Assembly: GCA_036568005.1 (NCBI GenBank)
Contig: DATCTJ010000026.1
Coordinates: 4,142-68,141, forward strand
DNA length: 64,000 nucleotides
From: Lutibacter sp.
Lineage (GTDB): Bacteria > Bacteroidota > Bacteroidia > Flavobacteriales > Flavobacteriaceae
Direction of reading: 5' to 3'
Made by a program: the position numbers and the translations under genes. How positions within the stretch are numbered: the first letter of the stretch is position 1; each line of letters starts with the position of its first letter. Below are positions 1 through 64,000 of this stretch, piece by piece. The notes beneath the pieces were generated by a model. The model was not told the DNA's origin. It did no database searches and was given only the letters and a program-made list of their open reading frames with translations.

Positions 1-3
1 GTA

Positions 4-396
4 ATGAATAAATTGAGAAAAACGATACTTGACAACTTGCCAAAAGGATTTGAGGAAACTTTAAGTTATGGGATGATAGGCTATGTTGTACCTCATTCCA
101 TTTATCCGAACGGTTATCATTGCAATCCAAAATTACCGCTTCCATTTATGAATATCGCTTCCCAGAAAAATTTTATTGCTGTTTACCATATGGGCTTGTA
201 TGCAAACCAAAATCTCTTGGATTGGTTTGTTCAGGAATATCCAAAACATTGCAACACAAAATTGGATATGGGAAAAAGTTGTGTCAGATTTAAAAAAATG
301 GATCAAATCCCCTTCGATTTAATTGCAGAACTTACGAAAAAAGTAACCGTAAAAGAATGGATTAAAGCTTACGAGGAAAGCTTTCAAAAAAAGTAG
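4..396 (+). CDS. DUF1801 (YdhG-like) domain protein; the ATG at 4 may not be the true start because the window begins here
   Basis: Intact 130-aa ORF. Its size and sequence character resemble small DUF1801/YdhG-like proteins; recognition by eye only. Confidence 0.55.
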   Translation: MNKLRKTILDNLPKGFEETLSYGMIGYVVPHSIYPNGYHCNPKLPLPFMNIASQKNFIAVYHMGLYANQNLLDWFVQEYPKHCNTKLDMGKSCVRFKKMDQIPFDLIAELTKKVTVKEWIKAYEESFQKK

Positions 397-520
397 TTTT
401 TTACGGGTATTTATTAATGAATCAACAAATAAACTATGTGCATATTTTGTTCAAATTTGGCTATATTCGTAACCAAAAGAAATTTGTTTCTCTTTTTTGT
501 GGCAACACCAACATTAACCT

Positions 521-2191
521 ATGGAACCTATCTTAAAAGTACAGAATTTATCCATTTCATTTGACCAAAATAAGGTGGTTAATGAGGTTTCATTTGAACT
601 GAACTCACAACAGATTTTAGGAATTGTAGGTGAATCTGGTAGCGGTAAATCGGTTACTGCCTTAGCGATTTTAGGATTGCTCCCAAAAAATGCGACCATC
701 ACCGGCAGTATTTTATTCAACAACGCCAATTTACAATCGACTTCAGAAAAAGATTTTCAAAAAATCAGGGGAAATAAAATCTCCATGATTTTTCAAGAGC
801 CCATGAGTTCCTTAAATCCGAGTTTAACTTGTGGTTATCAGGTTCAGGAAATTTTATTGCAGCACAAAAAACTGTCAAAAAAAGAAGCTAAAAATCAGGT
901 GATTGCGCTTTTTCATAAGGTGAAATTGCCAAGGGCAGAAATGATGTACAGCCAATATCCGCACCAACTTTCGGGCGGACAAAAACAGCGGGTGATGATT
1001 GCGATGGCAATCGCCTGCAAACCGCAAATTTTAATTGCCGACGAACCCACCACGGCGCTTGATGTTACCATCCAAAAAGAAATTATTGAATTGTTGAAAG
1101 CACTTCAGCAAGAAACTGAAATGAGCATTATTTTTATCACGCACGATTTGGCCTTGGTTTCAGAAATTGCCAATACCGTTTTGGTGATGTACCAAGGAGA
1201 AATTGTGGAGCAGGGAAATGTAACTCAGGTTTTTAAAAATCCTGTCCACAATTATACCAAAGCGCTCATAAATTCGAAACCCAACTTAAAAGAACGCCTA
1301 AAAAAGTTGCCCACCGTAAAAGATTTTATAGAAAACACGGTCGACAATGAGGTGTACACAACCGCACAACGCAACGATTTTCACGACAAAATTTATGCAT
1401 CAATACCCTTGCTGGAAGTAAAAAATTTGGCGACTTATTTCAACACCGAAAAACCTTTTTTCTTCGGAAAAGTAAATCCCGTAAAGGCGGTTGACAAGGT
1501 GTCTTTTCAGCTTTTTGAAGGGGAAACCTTAGGGCTGGTTGGCGAATCGGGTTGCGGGAAAACCACGTTGGGCCGTACCATTCTGCACTTAGAAAAAGCC
1601 ACAAAAGGCCAAATTTTTTACAAACAAAAAGACGTTACCAATCTATCAAATAAGGAGTTGAAGGATTTCAGAAAAGAAGTCCAAATTATTTTTCAAGATC
1701 CGTTTTCATCGCTGAATCCGAGAATTCCCATTGGTGAAGCATTGATGGAACCAATGAAAGTGCACGAAATATTAAATTCATCCGAAGAAAGAAAAAAATA
1801 TGTTTTTGAATTGTTGGAACGCGTGGGTTTGCAAGCAGAACATTTTTATAGATATCCGCATGAGTTTTCGGGCGGACAAAGGCAACGCATTGGCATTGCG
1901 CGTACGATTGTCCTAAAACCAAAATTGATTATTTGCGACGAATCGGTATCGGCACTCGATGTTTCCGTGCAGGCGCAAGTACTAAATTTGCTGAATGAAT
2001 TGAAGGTCGATTTTGGTTTTACCTATATTTTTATTTCCCACGATTTGGCGGTTGTGAAATACATGGCCGATCAGCTGGTGGTGATGAACAACGGTAAAAT
2101 TGAGGAAATGGGCGATGCCGATGCCATTTATCAATCGCCAGAAACAGCTTATGCCCAAAAATTAATAGATGCCATTCCTAAGGGAATATAG
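521..2191 (+). CDS. ABC transporter ATP-binding protein with two fused ATPase domains, Dpp/Opp (GsiA/YejF-like) type
   Basis: Two Walker A motifs ([16 protein letters not shown]), two signature motifs ([16 protein letters not shown]) and two Walker B motifs ([16 protein letters not shown]). Oligopeptide-type C-terminal tails are present ([22 protein letters not shown]). Confidence 0.9.
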
Positions 2192-2225
2192 CCCCCTAAC
2201 CCCCGAAGGGGGACAGAGCGTTAAT

Positions 2226-2247
2226 AAAATGTCCAGTGGACATTTTT
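2226..2247 (+). terminator. Hairpin AAAATGTCC-AGT-GGACATTTT(T) downstream of the ABC ATPase gene
   Basis: Perfect 9-bp inverted repeat with a 3-nt loop, ending in a T run, 35 nt after the stop codon. Confidence 0.5.
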
Positions 2248-2442
2248 AGCGATAGGGCCAAACGGTGTGTTGGGCATAAAAAAGTTAAAAGTTAAAAAAA
2301 CGAGTTGCTAAAGATAAGAATTGGAATGCCACTGGTTAATGATGTCAAGTAAAATTTGTCTCTTTTCTTTACGCTATTCTCTCTTTACTAATCACCTAAT
2401 TAACATTTTTTTCACTTGAATAAATTGTATATTGCGACTTAT

Positions 2443-3402
2443 ATGAAAGCTAATTATCTGAACAGTATAATAGTTATTGGAATGATATTCATTTCAAGTT
2501 TTTTATATGCCCAAAAAACAAATATAGAAGAGGAAAACAGCTTAAAATTTCAAAGCCATTTTTTTGAAGCTTTAAAGCAAAAAGCCATAAAAAACTATAG
2601 CAAAGCCATTGAAAATTTAGAATTGTGTAATGAAATTGATTCTTTGAACGTATCTGTTTTATTTGAATTTTCAAAAAACCATTTGGAGTTAAACAATTAT
2701 TTTGAAGCCGAATTATTTGTTGATAAAGCCCTGCAACAAGAACCAGAAAACAGGTATTTGTTACTACATAAAGTGGCTATTTTAAAAGCACAACGAAATT
2801 TTAATAAAGCTATTGAAGTTCAAAATAAAATACTGAAAATTCAGCCAAAAGATTTCGAAGAATTGGTGTTTCTTTACATCCAAAATCAGAATTTTAAAGA
2901 GGCGGAAGCGCTGATTTCTAAAATTGAAGAAAATGCGATGACAACATTGCGCATAAAATCGTTTAAAAAATTTTTGGAAAATAGAAAAGGGATTCAGGAA
3001 AAGACAGATAAACCTATTGAAATTACAACTGAAAATGTGGATATTGAAACATTAAAAAAATTATACGCCAAGAATAAGGAATATAAAACAGTGCAGAAAA
3101 TTTTGATGCAAGAAGAAAAAGAGGCGCTTTTTGAAGCAGTTTATGCCAACAGTAAAGAAGCTTTGGAACTGTTTCCAGAACAGCCTTTTTTATATAAAAT
3201 GAATGGTTTGGCACTAAATAAGCTGGGAAAATATAATGAAGCAATTGCCGTTTTAAGTATTGGCATTGATTTTGTTACTGATAACAGCACAATGGAAGCC
3301 GATTTTTATGAGCAACTTGCGATAAGCCATGAAAATATTGGAAACAAAAGCGAAGCACTAAAATATAAACAAAGAGCCATTGTATTAAGAAAAGAAAATT
3401 AA
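2443..3402 (+). CDS. TPR-repeat protein with N-terminal signal/anchor
   Basis: The listed ORF starts at TTG 2416; the first ATG is at 2443 (MKANYLNSIIVIGMIFISSFLYAQ). Repeated A/Y/L-spaced helical motifs are typical of TPR (e.g. YSKAIENLELC, YFEAELFVDKALQQEPEN, FNKAIEVQNKILKIQP, YNEAIAVLSIGI). Confidence 0.75.
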   Translation: MKANYLNSIIVIGMIFISSFLYAQKTNIEEENSLKFQSHFFEALKQKAIKNYSKAIENLELCNEIDSLNVSVLFEFSKNHLELNNYFEAELFVDKALQQEPENRYLLLHKVAILKAQRNFNKAIEVQNKILKIQPKDFEELVFLYIQNQNFKEAEALISKIEENAMTTLRIKSFKKFLENRKGIQEKTDKPIEITTENVDIETLKKLYAKNKEYKTVQKILMQEEKEALFEAVYANSKEALELFPEQPFLYKMNGLALNKLGKYNEAIAVLSIGIDFVTDNSTMEADFYEQLAISHENIGNKSEALKYKQRAIVLRKEN

Positions 3403-3403
3403 A

Positions 3404-3518
3404 AGATGAAACGAGCCATAACAAATTTTGATACACTGCAGAATGATTAATGGCGAACCCGCCTACCGCAGGCAGGTCGCATCTGTACCAATAGAAAATA
3501 AAAAATAAACAGATGAAA
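3404..3518 (+). repeat. Intra-operonic repeat unit, copy A (with 20-22-nt GC palindrome), bounded by AGATGAAA at both ends
   Basis: Aligns base-for-base with 58378-58492 and 61993-62087. The 3' AGATGAAA contains the ATG (3513) of the downstream lipoprotein gene. Confidence 0.8.
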
Positions 3519-4289
3519 TATTATTTTAAAATAGCGATATTGATGTTGCTTGCAGTTTCTTCGTGCAAAAGCAAAAAAAGTTTGACCAATATGGAAGGTA
3601 TTGAAGATATTTCCACAAAAAAAATCATCAGCAACCACTACGACAATAATTTCAACCAGAAAACGGTGAATGCCAATTTAAACGCCAAATATTCCGACAA
3701 TAAAATGTCGACCTCTGTCAATATAAAACTGCGCATAGAAATGGATAAAACAATTTGGATGAGCGCCACAAAGTTGGGATTTCCTTTGGCGAAAGTTAAA
3801 ATTACACCAGATCGGGTAAGTTATTACGAAAAATTAAAAGGCACTTATTATGATGGTGATTTTTCTATGTTAAGTAAATGGCTGGGGACAGAATTGGATT
3901 ATCAAAAAGTTCAAAATATTTTATTGGGACAAGCAGTTTTAAACTTAAAAAAAGATAAATATGATTCTAAAATAGACGATCGATTGTACCAATTATCGCC
4001 AATAAAGCGAAATGAATTGTTTGGTATTTTGTTTTTTTTGAATCCGGATAATTTCAAATTAAACCGACAAGAAATTACCAATACTGAAAAACAACAAATG
4101 CTTTCTGTATCTTACGCGAACTATAAAAACATTAAGGGAGAACAATTCCCCGAGAATATCAATATAAGGGCCACAGATCACAATAATTTAACCACCATCA
4201 ATATAGAATATAAGTGGGTTGAATTCAATGAAAAATTAACCTTTCCATTTGAAATTCCATCTGGTTACAAAGTAATTAGTTTAAAATAA
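3513..4289 (+). CDS. Lipoprotein, DUF4292-like (gene usually found upstream of the EnvC-like gene in Bacteroidota)
   Basis: Lipobox LLAVSS-C. The stop overlaps the start of the next gene (ATAATG at 4289). Family call is by recollection of the conserved gene pair. Confidence 0.65.
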   Translation: MKYYFKIAILMLLAVSSCKSKKSLTNMEGIEDISTKKIISNHYDNNFNQKTVNANLNAKYSDNKMSTSVNIKLRIEMDKTIWMSATKLGFPLAKVKITPDRVSYYEKLKGTYYDGDFSMLSKWLGTELDYQKVQNILLGQAVLNLKKDKYDSKIDDRLYQLSPIKRNELFGILFFLNPDNFKLNRQEITNTEKQQMLSVSYANYKNIKGEQFPENINIRATDHNNLTTINIEYKWVEFNEKLTFPFEIPSGYKVISLK

Positions 4290-5506
4290 TGCAGTTTAAA
4301 TTTAAGTACATTTTTCTTTCTTTAGCTCTGTTCATAAATGTGGCTGTTGCTGCCCAAAACACAAAGCGCGAAAACTTGGAGGCGCGCAGGGCTCAAATTC
4401 AAAAAGATATTATTTATATCAATAACTTACTTTCCACCACAAAAAAAACGGAAAAAAATTTATTGGTTGAGGTTAAAGATTTAAAGGATAAAATAGATAA
4501 AAGAGAAGAATTAATTACCGTTATTTCAAACGAATCTGCTGAACTTGGGAATGAAATTTACTTAAATCAGCTTGAAATAAATAAAAACCAACGCAATTTA
4601 GAAGCGTTAAAGAAAGACTATGCTGAAATGATTTTTAAATCGTACAAAAGCAAGTCACAAAACAGCAGAATCATGTTTTTGCTTTCTTCCGAAAATTTTT
4701 ATCAGGGCTATAAACGCTTTCAGTATATGAAGCAATATTCCAGTTTTAGAAAAAATCAAGGGGAAGAGATACAACGAAAAACAATTGAAATTCAGGCTTT
4801 AACAGACACCTTAATTCTAAAAAAGAAGCAAAAGCAAGACCTTTTAACTGAGAAAAAACAGGAGCAAATTGTTATCCAAAAAGAAAAAAAGGAACAGGAA
4901 AATTTATTGAGCCAGGTAAAGGAAAAGGAAAATAAATACAAAAGGCAAATTTCACAATTTCAAAAAGAAGAAAGAAGGATTGATGCCCAAATAGATAAAA
5001 TAATTAGAGATGCGATTGCGGCTTCCAATAAAAACACATCAAACACCACATCAGCAACTTTCACCCTTACAGCTGAAGCTAAGGAATTGGCTTCAAAATT
5101 TACGGCAAATAAGGGGCAATTGCCTTGGCCGGTTGAAAAAGGATTTGTTTCTACCTATTATGGAAAACAACCGCATCCTGTTGTAAAAACAGCCACAATA
5201 CAAAGCAATGGCGTTAGAATTACCACAGATGTTGGAAGCAAGGCGCGTGCTGTTTTTGAAGGAACTGTTTTGTCTGTCCAAGTTTTGGGCGGTAATTTAA
5301 AAGCCGTATTAATTCAGCATGGAGATTACATTTCAGTCTATAAAAATTTAGAAATCGTATTTGTGCATGTGGGCCAAAAAGTTAAAACTAAAGAAGAAAT
5401 TGGAACTATTTTTACCGATAAAATTACTGGTAAAACAATTTTAGGATTTGTATTATCGCGAAACGTAACCACAGAAAATCCAGCATCTTGGATTTATAGG
5501 ATGTAA
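4289..5506 (+). CDS. EnvC-like murein hydrolase activator: long coiled coil plus degenerate LytM/M23 domain
   Basis: Signal peptide, about 230 aa of K/E/Q-rich heptad-like sequence, and a C-terminal M23-like fold. The metal-binding His motifs appear replaced (SNGVRITT, IQHGDYISVYKNL). Confidence 0.8.
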   Translation: MQFKFKYIFLSLALFINVAVAAQNTKRENLEARRAQIQKDIIYINNLLSTTKKTEKNLLVEVKDLKDKIDKREELITVISNESAELGNEIYLNQLEINKNQRNLEALKKDYAEMIFKSYKSKSQNSRIMFLLSSENFYQGYKRFQYMKQYSSFRKNQGEEIQRKTIEIQALTDTLILKKKQKQDLLTEKKQEQIVIQKEKKEQENLLSQVKEKENKYKRQISQFQKEERRIDAQIDKIIRDAIAASNKNTSNTTSATFTLTAEAKELASKFTANKGQLPWPVEKGFVSTYYGKQPHPVVKTATIQSNGVRITTDVGSKARAVFEGTVLSVQVLGGNLKAVLIQHGDYISVYKNLEIVFVHVGQKVKTKEEIGTIFTDKITGKTILGFVLSRNVTTENPASWIYRM

Positions 5507-5509
5507 AAG

Positions 5510-6019
5510 TTAACCAATAAATAATTTTCGCAATTCCTCTGCCTCACTTGGCTTCAATCTTCCAGAAAGAATCAAGCTTAATTGTTTTCGGCGTAAAGCA
5601 CCTTCGTAGCGTTCTTTTTCAAGCCTTGTTTCAGGTTGTAATTGAGGAACAGTTACGGGTTTTCCAGATTTATCAACAGCAACAAAAGTGTAAATACCCT
5701 CATTTACTTTTGAACGCACTTGAGATTCCCGGTCTTCAACCCAAACATCCACATATATTTCCATAGATGATTTAAATGCTCTTGAAACTTTGGCTTCAAT
5801 AGTCATAACGCTCCCTACAGGAACAGCATTGTTAAATGCCACATGATTTACAGATGCAGTCACCACAATTTCATGCGAATGACGACGCGCCGCAATGCTG
5901 CAAGCCCTGTCCATTCGCGCCAGCAATTCGCCTCCAAACAAATTTCCCAACGGATTGCTTTCTCCCGGTAAAACGATATCGGTAAATATGGTTAAGGATT
6001 CTTTTGGTGTTTTTACCAT
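5510..6019 (-). CDS. Acyl-CoA thioesterase (hotdog fold)
   Basis: 169 aa. Motifs NPLGNLFGGELLARMDRA and HVAFNNAVPVGSV are typical of YciA/Acot-type hotdog thioesterases. Confidence 0.8.
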   Translation of the reverse strand: MVKTPKESLTIFTDIVLPGESNPLGNLFGGELLARMDRACSIAARRHSHEIVVTASVNHVAFNNAVPVGSVMTIEAKVSRAFKSSMEIYVDVWVEDRESQVRSKVNEGIYTFVAVDKSGKPVTVPQLQPETRLEKERYEGALRRKQLSLILSGRLKPSEAEELRKLFIG

Positions 6020-6089
6020 GATTGATTAAATTTTTTTCGGAGAAAGATAGCTGTATTATTTAAGAAAAAGCTTCAGTAAAATCTAAATA

Positions 6090-7010
6090 TTAGTATTCTT
6101 TAACCAATAACCAAGCGTCTTCCGACTCTGTTTTATGAATGATGCGCATTTTGTTTATCGCCTCATCCTCGGTGGCAAAACTTTCGAAGGCAACCTCAGT
6201 CAAATGCCATTTATTAACGCCCAGAATTTTGGCATTATACCCTTTTTCAAGTAATTGCTGCAATTTTTTCACTGCGTTTTCAGGAGTTCTAAAAGCACCG
6301 GCGATAATGTGGTAATTATAGGCTTCTTTAGTGATGTTTAAGGTAATTGCAGGTAAGGGATTGGAAATTACAAACGTTGCTTCCTGTATGGTTTTTTCGA
6401 CTTTCTTTTGTTGTTGTTCGGCTTGGGTAACTAAATTTTTATATTCAATTTTTTGGTATTCGTTCCAGCCTACTGTCCCCAAGGCAAAAAGGATAGCCGC
6501 TGTTGCCGCATATTTAATAAATACAGGCGTTTTACGTTTTGTTTCCTCTGTTGAAAATGTTTCCAGCTGCTTAATTTTTTCTTTGTAAACAACGCGTTTT
6601 ATAGCAGGTGAAACAAAAGAGTCCAATCCAAAAGATGTGGTTAAATAATTAAGAGAATTCTTAGGTTCAAAAATGAGTTTACGTTCTTTATTTAACTTAA
6701 ACGACCCAATATTTTCTAATTCAAGCACTTCAACATTCAGCAGCAGTTTCCATTCAGCCACATCTTTTTCAATGACTTTCATGGCTTCTGAATACGAAAT
6801 TTTTCTAGCTGTAGCAACATAATTTGCCAACAATCCATCATTATTTTGCAAATGGGAATTGAAGGTTAACTGATTTGTAGGCGGATAAAAAGTATGTGTA
6901 AAATGATTCACCTTTGCCGAAATTTCGTTGGTTACAAAACCACCAAAATTTGGCACAATCACACATTCATATCGGTATAATAAATCGCTTATGTAGTTTG
7001 CTGTTGTCAT
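6090..7010 (-). CDS. HU-CCDC81-like / SPOR domain protein
   Basis: Likely start is the ATG at 7010 (MTTANYISDLLYRYECVIVPNFGGF). There is a central TM segment (AATAAILFALGTVGW) and a C-terminal SPOR-like segment (YHIIAGAFRTPENAVKKLQQLLEKGYNAKILG). Confidence 0.75.
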   Translation of the reverse strand: MTTANYISDLLYRYECVIVPNFGGFVTNEISAKVNHFTHTFYPPTNQLTFNSHLQNNDGLLANYVATARKISYSEAMKVIEKDVAEWKLLLNVEVLELENIGSFKLNKERKLIFEPKNSLNYLTTSFGLDSFVSPAIKRVVYKEKIKQLETFSTEETKRKTPVFIKYAATAAILFALGTVGWNEYQKIEYKNLVTQAEQQQKKVEKTIQEATFVISNPLPAITLNITKEAYNYHIIAGAFRTPENAVKKLQQLLEKGYNAKILGVNKWHLTEVAFESFATEDEAINKMRIIHKTESEDAWLLVKEY

Positions 7011-7105
7011 TGAAACAAATATATAAAAAACCCCTGCTAAAATATTGTTTATACACAATTTTTATTAACAATAATTTTATATATTGACACTCAAATTGTT
7101 AAAAT

Positions 7106-8209
7106 ATGCTTGAAGAAGATTTGCTGTACGTTTTGGCGTTGCAGCGCGCAAAAGGTATTGGCGATATTAACGCTAAAAAGTTGCTGGCGCACTGTGGAAG
7201 CGCCAAAGAAGTGTTCAAAGAGAAACGTCGGAATATTGAAAAAATATTTGGCTTCGGTAAAATTTCGGTGCAATATTTATTTGATTCCAACAATTTAAAA
7301 GAAGCCGAAGTAGCGTTAAAATATATTCGGGAAAACGCTATAGAAACACTTTATTTTACCGATAATAATTACCCAGAACGATTAAAACATTGTATAGACG
7401 GACCCATACTACTTTTTAAGGAAGGGAATATTGATTTAAATTTAGGCCCAATCATCAGCATTGTTGGTACACGTCAAATTACGGGTTATGGCAGGGATTT
7501 TTGTGAAAAGTTGATATCAGATTTAACAGCATACAATCCAATTATAGTGAGCGGTTTTGCCTATGGTGTCGATATTTGTGCCCACAAAGCAGCTCTTAAA
7601 AACAATTTGCAAACCATTGGCGTTTTGGCGCACGGATTTGAAGAAGTTTATCCGAAAATCCATAAAAGGTACATTTCCGAGATGCATAAAAACGGCGGAT
7701 TTCTAACCGAATTTTGGCAAAATGACCAACCTTTGCGTGAAAATTTTTTAAAACGAAATCGAATTGTTGCAGGAATGTCCGAAGCCACCATCATTATTGA
7801 ATCTGCCGAAAGGGGCGGTTCTTTGGTCACTGCCGATATTGCAAATTCTTACAGCAGGGATGTTTTTGCAGTTCCTGGAAGAAGCACTGATATATATAGC
7901 AAAGGCTGCAACGATTTGATAAAAGACAACAAAGCGGCCATTTTAACTTCTGCAAAAGATTTAATCGACATGCTGAATTGGGAAAGCCCGAGAAATGTAA
8001 AGAAATCAATTCAAAAACAGCTTTTTGTTGAATTGTCCGAAAACGAACAGCTGATTTATGATTTTTTGACCCAAAACGGCAAAGAACTTATCGATTTAAT
8101 TTCCCTAAACTGCAAATTGCCTATACATCAAACTACATCATTATTATTTAATCTAGAGATGAAAGGCATGATAAAACCATTGCCAGGAAAGTTATATGAA
8201 GCTATTTAG
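7106..8209 (+). CDS. dprA: DNA-processing protein DprA (Smf)
   Basis: Rossmann-like core motifs IVSGFAYGVDICAHKAAL, TIGVLAHGFEEVYP and ESAERGGSLVTA, plus a C-terminal winged-helix tail. Confidence 0.9.
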   Translation: MLEEDLLYVLALQRAKGIGDINAKKLLAHCGSAKEVFKEKRRNIEKIFGFGKISVQYLFDSNNLKEAEVALKYIRENAIETLYFTDNNYPERLKHCIDGPILLFKEGNIDLNLGPIISIVGTRQITGYGRDFCEKLISDLTAYNPIIVSGFAYGVDICAHKAALKNNLQTIGVLAHGFEEVYPKIHKRYISEMHKNGGFLTEFWQNDQPLRENFLKRNRIVAGMSEATIIIESAERGGSLVTADIANSYSRDVFAVPGRSTDIYSKGCNDLIKDNKAAILTSAKDLIDMLNWESPRNVKKSIQKQLFVELSENEQLIYDFLTQNGKELIDLISLNCKLPIHQTTSLLFNLEMKGMIKPLPGKLYEAI

Positions 8210-8297
8210 TTTTTAGTAAGGTTAAAATAACTTTAAAATCATAAAAGAAAAGGTCCATTTGTGCTAAAAGCAGTATTTTTGCACCTTAAATTTAATT

Positions 8298-8894
8298 ATG
8301 ATTAAAATACCCCAACAAGCAAAAGCACTTATTTTCGATTTAGATGGCACCATTGCCAACACCATGCCAAATCATTTTTTATCTTGGAGAAAGGCAGTTT
8401 TGCCTTATGGAATCAACTTTGACGCAGCTTTATTTATGCAGTTGACAGGTATGCCGAGAACGGCTACTATTGAAAAACTAAATGAAATGTTCAGCACTAA
8501 AATGAATCCCGATATTGTTGGAAAAGTGAAGGAAGACCATTTTAAAACATTGGTCAACTTAACCGAAGAGATTGAGGTGGTTACCGATGTTATTAAAAAA
8601 TACCATACCATTTTGCCGATGTCCATTGGAACGGGAAGCACAAAAAATGGTGCTAAAAAAACGCTGGAAATTATTGGGTTTGAAAACTATTTTGACATTG
8701 TTATCACTGCTGATGATATTATAAATCACAAACCACATCCCGAAACATTTTTAAAATGCGCGGAACTAATGGGTGTTAAACCACAAGATTGCGTTGTTTT
8801 TGAAGATGGCATATTGGGAATGAATGCGGCCGAAGAAGCCGGAATGATGGTGATTGACGTAAACGATTATTTTAAAATTGATTTTGAAGTTTAG
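8298..8894 (+). CDS. HAD-superfamily hydrolase (beta-phosphoglucomutase-like subfamily IA)
   Basis: Motif I (FDLDGTIANT), motif II (SIGTGS) and a C-terminal FEDGILGMNAA motif. Confidence 0.85.
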   Translation: MIKIPQQAKALIFDLDGTIANTMPNHFLSWRKAVLPYGINFDAALFMQLTGMPRTATIEKLNEMFSTKMNPDIVGKVKEDHFKTLVNLTEEIEVVTDVIKKYHTILPMSIGTGSTKNGAKKTLEIIGFENYFDIVITADDIINHKPHPETFLKCAELMGVKPQDCVVFEDGILGMNAAEEAGMMVIDVNDYFKIDFEV

Positions 8895-9267
8895 GATTTT
8901 GAAATTCTCGCTTTAAACCTACTTCCCATTCCTTTAAAAATTCCTCAATTTCTTCAATAAATTCGATGGTTATTTCGGTTCGGTTGATGGTGCAATGCAA
9001 AATTATTTTGTCTTTTTCCGGTGGAAAACCAGTAGTTATTGTCCATGATAATGCATTTGGACAATCCAATAAAGTAAAGCGGACTCCGCCATTAATTTTA
9101 TCATAACTGATGTTGAATTCGCCCCAAAGTGTCAATCCAATAAAATTATTTTCAGCACTTTCAAGAAATAGTATAGACTCCGTAAACTCTTCTATGCTTT
9201 TTGGGTGTATCTTGGTTTGAAGCTGGGCTTCAGTAGTTTGTTTATCAATAATTCTAAAAAACTCCAT
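8872..9267 (-). CDS. Hypothetical protein
   Basis: ORF with the ATG at 9267 placed 1 nt after the EamA stop (9269-9271). No recognisable motifs. Its 3' end overlaps the convergent HAD gene by 23 nt. Confidence 0.45.
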   Translation of the reverse strand: MEFFRIIDKQTTEAQLQTKIHPKSIEEFTESILFLESAENNFIGLTLWGEFNISYDKINGGVRFTLLDCPNALSWTITTGFPPEKDKIILHCTINRTEITIEFIEEIEEFLKEWEVGLKREFQNPKLQNQF

Positions 9268-9268
9268 A

Positions 9269-10135
9269 TTATATTTTTTTATGTGATTGGACACTTTCAA
9301 TAACTACGGTCGAAAGAATCAAAAATCCGCCAATTAATGTATTTTCCGAAGGAATTTCATGCAACAAAAACAGTCCGAATAAAACCCCATAAACCGGTTG
9401 AATACTGCTCATAATACTCGCGGTGCTAATGGAAAAATTCTTAAAGCTCATCACAAAAAGCGTATGACCAACAGCTGTGGTAAACAAAGCTAAAGTAACT
9501 AAAGCCATCCAATCTTCTGATGTTGGTTTTGCTTCAAAGATAAAAAGTACTGGCCATAAAACCAATGAAACAATAACTAGTTGATAAAACATAAGCATTG
9601 AGCCAGAATATTGGGCTATTTTTTGTTTCATCATAATATTTCTAAGGGCATAAAACACAGAAGAAAGCAATCCGAAAAGAACCCCTTTTGTAAGATTATT
9701 TTCCAAATTAAATTCGGGTGCTAAAAAATAAATACCGACCAATGCAATAATACCCAAAAGCACATGAGTTTTGTTCAATTTCGTCTTAAAAAATAAAGGT
9801 TCCAGCAAAGCGGTAATTACAGGATAAGTAAATAAACTAAGCATCCCAATGGCTACATTTGAAAGGTGGAGCGCATAGAAATAAGTAATCCAATGTGCAC
9901 CAAGAAACAGGGAACTCAGTATAATAGCTTTAAAGTCGTTTTTACCAGAAATTTTTAAATCAATTTTTTTGTACCAACAAAACAACCCTAAAATAACGGC
10001 GGCAAAAACACAGCGAAACCAAATGGATACAGGTGGTGGCATTGATATAAAACGACCCAAAACACCTGAAGTGCTAATTAGCAGCACCGCAATATTTAGC
10101 TCTAAAATGTGTTTTAGATGTTGTTGCTTTTTCAA
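9269..10135 (-). CDS. EamA/DMT-family transporter
   Basis: About 10 hydrophobic segments in two similar halves, typical of a duplicated EamA domain. Confidence 0.85.
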   Translation of the reverse strand: MKKQQHLKHILELNIAVLLISTSGVLGRFISMPPPVSIWFRCVFAAVILGLFCWYKKIDLKISGKNDFKAIILSSLFLGAHWITYFYALHLSNVAIGMLSLFTYPVITALLEPLFFKTKLNKTHVLLGIIALVGIYFLAPEFNLENNLTKGVLFGLLSSVFYALRNIMMKQKIAQYSGSMLMFYQLVIVSLVLWPVLFIFEAKPTSEDWMALVTLALFTTAVGHTLFVMSFKNFSISTASIMSSIQPVYGVLFGLFLLHEIPSENTLIGGFLILSTVVIESVQSHKKI

Positions 10136-10138
10136 GGA

Positions 10139-13100
10139 TTATATTTTTTGAAGCGTTGCCAAAGCTTTATTTATGGAAGTAATTTTATCAAACGTTAACA
10201 AAAGTCGTAACCCATTTTTCGTTTCTTTTTCTTTTATGCTGCACCCGAGCGGATTTTGCTGAACAAATTGTAAAACTTTTGTAAAAACAGGTGTTTGGTA
10301 AAAAGAACTTTGTTGATTGGAAACAAAATAACCAATCATTTTATTTTTTTTCAGAACAATACGTTCTAAACCTAATGATTTGGCAATCCATTTTATGCGA
10401 ACACTGTTTAACAGATCCACCACTTGAACAGGAAGTTCTCCAAATCGATCAATCAATTCCAGTTCAAATTTTTGCAATTCATCTTCGGTTTTAAGTTCAC
10501 TTAATTTGGTGTATAAATTTAGGCGTTCGGATATCACATTGATATAATCATCTGGAAAAAGAATTTCAAAATCGGTGTCAATCTGAATGTCTTTTACATA
10601 ATCTTTCGGCTTTTCATCCTGTTCTTTATACAATTCTTTAAACTCATTTTCCTTCAGTTCCTCAATGGTTTCATTCAATATTTTCTGATAGGTTTCAAAA
10701 CCGATATCATTGATAAATCCGCTTTGTTCCCCACCCAATAAATCGCCTGCACCGCGAATTTCCAAATCTTTCATGGCAATTTGAATCCCGCTACCCAATT
10801 CGGTAAACAATTCAATGGCCTGAATGCGTTTTCGGGCATCATCAGTCATCATATGGTACGGAGGGGTAATAAAATAACAAAACGCTTTTTTGTTTGATCG
10901 CCCAACGCGTCCGCGCATTTGGTGCAAATCGGACAAGCCAAAATTGTTGGCGTTGTTGATAAAAATGGTGTTTGCGTTTGGCACATCCAAACCGCTTTCA
11001 ACAATGGTTGTGGAAACCAACACGTCAAATTCATTGTTGATAAAACCAAGCATCAAGCCTTCCAGCTTTTTGCCATCCATTTGTCCGTGGCCAATTCCAA
11101 TTTTTGCATCGGGAACCAATCGCTGCAACATTCCGGCAACTTCTTTAATGTTTTCGATGCGGTTATGAATAAAAAATACTTGTCCGCCCCGCTGAATTTC
11201 ATAGCGAATAGCATCTCGAATCACTTCTTCACTAAAACGGATCACATTGCTTTCAATGGGAACACGATTTGGTGGCGGTGTGTTGATGACCGATAAATCG
11301 CGCGCCGCCATTAATGAAAACTGCAAGGTTCTCGGGATTGGCGTTGCTGTAAGCGTTAAGGTATCAATATTTTCTTTTAAAGTTTTCAATTTATCTTTAA
11401 CGGCCACGCCAAATTTTTGTTCTTCATCAACAATTAACAAGCCTAGATCTTTGTATTTTATTACCGGATTGGTAAGTTGATGTGTTCCTATCACAATGTC
11501 AACTGACCCATCTTCCAATCCTTTCAGCACAGCTTTTCTTTGATTGGCGGTCCTAAATCGGTTTAAATATTCTACGGTAACCGGAAAATCCTTTAATCGT
11601 TCTGTAAAGGTTTTAAAATGCTGAAAAGCTAAAATAGTGGTTGGTACCAAAATAGCAACTTGTTTCCCATTATCAACAGCTTTAAAAGCGGCCCTGATGG
11701 CAACTTCTGTTTTTCCGAAACCTACATCTCCACAAACCAAACGATCCATTGGGCGTTCATTTTCCATGTCACTTTTCACATCTTGGGTTGATGAAGATTG
11801 ATCTGGTGTGTCTTCGTACAAAAAGCTGGCTTCCAGTTCATGCTGCAAATAACTGTCTGGACGGTATTGAAAACCTTTTTGCATTTTGCGTTTCGCGTAC
11901 AATTCAATCAAATTGAAGGCAATATGTCTAATGCGCGATTTTGTTTTTTGTTTTAATGCTTTCCAGGCGCCGGAACCCAACTTATGCAATTTAGGTGCAG
12001 TGCCGTCTTTGCCGTTATATTTGGCAATTTTATGAAGTGAATGAATGCTGATGTATAAAATATCCCGATCACCATAAATCAATTTAATGGCTTCTTGCTG
12101 TTTGCCTTCGACATCAATTTTTTGAAGTCCGCCAAATTTCCCGATGCCGTGGTCAATATGCGTCACATAATCGCCAATTTCAAGATTGGTCAATTCTTTT
12201 AAGGTGATGGTTTGTTTTTTGGCATAGCCGTTTTTTAAGCGGAACTTATGATAACGCTCAAAAATTTGATGATCGGTATAACAAACCAATTTATTTTCTT
12301 CATCAATAAATCCTTGAAACAATGGAAAAACGAGGGTTGTATATTCCAATTCCTTGTCGAGGTCGCTAAAAATATCGTGAAAACGATCGGCTTGTTTTTG
12401 TGAATCGCAAAACAGATAATTTTTATAGCCATTTTCGCTATTTTGATGAAAATTTTCAACAAGTAAATTGAATTGTTTATTGAATGATGGTTGTGGTTTT
12501 GTGTTGAAGATCACAAGGTCATGCTGAACCTGCCTTGCCGGCAGGCAGGCTTGTTTCAACATCTTTTCATTTGATTTTGAATCGTCTTGAGAAAGCCTTG
12601 CATTCACAATTTCAACCAAAGAAAAAGTCTGTAATTCTTTTTTTATGAGGTCGCCATCACAAAAAAGTTCATTTGGTTTTGCGTGATTTAAAGCCGAAGA
12701 CAAATCTTTAAAAGCGATTTCTGCCTTGCCAAAAAGGTTGTCCAGGGTATTATAAAGCAGGTTTAAATCTTTAGCAAAAACAATGGTTTTATCAGAAATG
12801 TATTTTAAAAAACTGTCTCTTTTTTCAGTTAGTGCTTTATTTTCAACATTGGGCATTATGCCAATTTTATTTATTTTTTCTGTCGAAAGTTGCGTTTCAA
12901 CATCAAAAGTACGGATGCTTTCCACTTCATCATCAAAAAACTCAATACGATAAGGTTCATCATTCGAAAAAGAAAAGACATCAATAATACCGCCTCTAGT
13001 AGAAAATTCTCCTGGCTCACTTACAAAATCCACTCGGTTAAATTGGTATTCAAACAAAACCTCATTCACAAAATCTAAACTCAGTTTATCATTGACACTA

Positions 13101-13561
13101 ATTTTTAAAGTGTTTCGGTTTAACTCTGCCTTAGTGACAACCTGTTCAAAAAGCGCTTCAGGATAAGTGACAATAATTGCCGGTTTTTTACGAGAATTAA
13201 TTCGGTTTAAAACTTCTGAACGTAACAAAACATTGGCGTTGTCGGTTTCTTCTATTTGATAAGGCCTTCGGTAGGAACCCGGATAGAAAAGCACATCCTT
13301 ATCGTTTAAAAGTAGCTCCAAATCATTTAAATAATAGGCAGCTTCTTCTTTATCATCAAAGATTAACAAAAATGGTTTGTCAACTTTTTTAAAACTTTCA
13401 GAAATAACAAAAGACAATGACGATCCAACCAAATTCGAAATTTGAAAATGGTGATTATCCTTTCGTAATAGTGGAACCAACTGTTTTTGCTCAACAATTT
13501 GTCCGTAAATTTTAACAATAGCTTGTTTGCTCAAATTTGCAAATTTTGCCAAAGGTAGCAT
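10139..13561 (-). CDS. mfd: Transcription-repair coupling factor Mfd
   Basis: Superfamily-2 helicase motifs (GDVGFGKTEVA, LLIVDEEQKFG, TLTATPIPRT, QMRGRVGRS) and a CarD-like domain (GDYVTHIDHGIGKF). Start set at the ATG at 13561 (MLPLAKFAN); the 78-codon upstream extension in the ORF track has no Mfd-like sequence. Confidence 0.95.
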   Translation of the reverse strand: MLPLAKFANLSKQAIVKIYGQIVEQKQLVPLLRKDNHHFQISNLVGSSLSFVISESFKKVDKPFLLIFDDKEEAAYYLNDLELLLNDKDVLFYPGSYRRPYQIEETDNANVLLRSEVLNRINSRKKPAIIVTYPEALFEQVVTKAELNRNTLKISVNDKLSLDFVNEVLFEYQFNRVDFVSEPGEFSTRGGIIDVFSFSNDEPYRIEFFDDEVESIRTFDVETQLSTEKINKIGIMPNVENKALTEKRDSFLKYISDKTIVFAKDLNLLYNTLDNLFGKAEIAFKDLSSALNHAKPNELFCDGDLIKKELQTFSLVEIVNARLSQDDSKSNEKMLKQACLPARQVQHDLVIFNTKPQPSFNKQFNLLVENFHQNSENGYKNYLFCDSQKQADRFHDIFSDLDKELEYTTLVFPLFQGFIDEENKLVCYTDHQIFERYHKFRLKNGYAKKQTITLKELTNLEIGDYVTHIDHGIGKFGGLQKIDVEGKQQEAIKLIYGDRDILYISIHSLHKIAKYNGKDGTAPKLHKLGSGAWKALKQKTKSRIRHIAFNLIELYAKRKMQKGFQYRPDSYLQHELEASFLYEDTPDQSSSTQDVKSDMENERPMDRLVCGDVGFGKTEVAIRAAFKAVDNGKQVAILVPTTILAFQHFKTFTERLKDFPVTVEYLNRFRTANQRKAVLKGLEDGSVDIVIGTHQLTNPVIKYKDLGLLIVDEEQKFGVAVKDKLKTLKENIDTLTLTATPIPRTLQFSLMAARDLSVINTPPPNRVPIESNVIRFSEEVIRDAIRYEIQRGGQVFFIHNRIENIKEVAGMLQRLVPDAKIGIGHGQMDGKKLEGLMLGFINNEFDVLVSTTIVESGLDVPNANTIFINNANNFGLSDLHQMRGRVGRSNKKAFCYFITPPYHMMTDDARKRIQAIELFTELGSGIQIAMKDLEIRGAGDLLGGEQSGFINDIGFETYQKILNETIEELKENEFKELYKEQDEKPKDYVKDIQIDTDFEILFPDDYINVISERLNLYTKLSELKTEDELQKFELELIDRFGELPVQVVDLLNSVRIKWIAKSLGLERIVLKKNKMIGYFVSNQQSSFYQTPVFTKVLQFVQQNPLGCSIKEKETKNGLRLLLTFDKITSINKALATLQKI
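12529..12550. repeat. GC-rich palindrome (CCTGCCTTGCCGGCAGGCAGGC) inside the mfd coding sequence
   Basis: 17 of 22 nt are G/C in AT-rich coding DNA. It contains the perfect palindrome TGCCGGCA flanked by CCTGCC/GGCAGG and matches the palindromes at 3457-3478, 32159-32178, 41094-41111 and 58430-58451. It is read in frame as ACLPARQ. Confidence 0.7.
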
Positions 13562-13628
13562 TTTAAAAAAAATGAGGAAAAATTCAGCAAAAATTATTAA
13601 ATTTATAGGAACTAAATAAAAAAATCTT

Positions 13629-14069
13629 ATGCCAATTTCAGATTTATACCCAACCGGACTGCATGAACAAAATATTGGGCATTTTGCATCAATTGCTAGG
13701 CTAGCTTTACTCGACAATAAGATTAGTGCCGAAGAGCAAATATTATTAGAGAGATTGGCCGTAAGATTGGATATAAGCAAAAGTGAGTTTGACACTATAT
13801 TAAAAGCACCAGAGAATTATCCAATAGACTCACCAGTGAGTTATGAGGAACGTTTAGAGCGTTTATATGATTTAACTAAAATGCTATTCTTGGATAAAAA
13901 CCCAACCATTGATAAAACCTCAACATTGGACAGAATTGCTGTGGGTCTTGGGTTTCCTGCCGAAAATGCAAGAGCTATTGTAAAGGAAGCTATGAAATTC
14001 TTTTTAAAAGAACCTGATGTGGAAGATTTTAAAAAAGTAATAAAACAAGCCAATCCCATTAAACATTAG
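13629..14069 (+). CDS. TerB-like (tellurite-resistance TerB family) small protein, paralog 1
   Basis: 146 aa with a two-lobed helical pattern: HFASIARLALLDNKISAEEQILLERLA, then LYDLTKMLFLDKNPTIDKTSTLDRIAVGLGFP. Confidence 0.6.
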   Translation: MPISDLYPTGLHEQNIGHFASIARLALLDNKISAEEQILLERLAVRLDISKSEFDTILKAPENYPIDSPVSYEERLERLYDLTKMLFLDKNPTIDKTSTLDRIAVGLGFPAENARAIVKEAMKFFLKEPDVEDFKKVIKQANPIKH

Positions 14070-14140
14070 ATAGAATTTTTAATTTTTTTAGATGGATATA
14101 TTTTAAGGGTTTAATTATATTTGCGGTTAAAATTAAAAGT

Positions 14141-14575
14141 ATGGCATTATCTGATTATAATTTAAGCGGGGAACAAAAAAGAAACATTGCGCATTTTGCA
14201 AGTATTGTAAGATTGGCTTTGGCCGATGATATAATTACTGTAGGTGAAGAAAAATTATTGAAAAAATTGGCCAGAAGATTTCATATTTTAGATGAAAAGT
14301 ATAAGGAAGTACTTGAAAATCCTAATGACTATTCTCAAGTAACACCACATGGTTATGATGAGCGAATCGAGCATTTATACGATTTGGCTACTATGGTTTT
14401 TGCAGATGGAGAAGCTTCTAAGGAAGAAGCAGGCGTGTTAAAAAAACTTGTTGTCGGACTTGGTTTTCCCTTGAACAATGCCGAAAAAGTAACCAACGAA
14501 GCCATTCATTTAATTTTAAACAACAATGATTTGGATGATTTTTCAAAAGCCATAAAAAGGGTTAATAGAATATAA
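14141..14575 (+). CDS. TerB-like small protein, paralog 2
   Basis: 144 aa, colinear with the previous ORF (HFASIVRLALADDIITVGEEKLLKKLA; LYDLATMVFADGEASKEEAGVLKKLVVGLGFP). Confidence 0.6.
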   Translation: MALSDYNLSGEQKRNIAHFASIVRLALADDIITVGEEKLLKKLARRFHILDEKYKEVLENPNDYSQVTPHGYDERIEHLYDLATMVFADGEASKEEAGVLKKLVVGLGFPLNNAEKVTNEAIHLILNNNDLDDFSKAIKRVNRI

Positions 14576-14679
14576 AATCATCTATTTTTTTAGTCTATTT
14601 GATTATAAATGGGAAATTAAAAAAATGATATTCATATCTTTGGTAGCTAATAGGCACTGCCTTAATACAATAAAAAGTT

Positions 14680-15309
14680 ATGAAACCTATTTTACTAAAC
14701 AAAATAATATTACCATTTTTCTTTATTTTATCAATTAATAATGCTGTTTTTTCTCAAGATGCTAATAATAAATGGGCTATAGGTGTTGGAGTGAATATTG
14801 TTGATATAAGAAACTCAAGCACCATTTCTACAACTATTGAAGATTATTTTAACAAAGGACTTAATGACTTAAATATGTCGGGTGCCTTTATTAAAATTTC
14901 GGCAGAAAGAGATATAGATAAAGGCTTTTCTTTGCAGTTGTCTTTTTCAGGAAATAAAATTGAAAAGGGGTATAATTATCTTAAGGGAAACCCCTTAACT
15001 GATGATAATTTTACTGCATTTAATGCAAAATTGAAATATGATTTAAATTATTTATTGGGAGAAACAAAATGGTTTGATCCATTTTTGCTCATTGGCCTAG
15101 GCTATGTTACAATAGGCGATAATTCAAATGGAAGTGTTGCTTCAGGCTTTGGTTTTAATACTTGGATAACAGATTTCATTGGTTTAAATTTTCAATCGGA
15201 CTACAATCATGGTATCAAATCCTTTGGAACAGATTTTTTTCAACATAGCGCAGGATTCATTTTTAAATTAAACAATAATCCGAGGTTTAATTGGAGGGAT
15301 AAAAATTAA
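14680..15309 (+). CDS. Outer-membrane beta-barrel protein (OmpA N-terminal-like barrel only)
   Basis: Signal peptide. Alignable with the N-terminal barrel of the 20858-22216 protein (NNKWAIGVGVNIVD vs [14 protein letters not shown]; LKYDLNYLLGETKWFDPFLLIGLGY vs [25 protein letters not shown]; FQHSAGFIFKL vs [11 protein letters not shown]). Confidence 0.75.
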   Translation: MKPILLNKIILPFFFILSINNAVFSQDANNKWAIGVGVNIVDIRNSSTISTTIEDYFNKGLNDLNMSGAFIKISAERDIDKGFSLQLSFSGNKIEKGYNYLKGNPLTDDNFTAFNAKLKYDLNYLLGETKWFDPFLLIGLGYVTIGDNSNGSVASGFGFNTWITDFIGLNFQSDYNHGIKSFGTDFFQHSAGFIFKLNNNPRFNWRDKN

Positions 15310-15360
15310 TAGTTAATTAGTAAGTTTATAATTCATTAACTTGCATCATAATTTTTTTGA

Positions 15361-18300
15361 ATGCCAAAAGTAACTTCCTTTCAGGTTTATAGTGCCTCTG
15401 CGGGCAGCGGAAAAACATTCACTTTGGTTAAAGAATATTTAAAAATTCTTTTAACAAGCCATAATGCCTACAAATTTCAGCAAATTTTAGCGGTAACCTT
15501 TACCAATAAAGCCGCCAGTGAAATGAAAGCACGTGTTATTGAGAATTTAAACAGGTTTTCAAAAGCAGAAAAAAACGATATGCTTCAGGTAATTTGTCGG
15601 GAAACAAATTTAACGGAAGTCCTTATTTATAGCAGATCACAAGCCATTTTAAACGCCATATTGCAAAACTATTCCGCATTTGGCATTATGACCATCGATA
15701 GTTTTACACATAGATTAATCCGAACTTTTGCTTATGATTTACACCTTCCTTTAAATTTTGAAGTGGAAATGGATGCTGAAAGTTTTTTAAATGAAGCTGT
15801 TGACATAGTGATTTCCAAAATTGGAAGTGATAAAAAATTAACCGATTTACTGCTTAGTTATTCACTTCAAAAACTGGAAGATGATAAAGCTTGGGATATA
15901 TCATTGGAGTTAAAATCCTTTGCCAAAATTATATTGAACGAAACCGATGCAACCAATTTAAAATCGCTCAGTAAAATTTCTATAGAGGAATTTACGCTAT
16001 TGAAGGAAAATCTTCAAAAAGAAAACAAACAAATTGAAGATGAATTTTTAGGTATCGGTGAAAAGGGGCTGCAAATTATTAAAGAAAACGGACTTCAACA
16101 TAGCGATTTTGGTTATACTGGTGAATTTCCAAAACATTTTATAAAACTCACCAAACTAAAATATTTAAAAGCAGACGATTTAAAATTTGAAGGAAGGCTA
16201 AACACCACTATTGAAGAAGATAAAAATTTATGCGCAGCTAAATGCAGCATAAATTCGAAACAAATTATTGAGCATATTGCACCAGTTTTAAAGGATTTGT
16301 ATTATGAATCCAAAAGATTATATGCTGAAAAGTATCCTCGTTATATTTTGAATAATCTAATTGCAGAAGGCTTAATTCCTTTGGCGGTTTTAAATTATAT
16401 AAATAATGCCCTTCAGGAAATAAAATCCGAAAATAATATTTTGTTAAATGCCGAGTTTAACCAACTTATTGGAGATACCATTAGAAATGAACCAGCACCA
16501 TTTATTTATGAACGGATAGGTGAGAAATTTCGCTATTATTTTATCGATGAAATGCAAGATACTTCTCAATTGCAATGGCAAAATTTAATACCGCTGATAG
16601 ACCATGCCATTTCTTCGGAAAACGAATTAGGAGAGCAAGGAAAGTTATTGTTGGTAGGCGACGCAAAACAATCAATTTACAGATGGCGGGGTGGAAAATC
16701 TGAGCAGTTTATAGCGCTCTCTTCCGAAGAAAAAAACCAAAACAACAATCCGTTTTACGTTGAAAAGGGATTGTGTAGTTTGGAAACAAATTTCAGAAGT
16801 TATTCGGAAATCATAGATTTTAACAATTCTTTTTTTAAGCACAGCTCACAATATTTATCCAACCAAAGTTATCGTAATTTATTTTTTGAAGGCAATAGCC
16901 AAAAATTTAACAGTAAAACAGGCGGTTATGTGCAACTTTCCTTCGTTGAAAAAAATGAGGAAGAAGAGGATAAAACGTTGGTTTATCCAAAAAAAGTGGC
17001 TAAAATCATTCAAAATTTGGATCCATCTTTTAAAAAGAATGACATTTGTGTTTTGGTTCGTAAAAAGGATCAGGGAATAGCCGTTGCAAAATATTTATCG
17101 GAAAACGGCATTGAGATTATTTCTTCTGAAACCTTGTTGCTGAAAAACAATGAAAAAGTAAACTTCATAATCAATTTATTGTATGTGGCGGAAAATCCTT
17201 CAAACAAAGAATATAAAATTAAATTACTGTATTTTTTGTATGAATATTTTAAATTGGAAGTTGATAAGCACTATTTTTTAAACAAGTTTATTAGTTTGCC
17301 AACTGCTGAATTTTTTACAAGCTTGAAAAAATACGGACTGCATTTTAATTTGGAAGAATTTAACCAAAGCCCGTTTTATGAAAGCATAGAATATATAGTT
17401 AGGAGCTTCAAATTGGCTCCAGATTCCGATTCAAATATTCAATTCTTTTTGGATGTTATTTTTGAGTTTCAGCAGAAAAAAAACGTGTCTGTGGGCAATT
17501 TTTTGGAATTCTGGGAATTGAAAAAAAACAAGCTTAGTATTGTTGCTCCCGAAGCCGAAAACGCAGTAAGGATTATGACCATCCACAAAGCAAAAGGGCT
17601 TGAATTTCCAGTGGTTATTTTTCCTTATGATATTGAAATTTACCGTCAAATAAATCCGAAAGTTTGGTATTTAGAAGAGCAGTTGGGAGATATTAAACAA
17701 TTTTTTTTAAATTATGGCGCTAGGTTAAACTACATTGGGGAACAAGGGAAACAATTATTTGACCAACGAAAGGAAGAATTAGAGTTAGATAATTTTAATT
17801 TACTGTATGTAACGTTAACAAGGGCCGTTGAACAATTATATGTGATTACCGAAGACAAAACGGGCGGTAAAGATGTGGATACCATCAAAAACACTTCGGA
17901 TTTGTTTATCCAATTTTTAAAGAAAAACGCATTGTGGAATTCTGAAAAAAAGGAATATAGTTTTGGAGATCCAAAGCGACTACCTTTTACAAAAAAAGAA
18001 GAAAGTATCACCACAATTCAACAAAATTTTATTGGCAATTCCTGGAAAAATCACCAAATTTCTATTGTTGCTAATTCGTCCTTGCTTTGGGACACGGAAC
18101 AGGGGAAAGCAATCATTTACGGGAATTTACTGCACGAAATGTTGTCTAAAATTAAAACGACTAACGATATTGATGAAGTGGTAGATATGTATTTGTTTAA
18201 AGGTGAAATTACACATCAAGAACAAATTGAAATTAGTGTTATTTTAAAGAAAATCATTAATCACCAACAGCTTTCTCTTTATTTTGAGCAGAATAATCTT

Positions 18301-18531
18301 GTTTTTACAGAGCAAGAGATCCTTACTGCCGACAAACAAATATTAATTCCCGATCGACTGATTTTTAACGAAAACAATGTAACTATTATCGATTATAAAA
18401 CTGGAAAATCAGAAGAAAAACACCGCCATCAAATTAAGGCTTATGCTCTGGCGCTGGAAAATTTAAATTATAGTATTGAAAAAAAACTATTAGTTTATAT
18501 AACTGATGAAATTTTAATAGAAGAAGTCTAA
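15361..18531 (+). CDS. UvrD/PcrA-type helicase fused to a C-terminal PD-(D/E)XK nuclease (AddA/RecB-like)
   Basis: Walker A (SAGSGKTFTL), helicase motifs (FIDEMQDTS, LVGDAKQSIYRWRG, TIHKAKGLEFPVV, LLYVTLTRA) and a C-terminal nuclease motif (GNLLHEML ... IPDRL ... IIDYKTG). Confidence 0.85.
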   Translation: MPKVTSFQVYSASAGSGKTFTLVKEYLKILLTSHNAYKFQQILAVTFTNKAASEMKARVIENLNRFSKAEKNDMLQVICRETNLTEVLIYSRSQAILNAILQNYSAFGIMTIDSFTHRLIRTFAYDLHLPLNFEVEMDAESFLNEAVDIVISKIGSDKKLTDLLLSYSLQKLEDDKAWDISLELKSFAKIILNETDATNLKSLSKISIEEFTLLKENLQKENKQIEDEFLGIGEKGLQIIKENGLQHSDFGYTGEFPKHFIKLTKLKYLKADDLKFEGRLNTTIEEDKNLCAAKCSINSKQIIEHIAPVLKDLYYESKRLYAEKYPRYILNNLIAEGLIPLAVLNYINNALQEIKSENNILLNAEFNQLIGDTIRNEPAPFIYERIGEKFRYYFIDEMQDTSQLQWQNLIPLIDHAISSENELGEQGKLLLVGDAKQSIYRWRGGKSEQFIALSSEEKNQNNNPFYVEKGLCSLETNFRSYSEIIDFNNSFFKHSSQYLSNQSYRNLFFEGNSQKFNSKTGGYVQLSFVEKNEEEEDKTLVYPKKVAKIIQNLDPSFKKNDICVLVRKKDQGIAVAKYLSENGIEIISSETLLLKNNEKVNFIINLLYVAENPSNKEYKIKLLYFLYEYFKLEVDKHYFLNKFISLPTAEFFTSLKKYGLHFNLEEFNQSPFYESIEYIVRSFKLAPDSDSNIQFFLDVIFEFQQKKNVSVGNFLEFWELKKNKLSIVAPEAENAVRIMTIHKAKGLEFPVVIFPYDIEIYRQINPKVWYLEEQLGDIKQFFLNYGARLNYIGEQGKQLFDQRKEELELDNFNLLYVTLTRAVEQLYVITEDKTGGKDVDTIKNTSDLFIQFLKKNALWNSEKKEYSFGDPKRLPFTKKEESITTIQQNFIGNSWKNHQISIVANSSLLWDTEQGKAIIYGNLLHEMLSKIKTTNDIDEVVDMYLFKGEITHQEQIEISVILKKIINHQQLSLYFEQNNLVFTEQEILTADKQILIPDRLIFNENNVTIIDYKTGKSEEKHRHQIKAYALALENLNYSIEKKLLVYITDEILIEEV

Positions 18532-18552
18532 ATTTGTAAAAAAATAAACATT

Positions 18553-19746
18553 ATGTACGGTAAAATACAACAACACTTACAGAAAGAATTGCAGGAAATT
18601 AAAGCAGCAGGTTTATATAAGTCTGAGCGTATTATCACATCGTCACAGGATGCGGTGATAAAAATTAACACAGGACAGGAGGTTATTAATTTTTGTGCAA
18701 ATAATTATTTGGGATTGTCAAACAATCCTGAAGTAATTCAAGCGGCAAAAGAAACTTTAGACAGTCATGGATTCGGAATGTCATCTGTGCGTTTTATCTG
18801 CGGAACACAAGATATTCATAAACAACTTGAGCAAAAAATTGCCGAATTTTATAAGACAGATGACACCATCTTATATGCTGCCGCTTTTGATGCAAACGGA
18901 GGTGTTTTTGAACCACTTTTTTCGGAAGAAGATGCCATAATTTCAGATTCTTTGAACCATGCTTCTATTATTGATGGAGTGCGTTTGTGTAAAGCTGGAA
19001 GATATCGCTATGAAAATAATGACATGGACTCTTTGGAAGAACAACTTATTGAAGCCAATAAAAAGAATCATCGATTTAAAATAATAGTAACTGATGGTGT
19101 TTTTTCAATGGATGGTGTTGTTGCAAAACTTGATAAAATTTGTGATTTAGCCGATAAATATGATGCTCTGGTAATGGTTGATGAATGTCACGCTACAGGT
19201 TTTATAGGAAAAACAGGCCGAGGAACCTTAGAGTTAAAAAATGTAACTGGCAGGGTTGACATTATTACTGGTACGCTTGGTAAAGCTTTGGGTGGGGCTA
19301 TGGGCGGTTATACAACCGGTAAAAAAGAAATTATTGATTTACTACGTCAACGTTCAAGACCTTATTTATTCTCAAATTCTTTAGCCCCGACAATTGTGGG
19401 CGCATCGCTTAAAGTATTTGAAATGATTTCAGAAGACACGACTTTAAGAGATAAATTGGAATGGAACACCAACTATTTTAAAGAAGGAATGGCTAAAGCG
19501 GGGTTTGATATTGTAAAAGGAGATTCGGCAATTGTTCCTGTGATGCTTTATGACGCAAAACTTTCACAAGACATGGCAAATATGTTGTTAGAAGAAGGTA
19601 TTTATGTAATTGGATTTTTTTATCCAGTTGTCCCAAAAGGGAAAGCTAGAATTAGAGTACAATTATCCGCTGCCCATAACATAGAACATTTAGAAAAAGC
19701 AATAGCAGCATTTATTAAAGTAGGAAAAACACTTAAGGTAATATAG
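18553..19746 (+). CDS. kbl: Glycine C-acetyltransferase (2-amino-3-ketobutyrate CoA ligase)
   Basis: Alpha-oxoamine synthase family: [25 protein letters not shown], and the PLP lysine context [10 protein letters not shown]. Confidence 0.9.
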
Positions 19747-19861
19747 AAAATTAGCAAAACAGTATCTTTTTCAATATATTTTTGTATTTTTGTTTGTAAT
19801 AGTGGAGTTATAAGGACTTTCGTTATTACAAAAAAGAATATTAAATCTAAACTTACTAAAA

Positions 19862-20650
19862 ATGAAACATGTAAAAATTGCCTTTTTGGCTTTGTTATTA
19901 ATTGTATCCTGTCGTACTACTAAAGACACCAGTAATGCCCAGAATATACACGATGCCGATAATGACGGCGTTGAAGATTGTAGAGATAGATGTCCAAATG
20001 TACCTGGTTTAGCTAAATTTTACGGTTGCCCTGATACAGATGGAGACGGGATTGAAGACAGTAAAGATAGATGCCCAGAAGTTGCGGGTTCAAAACTATT
20101 ACAAGGTTGCCCAGATAGAGATGGAGACGGTACTCCAGATATAGACGATGCTTGTCCAGATGTTCCTGGTCCAAAAACAAATGCAGGTTGTCCATTTAAA
20201 GATACTGATGGAGATGGTGTAATTGACTTAATTGACAGATGTGTAACTGTAAAAGGTCCAGCTTCAAATTATGGTTGTCCAGTGATACCAGGTCAAGAGA
20301 TTATGACTCAATTGAATGAGTATGGAAGAACTATTTTGTTTGATACCGCTAAATGGACTTTCAAACAAGAGTCTTATTCTGTTTTACAGCCGATGACAAC
20401 AATATTAAAAGAATACCCAGACGCTGATTTTGTAATTGAAGGTCATACTGACAGTGTTGGTTCAGATCAATCTAATCAGTTATTATCTGAAAGAAGAGCA
20501 AATGCAGTTAAAGACTATTTCATCGCAAATGGCATCAGTGTAGACAGATTAACAACAAAAGCTTTTGGAGAAAGTAAACCTATTGACACTAATGACACGC
20601 CTGCAGGTAGAGCAAACAACAGACGTACTGAAGTTAAATTAGCAGAATAA
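19862..20650 (+). CDS. OmpA-family lipoprotein: thrombospondin type-3 repeats plus OmpA C-terminal domain, no barrel
   Basis: Lipobox LLIVS-C, four to five D-x-D-x-D-G/CP repeats ([57 protein letters not shown]), and an OmpA_C motif ([23 protein letters not shown] ... NRRTEV). Confidence 0.85.
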   Translation: MKHVKIAFLALLLIVSCRTTKDTSNAQNIHDADNDGVEDCRDRCPNVPGLAKFYGCPDTDGDGIEDSKDRCPEVAGSKLLQGCPDRDGDGTPDIDDACPDVPGPKTNAGCPFKDTDGDGVIDLIDRCVTVKGPASNYGCPVIPGQEIMTQLNEYGRTILFDTAKWTFKQESYSVLQPMTTILKEYPDADFVIEGHTDSVGSDQSNQLLSERRANAVKDYFIANGISVDRLTTKAFGESKPIDTNDTPAGRANNRRTEVKLAE

Positions 20651-20678
20651 CAGGTTGTAAATTTATATATAACATTCT

Positions 20679-20716
20679 AATCGCCTAAAAGTTTAACATT
20701 TAGGCGATTTTTTTTG
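20679..20716 (+). terminator. Rho-independent terminator
   Basis: AATCGCCTAAA / TTTAGGCGATT, an 11-bp stem, followed by a T run. Confidence 0.7.
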
Positions 20717-20857
20717 CGTAAAACATATTAATAATCTAATTTTAAATAAGAAATACAGAAAATTAAAATCTGAAAGTTATATTTTTTGAATAAATGATAA
20801 GAATAGCATAACTTTGCTAATAAGTAAAAAAAAGAATATTAATTAATTTTTATAAAA

Positions 20858-22216
20858 ATGAAACATTTAAAAATTGCCATGCTGGCTTTATTTCTAATTA
20901 CTGGTTTAAGTAATCTAAACGCACAAGACAAAAATAACCCCTGGGCTATTGGTATTGGCGTAAACGCAGTAGATTTTTACCCTACAAATGCTCTTGGCAG
21001 TTGGGGTGATGAGTTTTTTAACATAGGAGACCATTATAATATACTTCCTGCCATATCAAGAATAACTGTCGGTAAATATTTGGAGGATGGCTTTACTATT
21101 GAAGGAACAGGTTCTTTGAACCAAATTTCCAAAATTGGAGACAAAAGCGTTAGTGATTTAATGTATGTTGGTTTAGATGGCGCTTTAAAGTACGACCTAA
21201 ACTATGTCATAGGAGAAACAGGATGGTTTGATCCTTATGTTTTAGTTGGTGGAGGTTACACTTGGATAGATAAATTCGGAACAGCTACTGTAAATGGTGG
21301 TGGTGGAATTAATTTTTGGTTTAGTGATAATATTGGTTTAAATGTTGAGTCTAAATACAAACATTCATTTAACAGCGATAATGTTTTAAGACACTTTCAA
21401 CATTCTGTTGGGATTGTATTAAAATTTGGAGGAACAGACACAGATGGTGATGGTGTTTACGATAAAGATGATGCTTGTCCAGATGTATTCGGATTGGCGG
21501 CATATAATGGTTGTCCTGATACTGATGGTGATGGCGTTATTGATTCAAAAGACGATTGCCCTACTGTAGCAGGTTTAGCAGCTTTAAATGGTTGTCCAGA
21601 TGCTGATGGTGATGGAATTGCAGATAAAGATGACGCTTGTCCAAATGAGAAAGGAACTAAAGCAAACAAAGGTTGTCCAGATACTGACGGAGATGGAGTT
21701 GTTGATAAAGATGATGCTTGTCCAACCGTAGCCGGTCCAGCCGCAAATAAAGGTTGCCCTTGGCCAGATACTGACGGAGATGGTGTTACAGATAATATAG
21801 ACAAATGCCCAACTGTTGCTGGTCCAGCTTCAAATGATGGATGTCCTGTAGAACCAACTGTTGAGGTTATGGCAACATTGAATGAATATGCAAAAACTAT
21901 TTTATTTGATACAGGAAAAGCAACTTTCAAAAAACAAGCTGTGGATGTATTAAAAGCAATGACAACAATTTTCAAGGAATATCCACAAGCTGATTTTGTA
22001 ATTGCTGGTCATACTGACAGCGTTGGTTCTGATAGATCAAACCAATTATTGTCTGAAAGAAGAGCTGCTGCAGTTAGAGATTATTTAATCTCAAATGGTA
22101 TCAATGCTGATAGATTGACAACTGTAGGTTTTGGAGAAAGCAAACCAGTTGACACTAATAATACAGCCGCAGGCCGTCAAAATAACAGACGTACAGAGGT
22201 TACTTTAAAAAAGTAA
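20858..22216 (+). CDS. OmpA-family outer-membrane protein: beta-barrel plus thrombospondin type-3 repeats plus OmpA C-terminal domain
   Basis: Signal peptide, barrel homologous to 14680-15309, six DTDGDG/CP repeats, and [23 protein letters not shown] ... NRRTEV. Confidence 0.9.
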
Positions 22217-22237
22217 GGATTATAACTAATTAATTAA

Positions 22238-22272
22238 ATCACCTAAAATTAATTTTTTAGGTGATTTTTTTT
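22238..22272 (+). terminator. Rho-independent terminator
   Basis: ATCACCTAAAA / TTTTAGGTGAT stem followed by T8. Confidence 0.7.
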
Positions 22273-22344
22273 GATAGATTATTTCCGTTTTTTAATTCAA
22301 ATCCAAAAGAGAAAGGTTGAAATTATAATTTAAAATAGTTAAGT

Positions 22345-22372
22345 AAAAGCCATTTCAATTGAAATGGCTTTT
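22345..22372. terminator. Second, orphan terminator-like hairpin (AAAAGCCATTTC-AATT-GAAATGGCTTTT)
   Basis: Perfect 12-bp stem with A/T runs on both sides, about 75 nt beyond the ompA terminator. No annotated gene ends here. Confidence 0.45.
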
Positions 22373-22505
22373 ATATTTTTATAGGAAATAAAAAAATCAG
22401 TTAAGATGGACATTTTTGAACCTGATTCAAGTACCAATGAACCTAGCTGGCTTATAGGAATATATGAATTACATATGACCTATAAAAATCAATAAAAAAA
22501 TCGAT

Positions 22506-25277
22506 ATGAAATCATTTATCTCACGCGTTATTGAAGATGTACTAAACAAACACCAAAGTTTCAATAATTTAATATTTATAATGCCTAGCCAAAGGTCGTG
22601 CGTGTTTTTAAAAGAAGAAATTATAGAAAAAGCACAGGGTTCTGGTTTTCTCCCAAAAATAACAAACATTGAAAATTATATACAGGAATTGGCCGATATC
22701 AGCCTCATAGATGCTACCCAACTATTATTCGAATTTTACACCATTTATCAGCAAAATATTCCCAAAGAAAATAGGGAGTCTTTTGATGCATTTTCGCAAT
22801 GGGCTACCATCGCCTTGCACGATTTTAATGAAATTGATAGTTATTTGGTGAATACAAGTCAGTTTTTTTCAAATTTGAATGATGTAAAAAAGCTAGATGA
22901 ATGGTTTCAAGACAAAAAGCCGAGCCAATTAGCAGTAAACTATCTTCAGTTCTTTGAATATTTGGCCGCATTATATGAGGCGCTTTATGAAAAATTGAAA
23001 AGCAATAAATTTGGTTATCAAGGATTAATTTACAAAGAAGCTATAAATAATTTGGAGTTTTACTTGGATAACAACAAAAACAAACATTTTATTTTTGTCG
23101 GATTTAATGCGCTAAACAAAGCTGAAGAAACGATATTTCAGGAATTGTTGAACAACAATTTGGCAACTGTTTATTGGGACTCTAATGAATCATTTTTAAA
23201 TAATTCAAATGAAGCAGGCGTGTTTTTAAGAAAATATAAAAAAGAATGGGCTTATTATCAAAAAAATCCATTTTTATGGGAAGATAAGGCTTTGCCAACT
23301 CCTAAAAACATCAATTTAATTGGCGCACCCAAAAACACCACCCAAATAAAATACGCAGGAGAGCTTTTATCAAATATCGAAAATTTCAGCAAAACCGCAT
23401 TGGTGCTGGCCGATGAAAATTTGTTGACTTTAACGCTAAATTCATTACCAAACAATGTGAAAAACATTAACATTACCATGGGCTATCCATTAAAAGATAT
23501 TCCTTTGGCAAGCTTGTTTGACGCGCTGTTTAAATTGCATTTAAACCAGTATAAATTTAATAAGGAGGCAGAACATCTATTTTACTACAAAGACGTTTTA
23601 AACGTTTTAAACAACTCTTTTTTAAATAAATTAAACGGGAAAGTTCTTCAAAAGTTAATAGCTGAAATTAAAAGTAAAAACAGCATCTTTTTATCGGTTG
23701 ATATGCTAAAAAAGTATATTTCATCAGCAGAGGCTGCGCAAATTTCTGATATTTTTTCACTATTTAATTTTTCAACCTCCGTAAATGAAGTCATAAAACA
23801 ATGTATTGATTTAATAAATGTTCTAAAAAACTATACGGAAGGTGTTGAAACAGAATATTTGTATCGGTTTTTTACGATTTTTCAACAGTTGCAAACCTTA
23901 AATTTAACCTATAACCACATCAGCGATTTAAAATCCTTAAACTTGTTTTACACCCAAATTTTGAGAACCGAAAAATTATCATTTCAAGGCGAGCCATTGC
24001 GGGGTTTACAGTTGATGGGAATGCTGGAGACCAGGGCTTTGGATTTTGAAACCGTGATAATTACTTCCGTAAACGAAGGGATTTTACCTGGCGGAAAAAA
24101 TGATTTTTCCTTTATTCCTTATGATGTAAAAAAATATTTTGGATTGCCCACTTATCAGGAAAAAGACGCGATTTTTTCTTATCATTTTCAGCGTTTGCTT
24201 TATAGGGCAGAAAATATTTATTTAATATACAATACGGAATCTGATGGTTACGGTTCGGGTGAAAAAAGTCGTTTTTTAACGCAACTTGAAATAAACAATC
24301 CCGAAATTACGAAAACAATTATTAGCCCAAAAGTGCAACATACAACTTTTCCAATATTGCAAATTGAAAAAACGCCTGAAATAATGCAAAAACTGCAGAT
24401 GGTCTTTACCAAAGGTATTTCGCCGTCGGCACTGGCAAGCTATATTTACGATCCGGTGAAATTTTATGAGCAACGCATATTAGAAGTTTATGAAGAAGAT
24501 GAAGTAGAGGAAACAATTGCTGCCAATACGATGGGTTCTGTAATTCATGAAGTGCTTGAGGATTTGTATAAACCATTTATAGAAAAATATTTAAGCAAGG
24601 AAAATATTGCCGAAATGCAAAAAAACAAGCACGATTTGCTTGTGAAATATTTTGAGAAATATTATGAAAAAGGGAATATAGAAACAGGCAAAAACAAGCT
24701 CATTTTTGAAGTGTGCAAAAATCATATCAAACGATTTTTAAACCAAGAATTACAACTGCTAAATCAAAATAAACAACTAAAAATTATTGCTTTAGAAAAG
24801 GACTTATCCACCGAAATAAATATTGAGGGTGTCAATTTCCCTATAAGATTGAAAGGAATTGTGGATAGAATTGATGAATTGGACGGCGTAACCCGAATTA
24901 TAGACTATAAAACAGGAAATGTGGAAGCCAAAGACCTTAAAATAACCGATTTTAGTGTTTTGGGCAGCGATTATAAATATACAAAACCCCTGCAAGTAAT
25001 GCTTTATAGTTTTTTGTTTTCAGAAGAAAATGGCGGTAATTTTTCAAAACCTGTTGAAGCCGGAATCATTTCATTTAAAAATCTTAATAGTGGTTTTCTG
25101 AAAATGAATTTTTCAGAAAAAAAGGGTGCAAGTGAAAGTATTATTTCCCAAGAGAATATTGATCCGTTTTTAATGGAATTAAAAAGAATTATTGCTGAAA
25201 TTTTAAATCCGGAAATCCCAATTATTCAAAATCAAAATTTACCTTTTAAAAAAAATATCGATGCAAAAAACACTTAA
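22506..25277 (+). CDS. PD-(D/E)XK nuclease family protein, AddB-like (inactive helicase-like N-terminus)
   Basis: No Walker A at the N-terminus. C-terminal nuclease motif GSVIHEVLE ... GIVDRID ... IIDYKTG ... LQVMLY. Confidence 0.8.
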   Translation: MKSFISRVIEDVLNKHQSFNNLIFIMPSQRSCVFLKEEIIEKAQGSGFLPKITNIENYIQELADISLIDATQLLFEFYTIYQQNIPKENRESFDAFSQWATIALHDFNEIDSYLVNTSQFFSNLNDVKKLDEWFQDKKPSQLAVNYLQFFEYLAALYEALYEKLKSNKFGYQGLIYKEAINNLEFYLDNNKNKHFIFVGFNALNKAEETIFQELLNNNLATVYWDSNESFLNNSNEAGVFLRKYKKEWAYYQKNPFLWEDKALPTPKNINLIGAPKNTTQIKYAGELLSNIENFSKTALVLADENLLTLTLNSLPNNVKNINITMGYPLKDIPLASLFDALFKLHLNQYKFNKEAEHLFYYKDVLNVLNNSFLNKLNGKVLQKLIAEIKSKNSIFLSVDMLKKYISSAEAAQISDIFSLFNFSTSVNEVIKQCIDLINVLKNYTEGVETEYLYRFFTIFQQLQTLNLTYNHISDLKSLNLFYTQILRTEKLSFQGEPLRGLQLMGMLETRALDFETVIITSVNEGILPGGKNDFSFIPYDVKKYFGLPTYQEKDAIFSYHFQRLLYRAENIYLIYNTESDGYGSGEKSRFLTQLEINNPEITKTIISPKVQHTTFPILQIEKTPEIMQKLQMVFTKGISPSALASYIYDPVKFYEQRILEVYEEDEVEETIAANTMGSVIHEVLEDLYKPFIEKYLSKENIAEMQKNKHDLLVKYFEKYYEKGNIETGKNKLIFEVCKNHIKRFLNQELQLLNQNKQLKIIALEKDLSTEINIEGVNFPIRLKGIVDRIDELDGVTRIIDYKTGNVEAKDLKITDFSVLGSDYKYTKPLQVMLYSFLFSEENGGNFSKPVEAGIISFKNLNSGFLKMNFSEKKGASESIISQENIDPFLMELKRIIAEILNPEIPIIQNQNLPFKKNIDAKNT

Positions 25278-26109
25278 CATACCCGTAAAAAGTTCGCAGC
25301 ACAACAAACCCATTGTAACAGATGTTATTTACCTAAATAACAACATCAAAAAAGCTATAGTGATTTTTTGTCACGGCTACAAAGGATATAAAGATTGGGG
25401 CGCATGGAATTTGGTGGCAGAAACATTTGCCAATAGTGATCTGTTTTTTGTGAAATTCAATTTTTCACACAACGGCGGGACATTAGAAAATCCAATAGAT
25501 TTTCCCGACTTAGAGGCTTTTGGAAACAATAATTTTATAAAAGAATTAGACGATTTAGAAAACATTATAGATTGGGTAATTGCCAATCCAGAGTTTAAAA
25601 ATGAAATTGATGTTGAAAACATCACATTAATAGGGCATTCAAGAGGCAGTGGAATTGTTTCGATAAAGGCTTCAGAAAACAAAAAAATAACCAAATTGAT
25701 TACTTGGGCAGGCGTTTCCGATTTTGGAGCACGTTTTCCTGAAGGGGAACAGTTACAAAGATGGAAAAAGTTGGGCGTTTCCCATGTTTTAAACTCCCGT
25801 ACCCATCAAAAAATGCCACATTTGTATGAGTTTTATCAAAATTTTAAAGAAAATGAAGCGCGATTGACCATCAAAAATGCAGTTGAAATATTGAAGATTC
25901 CACATTTAATTATTCATGGCGAAAATGATGAAACAGTACCTCTAGAAGAAGCCAAAAACTTACATTTGTGGAATCCAAATAGCAAGCTTATTATTATTGA
26001 GAAGATGAACCATTCATTGGGATGTACACAACCATGGGGAAGTCCGATGATGCCTTTTCACCTAGAGGAAGTAGTGAATAAAAGTATCAATTTTGCACTT
26101 AATAAATAA
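25261..26109 (+). CDS. Alpha/beta hydrolase
   Basis: Nucleophile elbow GHSRGS, a C-terminal HGENDETV and a late His (NHSL). The start overlaps the upstream stop by 17 nt. Confidence 0.75.
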   Translation: MQKTLNIPVKSSQHNKPIVTDVIYLNNNIKKAIVIFCHGYKGYKDWGAWNLVAETFANSDLFFVKFNFSHNGGTLENPIDFPDLEAFGNNNFIKELDDLENIIDWVIANPEFKNEIDVENITLIGHSRGSGIVSIKASENKKITKLITWAGVSDFGARFPEGEQLQRWKKLGVSHVLNSRTHQKMPHLYEFYQNFKENEARLTIKNAVEILKIPHLIIHGENDETVPLEEAKNLHLWNPNSKLIIIEKMNHSLGCTQPWGSPMMPFHLEEVVNKSINFALNK

Positions 26110-26136
26110 GCGCATAATCATAGATTTATAATAAAG

Positions 26137-26667
26137 ATGGTTATTAAAAAAGCATCAAACTCTGACTTAGAACAATTGTTTTCTGTTGTAAAAAGTTGCG
26201 GAAAACACTTAATAGAACAAGGTATTTTTCAATGGAATGAAAAATATCCTTCCAAAGAAGTTTTGCTCGAAGATATTAAACTTCAACAGCTATGGAAATT
26301 AGAAACTGAAAACACCATTGTTGGATTAATTGTCCTCACAGAATTTGAGGAATCCGCATACCAGCAAGTAAAATGGCTTACTGAAAGTGACAGAAATATT
26401 TACATTCATCGTTTGGCGGTTGACCCTAAATTTCAGGGAAAGGGGTATGCACAAAAACTCATGGATTTTTCCGAGAAATATGCCAAGGAAAAAGGTTACA
26501 ATTCCATCAGGCTAGACACTTTTAGTCAAAATAAAAGAAACCAGCATTTTTATGAACAGCGCAATTATGTAAAATTGGAAAGTATCTATTTTCCCAATCA
26601 AAGCGAGTTTCCGTTTTACTGTTACGAAAAGCGTATAAATAATGTTGATATTTTTAAAAATAAATAA
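26137..26667 (+). CDS. GNAT-family N-acetyltransferase
   Basis: Acetyl-CoA binding motif RLAVDPKFQGKGYAQKLM. Confidence 0.8.
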   Translation: MVIKKASNSDLEQLFSVVKSCGKHLIEQGIFQWNEKYPSKEVLLEDIKLQQLWKLETENTIVGLIVLTEFEESAYQQVKWLTESDRNIYIHRLAVDPKFQGKGYAQKLMDFSEKYAKEKGYNSIRLDTFSQNKRNQHFYEQRNYVKLESIYFPNQSEFPFYCYEKRINNVDIFKNK

Positions 26668-26721
26668 TTGGGTAATATCTCTCCAGTGAAAAGCAATAAA
26701 TGACTGAAGAAAAAGTACTAA

Positions 26722-28056
26722 ATGTATAAAAGATCGAACATCACGTTTAAAGGAATCAATAAATTGGCAATTCCCGCTATTATTGCGGGTATCGCAGAGC
26801 CATTGCTTTCAATTACGGATACTGCTATTGTTGGAAATTTAACAGAAAACCCAACAGAAGCGCTTGCTGCAGTTGGAATAGCCGGGTCCTTTATCTCGGC
26901 GATGATTTGGATTTTGGCCCAAACGCGTTCGGCCATATCGGCCACCATTTCAAAATATTTGGGTGCTAAAAAACTGGACGAGATAGCTTCATTGCCAGCG
27001 CAAATTATTGCCATTAATTTTATTTTGAGCCTAATTATTTGTTTTATTACCTTATTTTTTGTCGATGAAATTTTTCGGCTTTACAATGCCGACGGACTTA
27101 TATTAAAGTATTCTATAGATTATTATAAAATTCGTGCCATCGGTTTTCCCTTAACCCTTTTTGTATTTTCGATATTTGGTGTTTTCAGAGGCTTGCAAAA
27201 TACCTATTGGCCTATGGTAATCAGTATTATTGGAGCGGTGTTAAATATTGGACTGGATTTCGTTCTGGTTTTTGGGATTGACGGTTTCATTGCGCCAATG
27301 AATGTAAAAGGCGCCGCTTGGGCAAGCGTGATTGCGCAAGTCGTAATGGCCATTTTATCCTTGATTTTGCTGTTGAAAAAAACGCCGTTTAGTTTAAAAC
27401 TGTCGTTTACCTTGAATAAAGAAATTAAAAATTTATTAGGATTAAGTATAAATTTAATGGGAAGGGCATTGGCATTAAACATTGCCTTATATCTTGCAAA
27501 TGCGTACGCCACAAAATATGGAAATAATTATATAGCGGCGCAAACCATCGCTTTTCAAATTTGGTTATTTTTTGCCTTTTTTATTGATGGCTACTCTAGC
27601 GTGGGCGATATTGTTTCAGGAAAATTATTGGGTGAGAAAAATTATAAGAAATTGTGGAGGCTCAGCATTAAATTGAGCAGGTATTCTATTGTGGTTTCTA
27701 TGATGCTCGCCTTGTTATGTGCTGTTTTTTACTTCCCGGTAGGTCGGCTTTTTTCAAAAGACCCGCTCGTATTACAATCTTTTTACAGCATTTTTTGGAT
27801 AGTGCTCATTATGCAGCCAATTAATGCGATAGCTTTTGTTTTTGATGGCATATTTAAAGGACTTGGAGAAGCAGCAACACTAAGAAATTTATTGTTGTTT
27901 GCCACCTTTTTGGGGTTTATTCCTGTGCTATTAATTGGGGATTATTTCAATTTGAAACTTTATGCAATATGGATGGCATTTACGGTATGGATGATTATGA
28001 GAGCTGGAATTTTGGTGTTTAAATTTAGGCGAAAATATTTATATAAAAACGCGTAA
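26722..28056 (+). CDS. MATE-family efflux transporter
   Basis: 12 predicted TM segments and the N-terminal motif LAIPAIIAGIAEPLLSITDTAIVG, typical of MATE/NorM-DinF proteins. Confidence 0.9.
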   Translation: MYKRSNITFKGINKLAIPAIIAGIAEPLLSITDTAIVGNLTENPTEALAAVGIAGSFISAMIWILAQTRSAISATISKYLGAKKLDEIASLPAQIIAINFILSLIICFITLFFVDEIFRLYNADGLILKYSIDYYKIRAIGFPLTLFVFSIFGVFRGLQNTYWPMVISIIGAVLNIGLDFVLVFGIDGFIAPMNVKGAAWASVIAQVVMAILSLILLLKKTPFSLKLSFTLNKEIKNLLGLSINLMGRALALNIALYLANAYATKYGNNYIAAQTIAFQIWLFFAFFIDGYSSVGDIVSGKLLGEKNYKKLWRLSIKLSRYSIVVSMMLALLCAVFYFPVGRLFSKDPLVLQSFYSIFWIVLIMQPINAIAFVFDGIFKGLGEAATLRNLLLFATFLGFIPVLLIGDYFNLKLYAIWMAFTVWMIMRAGILVFKFRRKYLYKNA

Positions 28057-28067
28057 CTTTGAACATT

Positions 28068-28823
28068 ATGAGCAACGGAAGTTTATATACACATATTCAA
28101 AATAATATTGCCACCATAGAATTTGGGCATCCGGCAAGCAATTCGTTTCCAAGCGAGTTGTTAAACAGGCTTACAACATCTTTAAATGAACTAAGCACTA
28201 ATAAAGAGGTGAATGTTATCTTATTAAAAAGTGAAGGAAAAAACACTTTTTGTGCAGGCGCTTCTTTTGATGAATTGATGGCAATTTCAACAATTGAAGA
28301 AGGACGACAATTTTTTTTAGGCTTTGCCAATGTAATTAATGCGATGCGTAAATGCTCGAAATTAATTATTGGTCGCGTTCAAGGAAAAGCTGTGGGTGGT
28401 GGTGTAGGTTTGGCAGCGGCTTGTGATTATTGCTTTGCCACGGAACAGGCTTCCATAAAACTATCGGAATTTACTATTGGTATTGGTCCGTTTGTAATTG
28501 CGCCTGCGGTTTCCCGAAAAATGGGATTGGCGGCTTTAAGTGAACTGACTTTGGATGCAACCAATTGGCAAAATGCTTATTGGGCAAAAGAAAGGGGGCT
28601 ATTTGCTAGGGTTTTTGAATCTGTTATTGAAATGGATAAAGAAATTGATAACTTTACTTTTAAGCTGTCGAAATACAACCCTGAAGCACTAAATGAGATG
28701 AAAAAAGTATTGTGGGAAGGTACCGAAAATTGGGATATATTATTGGAAGAAAGGGCTAATATCAGCGGTAAATTAGTGTTGTCTGAAACTACAAAAAGCG
28801 CCCTACAAAAATTTAAAAAGTAA
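28068..28823 (+). CDS. Enoyl-CoA hydratase/isomerase (crotonase) family protein
   Basis: Crotonase oxyanion-hole motifs FCAGASFDE and GKAVGGGVGLAAACD. The first ATG is at 28068 (the track starts at TTG 28059). Confidence 0.85.
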   Translation: MSNGSLYTHIQNNIATIEFGHPASNSFPSELLNRLTTSLNELSTNKEVNVILLKSEGKNTFCAGASFDELMAISTIEEGRQFFLGFANVINAMRKCSKLIIGRVQGKAVGGGVGLAAACDYCFATEQASIKLSEFTIGIGPFVIAPAVSRKMGLAALSELTLDATNWQNAYWAKERGLFARVFESVIEMDKEIDNFTFKLSKYNPEALNEMKKVLWEGTENWDILLEERANISGKLVLSETTKSALQKFKK

Positions 28824-28827
28824 TAAA

Positions 28828-29010
28828 ATGTTGTTGAATTTCATCGGATTTCTTCAACAGATTAACATTGAAGAGAAAATTAAAAACGCACCGGACAAAA
28901 ATTATGAAATTGGTGTAGTTATTGGCACTTATTTGCCTTTTATACTTTTGGCCGCACTGGCTTATTTTATGTATTATAAAGCTAAAAACAGAAAAGACCT
29001 GGAAGATTAA
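28828..29010 (+). CDS. Small single-pass membrane protein (hypothetical)
   Basis: 60 aa with one C-terminal TM segment (IGVVIGTYLPFILLAALAYFMYY), packed tightly between flanking genes. No family recognised. Confidence 0.35.
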   Translation: MLLNFIGFLQQINIEEKIKNAPDKNYEIGVVIGTYLPFILLAALAYFMYYKAKNRKDLED

Positions 29011-29025
29011 ATATTAATATTTATT

Positions 29026-29490
29026 ATGAAAACGAGTACAATCAGAATCACAAAGCAATTCAATTTTGAGACAGGACATGCCTTATATGGCTATGATGGG
29101 AAATGTAAAAATGTACATGGCCACAGTTATAAACTTTCTGTTACTGTAATTGGAACTCCAATAGAGGATACATCAAATGTAAAATGCGGAATGGTCATTG
29201 ATTTTGGGGATTTAAAAAAAATTGTATTGTCGGAAATAGTGAACAAATTTGACCATGCTACTGTATTTAACAAGAATACACCGCATATTGAGCTGGCTAG
29301 GGAATTGGAAAAAAGAGATCACAGCGTTATTTTGGTCGATTATCAGCCAACCAGTGAAATGATGTTGGTGGATTTTGCTGATAGAATTAAAAACAGATTA
29401 CCAAAAAACATCCGGTTACATTCCTTAAAATTGCAAGAAACCGACACTTCACATGCTGAGTGGTATGCTTCGGACCAAAATTCCATCTAA
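29026..29490 (+). CDS. queD: 6-carboxy-5,6,7,8-tetrahydropterin synthase (6-pyruvoyl-tetrahydropterin synthase family)
   Basis: Motifs FETGHAL and CKNVHGHSYKL are typical of QueD/PTPS. Confidence 0.85.
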   Translation: MKTSTIRITKQFNFETGHALYGYDGKCKNVHGHSYKLSVTVIGTPIEDTSNVKCGMVIDFGDLKKIVLSEIVNKFDHATVFNKNTPHIELARELEKRDHSVILVDYQPTSEMMLVDFADRIKNRLPKNIRLHSLKLQETDTSHAEWYASDQNSI

Positions 29491-29491
29491 A

Positions 29492-29515
29492 TCTTCCCAA
29501 AGGGAAGACTTTTTT
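29492..29515 (+). terminator. Rho-independent terminator of queD
   Basis: TCTTCCC-AAA-GGGAAGA followed by CTTTTTT, directly after the stop codon. Confidence 0.7.
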
Positions 29516-29657
29516 GCTGGATGTTTAAAAAATATTTTTCTTTAATTCTTGAAATTTGCAATGATGAATTTAAGTTGCGTTAAGGAAAGAGCGGCATGTT
29601 TGAGCACTTTTTTACGGTTTTTTTACCGATAAAAAATGCGAGTAGCGATTGCCTGAC

Positions 29658-29680
29658 CCCCCGCCTTTTCGGCGGGGGGA
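29658..29680. other. All-G/C 9-bp hairpin (CCCCCCGCC-TTTTC-GGCGGGGGG) in the convergent queD/pth gap
   Basis: Perfect inverted repeat read directly from the sequence. No flanking T run. Confidence 0.5.
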
Positions 29681-29730
29681 AACGCCCAACAAAAAGGTGT
29701 GAGAAGACTCAAAATAAAATTGAATTGTTT

Positions 29731-30297
29731 TTAGGTGCCGTTAAAGGTGTTCATGGTGTTGTTTATTCCTGCAGTTCCGAAGGATTTAATAAGCTCTGCG
29801 GATTTATCTAAACGTTCTGGGAGGGATTTCAACTCATTTTTATCCCACTCGCCCAAAACAAAATCTACCTGACGGCCTTTTAAAAATTCGGAACCTACAC
29901 CAAACCTAAATCGCGCATATTCCTTAGTTTGTAGGACGGCAGTAATGTCTTTTAAACCATTATGCCCACCGTCGCTTCCCTTTGCTTTTAAGCGAATAAC
30001 GCCAAAATCCAGGTTTAAATCGTCGCAGATAACCAATAAATTTTCTATGGCAATGTTTTCTTTGGCGAGCCAATATTTAATGGCTTTACCGCTTAAATTC
30101 ATATAAGTTGATGGTTTTAGCAGGATAAAAGTTCTTCCTTTAAATTTAAAGGTGGCTATGGCACCCAGTTTTTCACTTTTAAAAGAAACAGCTTCTTTTG
30201 ATGCAATTTCATCTAAAATTTTAAAACCTATATTATGACGGGTCGCCGCATATTTTTCTCCAATATTTCCCAAACCAACAATTAAATATTTTTTCAT
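29731..30297 (-). CDS. pth: Peptidyl-tRNA hydrolase
   Basis: MKKYLIVGLGNIGEKYAATRHNIGF and GSDGGHNGLKD motifs. Start set at the ATG at 30297 rather than the 22-codon extension. Confidence 0.9.
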   Translation of the reverse strand: MKKYLIVGLGNIGEKYAATRHNIGFKILDEIASKEAVSFKSEKLGAIATFKFKGRTFILLKPSTYMNLSGKAIKYWLAKENIAIENLLVICDDLNLDFGVIRLKAKGSDGGHNGLKDITAVLQTKEYARFRFGVGSEFLKGRQVDFVLGEWDKNELKSLPERLDKSAELIKSFGTAGINNTMNTFNGT

Positions 30298-30446
30298 AGG
30301 ATGTTGTGCTGTGGCTTCCTTTTTTGTACCAAACAATAATTTTATGAATCTTTTTAAAGGCATCCTACAAAAGTAATAAAAAGAATGCGGTTAATTTAAA
30401 TGAAAAAAGCGCTGCTATTGCAACGCTTTTCCACTTAATAAAAAGT

Positions 30447-31037
30447 TTATTTTTTAACTTTAGCAGCTTCTTCTGCAGTAGCAGTTTTAGCAACATTACG
30501 CGAAGTTCTAACTTGGGCAACTACGGTATTTTCAGGGTGTAATATACTGTAGTTTTTATTAGACAATTCTGTAACGTATAATTTATCTCCGATGTCTAAT
30601 TTTGAGATGTCGGCATCAATAAAGTCTGGCAAATCTTTAGGTAAAGCTCTAACGTTTAATTTTCGTTGGGCAAATCGCAATGAACCACCTTTAATAATAC
30701 CAGGTGCTGTACCTAGTAACTGTACAGGAATTGCCAATGTTACCATTTTATCGTCAAATAACTGATAAAAATCGATGTGTAAAATTTTGTCAGATACCGG
30801 GTGAAACTGAATGTCTTGCAAAATTGCATTGTATTTGTTCCCATCAAATTCAATCTTAGCAGTATAAACGTTTGGAGTATACACTAAGTTTTTGAATGCT
30901 GTTTCATCTGCTGAAAAGTGTAATGCTTTGTCTCCTCCGTATAATACGCAAGGAACCTTTCCAGCATTACGTAAGGCTTTAGTAGCTACTTTGCCTACGC
31001 TTTCTCTTTTAGATCCTTTGATTGTAATTGATTTCAT
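30447..31037 (-). CDS. rplY: 50S ribosomal protein L25 / general stress protein Ctc
   Basis: N-terminal [24 protein letters not shown] and the pth-rplY-prs synteny. Confidence 0.9.
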
Positions 31038-31058
31038 TTATTTATATTTAATTATTAT

Positions 31059-32000
31059 TTACATTAAAAATTGTCCGCTTATGGATGTGTTGTTCTGTAC
31101 TTTGTGCATAACATCCGCGAATAAAGGGGCGCAAGATACAACTTTTATTTTAGAACTTTCTCTTTTTAAAGGAATTGTATCTGAAACAATTAACTCTGTT
31201 AATTTAGAGTTTTCAATTCGTTCATATGCGTTTCCTGATAAAATAGGATGTGTGCAAATTGCACGTACGCTTAAGGCGCCTTTTTCCATCATTACATCGG
31301 CTGCTTTGGCTAGGGTTCCGCCTGTGTCAACCATATCATCCACAATAATCACGTGGCGGTCTTTTACTTCGCCAATTAATTCCATGGAATCAATTTCATT
31401 TGCTTTTATACGTTGTTTATAGCAAATGACAACATCACTTTGTAAAAATTTAGAGTAGGCATAAGCGCGTTTAGACCCGCCCATATCAGGTGAGGCAATG
31501 GTTAAGTTTTGTAGGTTTAATGAATGGATATAAGGTAAAAATATGGTTGAAGCAAACAAATGGTCTACGGGTTTTTCAAAGAATCCCTGAATTTGATCTG
31601 CATGCAAATCCATGGTTATAATTCTTGTTGCACCTGCTGTTTGCAAAAGGTTCGCCACTAATTTTGCGCCAATTGCAACACGAGGCTGATCTTTTCTGTC
31701 TTGTCGCGCCCACCCAAAATAAGGAATAACGGCTGTGACGTGACGTGCTGACGCTCGTTTTGCAGCGTCGAGCATTAAAAGCATTTCCATTAAATTATCG
31801 GAATTCGGAAAAGTTGAACCCACAATAAAAATTCGCCTTCCTCTAACCGATTCAACAAATGCAGGCTGAAATTCTCCATCGCTAAACCTTGTTACCACAA
31901 CGTTTCCTAGGGGAGTTCCGTAATGTTTGGCAATGTTTTTAGCCAATTCTTTGCTTTGAGTACAGGCGAAAATTTTAGGTTCGAGATTAGGGATGTCCAT
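31059..32000 (-). CDS. prs: Ribose-phosphate pyrophosphokinase
   Basis: Motifs FSDGEF, ARQDRK, DLHADQIQGFF and the PRPP loop VIIVDDMVDTGGT. Start at the ATG at 32000 (MDIPNLEPKIF). Confidence 0.9.
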   Translation of the reverse strand: MDIPNLEPKIFACTQSKELAKNIAKHYGTPLGNVVVTRFSDGEFQPAFVESVRGRRIFIVGSTFPNSDNLMEMLLMLDAAKRASARHVTAVIPYFGWARQDRKDQPRVAIGAKLVANLLQTAGATRIITMDLHADQIQGFFEKPVDHLFASTIFLPYIHSLNLQNLTIASPDMGGSKRAYAYSKFLQSDVVICYKQRIKANEIDSMELIGEVKDRHVIIVDDMVDTGGTLAKAADVMMEKGALSVRAICTHPILSGNAYERIENSKLTELIVSDTIPLKRESSKIKVVSCAPLFADVMHKVQNNTSISGQFLM

Positions 32001-32111
32001 TTTTAAGCGGTGTTTTATTTGTGTTGTTGGATTTAGATGCAAATTTAAAATTATTTAAGTGGTAATACTATAACTAAGTGAAGTTTTTGTGTTTTAGTTG
32101 AAAAATATTTT

Positions 32112-32119
32112 TAAATTTG
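32112..32119 (+). promoter_or_regulatory. Candidate Bacteroidota -7 promoter box TAAATTTG
   Basis: Exact match to TAnnTTTG, 16 nt upstream of the first (truncated) tRNA copy. Confidence 0.4.
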
Positions 32120-32134
32120 CACTCCGATACATTT

Positions 32135-32186
32135 GCCTCGATGGCGGAATTGGTAGACCTGTCTGCCGACAGGCAGGCGCGCTGGA
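32135..32186 (+). pseudogene. Dead 5' fragment of tRNA-Leu(CAA): nt 1-24, a 20-nt palindromic insert, then nt 25-32
   Basis: 32135-32158 and 32179-32186 are identical to 32446-32477. The intervening CTGTCTGCCGACAGGCAGGC is absent from the intact tRNA. Confidence 0.85.
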
Positions 32187-32196
32187 ATGAAAAAGT

Positions 32197-32445
32197 ATGT
32201 TTTATGTATATGCAATATCAAGTTTATCACATAATTATATTTATGTAGGATTGACACAAGACGTTGATGAAAGGATAAAAAGACATAATGGCGGTAGAGA
32301 AAGAACTACAAAATTTTATAAACCTTTTGAATTAATTTTTTCAGAGGTTTGTGAAACAAGAATTGAAGCTCGATTTCGTGAAAAGTATTGGAAATCTAGC
32401 ATAGGAAAAGAAAAGTTAAGAATTTTAAGGAATTCTTTAAAATAG
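32197..32445 (+). CDS. GIY-YIG nuclease family protein (YhbQ/UPF0213-like, 82 aa)
   Basis: FYVYAI ... YIYVGLT ... ERIKRHNGG ... EARFREKYWK matches the GIY / YIG / Arg / Glu core of GIY-YIG domains. Confidence 0.85.
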   Translation: MFYVYAISSLSHNYIYVGLTQDVDERIKRHNGGRERTTKFYKPFELIFSEVCETRIEARFREKYWKSSIGKEKLRILRNSLK

Positions 32446-32529
32446 GCCTCGATGGCGGAATTGGTAGACGCGCTGGATTCAAAATCCAGTTTTCGCAAGG
32501 AAGTGTGGGTTCGATTCCCACTCGAGGTA
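32446..32529 (+). tRNA. tRNA-Leu (anticodon CAA), class II with long variable arm, no encoded CCA
   Basis: Manual fold: acceptor GCCTCGA/TCGAGGT, anticodon stem CTGGA/TCCAG with loop TTCAAAA, variable arm TTTC-GCAA-GGAA, T arm GTGGG-TTCGATT-CCCAC, discriminator A. Confidence 0.9.
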
Positions 32530-32533
32530 CTAA

Positions 32534-32567
32534 AAAACCCTGTTAGTCAACTGACTAACAGGGTTTT
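32534..32567. terminator. Bidirectional terminator between tRNA-Leu and the convergent nfnB-like gene
   Basis: AAAACCCTGTTAGTC / GACTAACAGGGTTTT, a 15-bp perfect stem with A/T runs on both sides. Confidence 0.75.
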
Positions 32568-32621
32568 AATTTTAAATTATGTTATTTTTTTATCTAACCA
32601 ATAAAAAAGTTTGAAATATAA

Positions 32622-34115
32622 TTAAATTTCAGCCAAAACGGTTGCTTGCGCATATTTATGCATTCCTTGTCCAGCTTTTCTTCCATCGCCCATAGCAAGA
32701 ATAACTGTTGCGCCACCTCTTACAATATCGCCTCCGGCAAAAAGACCAGGAATTGAAGTCATCATATTCTCATCAACTTTAATAGTATTCCATTTGGTTG
32801 TTTCAAGTTCGGGCATGCTTTGTTGTATAATTGGATTTGGAGAAACACCAACTGCTATAACCACACTGTCAACATCGATATCGTATTCAGAACCTTCAAT
32901 AGCAACTGGTCGTCTTCTGCCAGATGCATCAGGTTCTCCCAACTCCATTTTTTGCACCCTCATTTTATTTACTTTACCTTTTTCATCGGCAAAATATTCA
33001 ATTGGCGAGGCAAGGTTTATAAATTCAATCCCTTCTTCGATGGCATGTTTTATTTCTTCGGCTCTTGCTGGCATTTCTTCCATAGAGCGTCTGTACATAA
33101 TAATGGCTCTTTCTGCACCCATACGTTTAGCGGTTCTTACAGAGTCCATCGCCGTATTTCCACCACCAATAATTACCACATTTTTTCCGGTATGAACTGG
33201 CGTGTCAAAATTAGCGTCAGCTCCACTCATTAAATTTACACGAGTCAAAAATTCGTTGGCACTTTGAATTCCGCTAAAATTTTCACCTGGAATGTTCATA
33301 AAATTAGGCAATCCGGCACCACTCGCAATAAAAAAGGCAACATATCCTTCTTCCTTTAGATCAGCAATAGAAGCGGTTTTTCCCACAATAAAATTGGTGA
33401 TAAATTTTACGCCCATATCTTTGATGCTGTTAATTTCATAATCAACAATTGATTTTGGAAGACGAAATTCAGGTATTCCATATTTTAAAACACCGCCAAG
33501 ATCATGCAAGGCTTCAAAAACAGTAACGTCATAACCAAACTTTGCCAATTCACCAGCTACAGTCAATCCTGCTGGACCTGAACCTATTACTCCCATTTTA
33601 ATTCCGTTTGGCTCAGCCATAGCTGGAATAGTTGAAGGCCCATGTTCACGTGCATAATCAGCAACAAATCTTTCAAGATAGCCAATTGCAGCGCCTTCTT
33701 TATTTAGTTTTTTAACATAAAAACACTGTGCTTCGCATTGAATTTCCTGTGGGCAAACCCTACCGCAAATTGCCGGTAAGGAATTGTTTTCTTTGAGAAC
33801 TTCTGCGGCACCTAGTACGTCTCCAGCTTCAAGGTATTTTATAAATTTCGGAATGTTGGTGCCTACTGGGCAACCAATAATACAAGTTGGTACAGCACAA
33901 TCCAGACAACGATGAGATTCAGCAAGCGCCATCTCCAAGGTTAAGCCTTCATTTACTTCAAGATTGCTTTTATTTCTTACGTTTGGATCAGCTTCGGGCA
34001 TATGAACCCTGTTAATACCAGTTCGCTCTTTGGCTTTAATTTCTTTGCGTAACTTATCGCGCCACTCAGTTTTTCGCTCGGCTTTATAATATTCTTCGTT
34101 TAATACTTCTTCCAT
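32622..34115 (-). CDS. GltD-like NADPH-dependent oxidoreductase, large subunit of an NfnAB/SudAB-type pair
   Basis: N-terminal Cys clusters (CLDCAVPTCIIGCP, CGRVCPQEIQCEAQC) and two dinucleotide-binding folds (GVIGSGPAGL, VVIIGGGNTAMD). Confidence 0.85.
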   Translation of the reverse strand: MEEVLNEEYYKAERKTEWRDKLRKEIKAKERTGINRVHMPEADPNVRNKSNLEVNEGLTLEMALAESHRCLDCAVPTCIIGCPVGTNIPKFIKYLEAGDVLGAAEVLKENNSLPAICGRVCPQEIQCEAQCFYVKKLNKEGAAIGYLERFVADYAREHGPSTIPAMAEPNGIKMGVIGSGPAGLTVAGELAKFGYDVTVFEALHDLGGVLKYGIPEFRLPKSIVDYEINSIKDMGVKFITNFIVGKTASIADLKEEGYVAFFIASGAGLPNFMNIPGENFSGIQSANEFLTRVNLMSGADANFDTPVHTGKNVVIIGGGNTAMDSVRTAKRMGAERAIIMYRRSMEEMPARAEEIKHAIEEGIEFINLASPIEYFADEKGKVNKMRVQKMELGEPDASGRRRPVAIEGSEYDIDVDSVVIAVGVSPNPIIQQSMPELETTKWNTIKVDENMMTSIPGLFAGGDIVRGGATVILAMGDGRKAGQGMHKYAQATVLAEI

Positions 34116-34148
34116 TTTACGAATATTTTATGAGATATAAATTTTCAG

Positions 34149-34991
34149 TTAGTTTAGTGCTGTAGCTTCACAAGATTTTACGTACTCGATATAGTTTTCT
34201 GATTCTTTTTCTTTGTAAGCACCTAACCTGCTTAGCATTTCATCAAAATTAACTTTATGGGCGTCAAATTCCGGTCCGTCAACACAAACAAATTCTGTTT
34301 TCCCACCTACAGAAACTCTGCATGCGCCACACATTCCAGTGCCATCAACCATAATGGTGTTTAAACTTGCCATGGTAGGAATGTCGTATTTTTTTGTGGT
34401 TAAAGCGGCGAATTTCATCATTACGGCCGGGCCAATTATTATGGCTTGATTTACTTTTTCTCTTAAAATGACTTCTTCCATTCCCTGAGTTACCAAACCT
34501 TTTGTTCCTTTTGAGCCATCATCGGTCATCACAATAAGTTCATCTGAGTACTCACTCATTTCATCTTCAAGAATAACCAGATCTTTATTTCTGGCAGCAA
34601 TAATGGTAATAACCCTGTTGCCAGCCAACTTCATCGCTTGAACGATTGGGAAAAGAGGAGCGACACCAACACCGCCACCAGCACATAAAACGGTTCCTAC
34701 ATTAGAAATATGCGTTGCTTTTCCAAGCGGTCCCACTACATCCAATATAAAATCACCGGCATTCATGTCGCAAAGTTTATGCGATGAAACGCCAACCCTT
34801 TGTACAATTAAGGAAATTGTGCCTTTTTCTACATCGGCATCTGAAATTGTTAGGGGGATTCTTTCGCCATTTTTATCGATTCTTAAGATGATAAAGTGTC
34901 CGGCTCTTCTGCTTTTGGCAATATAAGGGGCTTCAATAACCAATCTTGCCACATTTTCTGAGAGAAATTTTTTTTCGATAATTTTAAACAT
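34149..34991 (-). CDS. Ferredoxin-NADP reductase-like FAD/NAD-binding small subunit with a C-terminal 2Fe-2S site (NfnA/SudB-like)
   Basis: RAGHFI, PLTISD, GGGVGVAP, and C-terminal CGACRV ... CVDGPEF. Confidence 0.85.
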   Translation of the reverse strand: MFKIIEKKFLSENVARLVIEAPYIAKSRRAGHFIILRIDKNGERIPLTISDADVEKGTISLIVQRVGVSSHKLCDMNAGDFILDVVGPLGKATHISNVGTVLCAGGGVGVAPLFPIVQAMKLAGNRVITIIAARNKDLVILEDEMSEYSDELIVMTDDGSKGTKGLVTQGMEEVILREKVNQAIIIGPAVMMKFAALTTKKYDIPTMASLNTIMVDGTGMCGACRVSVGGKTEFVCVDGPEFDAHKVNFDEMLSRLGAYKEKESENYIEYVKSCEATALN

Positions 34992-35250
34992 AATCTATTT
35001 TAAAATTGTTATGATTTTAAGAAGAAATGTGCAATAATTAATAAGTAATTTTAATGCACTATTTCTAATGCAAATTTATTAAAAATAACTGAAACAAATA
35101 GCTATAATAACACATTAAATTATGATATTATCAAGAAAATCCACTTTTGAGTGTTGATATTATTATGATATTTATCATATAATGAGTAATTAATAACAAA
35201 TAGTGATTTGAAAAAAGAGCTCGAAAATAATTTGAACGGTAAAAAACATA

Positions 35251-35290
35251 AAAAAACCGTAAAAACTAAATTTAGTTTTACGGTTTTTTT
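35251..35290 (-). terminator. Terminator downstream of the 4-repeat lipoprotein gene (symmetrical, could act in both directions)
   Basis: CCGTAAAAACT / AGTTTTACGG stem (one bulge) flanked by A7 and T7 runs. Confidence 0.65.
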
Positions 35291-35321
35291 CTAAGATGAA
35301 AATTTATTTATTTCGAATTTG

Positions 35322-37298
35322 TTATTCCCACTTCAAATCATCAATATAATAAATGTCACTTGCCGTTCCGTCTGATGCTCCTCCATTGAAAAATAAGACT
35401 ATTTTTTTATGATTTGCCGCAGCTTGGTCACTAAAATCGAAGGTATATTCCGTCCAGGCATTTGAGGTAGTAATAGCTCCCCAAACTTCTTTGGCACCAG
35501 AAGTTCCTCCTTCTAATTTGGCCAATAAAGGCACTGCTTTTGAAGACCATATCTTAATTTTCAGTTTATTTTTTGTCGACAAATTAATTGCGGCTCCAAG
35601 ATCAAACACTAAAGCATCCCAGGCATCTGTGCCATTATCAATTACTTTTAAAACAGCATTACTTGTATTAATACCTGTTTTTGAAGGATTCGTAACAATT
35701 TCTGTTGTGATACAGCATACCACCGCATAATTTTGTTGACATTCAAAATTATTTACAATGCTTAAATCTGGAATCACACCAGCACAAGGATCATATGCCG
35801 CAAACCTGATGTCATCAATATAATAAACATCTGATGCGGTTCCGTCATTTTGTCCACCGTTGAAAAATAGCACTATTTTTTGATGGTTTGCAGTAGCCTG
35901 ATCACTAAAATCAAAGACGTACTCTGTCCAGATTCCCGTTTCAGTAATTGCGCCCCAAACTTCTTTAGCTCCTGAAGTTCCTCCTTCTAATTTAGCCAAT
36001 AAAGGTACTGCCCTCGTTGATAATATTTTAATTCTCAGGTAGTTTTTTGTTGACAAATCTATTGATCCGCCAAAATCAAATACCAAAGCATCCCAGGCAT
36101 CGGTGCCATTATCTGTTACTTTTAGTACTGAATCACTTGTATTTATGCCACTTGGATCTGGATTTTCAACAATTGAATTGGTTATATATCCTGGAATGGT
36201 TGAATTTTGCTGACAATTAAAATCGTTTATAATACTTGGGTCTTTAATTACACCATTACAAGGATCTGTAACTTCCCCAAATTTTAAGTCATCTATATAA
36301 TAAACATCTTCGCCATTTGTGTCAACTCCTGCATTAAAGAAAAGCACTAATTTTTGATGATTTGCATTGGCCTCACTGCTGAAATCAAATGAATATTCTT
36401 TCCATTCTCCAGTAGTTGTAATATTGACATCTTTTTCAATTCCGGCTGATGTGCCGCCTTCCAGTTTTGCTTTTAAAACACCTTCAACTGGTGCAAGCAC
36501 TTTTATTTTGAAGGTATTGTGCGTGGTTAAATTTATTGGCGCACCAAAATCAATAATTACAGCATCCCATGCCCCTGTTTCATCAACATATTTTCCTGAG
36601 AATTTACTACCGTTTATGTTATTTTTGTTAGGTGTTGCGGTAAGTTCTACTTCAGGTACATCCTGATTTTGCTGACAGTCAAAATCATTTATGATATTTA
36701 AATCCTCTGCAACACCAGCACAAGGATCTATTGAAGTATCCCATCTTAAATCATCAATATAATATACATCAGCACCACTTGTATCAGCACCAGCATTAAA
36801 AAATAACACCAATTTTTGATGATTTTGATTGAACTGACTACTGAAATCGAAAGAATATTCCACCCAATTGGTTGTGTTTGAAATGGTGGCATCAACCTCT
36901 ATTCCTCCAGAAGTACCACCTTCCAGTTTTGCTTTTAAAGTACCTGCAACATTTGTTTGCACCTTGATTTTAAAAGTGTTTTTTGTTGAAAGATTTATAG
37001 GAGCACCATAATCTATAATTAATGCATCCCAAGCACCTGAAGGATCTATGTATTTTCCAACAAATCTACTCGTGTTGAGACCTGACCAATCTGGATTATA
37101 AACAGCTTCAACATCTGGAAGAATCATATTATCCTGACATTCAAAATCGTTGATAATGGAAGGATCGGCAGTTTCCGGAGTTTCACATGGTACAGATTCA
37201 ATTATTGGATAATAAGTGTCTTCGTTGCATGATGCCATACTTATTATCAACAGCATAACAAGCAATAAATTAGTTGGTTTAAATTTGAAAGTTTTCAT
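35322..37298 (-). CDS. Surface lipoprotein made of four tandem ~155-aa CBM-like beta-sandwich repeats (candidate surface glycan-binding protein of the PUL)
   Basis: Lipobox IISMAS-C. There are four colinear repeats, each with DPC-x-GV ... IINDF-x-CQQN ... AWDA ... FG ... INL-x-TKN ... KAKLEGGTS-G ... W-x-EY-x-FDFS ... NH-x-K-x-VLFFN-x-G ... YYIDD. Confidence 0.7.
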   Translation of the reverse strand: MKTFKFKPTNLLLVMLLIISMASCNEDTYYPIIESVPCETPETADPSIINDFECQDNMILPDVEAVYNPDWSGLNTSRFVGKYIDPSGAWDALIIDYGAPINLSTKNTFKIKVQTNVAGTLKAKLEGGTSGGIEVDATISNTTNWVEYSFDFSSQFNQNHQKLVLFFNAGADTSGADVYYIDDLRWDTSIDPCAGVAEDLNIINDFDCQQNQDVPEVELTATPNKNNINGSKFSGKYVDETGAWDAVIIDFGAPINLTTHNTFKIKVLAPVEGVLKAKLEGGTSAGIEKDVNITTTGEWKEYSFDFSSEANANHQKLVLFFNAGVDTNGEDVYYIDDLKFGEVTDPCNGVIKDPSIINDFNCQQNSTIPGYITNSIVENPDPSGINTSDSVLKVTDNGTDAWDALVFDFGGSIDLSTKNYLRIKILSTRAVPLLAKLEGGTSGAKEVWGAITETGIWTEYVFDFSDQATANHQKIVLFFNGGQNDGTASDVYYIDDIRFAAYDPCAGVIPDLSIVNNFECQQNYAVVCCITTEIVTNPSKTGINTSNAVLKVIDNGTDAWDALVFDLGAAINLSTKNKLKIKIWSSKAVPLLAKLEGGTSGAKEVWGAITTSNAWTEYTFDFSDQAAANHKKIVLFFNGGASDGTASDIYYIDDLKWE

Positions 37299-37362
37299 AA
37301 AGTTCTGTTTTTGTTATCGTTAAAACTGCTATTTTGGATTTGATTTATGTATTTATAATTTT

Positions 37363-39636
37363 TTATTTCAGCGTAAAGGTTGTTTCAAGCAACGATTCAC
37401 TATTTGTCCCCACAAAAAGTTTAAATTCACCAGCCTCAGCTTTAAAACTCATATCTTTCGTATAAAACGCTAGGTCATCAGAAGTTAGGGTGAAAGTCAC
37501 TTTTTTAGATTCTTTTGGCATCAGCATTATTTTTTCAAAGCGTTTAAGTTCTTTTAAAGGCAGGGTAACACTCGCTACCATATCCCTCATATAAAGTTGC
37601 ACAACTTCTTCACCTTTAACAGTTCCGGTGTTTGTAACCTTTACGCTAATGTTTATAGTTTCTTTAAATGCATACGTTTTTTTATCTACAGCGAAATCTG
37701 TGTATTTAAATGTAGTGTAACTCAATCCATAGCCAAACGGATAAAGTGGTGAATTGGAAACGTCGAGGTATCTTGAACGGAATTTTTGTTCAGGGCCATT
37801 CAATTCATATGGTCTTCCAGTATTTTTTACATTATAATAAATAGGGATTTGGCCAACATTTCTTGGGAAGGTCATAGTTAATTTCCCTGAAGGATTTGCA
37901 TCTCCAAAAATTAAATCTGCAATGGCATAACCGCCCATTGTTCCAGGGAACCAGGCTTCTAAAATAGCATCCATATTTTCGTTTTCCCATTCCAGTGTTA
38001 AAGGTCTTCCGTTCATTAATACCAACACCATCGGTTTGCCTAATTTTTTAATAGCCATTAACAATTCTTTTTGATTTCCTGGTAAGTCAAGATTTGTTCT
38101 GCTTGCTGCTTCGCCTGACATTCCTTCGGATTCTCCCATAACCATCACTACCACATCTGCTTTTTTAGCGATGTTTATCGCATTTTGAAAATCGGCAGTA
38201 TCTTCTGAATTTATTTCACATCCCTGCGCAAACAAAAGATTTGCCTGATTTGTAATTTTTCCTTTGAAACCTTCCAAGACAGTTACCGGTTTTGTATATC
38301 GGTCACCAGCTGCAGACCAGGATCCAATAATATTGTATTTGTCATTTGCCAATGGACCAATTAAGGCAACTTTTTTATCTTTGGAAATAGGAAGTGTTTG
38401 CTTGCTATTTTTCAAAAGCACGCTCGATTTTCTTGCCATATCTCTTGCCGCCTCAAGGTGTTCGGGCGTCATTAGCAATTCCTTTTCTCTTGTTTCATCA
38501 CAGTATCGGTAAGGATCTGAAAACAAGCCCAATTTATATTTTAAGGCTAAAATTCTTCTCGCTGCGGTTGTAACCTGTTGTTCTGTCACTTTCCCATCAG
38601 CAATTAGCTCTTTTAAATAGTCCATATAAGCACCACCTTGCATATCCATATCCACACCCGCATTTATGGCGATATCAGCTGCTTCCTTATTGTCTTTTGC
38701 CACGCCGTGAGGGACTAATTCATTTATGGAGGTGTAATCGGTGACCACAAATCCTTCAAACCCCCATTCATTTCTTAAAATATCTGTCAGCAAGTATTTA
38801 TTTCCGCTTGCGGGTACGCCATTTACATCATTAAAAGCAGTCATAAAAGTGGAAACCCCAGCATCAACAGTCGCTTTAAAAGGAGGTAAATAAGTGGTTC
38901 TTAATTCCCTGTCAGACATATCAACTGTATTGTAATCTCTACCAGCAATGGCGGCACCATAGGCTGCATAATGTTTTGCACAAGCCAAAATGGTATTTGT
39001 TGCAAATAAATCGTCTCCCTGAAAAGCTTTCACTCTTGCTTTGGCTATTTCTGAACCCAAATAAACATCTTCTCCCGATCCTTCTGAAACCCTTCCCCAA
39101 CGCGCATCTCTTGAGATGTCAACCATAGGGGCAAAAGTCCAATGAATTCCTTCTGCGGAAGCTTCTGTAGCTGCAATACGCGCACTATTTTCAATGGCTT
39201 TTAAATCCCAGCTTGAAGATTCTCCCAAGGAAATAGGAAAAATTGTACGATGTCCGTGAATCACGTCATAACCGAACAATAGCGGAATACCAAGTCGGGT
39301 ATTTTCAACAGCGAGCTGTTGTAATTCTCTGGTAAAATCAACCGTGTAAGCATTAAAAATATTGCCAACTTTTCCTGCTTTAATTAAATTTTTATAATTA
39401 TCGTTAATGGTTGGCCCCGTTTTTTCCCAGTCGGTTGACAAAAGAACCAGTTGCCCAATTTTTTCATCAAGTGTCATCATTTTGGTCAAACTGTCTAAAA
39501 AAGATTCCATTTTTGCATCAGATTTAGTTTCAGGAGTGCTGCTTAAATCTTGTTTAGCAACGACCGTCTTTTCTGTACAGCTTATAAATCCAAGCAGTAT
39601 GGCAAAAAATGGAATGATGATGTATTTAATTTTCAT
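37363..39636 (-). CDS. bglX: Glycoside hydrolase family 3 beta-glucosidase (BglX-like)
   Basis: KIGQL, GIPLLFGYDVIHG, KHYAAYG and the nucleophile context GFVVTDY, plus a C-terminal FnIII-like domain (PLYPFGYGLSYT). Confidence 0.9.
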   Translation of the reverse strand: MKIKYIIIPFFAILLGFISCTEKTVVAKQDLSSTPETKSDAKMESFLDSLTKMMTLDEKIGQLVLLSTDWEKTGPTINDNYKNLIKAGKVGNIFNAYTVDFTRELQQLAVENTRLGIPLLFGYDVIHGHRTIFPISLGESSSWDLKAIENSARIAATEASAEGIHWTFAPMVDISRDARWGRVSEGSGEDVYLGSEIAKARVKAFQGDDLFATNTILACAKHYAAYGAAIAGRDYNTVDMSDRELRTTYLPPFKATVDAGVSTFMTAFNDVNGVPASGNKYLLTDILRNEWGFEGFVVTDYTSINELVPHGVAKDNKEAADIAINAGVDMDMQGGAYMDYLKELIADGKVTEQQVTTAARRILALKYKLGLFSDPYRYCDETREKELLMTPEHLEAARDMARKSSVLLKNSKQTLPISKDKKVALIGPLANDKYNIIGSWSAAGDRYTKPVTVLEGFKGKITNQANLLFAQGCEINSEDTADFQNAINIAKKADVVVMVMGESEGMSGEAASRTNLDLPGNQKELLMAIKKLGKPMVLVLMNGRPLTLEWENENMDAILEAWFPGTMGGYAIADLIFGDANPSGKLTMTFPRNVGQIPIYYNVKNTGRPYELNGPEQKFRSRYLDVSNSPLYPFGYGLSYTTFKYTDFAVDKKTYAFKETINISVKVTNTGTVKGEEVVQLYMRDMVASVTLPLKELKRFEKIMLMPKESKKVTFTLTSDDLAFYTKDMSFKAEAGEFKLFVGTNSESLLETTFTLK

Positions 39637-39683
39637 TTTATTTTAAATTTTTAAGCACAAGTAAATCGCAAACAGATTTTCTA

Positions 39684-41036
39684 TTAAAAATGCGGACTTG
39701 TAAATTCTAATTTTTTTAATCCTGCCTGCACTTCCGGACTCGACATAAATAAATCCCAAAGCAATCCGGTTCGGTGATTTTCAATCATAATAATTATTGG
39801 CCCTTGGTCAATAGCCAAATAATTTGTGGCATACCAATTTTCTGTCTGGTTAAAAGCATCATAAAATCCGTAATCTCCCCATAGTTTTCCATCGAAATTA
39901 TAATAGAAATTTCGCATTGCTTGCATAGAATATTCTGGCGTATAGGGAAATGATGACAATGCTGCTGTTGGGGAAATAACACCTAAATCATTTGTTGGAC
40001 TGTGGGCCGAATAACCTTGGTGGTCGTCGCTTGCTGTGAGCCCCCAATTTTCCGCGCCATATCCAACAAATTGTTTCGGATTACTAACACAATATTCTCG
40101 ATTTATAAGTGTATGACTTACGTTTTGATCCCAATAATTTGCGTATTTATCAGCCAAATTTCTCGGATCTAATCCTAAAAAAGAATAATGCGCAAAAAAT
40201 AGAGGTCCGCCATAACTTGGTCCCAATGGCAACTTCCATTTTTGATAATACACCGTGCCATTTGTAAATTCATTTCCTTTTGTCCAGCCATTTTGATAAG
40301 CAGTTTTGTTTATCGCATGGTTTGTTGATGATGCAGCCAGCACATAGGTTATAAGGGCTTCATCATAGCCTGTTATTTCATGATTTATGGCCCAGCCATA
40401 ATTTGGAGACCAATGCCAAATCAAGACATCTTTATTATTGGTGTACCAATCCCATTCTACTTCATTCCACAATTGGTTAATTTTAGTCCGAAGTGAATTT
40501 TCTAGCGTGTTGTCCTTGTTAAAATATTGGCGAACTGTTAATAAACCCTGAATCAAAAAGGAGGTTTCAACAATATCGCCACCATCATCTGTTGAGAAAA
40601 AAGGTCTCACTTTTCCCGTATCTCCATAATACCAATGTGGAAAAGCCCCGTGAAAACGATCAGCTTTTAATAAAAAATCGGTTATTTTATGCAAACGTTC
40701 TATGGCTTGATCTCTTGTAATATAATTTCTTTCAACGCCTACAACAATGGCCATTACGCCAAAACCGCTTCCGCCTGTGGTAACAATGTTAGAAGCTTCC
40801 CCTCCGTAAGCTTCTACGTTTGATCGCTCTAAGGCCAAACCACTTACAGGATGTGCAAAATCCCAAAAATACTTAAACGTGTTTTTTTGTACCAAATCCA
40901 TCAACTCGGTATCAGTAAGTTGTTGCGGCAGTGGATCAGTTGGATTTGTGTTGTTTTCACTTCCGGAACAAGATTGTAAGGAGGTGTAAAACAGACAAAA
41001 AGCTATTAATGTAAATATGCGGGATGTAAGTTTCAT
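39684..41036 (-). CDS. Lipoprotein of the putative-glucoamylase (Pfam Glycoamylase) / GH144 endo-beta-1,2-glucanase-like family
   Basis: Lipobox LQS-C. W/Y-rich (alpha/alpha)6-like sequence with the N-terminal motif FKYFWDFAHPVSGLALERS. Family assigned from memory of homologs annotated as glucoamylase family protein. Confidence 0.55.
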   Translation of the reverse strand: MKLTSRIFTLIAFCLFYTSLQSCSGSENNTNPTDPLPQQLTDTELMDLVQKNTFKYFWDFAHPVSGLALERSNVEAYGGEASNIVTTGGSGFGVMAIVVGVERNYITRDQAIERLHKITDFLLKADRFHGAFPHWYYGDTGKVRPFFSTDDGGDIVETSFLIQGLLTVRQYFNKDNTLENSLRTKINQLWNEVEWDWYTNNKDVLIWHWSPNYGWAINHEITGYDEALITYVLAASSTNHAINKTAYQNGWTKGNEFTNGTVYYQKWKLPLGPSYGGPLFFAHYSFLGLDPRNLADKYANYWDQNVSHTLINREYCVSNPKQFVGYGAENWGLTASDDHQGYSAHSPTNDLGVISPTAALSSFPYTPEYSMQAMRNFYYNFDGKLWGDYGFYDAFNQTENWYATNYLAIDQGPIIIMIENHRTGLLWDLFMSSPEVQAGLKKLEFTSPHF

Positions 41037-41060
41037 GTGTCTATATCATTTTTTTTAAAG

Positions 41061-41165
41061 GTCATCTTTCGACTGTGCCCAGCACAAACATGCTGCCTTC
41101 CGCAGGCAGGTTCGCTGTCAGTCATTTCGTTGGGTAATACACCTTTTACCATGCTTGTTTCCTAA
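41061..41165 (-). repeat. Diverged copy E of the intra-operonic repeat unit (minus orientation, contains the GC palindrome)
   Basis: The reverse complement reads GAAACAAGCATGG ... AATGACTGACAGCGAACCTGCCTGCGGAAGGCAGCATGT ... AAGATGAC. This is colinear with GAAACGAGCAT ... GATGATTAATGGCGAACCTACCTGCGGCAGGCAGGCAGCATCTGT ... CAGATGAAA of copy B. Confidence 0.55.
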
Positions 41166-41305
41166 CTTATTAAAGTCAATAATAAAAGGAATGAACCTTT
41201 TTAAAATTAAATTTCTATAACCAAAAGACTTTTTACCTAAAATTTGGTTGTCAACATTAAAATAATGCTGTGTGCAACAGTGCAAAAAGTCTTTTGATTA
41301 ATTTT

Positions 41306-42763
41306 TTAGTAACCTGGATTTTGTACCAATAATCCTTTACTTAAATCAATTTGGGCTTGTGGTATTGGAAATAGTTCGTGTTTTCCATCCACAAAATTTT
41401 TGCCGTGAGCTCTAAGCACTGCGCCTGCCCTTCCTTGACGCACCAAATCGAAATAACGATCGTGTTCAAAGGCAAGTTCTAACCTGCGTTCTTTCCAGAT
41501 AGCCATTCTATCTACTACAGGAGCGTCTCCTAAACCAGCTCTATGCCTAACTCTATTTAACGGAGTAGCAGCATCACCACCAACTTCTATTGAAGCTTCA
41601 GCATTCATTAAAAGCACTTCGGCATATCTTAAGATACGGACGTTTTTATTTGATTCCCAGTCGTTTCCATTAAAAGTTTCTGCAGTTTTGCTCACATAAG
41701 CTTTTTGGTTGTACATTGGGTTTGAAACTGTATTCGCTACCAAAAGCCCATCCCATAAGGTTTCCCCTCTAAAAATAATGGTGGCATCCCTTCTGGTATC
41801 ACCAGCTTCATAGGCATTCGCCAAATCTTGGCTTGGTGTATTAAAACCCCAGCCCCAGCCACCGGCACCACGGGCGCCCTGACTCACAAAATAGCCTTGA
41901 ACACCTTTGTTGGGCGTTTCGCCTCTTGCCTGAATTTCAAATATAGATTCTATGTTGTTTTCACTGATTTCTTTCCAAATATCCTCATAATTGGTTGTTA
42001 AATCATAGCCCATACCCATTACCTGGGTGGTTAAATCTTTTACTTTTTGCCAACGATCTGGGTCTTCCAAATTATACATATGTACTTTTGCCAATAAGGC
42101 CAAAGCAGCTCCTTTGGTAGCCCTACCAAGATCTGCAGCACCATATTGTGTTGGTAAGTCGGCAGCAGCATCTGTTAGATCTGCTATAATAAATTCATAA
42201 ATTTCCTTTCTGGTAACTCTTATGTTTGCGGCATTGATATCATCTTCGTTTTGGATATCAGGCACACTATTAATTAAAGGAACCCCTCCAAACATTCTTG
42301 CCAATCTGAAATAGAATAAGCCTCTTAGAAATTTACTTTCCCCAATCAATCTACTTTTAAGGGTTTCATCAATATCTAAATCGGGTAGATATTTAAGCGC
42401 TTCATTTGCCCTGGCAATACCTTGATAATTTCCTTCCCAAACTTCATTAAAAGAGATTGTTGTACCAGAAAAATTTAAATTATCCAATAAATCTTTATCA
42501 CCTCCAGTATCACCGGGATCACTTCCTTTATCTGCATCATCAGTAGTAATGCTACTTACTCCAATCCATGAAAATGAGCTGATATTCCAATCTAACAATT
42601 TATTATAGGTTGCATTTACCAATTCTGTTGCAGCCGTTGGGCTTGATAAAGCTTGTTCGGGAGTTTCTGTTGACGGATTTACGTCAAGAAAATCGTTGTC
42701 ATTACAAGATAAGAAAGCCAAAAGCATCAAACTTGTAATTAATATGTTTATATTTTTTTTCAT
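41306..42763 (-). CDS. susD: SusD/RagB-family nutrient-binding outer-membrane lipoprotein
   Basis: Lipobox FLS-C, directly downstream of the SusC-like gene, with the typical C-terminus (ERRLELAFEHDRYFDLVR ... FPIPQ). Confidence 0.9.
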   Translation of the reverse strand: MKKNINILITSLMLLAFLSCNDNDFLDVNPSTETPEQALSSPTAATELVNATYNKLLDWNISSFSWIGVSSITTDDADKGSDPGDTGGDKDLLDNLNFSGTTISFNEVWEGNYQGIARANEALKYLPDLDIDETLKSRLIGESKFLRGLFYFRLARMFGGVPLINSVPDIQNEDDINAANIRVTRKEIYEFIIADLTDAAADLPTQYGAADLGRATKGAALALLAKVHMYNLEDPDRWQKVKDLTTQVMGMGYDLTTNYEDIWKEISENNIESIFEIQARGETPNKGVQGYFVSQGARGAGGWGWGFNTPSQDLANAYEAGDTRRDATIIFRGETLWDGLLVANTVSNPMYNQKAYVSKTAETFNGNDWESNKNVRILRYAEVLLMNAEASIEVGGDAATPLNRVRHRAGLGDAPVVDRMAIWKERRLELAFEHDRYFDLVRQGRAGAVLRAHGKNFVDGKHELFPIPQAQIDLSKGLLVQNPGY

Positions 42764-42775
42764 AAAGCCAAAAAT

Positions 42776-45745
42776 TTAAAAATTTATATTAACGCCTAAC
42801 ATATAAGATGATACTGAAGGGTAAGCATCTAACTCAATTCCAGAACTTCCCATAGGATCTCCATTACCCGGTAATTCAGGTGTAAATCCCGTAAAACTTT
42901 TGATGATGAAAGGATTTTGCGCCAATGCATAGATTCTTATTTTCTGAATTTCCTCTAATATTTTAGGTAAGGTATAGCCTAGGGAAATATTATTTATTCT
43001 AAAAAAGTCGCCACTTTCTAAAAAGTAGGTGGAAGAAGGGGGAACTGCATTGGATGGTTTCGGATTTTGACTAGAGGTATTTGAAAGAGAAAACGAATTA
43101 TCAGCAACACGTTGCTCAATATTTTCACCTCCAAAGCGCTGTGCTTTTTTACCATTATATACCATACCACCGGCACTTCCATAGCCATCAATGTTTAAAT
43201 CCCATTTATTGTAGTTTAATCCAATATTTATACCATAGAAAATATCTGGTTGTGAAGAGCCAAAAAATTGGCGATCCTGATCGGTAATTTGATTGTCCTT
43301 ATTAAAGTCATTATAAATAAATTCACCGCGTTCATCTATTCCTAATACTTCTAGAAGATAAAAACTACCAACTGGTTCCCCTTCTCTCAATAATTTTGTG
43401 TATTCTCCATTACCAATATTTCCCCCTTTTTGTTCAAAGGCAAATTCATTGGTTATTTTTTCCAATTCATTTTTATTTGTGGTTAAATTACCACCAATAT
43501 TATAATTGAACTTATCATTAATTTTATCTTTCCAGTTTAAAGCGAATTCAAACCCCTTATTTCTAATTTTACCTGCATGGGTAAGCGTTGTGCCACTTGC
43601 ACCAAAAGCTTGGGGTAAGCTAATCGGTAATATTGCATTTCTGTTTAGGCGGTTGTAATAATCTATTTCTCCGGTAAGACGGTTGTTAAGAAAACCAAAC
43701 TCAATACCAAAATCAATTTCTTGGGTTACTTCCCAGCTTACATCTTCATCAATAATAGCAGTAATGGTTGAACCTTGTACAATCTCCTGATTTGGACCTA
43801 ATACATAACTAAGATCATTATTAAAAGTTAGTACATTTAGCGGTATATTTTGGTTCCCCAATTCGCCCCAACTTGCTCTTAATTTTAAATTGTCCAAAAA
43901 TTCAACATTTTCTAAAAAGCTTTCTTTTGAAATAACCCATCCTAAACCAACAGAGGGAAAATTACCCCAATTTTTATCTTTATTTGCAAATACGCTTGAA
44001 CCATCTCTTCTAATAGTGGCAGTTACTAAATATTTATGCATATAATCATAACTCATCCTAGCAAAATATGAACGTAATCGCTCTTTATCCGATAATTTGC
44101 TATCATCATTATTTAGTTCTTCAGAACCTACATCACCGTTTTGTAGAGAAAATAGGTCTGAATCCTCTGGAACATTATTCCTGCTAATTTTAATCTGATC
44201 ATCTTGTTTTTCTTCAGAAGTCGTGCCTAACACAATTTTAAAATTATGGGCATCGTCAAAAGTTTTATCATAGGTAAAAAATGCGTCATATACCCAATGG
44301 TAATAATCACTTTTACTTGATGTTAAAGTATTTAGGTTGGTTGAATCATAATCTATAACTTCCCTGCTAGGATCACCAGCCAAAAAGGCATCAAGATTAT
44401 TGACAAAATTATAGGATTTTCCATACCCGCTTTCAATACCAAAACTGGTGTTGAATTTTAAATTATCCATAATTTTATATTCAGCAGTAATATTTCCCTG
44501 AATAATTAAATTTTTAATCAACTCATTACTTAAATCAAGCTGAGAAACCGGATTCCCAACGTTGTTATATTGGGCGCCTAAATCATCAAATGGAACCCCA
44601 TATCTTCCCGCAAATACACCATCAGCATAACGAACTGGAACCAATGGGGATTGTTTGTAGGCGTTTGTGAATGCGCTGTATGGCTTAGGTGTTGAGCGAT
44701 TTAAAGACAACGAAATATTATGCCCGAATTTTAATTTAGAAGAAATATTATAATCAACCTTATTTCTTAAATTTAACCTTCTGTAATCGTTGCCAATTAA
44801 AATTCCTTCTTCTTCATAAAAATTTGCACTAAAAAAAGCCATTGTTTTTTCATTTCCGCCACTTACGGAAATATTATGATTCATAACACTACCTGTTCTG
44901 GTAATTTCATCAAACCAATCGGTGTTGTATTGTGGATTTGCAGAAAAACGATTGTATCCGAAAGCGGTGTTAGAAAAGTTTGTATATGATGATGCATCGG
45001 CCATATTTACTTTACTTAATACTGTTTTAGCCCCATAATAAGAGGAAACATCCACTTTTATTTTACCTTCTTTACCTGATTTTGTGGTGACCATGACAAC
45101 ACCATTGGCTCCTCTGCTACCATAAATGGCCAATGAAGAAGCATCTTTTAAAATATCCATAGAAACAATGTCTTCACTATTTATATTGTCTATTCTATCT
45201 GTAATTATACCATCCACAACATAAATAGGGTCTCGACCTGCCATTACAGTCCCAGTTCCTCTAATCCGCACCACAGGAGAACTTCCAGGAGCACCAGAGC
45301 TAATAATTTGAACACCCGAAGCTTTTCCTTGCAAAGATTGGGCGGCCGTTAAAGATGGCTGTTTCAAAAGATCTTCAGATTTAATGCTGGTAATTGAACC
45401 GGTTAAATCTCTTTTTTGAACAGAGCCATATCCAATCACAACAACTTCCTCTAAATTCTCGGCGCTGTCTTCAAGCAAAACATTAATAATGTTAGCCGTT
45501 CCAACCACAATTTCTTTTGGTTTCATTCCAATATAGCTAAAAACCAATATGTCATTATTAGCAGCATTAATGGCATAATTTCCATCAAAATCAGTTATAA
45601 CTCCTTTGGTTGTATTTTTTATTAAAACATTTACCGAAGGAATAGGTACTCCATCTGATGAAGTAACTTTACCTGAAACAGTTCTTTCCTGAGCAAAAAT
45701 TAAGAAAGGAAGGAATAATAAGGCATAAATTATCTTTGTTTTCAT
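42776..45745 (-). CDS. susC: SusC/RagA-family TonB-dependent outer-membrane transporter
   Basis: Carboxypeptidase-regulatory-like N-terminal domain (VSGKVTSSDGVPIPSVNVLIKNTTKGVITDFDGNY), plug (VVVIGYGSVQKRDLTGS; IYGSRGANGVVMVTTK) and a C-terminal beta-barrel ending in F. Confidence 0.9.
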   Translation of the reverse strand: MKTKIIYALLFLPFLIFAQERTVSGKVTSSDGVPIPSVNVLIKNTTKGVITDFDGNYAINAANNDILVFSYIGMKPKEIVVGTANIINVLLEDSAENLEEVVVIGYGSVQKRDLTGSITSIKSEDLLKQPSLTAAQSLQGKASGVQIISSGAPGSSPVVRIRGTGTVMAGRDPIYVVDGIITDRIDNINSEDIVSMDILKDASSLAIYGSRGANGVVMVTTKSGKEGKIKVDVSSYYGAKTVLSKVNMADASSYTNFSNTAFGYNRFSANPQYNTDWFDEITRTGSVMNHNISVSGGNEKTMAFFSANFYEEEGILIGNDYRRLNLRNKVDYNISSKLKFGHNISLSLNRSTPKPYSAFTNAYKQSPLVPVRYADGVFAGRYGVPFDDLGAQYNNVGNPVSQLDLSNELIKNLIIQGNITAEYKIMDNLKFNTSFGIESGYGKSYNFVNNLDAFLAGDPSREVIDYDSTNLNTLTSSKSDYYHWVYDAFFTYDKTFDDAHNFKIVLGTTSEEKQDDQIKISRNNVPEDSDLFSLQNGDVGSEELNNDDSKLSDKERLRSYFARMSYDYMHKYLVTATIRRDGSSVFANKDKNWGNFPSVGLGWVISKESFLENVEFLDNLKLRASWGELGNQNIPLNVLTFNNDLSYVLGPNQEIVQGSTITAIIDEDVSWEVTQEIDFGIEFGFLNNRLTGEIDYYNRLNRNAILPISLPQAFGASGTTLTHAGKIRNKGFEFALNWKDKINDKFNYNIGGNLTTNKNELEKITNEFAFEQKGGNIGNGEYTKLLREGEPVGSFYLLEVLGIDERGEFIYNDFNKDNQITDQDRQFFGSSQPDIFYGINIGLNYNKWDLNIDGYGSAGGMVYNGKKAQRFGGENIEQRVADNSFSLSNTSSQNPKPSNAVPPSSTYFLESGDFFRINNISLGYTLPKILEEIQKIRIYALAQNPFIIKSFTGFTPELPGNGDPMGSSGIELDAYPSVSSYMLGVNINF

Positions 45746-45970
45746 TTAAATTAATTTAATGTTAAGTAATTGTTAAAGTTAAAGGGTTTATGCTTTTTTA
45801 AAAAAAATATACATACACTTTAGTTACGCCACATTAATTTAAAAAGAGGTTTTTTCTGAAAGACGTATTACTAAGCAGGTTATTTTATCAGTAAATAGCT
45901 ATATAAATATTTAAATGAAGTAGTAATGACGTAGTATTTAATACTAAAACAACAAGAAAATGCCGTGGTA

Positions 45971-48781
45971 TTAATTAAAATTTTGTAAAAATCCTCGAAG
46001 ACTGTCTTCTTTTGTGATGCCAAGTTTGATTTTTAGCCTATATCGGTTTGTTTCTACACCCCTAATAGATATATTGAGCAATGGTGCAATTTCTTTGCTG
46101 CTCATGTTCATTCTTAAAAAGGCACAAATTTTTAAATCTTTATGGGTTAAGCTTGGAAAGCTGACTTTTAATTTGTTAAAAAATTCTTCATGTACCTGAT
46201 TGAAATTGTATTCAAAAAGTTCCCACCCATCAACATGTTCAATAGATTTATCTATTTGCTTTATTAATTTTTTAAAAGAATATTGATTGGTAAAATTATT
46301 TTTATTCAGCAGTAGCTCATCTTTTAAATGAAGCAATGTTTCATTTTTTTTAACCAAAGACATAGCGGTATTCGCCAACTGTTTACTTTTAAGTTTTATC
46401 TCATTCTTAAGGGATTCATTTTTTAGCCTTATAATTTCCTTTTCATTTTCTTGTTTGCGTTCTTCCAATAATTTTTTTTGTGTTTCTTCATACATTAATT
46501 GAAGTAATTTTTGTTCCTTCTTAATCTTTCTTTTATGAAAAAAATAAATGATAAAGGCAGTAAGAATAAGTATAAATAGATAAATAATAAATCCTGAAGT
46601 GCTTTTATACCAAGGAGATAAAACTGTAAATTCTAAAGATAGAATAGGCGATTTTCCTTTGTTGTAACCAACTGTTCTTATAGATAAATGATAGGTTCCA
46701 TCAGCAAGATTTGAAAACTCCAAGGTACCGCTTTTAGATTCAGTCCAGGGCGGATTTAAATGCAAACTAGAAAGTTTATATTCAAAATTATGATCTTTTG
46801 AAAATGGAGAACTTACGGAAATAGCCATAGAATTGTTGCGAAATGGCAGTGAAATTTCACTTGTATCAAGCGCTATCGCCTTGTTATTAATGGTTATTTT
46901 TGAAAGTGTTGGTGTTTTTAAGATTTCCTTTTCTGAAAATTTAGCGGCGTCAATAAACATAAATCCGTCATATAAATTTAGCGCAAAAGTTGAGTCGTTT
47001 ATTTTTGAAATATTTTCGTAGCCAGTTATCAGCCTTCTTTTGAAGAATTTATTTGGGATTAAAATGTTTTCAGTTTCACTTAAAAATGAACCAAAAGTTA
47101 TGGAATTTTCAGTTTTATAAGCTATTTCTGGAATATTTTCTTCGGAAATGATGTAACTTTCTTTGCCTATTTTGCTGTTTAATAATTTATAGGGTACAAT
47201 ACTGTCTATTAAGGGTTCATAATTTTGCCAGCCTTTTATGGTATGAAAAGCAATGGTGTTTTTTAGTTTATAAATTCGAACAAAATAATCAGACCAAAGT
47301 CCCTTTTTATTATAGTCTTTAATTTCCGTAATTTTCTCATAATTTTTAGCAAACTTAACGCGGTACAATCCTTTGTTTGCGTGGGATATCCATGCGGTAT
47401 GTTCATCTTCAAAAACTAGAAATCGGGCTGGAATGGTGGTTTTACCCAAGTGCTTTACCTGCCAGTCGCCCTTTACTTTTTTAAAGCTCACCAAACCAGC
47501 GTAAGTTCCTTGAACATACGTGTTTTTCTGCTCTGGAACTTTATTGATAACCCAGCCGCCTGTGTAGGCTGAAATGAGTTTTAAGGTATTGTTATTAACC
47601 AAATAAGTGCCATTGTTATGCCCACAAAATAAATCGCCATCTATTTCTTTTAAATCCCAAACCTGTCCTTGGGATCCTTCAATAAATTGTAATTTTCCTA
47701 AAGTATCAATAAAATATAAACCGGTATTGCTACCAATATAAATGGTGTTTTTATAATTGATGATGTCATATACTGCACCAAGTTTTCCTGAAATATCATT
47801 ATAAAAATAGTTGGGGGAATTTAAATCAACAAAGGCAATTCCATTATCCAATCCCAACCAAAGTTCATTATTTTCGGAAACAAATTGTCCCAATACGGTG
47901 TTGTTTATGAGTCCGATTTCTTTATTTATGTTGAAAAGGACATTGCCTAAATTATCTGTGATATAAATTCCGTTTTTTATCGTTCCAAAAAGCATATTGC
48001 CATTGGGCAATTGTGTAAATTTATTGAGCTGGTGTTTTTTAGCAATCTGATTTATTTCGGTTTCCCAAGGAATTAAATTATTATTATCCAACAAAAAGGA
48101 GCCTCTAAGTGCCGTATTTATTAGAAATTGATTTTCGTTTTTGGCGGATACTGAAATAATCTTGGCATTTATTAATTTTTCAGAATAAAAGAAAGGTTTC
48201 AGCTGTTGATTTTCCAACACAAAAATTCCGTTATCCAAAGTAGCAATATATAATTTGTCATTTATAACATCACAAGACATAATGGTAGCCGATAAATTGT
48301 GTGAGGTAATTTTTCCATCTTTGTAAATATGGATGTTTAAAAAAGACCGAAATACAACTGCATCACCAAACAAAACTATTTGCCAATATTCTTCATCTTT
48401 AGAAACATTTATTTTCTTGGAGGCGGTAAGCAGAGAAGTATATACCAAAGCGCCTTTGTTGTTTCTTGAGAAATAACCAAATTCCTCATAAGACCCCACG
48501 AATATTTTATTTTGATAAACCAATAAAGAACGAATGGTGGTTTTATTGGGCATTTCCCATAGGTTCCAATTTATGCCATCAAACTCAAGGAGTCCATTAT
48601 TATTAGCAACATATAATTCTCCATCTTCAGCCTTTGCAATGTCCCAATTTTGGTTGCCTGCCTTGTATTCATAAAGCGTATAATTATTTAAATAATGTGC
48701 ATATTGTGCATGAATAAACTGAGATATCAAAAATGCAAGCAGAATACAAAAGGTAAATTTAGTATGATTAGCGATCCTCAT
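45971..48781 (-). CDS. PUL regulator: periplasmic beta-propeller repeats plus Y_Y_Y domain, TM segment, coiled coil, C-terminal LuxR-type HTH (no kinase domain)
   Basis: Y_Y_Y-like FEYKLSS ... W ... GTYHLSIR, a TM segment (FIIYLFILILTAFIIYFF) and an HTH (LTHKDLKICAFLRMNMSSKEIAPLLNISIRGVETNRYRLKIKLG). Confidence 0.85.
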   Translation of the reverse strand: MRIANHTKFTFCILLAFLISQFIHAQYAHYLNNYTLYEYKAGNQNWDIAKAEDGELYVANNNGLLEFDGINWNLWEMPNKTTIRSLLVYQNKIFVGSYEEFGYFSRNNKGALVYTSLLTASKKINVSKDEEYWQIVLFGDAVVFRSFLNIHIYKDGKITSHNLSATIMSCDVINDKLYIATLDNGIFVLENQQLKPFFYSEKLINAKIISVSAKNENQFLINTALRGSFLLDNNNLIPWETEINQIAKKHQLNKFTQLPNGNMLFGTIKNGIYITDNLGNVLFNINKEIGLINNTVLGQFVSENNELWLGLDNGIAFVDLNSPNYFYNDISGKLGAVYDIINYKNTIYIGSNTGLYFIDTLGKLQFIEGSQGQVWDLKEIDGDLFCGHNNGTYLVNNNTLKLISAYTGGWVINKVPEQKNTYVQGTYAGLVSFKKVKGDWQVKHLGKTTIPARFLVFEDEHTAWISHANKGLYRVKFAKNYEKITEIKDYNKKGLWSDYFVRIYKLKNTIAFHTIKGWQNYEPLIDSIVPYKLLNSKIGKESYIISEENIPEIAYKTENSITFGSFLSETENILIPNKFFKRRLITGYENISKINDSTFALNLYDGFMFIDAAKFSEKEILKTPTLSKITINNKAIALDTSEISLPFRNNSMAISVSSPFSKDHNFEYKLSSLHLNPPWTESKSGTLEFSNLADGTYHLSIRTVGYNKGKSPILSLEFTVLSPWYKSTSGFIIYLFILILTAFIIYFFHKRKIKKEQKLLQLMYEETQKKLLEERKQENEKEIIRLKNESLKNEIKLKSKQLANTAMSLVKKNETLLHLKDELLLNKNNFTNQYSFKKLIKQIDKSIEHVDGWELFEYNFNQVHEEFFNKLKVSFPSLTHKDLKICAFLRMNMSSKEIAPLLNISIRGVETNRYRLKIKLGITKEDSLRGFLQNFN

Positions 48782-49087
48782 AAATAATTTTAAACGGCAT
48801 AATTGTGAATGTAAACAAAGCTAGGTAAATATAGAAGAAAAATTAAATTAATCTAGTAAAACAAAACTTTTAGTTAGAAAATACTATACCACTTTTACTT
48901 AAAAACATGTATTTATTTTTTAATGCGAATTGGCTATAATTATTTTTGAAGCGAATAACAAACATAAAAGAAGAACTAATTAAGAAAAATTTAACATTCT
49001 CAAATAAGGGAAAAAGGATTATAAAACGACATACTAATTAATATTGTTTAATTTTGAAAATTCTTATAAAGAAACTAAGCTTTTAGT

Positions 49088-51160
49088 ATGAAAAAAATAT
49101 TTTTCCTTTTAGCGTTTTTCACGCTAGTAAACTCAAATTTTGCCCAAATTCACGACCCGGTTAAGTGGTCAACTTCCGTAGAAAAAATTTCAGATTCAGA
49201 ATACGATTTAATTACCACAGCAACTATTGAAGCAAAATGGCATTTGTATTCGCAAAATGTTCCTGCCGATGGCCCAATACCAACTTCTTTTCTGTATAAG
49301 AAAAGTGCTGATTTTGTAATAGTTGGAAAGACTTCAGAAGAAAAAGGCCATACTGTTCATGACGCTGTTTTTGACATGAAAATTAAGTATTTTGAAAACA
49401 AGGCCGTTTTTAAACAACGCATTAAAACAAACAATTCAGCAGCTTTTAAAATTATTGGAGAAGTAGAGTTTATGGTATGTGACGATTCAAGTTGCTTGCC
49501 TCCAACTGTGATAGATTTGACATTTTTAATTCCAGCAAATAAGGGAACTGCGGTAATTGTGAATACTAATGATAACAAAAAAATTCCTACAACAACAAAT
49601 GATGACTCAAGTGTTTCTTCAATAAATGTTGATAAAAACGAAGCTGATTCTACAGTAATTGGTGCTGAAAACAAGGAAGTCACAAAGGTAATCGCCGCAA
49701 GAAACAGCAATAAAACATCAAATAAAAGCCTGTTAACCATATTTATTATTGCGTTCATTTCAGGATTTGCGGCCTTGTTGACGCCCTGTGTGTTTCCGAT
49801 GATTCCGATGACAGTGAGTTTCTTTACCAAGCAAAGTAAAAGCAAGGCTGAAGGAATTAAAAATGCCGTTATTTATGGCTTTTCCATTGTGATTATCTAT
49901 TTGCTTTTAGGTTTGTTGGTTAGTGCTATTTTTGGTGCTGACGCATTGAATGCCTTCTCTACCAATGTTTGGTTTAACCTTATATTCTTTTTATTGCTAA
50001 TCGTTTTTGCAGTTTCCTTTTTAGGCGCCTTTGAAATTGTGTTGCCAAGTTCTTGGGGCACAAAGGTAGATGCGCAAGCTGATAGAGGCGGTATCATTGG
50101 CATATTTTTTATGGCCTTGGCCTTAGCCATTGTTTCGTTTTCTTGTACCGGACCTATTGTTGGAACATTACTGGTTGAAGCTGCCGCAGGAGGAAATCAA
50201 GTCGGTCCAATTGTGGGCATGTTAGGTTTTTCATTGGCTTTAGCCATTCCATTTGCTTTGTTTGCCGCTTTTCCGGGTTGGTTAAATTCATTACCAAAAT
50301 CGGGCGGATGGTTAAATACCGTGAAAGTAGTGTTGGGATTTTTGGAATTGGCTTTGGCCTTTAAGTTTTTATCGAATGCCGATTTGGTGCTACAGCTTCA
50401 TTGGTTGGAAAGAGAAGTTTTCTTATCAATTTGGATTGCCATATTTTTGGCCTTGGCATTTTATCTTTTTGGAAAAATACAATTGCCGCACGATTCTCCG
50501 CTAACCCACATTTCGGTTGGAAGATTAAGTTTGGGATTGCTATCTTTGACATTTGCTATTTATATGATTCCTGGTTTGTGGGGCGCCCCTTTAAATTTAA
50601 TCAGTGCTTTTCCACCAGCACAACATTATAGTGAATCACCTTATGGAGTTGGGTTTTCTAGAATGAGTACCGGAATGCCTTCAGGCGAAAATATGGAGAT
50701 ACCGGATGGTGCACATTTAATGCCACCGCACAATATTTTATCTTTTAACGATTACGACAAAGGTTTGGCTTATGCCAAAAAAGTAAATAAGCCAGTGATG
50801 CTTGATTTTACCGGTCATGCTTGCGTAAATTGCCGAAAAATGGAACAAAATGTTTGGGCAAAAGATGAAATTCTTCCAATTCTTAAAAACGATGTGGTCT
50901 TAATTTCATTATATGTGGACGATAAAAGACAGCTTGCCGATGGAGAAGAAATTGATTCCAAATTATATCCGGGGAAAAAGTTAAAATATATTGGACAAAA
51001 ATGGAGCGAATTCCAAATTATAAAGTTTGGTGCTAACGCACAGCCATTTTATGTTTTGATGGATCATAACGAAGCAAATTTAAATGAACCGGTTGCTTAT
51101 ACGCCAGATGTAGGTGAATATCACAATTGGTTAAAAATCGGAATCGCAAATTTTAAATAG
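49088..51160 (+). CDS. dsbD: Thiol:disulfide interchange protein DsbD-like (N-terminal domain, CcdA-type membrane core, C-terminal thioredoxin)
   Basis: Membrane core cysteines ([11 protein letters not shown]; SFSCTGP) and a C-terminal thioredoxin motif ([11 protein letters not shown]). Confidence 0.85.
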
Positions 51161-51213
51161 GTATTTTTCAAACAACAAATAAAAACTTATAAACCAATAT
51201 TTTTTAAATAGGG

Positions 51214-52716
51214 ATGTCAACAAAATCAGCAATCGAAAATCAAAGCCAACCTTCTGAATTAGAATCCTATTTTCAACAATTCAGGAAACATATTGTGGGG
51301 ATCGACCAAACTTTTGAGTCACCTTACGGAGAAAAGAATATTATTTATACTGATTGGACTGCCAGTGGAAGGCTGTATCGTCCCATAGAAGAAAAATTAC
51401 TGAATGAATTTGGCCCGTTTGTAGCCAATACACATACAGAAACTTCCATCACAGGATCTGCTATGACCATGGCGTACCACAAAGCACGGTCTATAATTAA
51501 AGCCCATGTAAACGCCTCCAAAGAAGATGTTTTAATTACCTCTGGAACAGGAATGACGGGCGTGGTAAATAAGTTTCAGCGTATTTTGGGATTGCGGGTT
51601 TCAGAAAATATAAAAAAATATGCAGCAATTCCTGCAGCCATTAAACCCATCGTATTCATAACCCATATGGAACACCATTCCAACCAAACTTCTTGGCTGG
51701 AAACCATTGCCGATGTTGAAATTATTCCTTGCCAGGAATCGGGTTTGCTGTGTTTTGACAGTTTTGAAAAACTCCTGATTCAGCATAAAGACAGACCCAT
51801 TAAAATAGCATCAGTAACAGCTTGTTCCAATGTAACCGGCATCACAACCGATTACCATAAAATTGCAAAAATGATTCATAATTACGGCGGATTGTGTTTT
51901 GTGGATTTTGCCTGTTCGGCGCCGTATGTAGAAATAAATATGCACCCGCAAGATGAAGAAGCCTACTTAGATGCTATTTTCTTTTCTCCCCATAAATTTT
52001 TAGGAGGTCCGGGATCTCTGGGCGTGTTGATTTTCAACAAAAAATTATACAAAAATATGGTTCCTGACAATCCAGGCGGCGGAACCGTTAATTACACCAA
52101 TCCTTGGGGAGACCATGATTATATTGATGACATTGAAACTCGTGAAGACGGCGGAACGCCAGGTTTTTTGCAAACCATAAAAATTGCATTGGCCATTCAG
52201 CTGAAAGAAAAAATGGGCGTTAAAAATATGTTGGCGCGCGAACATGAACTTATTGATTTGGTGTTTGAAAAACTGGCCAAAATTCCGAATCTTCAATTAT
52301 TGGCCGGACAGCACAAAGACCGATTGGGCGTTTTTTCTTTTTTTATTGAAAATGAGCATTTTAATTTGGTGGTTAAATTGTTGAATGACCGATTTGGCGT
52401 CCAAACCCGTGGAGGTTGCTCTTGCGCAGGAACATATGGACATTTTTTGTTGCATGTTGATCAGCAAACTTCAAGAAGTATTGAAGAAAAAATTAGTGAA
52501 GGATGTTTGGCTGAAAGACCGGGATGGATTCGCATGTCCATTCACCCAACAAATACAAATGAAGAAATACTTTATGTTTGCGATAGTATCAAACAAGTTG
52601 CGGAAAATATTGAAGAATGGCGCAATGATTATCAATATGATGCCATTAAAAACGAGTTTACGCATAAAACAGCCCAACCAATAGAAAATGAATTGGTAAA
52701 TAATTGGTTCAAGTAA
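51214..52716 (+). CDS. Class V aminotransferase-fold PLP-dependent enzyme (cysteine desulfurase-like)
   Basis: About 500 aa. HHSN motif, the SPHKFLGGPG PLP-lysine context, and RGGCSCAG near the C-terminus. Confidence 0.75.
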   Translation: MSTKSAIENQSQPSELESYFQQFRKHIVGIDQTFESPYGEKNIIYTDWTASGRLYRPIEEKLLNEFGPFVANTHTETSITGSAMTMAYHKARSIIKAHVNASKEDVLITSGTGMTGVVNKFQRILGLRVSENIKKYAAIPAAIKPIVFITHMEHHSNQTSWLETIADVEIIPCQESGLLCFDSFEKLLIQHKDRPIKIASVTACSNVTGITTDYHKIAKMIHNYGGLCFVDFACSAPYVEINMHPQDEEAYLDAIFFSPHKFLGGPGSLGVLIFNKKLYKNMVPDNPGGGTVNYTNPWGDHDYIDDIETREDGGTPGFLQTIKIALAIQLKEKMGVKNMLAREHELIDLVFEKLAKIPNLQLLAGQHKDRLGVFSFFIENEHFNLVVKLLNDRFGVQTRGGCSCAGTYGHFLLHVDQQTSRSIEEKISEGCLAERPGWIRMSIHPTNTNEEILYVCDSIKQVAENIEEWRNDYQYDAIKNEFTHKTAQPIENELVNNWFK

Positions 52717-52771
52717 TTGTTATTGGGCAACAAATTTTTCTATATTTGGGCTTAAATAATTAACTGTATTG

Positions 52772-53356
52772 ATGGATAATTTTATGTTCTTTCTTAAAGA
52801 AGGTCTTTTTCATGTGCTGGATTGGAATGCCTATGATCACGTGCTTTTTTTGATAGCTTTGGTGGTGGTTTATGATTTTAAAAATTGGAAAAAAATATTG
52901 TGGCTCATTACGCTGTTTACTATTGGGCATACCCTTTCTCTTATTTTAGCAGCCTATAAAATAGTGACAATAAGTCAAGACTGGATTGAATTTTTAATTC
53001 CAGTTACTATTTTAATTACCGCAGTGGTCAATATATTTTTTGCCAAAAACGCTTCAAAACTGGCCAAAACAAATACCAATTTATTTTTTGCCTTATTTTT
53101 TGGATTGATTCACGGACTCGGATTCTCGGGTTATTTTAAAATATTGATTGGTAGTTCAACACAAAAATTAATTCCGTTGTTGGAGTTTGCACTGGGAATT
53201 GAACTTGCACAACTGATAGTTGTGTTTGTAATTCTTATTATCGGACTTGTTTTTCAAACCATTTTCCGATTTCCAAAGCGTGACTGGATTTTGATTATCT
53301 CATCCATAGTGATTGGGTTGGTGTTACCAATCCTAAAGGCAGCCATATTTTGGTAA
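52772..53356 (+). CDS. HupE/UreJ-family membrane protein
   Basis: Six TM segments with conserved His-containing motifs (GHTLSL, GLIHGLGF). The first ATG is at 52772. Confidence 0.7.
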   Translation: MDNFMFFLKEGLFHVLDWNAYDHVLFLIALVVVYDFKNWKKILWLITLFTIGHTLSLILAAYKIVTISQDWIEFLIPVTILITAVVNIFFAKNASKLAKTNTNLFFALFFGLIHGLGFSGYFKILIGSSTQKLIPLLEFALGIELAQLIVVFVILIIGLVFQTIFRFPKRDWILIISSIVIGLVLPILKAAIFW

Positions 53357-53412
53357 AAAATTAACGTAGTGTTTATTAGAATCTTAGTACTTTTGAAACT
53401 TCTAAAAAATTT

Positions 53413-53835
53413 ATGAACAAGAAACAATTAAAATACGACCAAGCTTATATGCGAATGGCATTTGAATGGTCGAAATTATCATATTGCGAAAGAAAACAAG
53501 TGGGTGCATTAATTGTTAAAGACCGAATGATTATTTCAGACGGTTTTAACGGTACACCAACTGGTTTTGAAAATGCCTGCGAAGATAAAGAAGGAAATAC
53601 AAAGTGGTATGTGTTGCATGCCGAAGCAAATGCCATATTAAAAGTGGCGGCTTCAACTCAATCCTGCAAAGATTCTACCTTATTTATTACCATGTCGCCG
53701 TGCAAAGAATGCAGTAAATTAATACATCAATCTGGAATAAAAAGAGTAGTTTATGCCAATGCTTATAAAGATGAAACAGGCTTGGAATTTTTAGAAAAAG
53801 CAGGCGTTGAACTTACTCATCTTAAAAATTTATAA
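53413..53835 (+). CDS. Deoxycytidylate (dCMP) deaminase
   Basis: Zinc motifs HAEANA and PCKECSKLI. Size and N-terminus are typical of ComEB/dCMP deaminases. Confidence 0.85.
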   Translation: MNKKQLKYDQAYMRMAFEWSKLSYCERKQVGALIVKDRMIISDGFNGTPTGFENACEDKEGNTKWYVLHAEANAILKVAASTQSCKDSTLFITMSPCKECSKLIHQSGIKRVVYANAYKDETGLEFLEKAGVELTHLKNL

Positions 53836-55463
53836 TGACAAAAAGTAAAGTTTATTTTCCCTTAATTATTGGTATTGCCATAGCCGCTGGAATATTTATT
53901 GGCAGCACTTTTAACTTTAAAAACAAATCGGTTTTATTCAGCACCAATTCAAATGAAGCAAAAATAAAGCGATTGATCAACTACATAAATTATGATTATG
54001 TTGATAAAGTAAATACCGACAGTTTGCTTGATGATGCCATTACTACGATGTTGGCAAAATTGGATCCGCATTCCGTTTATATTCCAAAAGATGAATTGCA
54101 GCGTGTTACGGAAAGCATGCAAGGAAAATTTGCAGGTATTGGGGTAAGTTTTATTGTGCATGAAGATTCTGTTGCGGTAAGTGGTGTTATTAAAGGCGGG
54201 CCTAGCGAAAAAGTAGGAATAAAGTCGGGAGACAGAATTATTATCTCGAATAACGATACTTTGTTTGGAGAAAGTCTACTAAAAAAAGCAGGTGTCACTG
54301 AATTTGAACGCGGAACGCTTGAAGGCAACAGAAAAATGAGTGACGCAGTGATGAGAACCCTAAAAGGTGAACCAGAAACCAAAGTGAATGTGGTGGTTTA
54401 CAGACGCGCCACAAATCAAACACTAAACTTTCCAATTACTCGTGGTGATGTTTCAATCACAAGTGTTTCAGCACATTATATGATTAACAATACCTTAGGA
54501 TATATTAAAGTTGATCGTTTTGCGAGAACCACTTATCAGGAATTTAAAAAAGCATTGGACGAATTGATTGGAAAAGGAATGACTTCATTGGCGCTAGATT
54601 TACGCGGAAATCCGGGGGGCTATATGGACATTGCAAACATGATTATCGATGAATTTTTAGAAGATGGCAAATTAATAGTTTTCACTAAAAATAAAAACGG
54701 AGCCGTTGACAAATCATTTTCAACCGATAAAGGCGATTTTGAATACGGTAAAATATTTGTGTTAATCGACCAAAATTCAGCCTCGGCAAGTGAAATTGTT
54801 GCAGGGGCACTTCAGGATAACGATAAGGGTACCATTGTTGGCCGTCGCTCTTTTGGGAAAGGATTGGTGCAACAGGAAATGTCTCTGGGCGATGGCTCGG
54901 CGGTAAGGCTTACAACCGCAAGGTATTATACGCCTACAGGAAGGTCCATACAAAAACCTTACAACCATTTTGACCAAACAAATTATAACAATGATTATTT
55001 AGAAAGAATTCACAATGGGGAACTGCTTTCAAAAGACAGCATTAAAGTAAATGATTCATTAAAATATATAACACCAAAAGGAAAAATAGTTTACGGTGGT
55101 GGAGGGATAATTCCCGATGTATTTGTATCCATCGATACTACTGGCACTTTTAGTGCGCGGTTGTATAGCCAATTAAATCCTTTTATATTTAAATACATCG
55201 ACAACAACAGGAAGGAAATGAATAAATGGGAATTATATGATTTTGTTAATAATTTCGATAAAAACGACAAGATATTCAATCAATATATTAGTGAACTCGA
55301 TATAAATTATCCAATTCCTCCAGTAGTTAAAGAAGATTTAAAACGCTATTTTAAGGCAATTATGGCCAGAAATCTATTCGATGAAACGGGCTATTTTATA
55401 ATTACCCAGAAAAAAGATAATATGATTTTAAAAGTGATTGAATTGGATAGTAAAAATCAGTAG
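53835..55463 (+). CDS. S41-family C-terminal processing peptidase with PDZ domain
   Basis: LDLRGNPGG, SASASEIVAGALQD and GRRSFGKGLVQ (Ser/Lys dyad context). Confidence 0.85.
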   Translation: MTKSKVYFPLIIGIAIAAGIFIGSTFNFKNKSVLFSTNSNEAKIKRLINYINYDYVDKVNTDSLLDDAITTMLAKLDPHSVYIPKDELQRVTESMQGKFAGIGVSFIVHEDSVAVSGVIKGGPSEKVGIKSGDRIIISNNDTLFGESLLKKAGVTEFERGTLEGNRKMSDAVMRTLKGEPETKVNVVVYRRATNQTLNFPITRGDVSITSVSAHYMINNTLGYIKVDRFARTTYQEFKKALDELIGKGMTSLALDLRGNPGGYMDIANMIIDEFLEDGKLIVFTKNKNGAVDKSFSTDKGDFEYGKIFVLIDQNSASASEIVAGALQDNDKGTIVGRRSFGKGLVQQEMSLGDGSAVRLTTARYYTPTGRSIQKPYNHFDQTNYNNDYLERIHNGELLSKDSIKVNDSLKYITPKGKIVYGGGGIIPDVFVSIDTTGTFSARLYSQLNPFIFKYIDNNRKEMNKWELYDFVNNFDKNDKIFNQYISELDINYPIPPVVKEDLKRYFKAIMARNLFDETGYFIITQKKDNMILKVIELDSKNQ

Positions 55464-55519
55464 CTATTTATCAATTACAACGAACTGGAATTTTAGTCAT
55501 CTAATGAGTTTAAATTTTG

Positions 55520-56263
55520 ATGAACAATAAAAAAATATATTTTGCTTCCGACCAACATTTTGGCGCACCTACTGTTGAAGCTAGTAAAATACGTGAACAA
55601 AAGTTTGTAAATTGGCTTGATTTTATCAAAAAAGATGCAGAAACACTCTTTCTTTTAGGCGATTTATTTGATTTTTGGTTTGAATACTCACAAGTTGTTC
55701 CAAAAGGTTTTGTGCGTGTTTTGGGGAAATTAGCCGAATTAAGCGATCAGGGAATAAAAATTCATTTTTTTGTGGGAAACCACGACCTTTGGGTACACAA
55801 TTATTTTGAAAAAGAACTAAACATTTCCACCTATCACCAGCCAAAGGAATTTCTACTTAAGGGCAAATCGTTTTTTATAGGTCATGGAGATGGCTTAGGG
55901 CCAGGAGATAAAGGCTATAAAAGAATGAAAAAGGTTTTTACCCACCCCGTTTCCAAATGGTTTTATAGATGGTTACATCCTGATATAGGAATTCGGTTAG
56001 GGCATTATTTGTCGGTACAAAACAAACTAATTTCAGGAGAGGAAGATGTGAAATTTTTGGGAGAAGAAAACGAATGGCTCGTTCAATATGCCAAAATAAA
56101 ATTAATCGAAAAACATTACGATTATTTTGTATTTGGTCATCGCCATTTACCGCTAGAAATAACACTTTCCGAAAATTCAAAATATATCAATACAGGCGAT
56201 TGGATTGTCCATTTTACCTATGGGGAATTTGATGGGGACCAAATGATGTTAAAATCTTACTAA
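55520..56263 (+). CDS. lpxH: UDP-2,3-diacylglucosamine diphosphatase
   Basis: Calcineurin-like metallophosphoesterase motifs SDQHFG, GDLFDFW, GNHD, GHGD and GHRH. ATG at 55520. Confidence 0.8.
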   Translation: MNNKKIYFASDQHFGAPTVEASKIREQKFVNWLDFIKKDAETLFLLGDLFDFWFEYSQVVPKGFVRVLGKLAELSDQGIKIHFFVGNHDLWVHNYFEKELNISTYHQPKEFLLKGKSFFIGHGDGLGPGDKGYKRMKKVFTHPVSKWFYRWLHPDIGIRLGHYLSVQNKLISGEEDVKFLGEENEWLVQYAKIKLIEKHYDYFVFGHRHLPLEITLSENSKYINTGDWIVHFTYGEFDGDQMMLKSY

Positions 56264-56378
56264 ACCTCACATTTTGCCTATATTTTTAACCAATTTTTAA
56301 CAAGTTTTAAGAAAATATTTATGCTATTTGCATAGCCTAAGGGCGTATAATAAAATCACACGAATAAAAACAAAAAAT

Positions 56379-57386
56379 ATGATTGAAGATAATAACGTTT
56401 CAGTAGATATTAGGGCTATAAATGAAAAAATAGAAAGAGAAAGTGCCTTTGTAGATTTGTTAATGATGGAAATGAATAAAGTGATTGTTGGCCAAAAACA
56501 TATGGTGGAACGATTGCTTATCGGTTTGCTTGGAAATGGACATATTTTATTGGAAGGTGTTCCCGGATTGGCAAAAACATTGGCGATAAATACCTTAGCA
56601 AAAGCAGTTCAGGGCAAGTTCAGTAGAATCCAGTTCACACCTGATTTATTACCTGCCGATGTGATTGGTACGATGATCTACAACATTAAAGTCAATGATT
56701 TTTCTATTAAAAAAGGGCCAATTTTTGCAAATTTTGTGTTGGCTGATGAGATTAACCGTGCTCCGGCAAAAGTACAGTCCGCTTTGTTGGAAGCCATGCA
56801 AGAACGACAAATTACCATTGGAGACACAACTTTTAAGTTAGAAGAACCATTTTTGGTCATGGCAACCCAAAACCCAATTGAACAAGAAGGAACGTATCCC
56901 TTACCAGAAGCGCAAATTGACCGTTTTATGCTAAAAGCAGTGATTCACTATCCAAAATTAGATGAAGAGCAATTAATAATGCGCCAGCATTTAAATGACA
57001 CATATGGAACTGTTAATGCAGTGGCTTCTATTGACCAAATTATCAGGGCAAGAAAAGCAGCGAGAGAAGTATATATGGATGAGAAAATTGAAAAATACAT
57101 TCTTGATATTATTTTCGCGACACGTTTCCCTGAAAAATATAATTTATCGGATCTAAAGGGTTTGATAAGCTTTGGAGCTTCTCCCCGCGGAAGCATCAAC
57201 TTGGCGCTTGCCGCAAAATGCTACGCTTTTATAAAGCGAAGAGGTTATGTAATCCCAGAAGATGTTCGCGCTGTAGTGCACGATGTTTTACGTCACAGAA
57301 TAGGCATCACTTATGAGGCTGAAGCAGAAAATATTACTTCAGAAGATATTATCAATAAAATTGTTAATGAAGTTGAAGTACCTTAA
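56379..57386 (+). CDS. MoxR-family AAA+ ATPase (first gene of the Bat/aerotolerance operon)
   Basis: Walker A (GVPGLAKT), Walker B (LADEINRA), ATQNPIEQEGTYPLPEAQIDRF and GASPRG. ATG at 56379. Confidence 0.9.
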   Translation: MIEDNNVSVDIRAINEKIERESAFVDLLMMEMNKVIVGQKHMVERLLIGLLGNGHILLEGVPGLAKTLAINTLAKAVQGKFSRIQFTPDLLPADVIGTMIYNIKVNDFSIKKGPIFANFVLADEINRAPAKVQSALLEAMQERQITIGDTTFKLEEPFLVMATQNPIEQEGTYPLPEAQIDRFMLKAVIHYPKLDEEQLIMRQHLNDTYGTVNAVASIDQIIRARKAAREVYMDEKIEKYILDIIFATRFPEKYNLSDLKGLISFGASPRGSINLALAAKCYAFIKRRGYVIPEDVRAVVHDVLRHRIGITYEAEAENITSEDIINKIVNEVEVP

Positions 57387-57482
57387 TAGTTAGCAGTTAT
57401 AGCTTGCTTTGTGTTTAATATTACCGCAGGCTACTGAATACTGCTCCTGAGAACTGCTACTGAATACTACCAACTTAAAGAT

Positions 57483-58355
57483 ATGGATACTAAAGAATTA
57501 CTTAAAAAAGTTCGTAAAATTGAGATTAAGACACGTCGCTTGTCTAATAACATATTTTCTGGCGAATATCACAGTTCGTTCAAAGGACGTGGTATGACTT
57601 TTTCTGAAGTTCGACAATACCAATATGGCGACGATATCAGGGCAATTGACTGGAATGTAACTGCACGCTACAATGAGCCTTTTGTAAAGGTTTTTGAAGA
57701 GGAAAGAGAATTAACGATGGTGTTAATAGTTGATGTCAGCGGCTCCGAATATTTTGGAACCACACAACAATTTAAACGAGATACCATTACAGAAATTGCG
57801 GCAACATTGGCTTTTTCGGCCATTCAAAACAATGACAAGGTTGGATTGCTTTTGTTTTCAGACCAGGTAGAATTGTACATTCCGGCAAAAAAAGGAAAAA
57901 GCCACGTATTGCGAATTATCAGGGAACTGATTGAATTTAAGCCAAAAAGCAAAAAAACAGACCTGAATGAAGCGCTTAAGTTTTTTTCAAGTGTGATGAA
58001 GAAAAAGGCCATTGTTTTTATCCTGTCAGATTTTATGGATACCCATTACGAACATACGTTAAAAATAGTTGGAAGAAAACATGATGTAACCGGAATCCGG
58101 ATTTATGACATTCACGAAAGCACAATTCCAAATTTAGGAATGGTGCCTATGCGTGATGCCGAAACAGGAAAAACGATGTTGGTAAATACCGCTTCAAAAA
58201 GCGTTAGAAATGGCTATAAAACACATTATTTATCATCAGTAGATTATTTTGAAAAAACCTTTACACATAGCGGTTCTGGAATCATCAGTTCTCAAATTGA
58301 CGAAAGTTATGTTAAAAAATTATTGGGTTATTTTAAGCGAAAAGGAGCTAAATAG
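57483..58355 (+). CDS. DUF58 domain protein (VWA-like partner of MoxR)
   Basis: GEYHSSFKGRGMTFSEVRQYQYGDDIRAIDWNVTAR, the canonical DUF58 signature. Confidence 0.85.
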   Translation: MDTKELLKKVRKIEIKTRRLSNNIFSGEYHSSFKGRGMTFSEVRQYQYGDDIRAIDWNVTARYNEPFVKVFEEERELTMVLIVDVSGSEYFGTTQQFKRDTITEIAATLAFSAIQNNDKVGLLLFSDQVELYIPAKKGKSHVLRIIRELIEFKPKSKKTDLNEALKFFSSVMKKKAIVFILSDFMDTHYEHTLKIVGRKHDVTGIRIYDIHESTIPNLGMVPMRDAETGKTMLVNTASKSVRNGYKTHYLSSVDYFEKTFTHSGSGIISSQIDESYVKKLLGYFKRKGAK

Positions 58356-58377
58356 CAAATGAATTTGAATGAATAAT

Positions 58378-58492
58378 AAATGAAACGAGCATTACAAATT
58401 TTGATACACAAGGGGATGATTAATGGCGAACCTACCTGCGGCAGGCAGGCAGCATCTGTTACCAATAATAAATAAAATTTAAACAGATGAAA
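58378..58492 (+). repeat. Intra-operonic repeat unit, copy B (with GC palindrome)
   Basis: Colinear with 3404-3518. It ends in AGATGAAA, which supplies the ATG at 58487. Confidence 0.8.
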
Positions 58493-59398
58493 AAACGAAT
58501 AGTTTATATATTGTTTTTTATTGGTATTATAAGTTTTGCACAGGAAAATCCGGTGTCAGCACTTATAGATACTGCCGCCATAAGAATTGGTGAGCAAATT
58601 CAATATAAAATATCGGTAAATAAAACCGGCAGGGTAATTTTTCCAAAATTACAGTTAGACAGTTTGGGAAAAGTGGAGTTGGTGGAATCGTTGCCCGTGG
58701 ACACTTTAAAAGACACGTACGAAAAAAAATATGTGCTAACAAGTTTCGACAGCGGGAGTTATATCATACCAAAACAACAAGTGCTTATAAACAACAAAGC
58801 TTTTTTTACAGATTCATTGTTAGTGAGTGTGGCCACGGTTAAAGTAGACACCTTAAAACAGCAAATGTTTCCCATAAAAGCCATTAAAAGCGAACCTAAA
58901 ACATTTGATGATTATAAACCATTGCTTTGGTGGATTTTGCTGATTTTAGCAATAATTGCAACAGCTTTGTATTTCATCTTAAGAAAGAAAGAGAAAAAGG
59001 AAGTGCCAATAATAATTGTTGCGCCAATACAGGAGGCTTTGCAGCGATTAAAGGAATTAGACGAAAAACAATTGCTTCAGCAAAACAAGATAAAAACATA
59101 TTATACAGAACTTACGGATATTGTAAGAACATATATAGAAAAAGACATTTATATTCCTGCTTTGGAATCGACCACAAATGAATTGATAGATACCATTAAT
59201 GATTTTAATGAGTCGAGCAAATTAGGAATATCAAAAGAAACAATTCGAGAATTGAAAGAGGTTTTGGAAAGTGCCGATATGGTAAAATTTGCAAAATCTA
59301 AACCAATTGTTGAAGAAATAAAAGCGCACAGAAATTTATCTGAACGCATTTTACAAAATTTAAAACCGGCAAAAGAAACAAAAAATGAAGTGGAATAA
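58487..59398 (+). CDS. Bat-operon membrane protein of unknown function (signal peptide plus one central TM segment)
   Basis: Signal peptide and a TM segment (LLWWILLILAIIATALYFIL). It sits in the conserved position between DUF58 and batA and overlaps the batA start by 14 nt. Confidence 0.6.
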   Translation: MKKRIVYILFFIGIISFAQENPVSALIDTAAIRIGEQIQYKISVNKTGRVIFPKLQLDSLGKVELVESLPVDTLKDTYEKKYVLTSFDSGSYIIPKQQVLINNKAFFTDSLLVSVATVKVDTLKQQMFPIKAIKSEPKTFDDYKPLLWWILLILAIIATALYFILRKKEKKEVPIIIVAPIQEALQRLKELDEKQLLQQNKIKTYYTELTDIVRTYIEKDIYIPALESTTNELIDTINDFNESSKLGISKETIRELKEVLESADMVKFAKSKPIVEEIKAHRNLSERILQNLKPAKETKNEVE

Positions 59399-60392
59399 TT
59401 TTGAATTTTTACATCCGCAGTTTTTTTGGTTATTGGTGCTTTTGCCATTGTTGGCTATTTGGTATTTTTTAATCAGAAAAGGCGACAGTGCAACATTAAC
59501 TATTTCTAGCACAAAAGGATTTGAAGCAAAATCTTCAATTTGGTCGAAATTAAAACCTTTGCTCTATGTTCTAAGACTGTTGGCAATCGCTTTGTTAATT
59601 ATTGCAATGGCCCGTCCCAGAACAGTTGAGATGAGTAAGAACACCAAAACAAACAAAGGAATTGATATAGTGATGGCCATTGACGTATCGGCAAGTATGT
59701 TGGCGCGTGATTTAAAACCAAACCGATTGGAAGCCTTAAAGGCTGTAGCCATGGAATTTGTGAATCAACGTCCGAATGATAGAATAGGAATTGTGGTGTA
59801 CGCAGGCGAAAGTTTTACCCAAACGCCTATTACCAGCGATAAAAGAATTGTTTTGAGCACGCTTTCTGAACTTAAATGGGGAGAACTTGATGGCGGAACA
59901 GCCATTGGAATGGGATTGGGATCGGCGGTAAACCGATTAAAAGAAAGCAAAGCCATAAGTAAAGTAATTATTTTATTGACCGATGGCGTTAACAATACCG
60001 GATTTGTTGATCCTAAAACAGCCACAGAATTGGCCGTTGGCCAAGGCATAAAAGTTTATACAATTGGTATTGGCACAAATGGAATGGCGCCATTTCCTTA
60101 TGCAAAAGACCCAACATCAGGTGAGATATTATTTAGGACTGCTGTAGTGGAAATTGACGAGTTATTATTGAAATACATCGCGCAGCAAACAGGAGGAATT
60201 TATTTTAGAGCAACAGACAACACAAAGTTAAAAGCAATTTATAACGAAATTAATAAGCTTGAAAAAACAGAAGTAGAAGAGTTTAAGTATTACAATTATG
60301 AGGAAAAATACAGATTCTTGGTTTTATTGGCGGGCTTGCTTTTGTTAATAGAATTTGCATTAAAGAATACTGTTTTTAGAAGTTTTATATAA
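59385..60392 (+). CDS. batA: VWA-domain membrane protein BatA
   Basis: Two N-terminal TM segments, MIDAS motif DVSASM, LLTDGVNN, and a C-terminal TM segment. Confidence 0.85.
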   Translation: MKWNNFEFLHPQFFWLLVLLPLLAIWYFLIRKGDSATLTISSTKGFEAKSSIWSKLKPLLYVLRLLAIALLIIAMARPRTVEMSKNTKTNKGIDIVMAIDVSASMLARDLKPNRLEALKAVAMEFVNQRPNDRIGIVVYAGESFTQTPITSDKRIVLSTLSELKWGELDGGTAIGMGLGSAVNRLKESKAISKVIILLTDGVNNTGFVDPKTATELAVGQGIKVYTIGIGTNGMAPFPYAKDPTSGEILFRTAVVEIDELLLKYIAQQTGGIYFRATDNTKLKAIYNEINKLEKTEVEEFKYYNYEEKYRFLVLLAGLLLLIEFALKNTVFRSFI

Positions 60393-60498
60393 ATTGTTGA
60401 GTTGTTTAGCCGTATAATCGTGTAAACGTTATAAGAAACTTGATAAAGTAAAATTAATCGAACTAATAAATAAAAGAATAATAATTAAATCCTAAAAA

Positions 60499-60870
60499 AT
60501 GTACTTATACTCATTTGAAAAATTAGAAGTTTGGAAGGAATCAATAAAATTGGTTAAGACGGTTTATGTTTTGACAAATAATTTCCCTGAAAATGAGAAG
60601 TTTGGTTTGGTTAGCCAATTGCGCAGAGCAACAATTTCTATTTCTTCAAATTTAGCTGAAGGAACATCAAGAAGCACAAATAAAGATAAAGCACATTTTA
60701 CAACGATGGCTTTTAGTTCATTAATGGAAGTTTTAAATCAATTAATCCTAGCAAAGGAACTTAATTTTATTGCTGAAAAAGATTATGATAAGGTAAGAGA
60801 AGACATTAATAAAATATCAAATATGTTAAACGCTTTTAAGAAAATCACAATTAAACAATTAAACGAATAA
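60499..60870 (+). CDS. Four-helix-bundle protein (23S rRNA intervening-sequence protein / Avd family)
   Basis: LEVWKESIKLVKTVY, QLRRATISISSNLAEG, and the size (123 aa) are typical of PF05635-type proteins. Confidence 0.85.
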   Translation: MYLYSFEKLEVWKESIKLVKTVYVLTNNFPENEKFGLVSQLRRATISISSNLAEGTSRSTNKDKAHFTTMAFSSLMEVLNQLILAKELNFIAEKDYDKVREDINKISNMLNAFKKITIKQLNE

Positions 60871-60882
60871 ACATTAAAAAAA

Positions 60883-61950
60883 ATGTATCAAATAGAGGAA
60901 CCGACATATTTTTATTATTTGGCAATTATCCCCGCAATAATTGTGCTGTTTCTTTTGGTGCTTTGGTGGAAATCACGCATTCAAAAGCGATTTGCAGATC
61001 ACAAATTAATAAAAAAATTAAGTCCGGAAAAATCAACCTTTAAATCGTTTTTAAAGTTATTTGTTTTTTGTTTTGCCCTGTTCTTTTTAATTATATCATT
61101 GGCAAACCCTAAAATGGGAACAAAATTAGAAACAGTTAAACGCGAAGGTGTTGATATTGTTTTTGCTTTGGATGTTTCAAAAAGTATGGAGGCCGAAGAT
61201 ATTGCGCCAAACCGGTTGGAAAAAGCCAAGCAAATTATCACAAAAGTGATAGAAAACTTGGGAAGCGACCGCATAGGAATTATTATTTATGCAGGAAGTT
61301 CGTATCCGCTGCTTCCAATCACAACGGATTATGCCGCGGCAAAGATGTTTTTGCAAAATGCAAACACAGAGATGGTTTCCAATCAAGGAACAGCTATAAA
61401 TGACGCAATTGATCGCGCACTTTCTTATTATGACAATGATGAGCAAACCAACCGATTTCTTGTGATAGTTTCAGATGGTGAAGACCACGAAGAAAACACC
61501 ATGGAATTGGCTAAAGAAGCTGCGGAAAAAGGAATAAAAATTTATACTGTGGGCATTGGAACTGCAAAAGGAGGCCCTATTCCAATTAGGGAGAACGGAA
61601 GGGTTGTTGCTTATAAAAAGAACAATAAAGGAGCGGTGGTTGTCACCCAAATGAATGAACAAGTTTTAAGGGATATTGCCATCGCTGGAAAAGGAAAATA
61701 CATAAATGGAAATAAAACGCAGGAAACCATTGAAATTATTAAAGAAGTTTTGAAAAAAGCCGAAAAAAACGAGTTTGAGACCAAACAATTTTCAGATTAT
61801 GAAGATCAGTTTCAGTGGTTTGTGGGCATTGGTTTATTGTTGTTAATTATTGACGTAATATTACTTGAAAAGAAAACAAAATGGATTCAAAAACTAAATT
61901 TATTTAATGAAAAGAGCCTCACAGCTGATGATACAAAAAGGAATGACTAA
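60883..61950 (+). CDS. batB: VWA-domain membrane protein BatB
   Basis: TM segments, MIDAS motif DVSKSM, VSDGEDHE, and a C-terminal TM segment. Confidence 0.85.
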   Translation: MYQIEEPTYFYYLAIIPAIIVLFLLVLWWKSRIQKRFADHKLIKKLSPEKSTFKSFLKLFVFCFALFFLIISLANPKMGTKLETVKREGVDIVFALDVSKSMEAEDIAPNRLEKAKQIITKVIENLGSDRIGIIIYAGSSYPLLPITTDYAAAKMFLQNANTEMVSNQGTAINDAIDRALSYYDNDEQTNRFLVIVSDGEDHEENTMELAKEAAEKGIKIYTVGIGTAKGGPIPIRENGRVVAYKKNNKGAVVVTQMNEQVLRDIAIAGKGKYINGNKTQETIEIIKEVLKKAEKNEFETKQFSDYEDQFQWFVGIGLLLLIIDVILLEKKTKWIQKLNLFNEKSLTADDTKRND

Positions 61951-62087
61951 TGGCGAATAGCAGCTGTACCAACAAAAAAATAAAATATAAACAGATGAAA
62001 CGAGCCATAACAAATTCTGATACACAGCAGAATGATAAATGGCGACTGCATCTGTATAAATAAAAAATAAAATATAAAGAGATGAAA
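61929..62087 (+). repeat. Intra-operonic repeat, 1.5 tandem units (C1 partial, C2 full), both lacking the GC palindrome
   Basis: 61993-62087 is colinear with copy A except for a 20-nt deletion at the palindrome site. 61929-62000 matches the 3' two-thirds of the unit. Confidence 0.75.
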
Positions 62088-62864
62088 AATAGCATTTTCA
62101 TATTATTATTAAGTGTTACATCTTTAGTGTTTTCCCAGCAAAAAGATTCAAAAGATTTGGAACGTGAAGCAAGAAAGGATGTAAGAGAAGGAAACGTATT
62201 ATACAATCAGCTAAAATTTGAAGAGGCTGAAATTGCGTATAAAAAGGCTTTGGACAAAAATCCGAATTATGGTAAAGCATCTTATAATTTGGGAAACACC
62301 ATTTACCAGCAAAACAAAAATAAAGAAGCAGTTTTTCAATATGATTTGGCTGAAAAAATAGCGCCGGACAAAATGAGCAAAGCCGAGATATTTCATAATA
62401 TGGGGAATTCCTTTATGAAAGAAAAACAATACGATAAAGCCGTGGCTGCTTATAAAAATTCTATGCGCAATAATTCCAAAGATGAAGAAACACGCTATAA
62501 TTTGGCCATGGCGCAAGAATTATTGAAAAATCAGCAAAACCAAGACAATAAAGATAATAAGGACGACAACAAAGACAATAAAAACAAAGACCAAAAGGAC
62601 AAAGAAGGCGGAGACAAAGATAAAAAGGACGAAAAGGACAAAGAACAGGACAAGGGGAAAGACAAAGAAGATGATAAAGGCGACCCTAAAAAGGACAAAG
62701 ATGACCCTCAAAATCAAAATCAGAAACCTAGGCCTAATCAGTTGTCGCCTGAACAAATGAAACAATTGCTTGAGGCAATGAATAATGAAGAAAATAAAAC
62801 ACAAAAAAAATTAAATGCCCAAAAAGCAAGAGGGCGAAAAATTAAACAAGAAAAGGATTGGTAA
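62082..62864 (+). CDS. batC: TPR protein BatC with a K/D/E-rich low-complexity tail
   Basis: Signal peptide, TPR motifs (FEEAEIAYKKALDKNPNY; YDKAVAAYKNSMRNN), then NKDNKDDNKDNKNKDQKDKEGGDKDKKDEKDKEQDKGKDKEDD. Confidence 0.8.
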   Translation: MKNSIFILLLSVTSLVFSQQKDSKDLEREARKDVREGNVLYNQLKFEEAEIAYKKALDKNPNYGKASYNLGNTIYQQNKNKEAVFQYDLAEKIAPDKMSKAEIFHNMGNSFMKEKQYDKAVAAYKNSMRNNSKDEETRYNLAMAQELLKNQQNQDNKDNKDDNKDNKNKDQKDKEGGDKDKKDEKDKEQDKGKDKEDDKGDPKKDKDDPQNQNQKPRPNQLSPEQMKQLLEAMNNEENKTQKKLNAQKARGRKIKQEKDW

Positions 62865-62868
62865 AAAA

Positions 62869-64000
62869 ATGAAAAGTGCAAAGTTTTACATAGTTACCAT
62901 TTTAATGTTGGCTTCCCAAGCAATTTTGGCTCAGATGGAGTTTAAAACCTCTGTGAGCAAAACTAGTTTGGGCTTGAACCAGCGCTTTAGAATTGAGTTT
63001 TCTGTTGATAAACAAGGAGCAGATAATTTTAAACCACCTTCATTTGCCGATTTTAAAGTTGTGGGCGGCCCAAGTTCATCCGTAAGCCAATCATGGATTA
63101 ATGGAAAAGCAAGCTATTCTCAAACTTATATCTATATACTTGAGCCAAAAAATGAGGGTGAATTTATTATTGAACCCGCTTCTATAGAGTATGAAAATGA
63201 AATTGTGAAATCTAACGCTGTTAAATTAACAGTATCAAAATCCATAGAAGTTCCTAAAGACCCTAATAACCCTGAATATGTTGCACAGCAAAACATACAT
63301 TTGGTGGCAGAAGTGTCTAATTTAAATCCGTATGTGGGTGAAGGTATTTATGTGGTTTATAAACTATTTGTAAGTCAAAATATCAGTGTAAACGATTGGC
63401 GTGTAAGTGAATCTCCGCAGTACAACGGTTTTTGGAACCAAGATATTGAAGTTACAGATATCAATGTTCAAAATGGGAAATATAATGGCGAGGATTATCG
63501 GTTTTTGGTTCTTAAAAGAGCCGTACTAATTCCTCAACGATCTGGAGAATTAATTATCGAACCTATGAAAATGGACTTTTCAGTGGGTATTCCAACTGGA
63601 AGAGGCGATTTTTTTGGAAATATGATTACCAGAAATATTAGTTATTCCACAGAATCAGCCATTCGAAATGTAAGGGTGAAAGCTTTACCTACAGAAGGAA
63701 AGCCAGATGATTTTTCTGGAGCGGTAGGCGAATTTGAATTCAGTGTTTTGGCCGATAAAAATGTATTAAAAGCCAATGATGCAGCACAAATAAAAGTTGA
63801 AGTAAAAGGAAGCGGTAATTTAAAATTATTTGAAATCCCTAAAATAATCACTCCGGTTGAATTGGAAGCTTATACCCCAGAACACAAAGAAGAGGTAATC
63901 ACTTCTTTAAGTGGTTTGCGGGGCGCTATTTCAGATACTTACACGGTTGTACCACAGTTTAAGGGGAAATATAAAATTCCGGAAGTTACATTTTCTTATT
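62869..64000 (+). CDS. batD: BatD-family protein, 5' partial (runs off the window)
   Basis: Not in the ORF track because no stop is reached. Manual translation from the ATG at 62869 stays open to 64000 (MKSAKFYIVTILMLASQAILAQ ... LPTEGKPDDFSGAVGEFEF ...), typical of BatD. Confidence 0.8.
   Translation, partial: MKSAKFYIVTILMLASQAILAQMEFKTSVSKTSLGLNQRFRIEFSVDKQGADNFKPPSFADFKVVGGPSSSVSQSWINGKASYSQTYIYILEPKNEGEFIIEPASIEYENEIVKSNAVKLTVSKSIEVPKDPNNPEYVAQQNIHLVAEVSNLNPYVGEGIYVVYKLFVSQNISVNDWRVSESPQYNGFWNQDIEVTDINVQNGKYNGEDYRFLVLKRAVLIPQRSGELIIEPMKMDFSVGIPTGRGDFFGNMITRNISYSTESAIRNVRVKALPTEGKPDDFSGAVGEFEFSVLADKNVLKANDAAQIKVEVKGSGNLKLFEIPKIITPVELEAYTPEHKEEVITSLSGLRGAISDTYTVVPQFKGKYKIPEVTFSY

Follow-up and report, generated by a model that had tools for sequence, protein, structure and literature searches.

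A repeat family of Lutibacter that probably inserts at the start-codon motif (G)ATGAAA

A short repeat recurs in front of genes in a 64,000-nucleotide stretch of Lutibacter sp. DNA (contig DATCTJ010000026.1; the whole stretch is referred to below as the window), and its last bases coincide with the start codons of those genes. This raises the question of what kind of sequence it is and how it came to carry the first codons of its neighbors. Reading of the region, a repeat finder and a five-way alignment confirmed the existence of a five-copy repeat family, as proposed in an earlier note on this DNA, with four intact copies (A, B, C1 and C2) and one decayed copy (D); the full-length coordinates were refined. 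We consider it likely that the repeat is a mobile element that targets (G)ATGAAA, at present or recently. It is probably best read as a non-autonomous, orientation-specific insertion element lacking terminal inverted repeats (TIRs), while our confidence in any specific enzymology is low.

The coordinates of all copies count both of the ATGAAA repeats that bound them. Copy A, a long form on the plus strand (3406-3518; nhmmer E=9e-20), lies between the genes of a TPR protein and a DUF4292 lipoprotein. It consists of a 5' ATGAAA (3406-3411), a conserved 5' module extending to ~3457, a nested GC-rich, REP-like palindrome (3458-3476, unstranded; CCCGCCTACCGCAGGCAGG) and an A-rich tail, and its 3' ATGAAA (3513-3518) is the start of the lipoprotein gene. 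Copy B, likewise a long form on the plus strand (58380-58492), contains a GC palindrome at 58431-58449 (unstranded; CCTACCTGCGGCAGGCAGG). It is located in a Bat/MoxR cluster between the DUF58 gene of a MoxR-DUF58 pair and the next gene of the cluster (in the order membrane protein-BatA), which begins with the 3' ATGAAA of the copy (58487-58492). Further along, between batB and batC, the short forms C1 (61907-62000, plus strand) and C2 (61995-62087, plus strand) are arranged head-to-tail and have the ATGAAA at 61995-62000 in common; the 3' ATGAAA of C2 (62082-62087) is the start of batC, which encodes a TPR protein. C1 had been described as partial, but proved to be a full unit with a 1-nt deletion that is entered by the batB reading frame and donates the last 11 codons of batB and its stop codon (61948-61950). 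Copy D (41031-41163, minus strand) is a decayed long form between the genes of a SusD protein and a GH144-like glucoamylase. Its 5' ATG is mutated to AGG, it carries ~19 additional nucleotides, and its 5' module is ~60% like the consensus. The A-rich tail and the ATGAAA are retained, the latter as the start of the glucoamylase gene (ATG at 41036-41034, minus strand). Thus, at all four window sites the downstream ORF begins with the terminal ATG (3513, 58487, 62082 and, on the minus strand, 41036), one more than the three cases recognized initially.

The similarity between these copies is beyond chance. Allowing up to 3 mismatches, the 16-mer core GAATGATTAATGGCGA matched the window 6 times (1.2 expected), a number reached in 0 of 100 shuffles. 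A 31-mer 5' block matched twice (0 expected) and the 3' tail 4 times (0.03 expected). Copy D scored poorly against an HMM of short-form copies (E=0.47) but was recognized by an HMM of hairpin-bearing copies from other genomes (E=5e-7, model positions 3-112), and is a genuine, though decayed, member of the family.

The family is found across the genus. When genomes representing one species each were scanned with a degenerate 28-nt pattern, at least 114 stretches matched; virtually all of the matches listed came from ~20 Lutibacter or Lutibacter-like Flavobacteriaceae MAGs, frequently with 2-5 matches per stretch spaced ~88 nt apart. The pattern gave 0 matches in viral contigs and hence no sign of a phage vehicle. 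We fetched 114 loci (designated by L-numbers, such as L010 and L114), which together with the window amount to 827 kb; the fetched DNA nearest to the window, from Lutibacter MAGs, is 82-88% identical to it. An nhmmer model, as the earlier note had recommended for a scan of relatives, detected 225 copies in this set. Nearly all were full length, with truncations only at contig or locus ends. Most of the 140 sites were occupied by one unit (87 sites), the others by arrays of 2 (33 sites), 3 (12 sites), 4 (6 sites) or 6 units (2 sites). Of 194 full copies, 189 were unique, and identity within genomes (91.7%) was barely above that between genomes (89.3%). There is therefore no direct sign of a very recent burst, with the qualification that MAG assemblies may collapse identical repeats.

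An alignment of 107 distinct short-form copies defined the anatomy of the element, a non-coding unit of 87-113 bp with a basic form of 87-88 nt. Every unit begins with ATGAAACGAGC and closes with an A-rich tail and ACAG|ATGAAA. The strongly conserved 5' module reads ATGAAACGAG(C)CATAACAAATTTTGATACA, a hypervariable patch of 5-6 nt and AATGATTAATGGCGAAC (in alternative notation, ATGAAA-CGAGC(C)ATAACAAATTTTGATACA, a variable patch of ~6 nt and AATGATTAATGGCGAAC). It is followed by a central slot, occupied by AC(A/T)GCA(G/T)CTGT or by a bigger palindrome or nested GC hairpin, and by a 3' part composed of (T)ACC, the A-rich tail and ACAG|ATGAAA. The proposal that an 8-nt direct repeat bounds the element was correct as to the direct repeat but not as to its length: the true repeat is ATGAAA, the AG preceding the 3' copy being the element's own 3' end, whereas a G flanks the 5' copy at only ~1/3 of sites. 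The left part of the unit can potentially form a 40-nt imperfect hairpin and the right part contains an 11-nt palindrome or the nested GC hairpin; left and right structures have no sequence relationship.

The GC palindrome, which not all copies have, is an entity of its own, a REP-like hairpin that nests within the unit. It behaves as an exact 19-nt indel, present in copy B of the window and missing from the orthologous copy in L010. It can be doubled in tandem within a unit, and solo copies occur elsewhere, including one in the window (12520-12551, unstranded) that lies in frame within mfd/TRCF and outside any 87-nt element. A different hairpin, TCCCGAATTTTCGGGA, fills the central slot in 10 of the 26 copies of one MAG and is absent elsewhere, a sign of lineage-specific sub-families. 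Moreover, there is a second family of ~90-nt units (family 2), which differs entirely in its interior, with a central stem, yet begins with the same 5' ATGAAACG and likewise closes with an A-rich tail and ATGAAA. Family 2 units are interleaved with those of the first family (family 1) in tandem arrays, which also combine different sub-types, and terminate on gene starts as well; a hybrid of the two families is present in L105. Decayed or internally deleted copies, such as copy D and copies in L057, L002, L007 and L095, keep only the A-rich tail and ATGAAA.

To what extent the terminal ATG is a start codon throughout the family can be read from 131 array-terminal copies, for which 112 closed downstream reading frames were available. 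The ATG opens an ORF of at least 100 aa in 87 of the 112 closed cases and of at least 60 aa in 89, and behind 12 further array-terminal copies the ORF exits the contig after at least 60 aa. ORFs shorter than 60 aa follow 23 copies, ~10 of which simply precede a family 2 unit. Overall, the last ATG opens the downstream gene in ~87% of the array-terminal copies without a family 2 unit behind them. At random ATGAAA sites, in comparison, ORFs of at least 100 aa are opened in only 20% of cases. Both ends of the element are conserved, ATGAAA being present at 106 of 119 5' ends and at the start of 95 of 101 downstream genes. On the 3' side, no direct repeat extends past ATGAAA, positions +7 to +15 being at background.

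The orientation and position of the copies are non-random relative to genes. Co-orientation with the downstream gene, noted from the window, extends to the family, which occupies start-codon contexts in one fixed orientation. The statement that every copy lies in an operon spacer, however, does not extend to the family. The upstream neighbor is co-directional in 90 of 113 arrays, with its stop codon within 20 nt of the element or overlapping it in 36 of these 90, but divergent in 20 of 113, and the spacing varies from an overlap to distances above 150 nt. Since 20 arrays stand behind a divergent gene, the element marks gene starts and not operon spacers as such.

An association with secreted proteins had also been proposed. 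In the window, this is borne out at all four sites, where the downstream proteins have signal or lipoprotein-like N-termini. Family-wide, there is no enrichment over other genes with the same first codons: hydrophobic N-termini are found in 50% of the downstream proteins, compared to 53% of background ORFs starting with Met-Lys (MK) and 33% of all ORFs. No functional relationship connects the downstream genes, of which about half are cytoplasmic, clear cytoplasmic enzymes being common. Thus, the association with signal peptides in the window is a by-product of the target, which encodes Met-Lys. ATGAAA is the commonest gene start in these AT-rich genomes.

Direct evidence for insertion came from the search for empty sites that the earlier note had called for. 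The downstream proteins were compared by tblastn with all fetched DNA to identify ortholog pairs. This yielded ~11 independent pairs of filled and empty sites between species, with base-exact boundaries and one ATGAAA on each side of the element, the polarity of the pairs being unrooted (gain or precise loss). In one example, the empty site reads ...aaattaaa|ATGAAACGCGTAATT and the matching filled site ...aatttaaa|ATGAAACGAGCA...AAACAG|ATGAAACGCGTAATT. Copy A of the window has its empty counterpart in L114. In several empty orthologs, the second codon departs from the target (ATGGAG, ATGCAA or ATGAAG). The filled and empty pairs, together with the fixed orientation, support the idea that the unit homes to start-codon contexts and is flanked by a direct repeat of its target.

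The base preceding the target is informative. A G at position -1 of the 5' junction was observed at 34% of occupied sites, compared to 1% of unoccupied ATGAAA starts (p=2e-9), while occupied and unoccupied starts were alike at positions -2 to -10. Gene starts with other second codons have a G at -1 in 12-15% of cases. GATGAAA starts thus appear to be nearly saturated, as the G is so much rarer at unoccupied ATGAAA starts than at other starts; 40 of 41 GATGAAA starts were occupied. In the window, 16 of 49 genes start with ATGAAA and 4 of these 16 starts are occupied; a G at -1 is missing from all 12 that are free. We conclude that integration occurs in one orientation at ATGAAA, with a strong preference for GATGAAA, a sequence identical to the element's own 3' end. 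We attribute the G found at one third of the 5' junctions to this target preference, a variable left junction being a possible alternative.

A few copies occur at ATGAAA sites other than gene starts, namely in L087 (at the gene end ...ATGAAATAA), in L088 (beside a convergent terminator) and in an array of L014. Such copies would be expected if the element inserted blindly at many A/T-rich sites and the start-codon pattern reflected the survivorship of harmless insertions. This explanation is very unlikely. Even the copies in L087, L088 and L014 are flanked by ATGAAA; 106 of 119 5' ends carry the hexamer although the gene does not need this decoy copy; and GATGAAA is specifically depleted among unoccupied starts. 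Selection certainly shapes where copies persist, yet the hexamer itself is recognized. The copies at non-gene ATGAAA sites suggest the same, with selection removing harmful insertions.

Tandem arrays might alternatively point to a purely local process, in which units multiply by slippage as a VNTR and transposition plays no part. Head-to-tail arrays of 2-6 units exist, and in L014 a pair consisting of one family 1 and one family 2 unit is repeated with a period of 178 nt. But units are single at 87 of 140 sites, occupy more than 100 unrelated loci and form exact filled and empty pairs. Array neighbors are no more alike (92.5% identity) than distant copies (91.7%). Local duplication as the sole explanation is therefore extremely unlikely, although slippage is a probable secondary cause of changes in array length.

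We next consider the consequences for the flanking genes on the view that the element inserts at (G)ATGAAA. Within the first 60 nt, 125 of 181 copies have stop codons in all three frames and nearly all others in two. The short ORF opened by the 5' ATG nearly always terminates within the element, 42-72 nt before the gene start. A C is inserted or deleted in about half of the copies, resulting in either MKRA* or MKRAITNFDTQQND; the mini-ORF accordingly varies in length from 2 to 34 codons (MKRA in 47 copies, a 14-residue form in 56). Hence, it does not encode a conserved peptide. An upstream gene gains an extension at sites where it originally overlapped the next gene, as in the case of C1: when the flanks of C1 and C2 are joined in silico, BatB ends with ...LFNEK* and overlaps batC, whereas present BatB has 11 additional residues encoded by C1.

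On its downstream side, the element in effect acts as the portable 5' leader that had been suggested, bringing both a leader and the start codon. The tail constitutes an A-rich leader devoid of a Shine-Dalgarno (SD) sequence. Over positions -20 to +12, element-borne starts are predicted to be less paired than native ATGAAA starts (unpaired fraction 0.67, compared to 0.56; p=2e-9). In contrast, the AUG itself has a lower predicted unpaired fraction (0.36, compared to 0.44 for native starts; p=0.02), and it is paired more commonly in copies containing CATCTGT, the complement of ACAGATG.

This predicted pairing is one of several features that would fit a host cis-regulatory RNA leader, i.e. an attenuator, thermometer or translational switch, in which CAUCUGU would pair with the upstream or the downstream ACAGAUG and thereby hide or expose the start, perhaps under control of the mini-ORF. 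Single copies are predicted to fold strongly (z=-6.0 for C2, z=-3.6 for A), and 92.6% of the cells of the proposed helices are paired, compared to 32-50% when the partners are slid. Furthermore, copies at orthologous sites have 93% identity in the 5' module, above the 75% of synonymous third positions in the neighboring genes. However, the helices show 0 compensatory changes, their covariation equals that of the shuffled control, and RNAalifold produced no consensus fold. The anti-start heptamer is mismatched (CAGCUGU) in ~40% of copies and missing from the sub-type with the TCCCGAA hairpin. The mini-ORF varies as described above, and the downstream genes have no common function. A search of Rfam returned nothing at the gathering threshold, the best permissive match having E=3. 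Finally, in decayed copies the 5' module is lost while the gene persists, which argues that the gene needs only the tail. We thus reject a structured cis-regulatory RNA on the lack of Rfam matches and compensatory pairs, and regard the regulatory leader in general as unlikely. As to the conservation of orthologous modules, copies taken at random from non-orthologous sites likewise show 89-92% identity. This is most simply reconciled by recurrent insertion or turnover at saturated targets; alternatively, the module may be under selection, i.e. have a host-level function.

A function of the module could also reside in its DNA. The unit might be a dispersed cassette carrying a promoter or operator, placing many genes under one regulator as with Neisseria REP2/CREN, and its bipartite module (TGATACA, ~6 variable nt, AATGATTAATGG) would then be a putative protein-binding site. 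The very strong conservation of primary sequence on either side of the hypervariable 5-6 nt patch is consistent with this. The Bacteroidetes -7 box has the consensus TAnnTTTG, and the module, as read from its sequence, has AAATTTTG, which deviates from it by one base. A -33 TTTG/TTG, on the other hand, is missing at the right distance in the element or its tail. In addition, many copies are located in closely packed operons or belong to tandem arrays (up to 6 units), where additional promoters or operators would be of little use, the downstream genes are heterogeneous, and decayed copies exist. Even with REP2 as a documented precedent (PMC3184786), this possibility appears quite unlikely.

The preferred reading of the repeat as an insertion element directed to (G)ATGAAA raises the question of its relation to described elements. 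The closest analogues, judged by their features, are Neisseria REP2 (along with Borrelia IR-A/IR-B) and the mycobacterial MIRUs. REP2 and IR-A/B lack TIRs, have 5' stem-loops, lie directly upstream of genes and spread in an unknown manner; in REP2, a ribosome binding site and ATG are fused to the downstream ORF (PMC3184786). The Lutibacter unit is similarly a small, TIR-less intergenic repeat with potential internal stem-loops at the 5' side and a translation start fused to an ORF, a likeness that is one of description between different phyla. It is shorter than REP2 (87 nt vs 120-150 nt). Four intact copies and one decayed copy per 64 kb, in a family spread over ~20 genomes, compare with ~25 REP2 copies per Neisseria genome. 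Unlike REP2, it forms tandem arrays, has an A-rich leader lacking an SD sequence where REP2 has a ribosome binding site, carries a second start motif at its 5' end, and shows exact filled and empty sites and a defined (G)ATGAAA target. Where REP2 provides a promoter, the Lutibacter sequence offers only the -7-like AAATTTTG box and no -33 box.

MIRUs are repeats of 40-100 bp that are often tandem and co-oriented in operon spacers, contain short ORFs whose ends overlap the stop codon of one neighboring gene and the start codon of the other, and show filled and empty sites and short direct repeats that suggest insertion (PMC3184786). The Lutibacter unit resembles them in its tandem arrangement, co-orientation, occurrence in operon spacers and short ORF. 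In contrast to MIRUs, it has a short ORF that stops inside the element and is unconserved (2-34 codons), it includes the start codon of the gene, and its arrays also occur outside operons (20 of 113); MIRUs, moreover, are GC-rich with imperfect TIRs.

The suggestion of a MITE-like element holds insofar as the unit is inserted and flanked by a direct repeat. As with MITEs such as Correia/NEMIS and Nezha, the copies are short, non-coding, numerous, dispersed and presumably co-transcribed with neighboring genes, and ATGAAA on both sides corresponds to a short target-site duplication of 6 nt, or of 7 nt where a G is at -1. A MITE in the strict sense is ruled out by the absence of TIRs (the first 30 nt against the reverse complement of the last 30 nt score 5, with a shuffle mean of 5.8). 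The strict single orientation at an asymmetric 6-7 nt target also differs from MITEs, and no related IS was found in the fetched MAG fragments.

PATEs of the IS200/IS605 type and REPIN-RAYT systems share with our unit the lack of TIRs, the presence of hairpins, a size suited to a single-strand circle and a target resembling the element end. As in PATEs, insertion is orientation-specific by a fixed motif, (G)ATGAAA being to the left of all copies. Nonetheless, an IS200/IS605 PATE was rejected, since the two matching subterminal hairpins are missing, the left and right hairpins being unrelated. Unlike in PATEs and REPIN-RAYT, the palindrome is ~35 nt from the 3' end and there is no clear strand bias; the underlying GC-skew orientation test (66% vs 80%, no enrichment) is weak and confounded by coding-strand composition. 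The 87-nt unit is also not a REP or REPIN, as it is AT-rich and non-palindromic, and a crude motif scan detected no RAYT gene. Only the nested hairpin AACCTGCC..GGCAGGTT is REP-like, and it is without a GTAG/CGTC tag. Like the Rickettsia palindromic elements (RPEs), the family persists as a mobile repeat because it leaves reading frames intact, as illustrated by the in-frame hairpin in mfd and the 11 codons that C1 gives to BatB. RPEs, however, insert inside coding regions and are translated, whereas the 87-nt element precedes the gene and ends upstream translation. An integron attC site was dismissed because, reading the consensus directly, RYYYAAC / GTTRRRY is not present at the ends.

How might such an element move? 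Insertion leaves ATGAAA on both sides of the element. The upstream copy acts as a decoy ATG that opens the short ORF, and the downstream copy, behind the unstructured A-rich leader of the element, is the start used by the gene. The gene presumably remains intact, so that copies at gene starts would be tolerated and others purged. Each insertion regenerates the target, and further units, including family 2 units with the same termini, stack head-to-tail. The REP-like GC hairpin is independent and able to nest in the central slot. Movement would presumably depend on a trans-acting, sequence-specific enzyme that recognizes the 5' module, which is conserved, as well as a core that matches the target exactly. 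One candidate is a site-specific recombinase acting on the junction ...ACAG|ATGAAA|CG... and the target core; another is an HUH-type single-strand nuclease, for which one recognition event would serve both the element end and the target. Both models fit because the target is the element's own end. A crude search of the 827 kb of fetched DNA, which consists of MAG fragments, found no transposase or recombinase partner, and a crude regex scan for HUH/Y1 motifs in 1268 ORFs gave no candidate. Nor was a long autonomous form detected in these fragments, as none of the 225 copies has its 5' module more than 130 nt from the tail.

Three features distinguish the system: a defined start-codon target of 6-7 nt, self-regenerating arrays, and at least two sequence families with the same termini. 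It is conceivable, and we put this forward tentatively, that it represents a new class of 'start-codon homing' elements. These would be TIR-less miniature units that integrate at (G)ATGAAA, rebuild the start codon together with an SD-less leader, and are moved by a putative dedicated enzyme used by several unrelated families (family 1, family 2 and hybrids), which have in common the 5' ATGAAACG and, at the other end, an A-rich tail closed by ATGAAA. We found no description in the literature of this family or of start-codon-targeting repeats in Flavobacteriaceae.

There are several practical implications. Copies are located at many MAG contig ends, and the element therefore probably breaks MAG assemblies. 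Decoy ATGs and C-terminal extensions, such as the 11 residues of BatB, can mislead gene callers. Array length could be a strain-typing marker, comparable to MIRU-VNTR. Should the enzyme be found, orientation-specific integration at 6-7 nt aimed at gene starts could be developed into a tool. For the biology of these bacteria, the family points to a safe-haven strategy, for which we found no prior description, in which an element does not keep away from genes but inserts at the start codon and takes its place. More than 100 genes whose native leader has been swapped for one and the same A-rich leader constitute a natural experiment in Shine-Dalgarno-independent initiation in Bacteroidota.

We analyzed the 87-nt family 1 repeat, which lies at (G)ATGAAA gene starts with ATGAAA on both sides, in the window and in 114 loci fetched from Lutibacter-like MAGs (827 kb in total). 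Among first-in-array copies from all loci, position -1 of the 5' junction (3405 in the window) was G at 34% of occupied sites, compared to 1% of unoccupied ATGAAA starts. In four filled/empty pairs, the G at -1 was missing from the empty ortholog. We interpret this pattern as a target preference combined with saturation of the preferred sites, although the G may instead come from a variable left junction of the element.

The batB ORF (60883-61950) extends into C1, the first of two head-to-tail units between batB and batC, and stops at the TAA of this copy. When C1 and the second unit, C2, are taken out, a shorter BatB is restored, with its stop codon overlapping the batC start (ATGAAAAATAG). 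Thus, BatB is longer by 11 residues through insertion.

A second family of ~90 nt begins with ATGAAACGCCTACAACAG and carries a CGCCTA/TAGGCG-like stem in its centre. Like family 1, it has a 5' ATGAAACG and an A-rich tail and terminates in ATGAAA; its units are interspersed with family 1 units within arrays (L014:2453-2542 and 2631-2720; also L012, L033, L036, L056, L064, L074, L081, L084, L097, L106 and L108). The 64-kb window contains no family 2 copy.

In the window, seven copies of an Asp-rich, thrombospondin type 3-like repeat (DTDGDG..D..D.CP; 81-nt spacing, 20021-21812) are distributed over two paralogous ORFs (19862-20650 and 20858-22216), which are also alike in upstream region and signal peptide. 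Four tandem ~465-nt repeats (35338-37158; 73-78% identical), presumably repeated protein domains, lie in a single 658-aa ORF (35322-37298, minus strand). At 32446-32529, the Rfam tRNA model (60.8 bits) matches an 84-nt tRNA gene that has a long variable arm.

Many loci (for example L004, L017, L019, L029, L038, L045, L062, L066, L067 and L075) have an element copy within ~100 nt of the end of a MAG contig. The frequency of such cases far exceeds expectation, suggesting that the repeat family breaks up short-read assemblies of these genomes.

The GC-rich palindrome also occurs outside the 87-nt element. A solo copy (GAACCTGCCTTGCCGGCAGGCAGGC, 12520-12551) lies in frame within the mfd/TRCF gene (ORF 10139-13561, minus strand), coding for ..KQACLPARQVQH.. 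in the linker joining the UvrB-interaction and RID domains; Rickettsia palindromic elements are likewise located within genes. Further solo AACCTGCC..GGCAGGTT hairpins (L074:5399, L101:4315, L109:2343, L065:2059 and L070:7141) show that this hairpin is an independent, REP-like, dispersed palindrome of these genomes. In the fetched loci, no GTAG/CGTC tag was seen on the hairpin, and a crude motif search revealed no RAYT gene. A different hairpin, AGTCCCGAATTTTCGGGATT, occupies the CATCTGT/GC-palindrome slot inside the element in 10 of 26 copies from one MAG only (PHDE01; for example L026:3470-3595, L039:1879, L042:128, L088, L094, L099, L103 and L114), indicating that this sub-family was amplified in one lineage.

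What the first reader, a model, noticed from the sequence alone, without database searches (positions are those of the whole stretch)
12500..12575. GC palindrome apparently inserted in frame inside mfd
Within otherwise AT-rich mfd coding DNA, 12529-12550 is a near-perfect palindrome with 17 of 22 nt G/C. On the coding (minus) strand it reads GCC TGC CTG CCG GCA AGG CAG, giving the heptapeptide ACLPARQ in ...NEKMLKQ-ACLPARQ-VQHDLVIF... This lies in a poorly conserved stretch between the UvrB-homology module and the CarD-like domain. The 5' flank (ATGCTGAAC) resembles the flank in the repeat units (ATGGCGAAC). In-frame colonisation of protein-coding genes by palindromic elements is known for Rickettsia palindromic elements. 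I am not aware of it being described for Flavobacteriia, but I cannot search.
Basis: partly seen in the sequence, partly recalled or inferred. Interest (0 to 1): 0.72.

Follow-up and report, generated by a model that had tools for sequence, protein, structure and literature searches.

The report
Tiny mobile GC palindrome inside mfd
A 21-base GC-rich palindrome has been inserted cleanly and in frame into the DNA-repair gene mfd of a Lutibacter; it belongs to a seemingly undescribed family of near-identical 20-base palindromes found in many bacterial phyla, usually next to a small GIY-YIG nuclease gene at tRNA genes.

Summary
CCTGCCTTGCCGGCAGGCAGG (12529-12549) is a clean 21-nt insertion that adds ACLPARQ to Mfd. 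One other Lutibacter lineage shares it. About 118 other Lutibacter orthologues lack it, and many read ...EKMLNQ|VQHD... with an intact empty site.

The insertion sits in a linker of very variable length, between the UvrB-interaction domain and the RID. At DNA level it lies at the stem-loop junction of a pre-existing hairpin, ATGCTGAA-loop-TTCAGCAT.

The window gives two more filled/empty comparisons: a duplicated tRNA-Leu 5' fragment versus the intact tRNA-Leu, and four copies of an intergenic repeat unit (two filled, two empty). None shows a target-site duplication.

The same 20-mer, CCTGCCTGCCGGCAGGCAGG, and one double variant occur in Bacteroidota, CPR, Omnitrophota, Planctomycetota, Proteobacteria and viral contigs. 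Most copies are intergenic. Some are in frame in FtsK, RecO, TrmD, ribosomal protein L6, DNA ligase and ScpB.

The only recurrent neighbouring gene is a small UPF0213/SLX1-like GIY-YIG nuclease at tRNA genes. In 39 of 46 homologous loci the palindrome interrupts the duplicated tRNA fragment beside that gene.

My reading is a selfish mini-element, translated harmlessly in Mfd. The mobilising enzyme is inferred, not shown.

The parts
12529..12549 (.). PAL copy in mfd: 21-nt GC palindrome CCTGCCTTGCCGGCAGGCAGG, the 20-mer consensus plus one extra base. It is translated on the minus strand as ACLPARQ.
   Evidence: clean 21-nt insertion relative to the empty orthologous sites; shared with L001, which differs by one substitution
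12521..12562 (.). Host hairpin that received the insertion. The 5' arm is ATGCTGAA (12521-12528), the former loop is CTTGT (12550-12554) and the 3' arm is TTCAACAT (12555-12562). PAL abuts the 5' arm directly.
   Evidence: The empty orthologue L002 reads ATGCTGAA-TCAAG-TTCAGCAT. The same hairpin motif occurs in L020 and L065.
10139..13561 (-). mfd (transcription-repair coupling factor), 1140 aa, intact, with all Mfd domains
32158..32177 (+). PAL copy CCTGTCTGCCGACAGGCAGG: a clean 20-nt insertion in the D-loop of a duplicated tRNA-Leu 5' fragment (32135-32187)
   Evidence: the fragment reads GGTAGA[PAL]CGCGCTGGA, the intact tRNA reads GGTAGACGCGCTGGA. The same arrangement is seen in more than 35 metagenome loci.
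32197..32445 (+). Small GIY-YIG nuclease gene (81 aa, UPF0213/SLX1-like) between the PAL-bearing tRNA fragment and the intact tRNA
   Evidence: (Pfam PF01541, E = 6e-18)
32446..32530 (+). Intact tRNA-Leu(CAA); serves as the empty-site reference for the 32158 copy
3458..3476 (.). Degenerate 19-nt PAL copy CCCGCCTACCGCAGGCAGG inside the intergenic repeat unit at 3405-3512
   Evidence: the whole unit is absent from the orthologous gene junction in L001, L003 and L004
58431..58449 (.). Degenerate 19-nt PAL copy CCTACCTGCGGCAGGCAGG inside the repeat unit at 58380-58486
61905..62082 (+). Two tandem copies of the same repeat unit without PAL; these are the empty sites (ATGGCGA|CTGCATC and ATGGCGAA|TAGCAGC)
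   Evidence: alignment A5 shows a clean 19-20-nt gap
41092..41110 (.). PAL-like copy GCTGCCTTCCGCAGGCAGG, intergenic between a SusD-like gene and a downstream gene

Best explanation
The 21 nt at 12529-12549 are a copy of a very small selfish DNA element, called PAL here. Its consensus is CCTGCCTGCCGGCAGGCAGG. A common variant is CCTGTCTGCCGACAGGCAGG, and the 21-nt forms carry one extra base.

Shown: PAL entered mfd once, in an ancestor shared by this Lutibacter and the L001 lineage. It inserted precisely, without a target-site duplication, at the stem-loop junction of an existing DNA hairpin in a linker of variable length. PAL has no stop codon in any frame, and this copy is 21 nt long. It is therefore translated as ACLPARQ and mfd stays intact.

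Inferred: PAL moves as, or into, folded single-stranded or cruciform DNA and prefers hairpin loops. Examples are the D- and T-arm hairpins of tRNA genes, terminator-like hairpins, and the loops of other PAL copies.

Also inferred: mobilisation or maintenance depends on the small UPF0213/SLX1-like GIY-YIG nuclease. That gene sits at tRNA genes, and the duplicated tRNA fragment beside it is almost always interrupted by PAL. Solo copies such as the one in mfd would be rare spill-over insertions.

In Mfd the element is most likely a neutral passenger.
For: Insertion into mfd:
- Filled and empty orthologous sites are seen at protein level and at DNA level.
- The insertion is shared across lineages whose mfd genes differ at 15% of nucleotides, with 20 of 21 PAL bases identical.

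Other filled/empty pairs, none with a target-site duplication:
- tRNA-Leu fragment versus intact tRNA-Leu.
- Four copies of the repeat unit, two with and two without PAL.

The family is real and goes beyond chance:
- 77 of 127 sites match the exact consensus.
- 97 sites were found in viral contigs.

Behaviour expected of a tolerated parasite:
- PAL is depleted from long ORFs: 30% of sites versus 79% of control positions lie in an ORF of 150 aa or more.
- It is nevertheless in frame inside Pfam-verified FtsK, RecO (two genomes), TrmD, L6, DNA ligase, ScpB and a dehydratase.

Hairpin targeting:
- Flanks form a stem of 6 bp or more at 14% of sites versus 3-4% of control positions.
- In 11 of those 18 sites PAL abuts one stem strand directly, versus 31 of 159 controls. 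The mfd site has the same geometry.
- Nested PAL-in-PAL cases exist.

Link to the GIY-YIG gene:
- It is the only recurrent gene family within 1.5 kb of PAL in an unbiased clustering.
- In 39 of 46 loci homologous to the window's GIY-YIG gene, 51 PAL copies lie within 160 nt of the ORF, and none lies elsewhere in the 157 kb.
- The same architecture occurs with tRNA-Lys in a CPR genome.
- 13% of PAL sites lie within 400 nt of a tRNA gene.
- The nuclease's closest solved relatives are UPF0213 proteins, followed by weak matches (E about 0.3) to the structure-specific endonuclease SLX1.

Tolerance in Mfd:
- The linker varies from 0 to about 35 residues among orthologues and is deleted in the closest relatives.
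Against: - No enzyme activity has been shown. Most PAL copies (about 95% in the genome scan, 95 of 97 in viral contigs) have no GIY-YIG gene nearby.
- An 81-aa catalytic domain with no DNA-binding domain is an unlikely sequence-specific transposase.
- Only 14% of solo copies sit in obvious hairpins, and no target consensus emerges.
- The enrichment in tRNA fragments could come from selection rather than targeting. PAL there might protect the nuclease site or break the direct repeat.
- Other Lutibacter loci show almost no PAL (1 copy in about 120 kb), so activity is patchy.
- Loop status in the protein rests on the length variability of the linker. The AlphaFold model is poor (mean pLDDT 48.8) and profile mapping to E. 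coli Mfd does not cover residues 240-400.
Confidence: 0.7

Rival explanations
1. PAL is a REP-type element. It would be a hairpin plus a 4-nt tag, mobilised on single-stranded DNA by a HUH tyrosine transposase (RAYT or IS200/IS605 TnpA) encoded elsewhere in the genome. The GIY-YIG association would be incidental.
For: - Size (20-21 nt) and palindromic form match REPs.
- Insertion leaves no target-site duplication, as for IS200/IS605.
- One possible reading of the structure is a 6-bp hairpin CCTGYC-TGCC-GRCAGG plus a CAGG tail. Under it the C5/G12 to T5/A12 change is compensatory and the extra base of the 21-mers falls in the loop.
- Intragenic REPs in DNA-repair genes are documented (PMC3733652).
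Against: - There is no GTAG or CGTC tag.
- No transposase family recurs near PAL in 120 loci.
- REP families are normally specific to a species or genus and present in hundreds of copies. PAL is identical across phyla and sparse.
- The T5/A12 linkage can equally be explained by descent, because RNAfold prefers the symmetric register, with a G.U pair and A12 in the loop.
Confidence: 0.12
2. PAL is not independently mobile. It is a fixed part of the tRNA/GIY-YIG homing cassette. Solo copies such as the mfd one would arise by rare ectopic repair or gene conversion, with short patches copied from a cassette during break repair at hairpin-prone sites.
For: - In Flavobacteriaceae-like metagenome loci PAL is found only beside GIY-YIG genes: 51 copies near the ORF, 0 elsewhere in 157 kb.
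- PAL always lies at the junction between the cassette and the tRNA sequence.
- Hairpins are fragile sites.
Against: - The insertions are exactly the 20-21-nt palindrome, with no co-transferred cassette flank, in three independent comparisons.
- Hundreds of solo copies with unrelated flanks occur in many phyla and in viral contigs.
- Nested PAL-in-PAL insertions, and variable second PAL copies within the same tRNA fragment, point to repeated insertion of the unit itself.
Confidence: 0.13
3. The insert is adaptive for Mfd or its expression. The peptide might modulate Mfd, or the strong mRNA or DNA hairpin might regulate translation, transcription or mutation rate.
For: - The insert is retained across two lineages with 20 of 21 nt conserved, while third codon positions of mfd are only 68% identical.
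- The composite hairpin is stable, -21.5 kcal/mol against -11.9 for the empty site.
- Di Nocera et al. speculated that REPs in repair genes are not fortuitous.
Against: - The closest relatives delete the whole segment and about 118 orthologues lack it.
- The linker is hypervariable in length and sequence.
- The same sequence is scattered through unrelated genes and intergenic DNA.
- One change in 21 nt is not significantly fewer than expected.
Confidence: 0.04
4. It is a chance GC-rich palindrome or an assembly artefact.
For: None beyond the short length of the sequence.
Against: - No shuffle gave a match.
- The insertion is present in an independent assembly, with one substitution.
- The identical 21-mer occurs in 8 other genomes and the 20-mer in 77 sites, including genomes of cultured isolates.
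Confidence: 0.01

Closest known systems
Rickettsia palindromic elements (RPE)
   Same: Palindromic repeats inserted in frame into genes that remain open and presumably functional. They sit in tolerant regions of the protein.
   Different: RPE-1 elements are about 100-150 bp and restricted to Rickettsia, and the sequence is unrelated. PAL is 20-21 nt, nearly identical across many phyla, and linked to a GIY-YIG/tRNA cassette.
REP / REPIN elements mobilised by RAYT (GTAG- or CGTC-tagged REPs; PMC3733652)
   Same: Imperfect palindromes of 20-40 nt, mostly intergenic and occasionally intragenic, notably in DNA replication and repair genes. No target-site duplication. Thought to act as single-stranded hairpins.
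   Different: PAL has no GTAG or CGTC tag and no RAYT gene nearby. It is low in copy number rather than present in hundreds of copies. The same sequence occurs across phyla instead of in species-specific families. Its associated gene is a GIY-YIG nuclease.
GC clusters of yeast and other fungal mitochondrial genomes, and the 'byp' elements derived from them (recalled from my own knowledge, not checked here)
   Same: Short GC-rich palindromes that spread in AT-rich genomes. They insert into coding sequence (var1) and lie next to mobile endonuclease ORFs.
   Different: Those are organellar, 30-50 bp, and reported to prefer particular targets. Byps are skipped by the ribosome, whereas PAL in mfd is simply translated. 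There is no sequence relationship.
Free-standing GIY-YIG homing endonuclease genes at tRNA genes (phage T4 SegB; PMC2330249)
   Same: A GIY-YIG gene lodged in or next to tRNA genes. This is the closest precedent for the cassette that carries PAL at 32135-32530.
   Different: SegB is larger, phage-borne and has DNA-binding regions. No constant palindrome or duplicated, interrupted tRNA fragment is described for it. The window protein is an 81-aa UPF0213-like catalytic domain only.

Membership tests
Rickettsia palindromic elements (RPE) | In-frame residence in ORFs that stay intact | tested here: met
   a 7-codon insertion; mfd is full length with all domains
Rickettsia palindromic elements (RPE) | Element length of about 100-150 bp (RPE-1) and restriction to the Rickettsia lineage | tested here: not met
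   21 nt; host is Lutibacter; the family is found in many phyla
REP / REPIN (RAYT-mobilised) | Short (20-40 nt) imperfect palindrome that inserts without a target-site duplication | tested here: met
REP / REPIN (RAYT-mobilised) | Conserved GTAG or CGTC tetranucleotide at one end | tested here: not met
   PAL ends in CCTG and CAGG, and its flanks are not conserved
REP / REPIN (RAYT-mobilised) | Associated RAYT (HUH Y1 transposase) gene flanked by the repeats | tested here: inconclusive
   Unbiased clustering of ORFs within 1.5 kb of PAL in 120 loci found only GIY-YIG as a specific recurrent family. Whole genomes could not be inspected.
REP / REPIN (RAYT-mobilised) | Tens to hundreds of copies per genome, often as inverted dimers | tested here: inconclusive
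   5 copies in this 64-kb window but 1 in about 120 kb of related Lutibacter loci. No dimers were seen in the window. A genome-wide count is not possible with the tools here.
MITE | Terminal inverted repeats with a target-site duplication; 70-300 bp | tested here: not met
   No duplication in three filled/empty comparisons; length is 20-21 nt
Free-standing GIY-YIG homing endonuclease cassette (applies to 32135-32530, the primary context of PAL) | GIY-YIG catalytic domain | tested here: met
   Pfam PF01541, E = 6e-18; closest solved structures are UPF0213 proteins, with weaker (E about 0.3) matches to SLX1 and I-TevI
Free-standing GIY-YIG homing endonuclease cassette (applies to 32135-32530, the primary context of PAL) | Inserted in or beside a conserved host gene, with the target restored or duplicated, and recurring at the same target in different genomes | tested here: met
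   tRNA-Leu fragment + GIY-YIG + intact tRNA-Leu in more than 35 loci; other tRNAs in other phyla
Free-standing GIY-YIG homing endonuclease cassette (applies to 32135-32530, the primary context of PAL) | Site-specific cleavage of the empty allele, followed by homing | not testable with these tools
   Needs biochemistry or genetic crosses

The most novel reading that the evidence does not exclude
PAL would be the smallest mobile DNA element yet recognised in bacteria. It would be a 20-nt hairpin that inserts at the stem-loop junctions of DNA hairpins, without a target-site duplication. Its partner would be the widespread, functionally unassigned UPF0213/SLX1-like GIY-YIG nucleases that colonise tRNA genes. 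That partnership would explain why one identical 20-mer is scattered across Bacteroidota, CPR, Omnitrophota, Planctomycetota, Proteobacteria and phages, and why it can sit in frame inside essential genes (mfd, ftsK, recO, trmD, rplF).
Probability: 0.3. Interest if true: 0.9.

Novelty: new variant of a known kind. Interest (0 to 1): 0.78.

Why it matters
In-frame palindromic repeats are known from Rickettsia and from REP families. This case differs in three ways that make it useful.

1. The element is only 20-21 nt long, and three clean filled/empty comparisons define its exact boundaries.
2. The same sequence is shared by very distant phyla and by viral contigs. That calls for a common agent or frequent horizontal transfer.
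3. It is tightly linked to a small GIY-YIG nuclease family (UPF0213) for which the searches here found no assigned function, and to duplicated tRNA fragments. This gives a concrete hypothesis that can be tested at the bench for both the nuclease and the palindrome.

There are also practical points. Peptides such as LPAGRQ, PACRQAG and ACLPA(G)R inside conserved proteins mark this element. The linkers that carry it show where proteins such as Mfd tolerate insertions.

Tried and rejected
- Rfam: the gathering-threshold scan of the whole window found only the tRNA. Permissive scans around the mfd site and around a repeat unit gave only chance-level hits.
- Target-site consensus: pooled flank frequencies and trinucleotide enrichment showed only weak signals, namely T depleted at position -1 and NCG, AGA and GAA enriched 2-3.5-fold. 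I make no target claim.
- Target-site duplication: none in any of the three comparisons.
- RAYT or another transposase near PAL: not found.
- Flank as part of the element: rejected. ATGCTGAA is present at the empty mfd sites, and ATGGCGAA is present in the repeat units that lack PAL.
- Structural mapping:
  - phmmer and profile searches against PDB Mfd structures align residues 40-240 and 400 onward, but not the 240-400 segment.
  - The AlphaFold2 model built from a shallow 28-sequence alignment is poor (pLDDT 48.8). It shows coil at 338-347, but I do not rely on it. No fold search was run.
- Covariation (C5/G12 to T5/A12) as proof of an asymmetric hairpin-plus-tail structure: downgraded to a suggestion. 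The symmetric register tolerates both changes, and the pattern may reflect a single ancestral event.
- The search for related loci with a seven-sequence GIY-YIG alignment failed because no stretch was conserved enough. The single protein was used instead.
- Literature: no paper in the library contains the 20-mer, the 13-mer or the PAL-encoded peptides. Searches on GIY-YIG, tRNA, palindrome and UPF0213 found no description of this association. Absence from this library does not prove the family is unpublished.
- Second palindrome family (TCCCGATAGCTATCGGGA), seen in the metagenome cassettes: not present in the window.
Full report
**1. The observation**

Window 12529-12549 (+) reads CCTGCCTTGCCGGCAGGCAGG. 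It is a palindrome with one extra base, in a region of about 34% GC. No dinucleotide-preserving shuffle produced a match with up to three mismatches.

The sequence lies inside a 1140-aa ORF on the minus strand (10139-13561). The ORF is Mfd by Pfam: UvrB_inter 152-238, CarD_TRCF_RID 460-515, DEAD, Helicase_C and TRCF. It also matches solved Mfd structures.

On the coding strand the 21 nt read G|CC TGC CTG CCG GCA AGG CAG G|TT. They add ACLPARQ at residues 338-344.

**2. Is it an insertion?**

The best 120 Mfd homologues are all Lutibacter, at 78-93% identity. In their alignment ACLPARQ is present only in the window and in P0001, a Lutibacter MAG at 92% identity. Many orthologues keep both flanks with nothing between them (...EKMLNQ|VQHDVV...), for example P0012, P0014, P0022, P0039 and P0067.

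At DNA level:
- the empty site in L002 is AAG ATG CTG AAT CAA|GTT CAG CAT GAC;
- the window has AAG ATG TTG AAA CAA G[CCTGCCTGCCGGCAAGGCAGG]TT CAG CAT GAC;
- L001 has the same 21 nt with one substitution, A to G at the extra base.

The insertion is exact, 21 nt long, and has no target-site duplication. The two filled genes are 85% identical overall and 68% identical at third codon positions, so the insertion predates their split.

The surrounding linker ranges from 0 to about 35 residues among orthologues. The two other closest relatives (P0002 and P0003, loci L254 and L255) have the hairpin region deleted. This variability is the main evidence that the site tolerates insertions.

Structural mapping did not settle the position in the fold:
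- Sequence and profile mapping to E. coli Mfd skips residues 240-400.
- The AlphaFold model is too poor to use (pLDDT 48.8). It shows coil at 338-347.

**3. The host site is a hairpin**

The empty site reads ATGCTGAA-TCAAG-TTCAGCAT, an 8-bp stem with a 5-nt loop (-11.9 kcal/mol). The palindrome sits between the loop and one stem strand, giving a composite hairpin of -21.5 kcal/mol.

This host hairpin motif recurs in unrelated genomes, L020 and L065. In L020 a second hairpin of the same type is filled by the palindrome at the same position.

**4. Other copies in the window give two more filled/empty pairs**

(a) At 32135-32187 there is a duplicated 5' fragment of tRNA-Leu. It reads ...GGTAGA[CCTGTCTGCCGACAGGCAGG]CGCGCTGGA. 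The intact tRNA-Leu(CAA) at 32446-32530 reads GGTAGACGCGCTGGA. Between them lies an 81-aa GIY-YIG ORF at 32197-32445 (Pfam E = 6e-18). Its closest solved relatives are UPF0213 proteins, followed by weak matches (E about 0.3) to SLX1.

(b) An intergenic unit of about 90-107 nt occurs four times.
- The copies at 3405-3512 and 58380-58486 carry 19-nt degenerate palindromes.
- The tandem copies at 61905-62082 lack them, with a clean gap in the alignment.
- The 3.4-kb copy is itself absent from the orthologous gene junction in three relatives.

(c) A fifth, degenerate copy at 41092-41110 is intergenic.

None of these comparisons shows a target-site duplication.

**5. The family outside this genome**

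- Of 127 sites, 77 are the perfect 20-mer CCTGCCTGCCGGCAGGCAGG and 28 are the double variant CCTGTCTGCCGACAGGCAGG. Only 6 are single-change intermediates.
- Another 16 are 21-mers with one extra base after CCTGCCT. The mfd-type 21-mer occurs in 8 other genomes.
- Hosts span Bacteroidota (including cultured Winogradskyella, Gaetbulibacter, Flagellimonas and Flavobacterium), CPR/Patescibacteria, Omnitrophota, Planctomycetota, Proteobacteria, Nitrospirota and others. Most are low-GC genomes, where chance matches are least likely.
- IMG/VR viral contigs hold 97 more sites.

*Genic versus intergenic.* Flanks are unrelated between loci. Sites are depleted from long ORFs (30% versus 79% of control positions), so most are intergenic.

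Clear in-frame genic copies do exist, with Pfam domains spanning or flanking the insert:
- FtsK, RecO (two genomes) and ATP-dependent DNA ligase;
- TrmD, ribosomal protein L6 and ScpB;
- a sugar dehydratase and a PMT glycosyltransferase;
- an HsdS gene that also carries an in-frame GIY-YIG domain 41 nt downstream of the palindrome.

The consensus has no stop codon in any frame.

**6. Signs of a mechanism**

*Hairpins.*
- Flanks form a stem of 6 bp or more at 14% of sites, against 3-4% of control positions.
- In 11 of those 18 sites the palindrome abuts one stem strand directly, against 31 of 159 controls. The mfd site has this geometry.
- Several sites are a palindrome nested inside another copy.

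*tRNA genes.* 13% of sites lie within 400 nt of an intact tRNA gene. Insertions in tRNA fragments fall in the D-loop or the T-loop.

*Neighbouring genes.* In an unbiased clustering of ORFs within 1.5 kb of the palindrome, the only specific recurrent family is the small GIY-YIG nuclease. No transposase family appears.

*The reverse sampling.* Starting from the window's GIY-YIG protein, 46 metagenome loci were retrieved.
- 39 of them carry 51 palindromes within 160 nt of the ORF. There are none elsewhere in the 157 kb.
- The usual architecture is [tRNA 5' fragment interrupted by the palindrome]-GIY-YIG-[intact tRNA].
- Often a second palindrome lies further 5' in the fragment.
- The mirror architecture also occurs: [intact tRNA]-GIY-YIG-[3' fragment with the palindrome in the T-loop].
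- A CPR (WWE3) genome has the same arrangement with tRNA-Lys.

**7. Interpretation**

*Shown.* The mfd sequence is a precise, old, in-frame insertion of a member of a cross-phylum palindrome family. The family's primary genomic context is the junction of a tRNA-associated GIY-YIG cassette.

*Inferred.* The unit inserts at hairpin loops, which points to folded single-stranded or cruciform DNA. The GIY-YIG nuclease would mobilise it, or the cassette would select for it, because the palindrome destroys the nuclease site or the direct repeat in the duplicated tRNA fragment. The mfd copy would be a neutral spill-over.

*Rivals.*
- REP/RAYT-type mobilisation. Against it, there is no GTAG or CGTC tag and no HUH gene nearby.
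- Ectopic repair patches copied from a cassette. Against it, the boundaries are exact and hundreds of solo copies exist.
- An adaptive role in Mfd. Against it, relatives lack or delete the segment.
- Chance. This is refuted.

The C5/G12 to T5/A12 co-variation would fit a 6-bp hairpin plus a CAGG tail. It may also be a single inherited event, and the symmetric fold tolerates it.

**8. Comparison with what is known**

In-frame palindromic repeats are known for Rickettsia RPEs and for REPs. Those REPs are notably found in replication and repair genes (PMC3733652). The behaviour is therefore not new.

What appears new:
- the extreme shortness of the element, with exactly defined ends;
- the near-identity across phyla and viruses;
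- the association with UPF0213-type GIY-YIG genes at tRNA genes rather than with RAYTs.

No paper in the searchable library contains the sequence or the peptides it encodes, or describes the association. This does not prove the family is unpublished.

**9. Verdict**

I rate it a new variant of a known kind, with interest 0.78.

Noticed in passing
window 32135-32530: A tRNA-Leu 5' fragment (interrupted by the palindrome), an 81-aa GIY-YIG ORF and the intact tRNA-Leu(CAA) lie in a row. The same three-part architecture recurs in more than 35 metagenome loci, sometimes in tandem arrays (L130, L150). It also occurs with other tRNAs in other phyla (L072, tRNA-Lys, in a WWE3 genome).
   Followed up: yes
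window 3405-3512, 58380-58486, 61905-61995, 61996-62082: An intergenic unit of about 90-107 nt occurs in four copies. Each begins with ATGAAA and ends exactly at the ATGAAA start of the downstream gene. The 3.4-kb copy is an insertion between a TPR gene and a DUF4292 gene, which abut in three relatives. It may be a mobile 5'-leader or promoter-like element. It has no Rfam match.
   Followed up: partly
L003-L006 (mfd linker); also L015:4540-4557 and L088:3543-3560: Other Lutibacter mfd linkers carry a different GC-rich motif in frame, CTTCGACTCCGCTCAGCG, translated as ...FDSAQR... or ...STPLS.... In L005 it is present in both orientations. The motif also occurs in a Saccharibacteria genome and one other genome. 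The mfd linker therefore looks like a repeated landing site for short GC-rich elements.
   Followed up: partly
L002:5883-5906; L020:3469-3492; L065:7095-7118: The host hairpin of the mfd insertion (AT[G/T]CTGAAnCAAGTTCAG[C/A]ATGAC, translated MLNQVQHD) is itself found in unrelated phyla. In L020 it lies next to a GIY-YIG gene and a PAL-filled twin hairpin. It may be a second, older in-frame element.
   Followed up: partly
L129, L140, L155, L157 (upstream of the GIY-YIG ORF): A second, unrelated palindrome, TCCCGATAGCTATCGGGA, also interrupts duplicated tRNA fragments beside GIY-YIG genes. It is not present in the window.
   Followed up: partly
L106:2751-4892: A type I restriction specificity (HsdS) ORF carries the palindrome and, 41 nt downstream, an in-frame GIY-YIG domain between its two target-recognition halves.
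   Followed up: partly
L254 and L255 (mfd linker): The two other closest relatives of the window's Mfd (93% and 92% identity) have lost the whole hairpin region of the linker. This is consistent with palindromes being prone to deletion.
   Followed up: partly
window 2190-2215: A GC-rich hairpin (CCCCCGAAGGGGG) lies immediately after the stop codon of the ORF at 521-2191. It looks like a terminator and is unrelated to PAL.
   Followed up: no
window 20024-21835 and 35338-36309: There are tandem repeats of 81-87 nt (Asp-rich, of the thrombospondin type 3 kind, in OmpA-family genes) and a 474-nt tandem duplication.
   Followed up: no

Follow-up and report, generated by a model that had tools for sequence, protein, structure and literature searches.

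The tRNA-Leu(CAA) locus of the window (the whole 64-kb stretch of Lutibacter sp. DNA analyzed here) carries a small insertion with a three-part layout seen again at 58 loci that represent many tRNA types and phyla. In the explanation that we favor, and to which we give about an even chance, the locus is a member of a large family of selfish cassettes living in bacterial tRNA genes and combining a structure-directed nuclease with a hairpin. Such a cassette would be built from the gene for a minimal single-domain GIY-YIG putative nuclease (Slx1/UPF0213 type), a dead and incomplete copy of the host tRNA with at least one conserved hairpin in or beside the D loop or T loop, and an intact tRNA by which host viability would be preserved.

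Organization of the tRNA-Leu(CAA) locus

The features of the locus and the two orphan hairpin copies found elsewhere in the window are as follows:

32112..32135, + strand: predicted promoter boxes of the Bacteroidota type, TAAATTTG (32112-32119) and TACATTTG (32128-32135), from the box positions and the comparison with empty sites
32135..32157, + strand: dead tRNA-Leu(CAA) 5' fragment, nt 1-23 (5' strands of the acceptor and D stems, and the D loop), identical to the live tRNA and at the ancestral tRNA position
32158..32177, + strand: conserved GC-rich hairpin CCTGTCTGCCGACAGGCAGG, 20 nt, at the D-loop/D-stem junction of the dead fragment, from conservation and co-location
32178..32186, + strand: dead tRNA fragment, nt 24-32 (3' strand of the D stem, 5' strand of the anticodon stem), from identity to the live tRNA
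32187..32196, + strand: A-rich linker of 10 nt ahead of the ATG, unconserved in the comparison with relatives
32197..32445, + strand: minimal GIY-YIG putative nuclease gene, 82 aa, Slx1/UPF0213 (YhbQ-like) type, with the stop codon TAG at 32443-32445, from Pfam, PDB matches and the AF2 model
32446..32530, + strand: live tRNA-Leu(CAA), from ARAGORN and Rfam
32534..32567, + strand: intrinsic-terminator-like hairpin ending the unit, from the sequence; colinearity with the Lutibacter relative L001 stops here
12529..12549, no strand assigned: orphan hairpin-family copy CCTGCCTTGCCGGCAGGCAGG, 21 nt, in frame inside an Mfd-like ORF (10139-13795, minus strand)
41092..41110, no strand assigned: orphan hairpin-family copy GCTGCCTTCCGCAGGCAGG in an intergenic region

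The sequence-only reading of this DNA had described the dead fragment as nucleotides 1-32 of the adjacent tRNA-Leu(CAA), followed by an 82-codon YhbQ-like GIY-YIG ORF whose stop codon directly abuts tRNA nucleotide +1, and all of this was confirmed: the fragment is identical to the tRNA at 32/32 positions, the TAG ends immediately before the tRNA, and the ORF matches the Pfam GIY-YIG family (E = 6e-18). The match to the tRNA can be split in two equivalent ways, either as 32135-32158 plus 32179-32186 or as 32135-32157, the hairpin and 32178-32186. The exact 24-mer repeat shared by fragment and tRNA is far above chance expectation in 64 kb at 34.5% GC, and the only 12-mers of tRNA-Leu(CAA) recurring in the whole window are those of the dead fragment. 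Two other statements of that reading stood in part. The TAnnTTTG box at 32112-32119 indeed lies upstream of the fragment but is not the only such box, as a second one is found at 32128-32135, likewise upstream; within 32136-32445 the + strand holds none. The identity indeed ends at the anticodon-loop boundary in the window, whereas in relatives the end of the fragment varies from approximately nt 29 to nt 49. By contrast, the 20-nt interruption of the fragment, which had been treated as incidental, turned out to exceed all other parts of the element in conservation and diagnostic value. A group I intron or a split tRNA was rejected, since the live tRNA (60.8 bits versus the Rfam tRNA model) is intact and contiguous, Rfam returned no family other than tRNA for the region at E ≤ 1, and the 10 nt between fragment and ATG leave no room for a ribozyme.

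Insertion history and expression

Comparison of approximately 70 prs-linked tRNA-Leu(CAA) loci from close relatives (Prs 77-89% identical) detected the ORF in only three of them (L077, L083 and L115), the others being empty; the ORF is missing at the same locus in about 95% of close relatives. At the empty sites tRNA +1 takes the position that is held by the dead fragment in the window, and in those of L042-L050 the same promoter box is located 15-20 nt ahead of tRNA +1. As the empty sites of close relatives show the same promoter immediately in front of the tRNA, the window cassette is an insertion, in agreement with the small inserted cassette proposed earlier, and the insert amounts to 311 bp. 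Judging from its sequence and position, the predicted promoter of the window is the ancestral tRNA-Leu promoter, now standing ahead of the dead fragment. In close relatives, this fixed site was found to be polymorphic for the presence of the cassette, a pattern that serves as a criterion for homing endonuclease genes. The downstream synteny (gltD) is absent from all 80 prs loci, so that the right-hand end of the insert was defined by means of the tRNA and the terminator together with L001, a Lutibacter MAG whose cassette is common to the window at 87% nucleotide identity. Moreover, tRNA-Leu(CAA) is also the target of other integrating elements, as seen in L030, L034, L045 and L047.

The layout fits the earlier suggestion that the tRNA is transcribed through the nuclease mRNA and then processed out, with a gap of 0-7 nt between the stop codon and tRNA +1 in 19/26 layout-A loci. 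We infer co-transcription of the cassette with the tRNA: the old tRNA promoter would drive the dead fragment, the hairpin, the nuclease ORF and the tRNA as one transcript, from which RNase P would free the tRNA right after the ORF stop codon.

A minimal GIY-YIG protein

The product of the 82-aa ORF matched PF01541 over profile positions 1-74 of 78 (65.3 bits with a cut-off of 22.6, E = 6.2e-18). The AF2 model (pLDDT 96.6) consists of three strands and three helices and nothing further, and neither Pfam nor the model revealed a DNA-binding or other auxiliary domain, leaving the catalytic domain alone. In alignments of 45-47 sequences Y5, Y14, Y16, R26 and E62 show no variation, and H30/N31 little or none; by homology, these residues are the probable catalytic ones. 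No conserved Asn follows residue 31 in the same alignments, meaning that the C-terminal Asn of the UvrC/homing type is absent. PDB sequences matched were 1zg2 (E = 2.6e-4) and 1ywl (E = 4.7e-3), and Foldseek likewise ranked 1zg2 first, followed by the Slx1 entries 6seh, 7cq2 and 4xm5 (TMq 0.58-0.67), ahead of I-TevI and UvrC. On these sequence and model comparisons the protein is classified as a minimal stand-alone GIY-YIG domain of the Slx1/UPF0213 type and a putative nuclease. Purifying selection on the ORF was evident from dN/dS values of 0.05-0.27, with dS often above 1. Slx1 is a structure-specific nuclease (PMC1564403), and the lack of a DNA-binding domain in the window protein argues against classic sequence-specific homing.

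The cassette family and its tRNA linkage

The family comprises 330 clusters at 50% identity (E ≤ 1e-10). An association of GIY-YIG relatives with tRNA genes and with flanking partial tRNA duplicates had been anticipated, and every assessable family member proved to be tRNA-linked, with partial duplicates beside nearly all of them. Linkage was observed in 39/39 assessable genome loci (41 in total; 38 tRNA-Leu and one tRNA-Met), and 11/11 distant representatives (35-50% identity) lie beside a tRNA gene, L180 being cut by a contig end. The tRNAs called at the distant representatives, whose GC content ranges from 36 to 62%, were Leu(GAG), Leu(TAG), Arg(CCT), Thr, Gly, Glu, Asn, Ala and Val, and the host tRNAs across the family amount to about a dozen isoacceptor types. 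A Y1_Tnp gene was noted near just one distant cassette (L193/L194). Formosa sp. S-31, Salinimicrobium flavum and Tamlana sedimentorum are examples of Flavobacteriaceae isolates that carry a cassette.

Two layouts are found in the family, namely 5' fragment-ORF-tRNA and tRNA-ORF-3' fragment, and both are interleaved in the protein tree. Tandem arrays are present in L018, L026, L115 and L183, pseudogenes in L019, L026, L040 and L083, and fragment and live tRNA represent different alleles in L021, L030, L008 and L019; together with the partial tRNA duplicates and the interleaved layouts, these features are taken as signs of mobility. Flank clustering of 41 loci retrieved only host genes, i.e., the pth-ctc-prs block, as conserved neighbors and no integrase, on which basis a larger integrative element was rejected. 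Close relatives were not detected among the phages and plasmids of IMG/VR, INPHARED and PLSDB, and PADLOC, PHROGs and NCBIfam provided no useful defense-system or curated family name. Similarly, neither tRNA-linked minimal GIY-YIG cassettes nor this palindrome were found to be described in the searchable full-text literature; an earlier account may exist in subscription journals.

The conserved hairpin

The hairpin CCTGTCTGCCGACAGGCAGG pairs as stem 1-6:11-16 with the loop TGCC and the tail CAGG, and the family consensus is CCTG(C/T)C..G(G/A)CAGG. Across 15 loci hairpin identity was 98.7%, whereas the linker reached 44% and third codon positions 55%. At position 23/24, sequence and orientation of the hairpin are the same in 15 loci with ORFs saturated at synonymous sites, and compensatory changes preserve the stem. 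In 47/58 cassettes a hairpin lies ≤200 nt from the ORF; its density is 2.86 per kb near the ORF and 0.008 per kb in the rest of the same loci (approximately 360-fold), and 665 kb of cassette-free relatives contained one copy. Within the tRNA it occupies the fixed positions 9/10, 15/16, 23/24 and 53/54, and it occurs in both orientations, before as well as after the ORF. Sequence conservation and co-location point to a role of the hairpin in the cassette.

Hairpin copies away from cassettes were also found. Exact hairpin 20-mers were present in 58 viral-contig stretches, 56 of them without a family ORF nearby, which shows that the hairpin can exist without a linked nuclease. That hairpin dispersal tracks the ORF is unsupported: the flanks of other cassette-bearing loci are nearly free of orphan hairpins and the hairpin-rich viral contigs lack the family ORF. 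The Mfd region with the 21-nt copy did not align to solved Mfd structures. A first strict test for hairpin-loop-seeking was negative (25% vs. 31%); in a looser test, 37-42% of the orphan hairpins were located within 1-2 nt of an apical loop compared to 20-23% of controls (p about 0.0015), which points weakly to a modest preference for loop-stem junctions. In the sequences read, the terminator hairpins adjoining cassettes carry no conserved hairpin, and the ORF-free dead fragment in L045 has none either. The hairpin as two joined element ends, following the logic of MITEs, was rejected as the cassette sequences show no half-hairpins bracketing the ORF. A sequencing-adapter artefact was likewise rejected, given that the hairpin is found at orthologous positions, with variants, in isolate genomes; to our knowledge, it is unlike common sequencing-adapter sequences.

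Proposed mechanism and alternative explanations

In the selfish cassette that we favor, the nuclease would be directed by structure and not by sequence, its target being the cassette's own hairpin, the stem-loops of tRNA DNA, or both. Nicks or breaks would fall within tRNA-homologous DNA, and recombination via the tRNA homology may then copy, re-integrate or amplify the cassette; a single crossover of a tRNA gene with a circular or tandem unit of tRNA segment plus ORF could give rise to both layouts. The hairpins, which interrupt the direct repeat, would hinder deletion of the cassette. The copying step is conjectural, since cutting at an internal hairpin alone favors loss or conversion of the element over spread. 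Moreover, homology arms of 9-24 nt are short for RecA-type recombination, which counts against this explanation, and the purifying selection on the ORF as well as the cassette common to the window and the Lutibacter MAG also fit a retained, host-useful gene.

Going further, the Slx1-like protein and the 20-nt hairpin might constitute a two-part mobile system of a new kind, which we regard as possible but doubtful. Here, the nuclease would recognize the DNA hairpin cognate to it as well as stem-loop junctions in tRNA genes and would drive insertion of the hairpin at D-loop or T-loop positions, killing one tRNA copy, while the cassette, copied or amplified, would provide the replacement tRNA. 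This would be a gene-drive or addiction strategy against tRNA genes generally, and its non-autonomous progeny would be the orphan hairpins found in genes and phage genomes.

A classic free-standing homing endonuclease, which would cut the uninterrupted tRNA gene by sequence and spread by repair from the cassette-bearing allele, appears unlikely. Precedent is given by T4 SegB, a homing enzyme of the GIY-YIG type encoded within a tRNA cluster (PMC2330249), and the patchy distribution with empty sites is in line with homing; however, the 82-aa protein, devoid of a DNA-binding domain, belongs to the Slx1/UPF0213 and not to the homing-endonuclease lineage, and one protein family at a dozen or so tRNA types misfits a long sequence-specific site. 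With homing, the hairpin would be an immunity scar that abolishes the cut site of the retained fragment and prevents deletion, and its fixed tRNA positions could mark cut sites, but such a scar has no need of a 98.7% conserved sequence. The mismatches between fragment and tRNA alleles resemble co-conversion, and tandem arrays would be expected if the live tRNA were cut and then repaired from the neighboring fragment; yet the identical intact target that remains in the same genome is hard to square with immunity of the occupied allele.

A domesticated gene that is useful to the host at tRNA loci, e.g., by guarding or repairing tRNA genes that are integration hot spots, is quite improbable in view of its absence from nearly all close relatives at the same locus and the existence of pseudogenes and tandem arrays, despite the strong purifying selection, the persistence of the cassette in both the window and L001, and the fact that tRNA-Leu(CAA) is visibly hit by other integrating elements. 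Alternatively, and equally improbable, the dead fragment and hairpin could serve as an RNA-level regulatory leader or trailer: the occurrence of the hairpin in both orientations and on both sides of the ORF would be as for a stabilizing RNA stem, whereas its sequence conservation exceeds the needs of a generic stem and no Rfam family matches the region.

We consider it very improbable that the locus is a passive relic, i.e., a decayed tandem tRNA duplication or a larger-element remnant in which the ORF is a passenger and mini-hairpins pile up in dead DNA: tRNA-bringing integrating elements do leave ORF-less 5' fragments (L045; second fragment in L030) and orphan hairpins with a modest loop-stem junction preference do occur elsewhere, in the window and in viral contigs, but the recurrence of one layout over many tRNA types and phyla, the missing integrase or other conserved neighbor, the hairpin-free fragment of L045 and the adjoining terminators without it, the density of the hairpin near the ORF and its constancy at position 23/24 beside synonymously saturated ORFs all stand against it.

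Comparison with known systems

Like the T4 SegB-type phage genes, the cassette places a GIY-YIG gene among or beside tRNA genes with a patchy distribution. SegB is a GIY-YIG homing endonuclease with a defined cleavage site (PMC2330249), and GIY-YIG genes of phage tRNA clusters have been connected with segmental amplification of the tRNA region and its preferential inheritance (PMC2330249, PMC13096335). In contrast to SegB, the window protein is a bare 82-aa Slx1/UPF0213 domain, and the element is chromosomal in bacteria and adjoins a dead tRNA piece in which the conserved hairpin lies. Fold and lineage are shared with Slx1 and the UPF0213 proteins YhbQ, BH0048 and EF2693, which lack the C-terminal Asn that marks the UvrC/homing lineage (PMC1564403). 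Slx1 acts with Slx4 on branched DNA in repair, and its bacterial homologues are predicted repair proteins of vertical descent (PMC1564403), whereas neither PMC1564403 nor the other literature found mentions a linkage to tRNA genes, dead copies of tRNAs or a cognate hairpin.

A tRNA landing site, a partial duplicate and the restoration of a functional tRNA are also features of tRNA-targeting integrative elements (PMC9897764). Tyrosine-integrase islands and prophages, however, span kilobases, bring their own integrase and usually duplicate the 3' part, whereas the window cassette measures approximately 0.3 kb and has no integrase, and its family duplicates either the 5' or the 3' part. The REP/RAYT systems (REPINs) resemble the cassette in that a short conserved palindrome lies by one small nuclease-type gene, with orphan copies elsewhere (PMC3116915, PMC3733652). 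Contrarily, RAYTs are HUH/Y1 transposases and the cassette gene is of the GIY-YIG type; REPs are abundant and extragenic, while the cassette hairpin is concentrated in dead tRNA pieces beside the gene and most cassette-bearing loci have no nearby orphan hairpins.

Very small mobile palindromes include the mitochondrial GC clusters, the Rickettsia palindromic elements and the cyanobacterial small dispersed repeats. Such mini-palindromes are GC-rich in AT-rich genomes and enter genes and RNA genes without obvious target duplication, and the in-frame hairpin copy in mfd (12529-12549) is presumably of this type. We know of no GC cluster, Rickettsia palindrome or cyanobacterial repeat that is tied to a GIY-YIG gene or to tRNA-gene fragments.

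Significance

If the explanation favored here is true, the cassette would be among the smallest self-contained selfish DNA elements of bacteria (approximately 0.3 kb) and would give a concrete biological setting to the long-uncharacterized bacterial Slx1/UPF0213 (YhbQ-type) nucleases. The family is not a curiosity of one genome, as it extends over hundreds of 50%-identity clusters, a wide range of GC contents and many isoacceptor types. Additionally, it accounts for problems in annotation, namely tRNA genes that are partial or interrupted by a hairpin and ORFs named 'GIY-YIG family' whose N-terminal extension is spurious. From the close pairing between the 82-aa putative nuclease and the 20-nt hairpin, a compact structure-directed DNA-cutting tool could be obtained. 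Furthermore, the family is of relevance to the origin of recombination hot spots at tRNA loci and to the spread of very short palindromes into genes.

A tRNA-Leu(CAA) gene occupied by a GIY-YIG nuclease gene

The only tRNA that ARAGORN calls in the window is tRNA-Leu(CAA), at 32446-32530; it scores 60.8 bits against Rfam. The sequence-only reading had noticed that the 5' part of this tRNA is duplicated and that a small nuclease gene lies between the two copies, and this observation is confirmed: nt 1-32 of the tRNA recur at 32135-32158 plus 32179-32186 (32/32 identical), no other 12-mers of the tRNA are repeated within the 64 kb, and the sole ORF separating this dead fragment from the tRNA is that at 32197-32445, whose 82-aa product matches Pfam GIY-YIG (E=6e-18) and whose TAG abuts tRNA +1. 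The window ORF itself contains no TAnnTTTG box, and the accompanying features are as follows.

32112-32119 and 32128-32135: TAnnTTTG boxes
32158-32177: 20 nt interrupting the dead fragment between tRNA nt 23 and 24, CCTGTCTGCCGACAGGCAGG in its most informative register
32534-32567: terminator-like hairpin 3' of tRNA-Leu(CAA)

Empty sites were sought in 80 metagenome loci fetched with the divergently transcribed prs gene as anchor (Prs 77-89% identical). In about 70 of them tRNA-Leu(CAA) adjoins prs, and just three of these carry a relative of the ORF (L077, L083, L115), the rest being empty. Of the empty loci, the closest (L042, L043, L046-L050) have this promoter box 15-20 nt 5' of tRNA +1; since the tRNA there begins at the very site of the dead fragment in the window, the fragment marks the ancestral tRNA position, and the cassette therefore amounts to an additional 311 bp that have left the tRNA promoter 5' of the nuclease ORF. 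The Lutibacter MAG locus L001 has the whole arrangement in common with the window at 87% nucleotide identity, colinearity stopping at the end of the terminator.

A family of tRNA-linked cassettes in two layouts

Scanning one genome per species yielded 41 loci with ORF relatives (52-89% identical). A same-strand tRNA directly adjoins the ORF in 39/39 loci that are not cut by a contig end (33 Leu(CAA), 4 Leu(UAA), 1 Leu(CAG) and 1 Met), so that the expected linkage of short GIY-YIG genes to tRNAs, with partial tRNA duplicates flanking nearly all of them, is borne out. In layout A a 5' tRNA piece is followed by the ORF and the live tRNA, with 0-7 nt between stop codon and tRNA +1 in 19/26 loci and an overlap of the two in some others. 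Layout B starts with the live tRNA and its terminator; the ATG comes after the terminator T run, and the ORF is followed by a 3' tRNA piece with a second terminator copy. Both layouts are interleaved in the protein tree. Apart from the host pth-ctc-prs genes, the 41 loci hold no conserved neighbours and no integrase.

A search of 1.84 billion representatives found 330 clusters of relatives at E≤1e-10 and 3986 at E≤1e-3. Eleven distant representatives were looked up (35-50% identical), one of their loci, L180, being cut by a contig end, and 11/11 adjoin tRNA genes. The tRNAs called at distant cassettes are Leu(GAG), Leu(TAG), Arg(CCT), Thr(UGU), Gly(UCC), Glu(UUC), Asn(GUU), Ala(UGC) and Val(UAC); the DNA there has 36-62% GC, and the three-part layout is again present. 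Two further cassettes lie in viral contigs (L153, L163), and no close relatives were found on known phages or plasmids in IMG/VR, INPHARED and PLSDB. At one distant cassette, situated between tRNA-Val and tRNA-Phe (L193 and L194), a Y1_Tnp gene (PF01797, IS200/RAYT-type; 284-967) lies ~500 nt upstream; this single case is relevant to a possible mobilisation of short hairpins.

Database versions of the cassette protein are often 100-140 aa long (e.g., P0006, P0010, P0016, P0121, P0128) because gene callers lengthened the ORF on its 5' side, across the hairpin and the dead tRNA fragment, and some called ORFs continue into the tRNA (L010, L017, L181, L188). The over-long entries appear to be a systematic annotation artefact.

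Tandem arrays (L018, L115, L183, and three 327-bp units in L026), dead full-length tRNA copies (L021, L036, L184), pseudogenised ORFs (L019, L026, L040, L083) and fragments whose acceptor stem differs from that of the adjacent live tRNA (L021, L030, L008, L019) point to cassette turnover. A different integrating element also lands at tRNA-Leu(CAA) in L045 (tRNA 374-458, reverse strand), L030 (3255-3460), L047 and L034 (2560-2960), marked by GGTACAACA-type direct repeats immediately 3' of the tRNA terminator; in L045 and L030 it supplies its own full tRNA-Leu allele, the resident tRNA being reduced to a hairpin-free 5' fragment.

A conserved hairpin within the dead tRNA pieces

The decisive feature of the cassette, a conserved hairpin, had escaped the sequence-only reading. 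Nearly all dead tRNA pieces hold one to three GC-rich copies of the general form CCTG(C/T)C-loop-G(G/A)CAGG, the perfect form being the 20-bp palindrome CCTGCCTGCCGGCAGGCAGG. The 5' pieces carry them recurrently at tRNA 9/10, 15/16 and 23/24, the 3' pieces at 53/54; these sites are at, or adjoin, the D loop and T loop. By a strict definition, at least one copy lies within 200 nt of the ORF in 47/58 cassettes, the others having mostly variant hairpins or decay. Hairpin density near the ORF is 2.86 per kb versus 0.008 per kb in the other 253 kb of the same loci, and cassette-free prs loci contain one copy in 665 kb. As a natural control, the dead 5' tRNA fragment left by the different element in L045, with no GIY-YIG gene near, has no hairpin.

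Across 15 loci the 23/24 hairpin is 98.7% identical, its sole variable base lying in the loop, while identity is 44% in the linker to the ATG, 55% at third codon positions and 77% at first plus second positions; many of these ORFs differ from one another by a synonymous divergence above 1. The cassette is therefore under constraint in its hairpin, even more than in its protein. Moreover, C5:G12 to T5:A12 and CCTATC/GATAGG (L020) are compensatory changes in terms of a 6-bp stem and a 4-nt loop, and compensation of this asymmetry-creating kind speaks for a folded single strand and against a duplex palindrome.

Hairpin copies away from the cassette

CTGCC-N2-10-GGCAG occurs three times in the window versus 0.16 expected. 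A 21-nt family copy at 12529-12549, CCTGCCTTGCCGGCAGGCAGG, encodes ACLPARQ in frame within an Mfd-like ORF and resembles a mini-palindrome that has entered a coding gene; no alignment of this region to solved Mfd structures was obtained. Another orphan copy, GCTGCCTTCCGCAGGCAGG at 41092-41110, lies between two minus-strand ORFs. The host features are:

10139-13795, minus strand: Mfd-like ORF carrying a hairpin copy, 1218 aa
3387-3509, 58360-58482 and 61900-62060: intergenic repeat of ~95 nt, starting ATGAAACGAGCCATAACAAATTTTGATACAC and ending ..GATGATTAATGGCGAA

The ~95-nt repeat, for which no Rfam family was found, stands immediately upstream of ORFs whose products have signal-peptide-like N-termini. 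Two copies hold a hairpin-family insert (3458-3476, 58431-58449) and two tandem copies near 62000 are without it, giving filled and empty versions of one site. The 58-nt unit present in seven copies at 20021-21812, mostly at 81 nt spacing within coding sequence for Asp/Gly-rich repeats (..CCAGATACTGATGGAGATGG..), appears to be an ordinary repeat-protein feature with no relation to the cassette.

Exact hairpin 20-mers are also present in 58 stretches of viral contigs, the family ORF being nearly always absent, and nested or directly adjoining copies were seen in L126, L148, L159, L167 and L175. Of 65 sites, 37-42% have the hairpin inserted no more than 1-2 nt from an apical hairpin loop, versus 20-23% of control positions. 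In high-GC viral contigs, tRNA-Met(CAU) bears the exact 20-bp palindrome in its variable-loop region (L146 2239-2330; L123 about 8570-8660); as ARAGORN still calls the L146 copy, as a 92-nt tRNA, it may function as a tRNA in which the hairpin forms an additional arm. Downstream of the distant cassette in L153 (815-1100), a tRNA copy without ARAGORN call extends through the 5' strand of the anticodon stem and then passes into structured GC-rich sequence and a Cys-rich ORF; it may be a phage-contig tRNA that contains an intron.

Discussion

The cassette is an insertion, always at a tRNA gene, and comprises a dead tRNA piece with a hairpin, a nuclease gene and a live tRNA; occurrence is patchy, arrays are occasional, and both ORF and hairpin are constrained. 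The proposal of a small selfish cassette that both lands in a tRNA gene and is expressed from it is supported in outline, as to empty sites in relatives and tRNA linkage of ORF relatives.

The ORF is under purifying selection (dN/dS 0.05-0.27), with no variation at the Tyr, Arg and Glu positions that an active GIY-YIG site should have. Among solved structures, its sequence relatives are confined to two UPF0213 proteins, 1zg2 and 1ywl; the confident structure model (pLDDT 96.6) is nearest to 1zg2, then to eukaryotic Slx1, with I-TevI and UvrC farther. Both UPF0213 proteins were assigned to the Slx1 lineage, whose bacterial members are a minimal domain form that lacks both auxiliary domains and the C-terminal Asn found in the UvrC/homing-endonuclease lineage (PMC1564403); Slx1 itself is a structure-specific nuclease of branched DNA. 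Recognition of a long DNA sequence is hardly to be expected of an 82-aa Slx1-type protein, and many different tRNAs are occupied; the protein therefore probably recognises structure, the predicted nuclease probably acting on the cognate hairpin, tRNA-DNA stem-loops, or both.

We propose that one transcript from the tRNA promoter would serve the cassette in the window; RNase P cleavage at tRNA +1 would end the mRNA at the stop codon, which may hold nuclease levels down. Both layouts could arise when a tRNA gene undergoes one crossover with a unit, circular or tandem, of tRNA segment plus ORF: a 5' segment would give layout A and a 3' segment layout B, and an intact tRNA would remain only where the crossover falls on the hairpin's outer side. 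Nicks or breaks made by the nuclease at the hairpin or at stem-loops would fall within tRNA-homologous DNA and would stimulate integration, repair-templated copying and array expansion. Additionally, the hairpin, dividing the direct repeat into pieces of 9-24 nt, should slow cassette deletion. We give about an even chance to this overall reading from sequence comparison, a selfish tRNA-lodged cassette with a structure-directed nuclease and a hairpin; its weaknesses are that a cut inside the element alone does not explain spread, that the homology arms are short and that viral exact 20-mers almost always lack the ORF.

The cassette works like a free-standing homing-endonuclease gene, and the GIY-YIG enzyme SegB of T4, encoded among clustered tRNA genes, helps its region to be inherited preferentially and to be amplified (PMC2330249, PMC13096335). 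In contrast to these, the cassette protein has no DNA-binding module and belongs to another GIY-YIG lineage. Homing is unproven here and its sequence-specific form unlikely; homing of the classic sequence-specific type, in which the hairpin would be an immunity scar, is a doubtful alternative, if the best-placed one. A host-useful or RNA-level role is improbable, cassettes being so patchily distributed, and a passive relic, set against the conservation of the hairpin, slightly more so.

Like tRNA-targeting islands, the cassette restores the tRNA, but it has no integrase and measures only 0.3 kb; like REP/RAYT systems, it pairs a gene with a palindrome, but the enzyme class differs. No published account of tRNA-linked minimal GIY-YIG cassettes or of the hairpin palindrome was found in the full-text literature, coverage of which is incomplete, so that an earlier description is possible. 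There is a realistic chance that these cassettes represent a new kind of nuclease-plus-hairpin mobile system.
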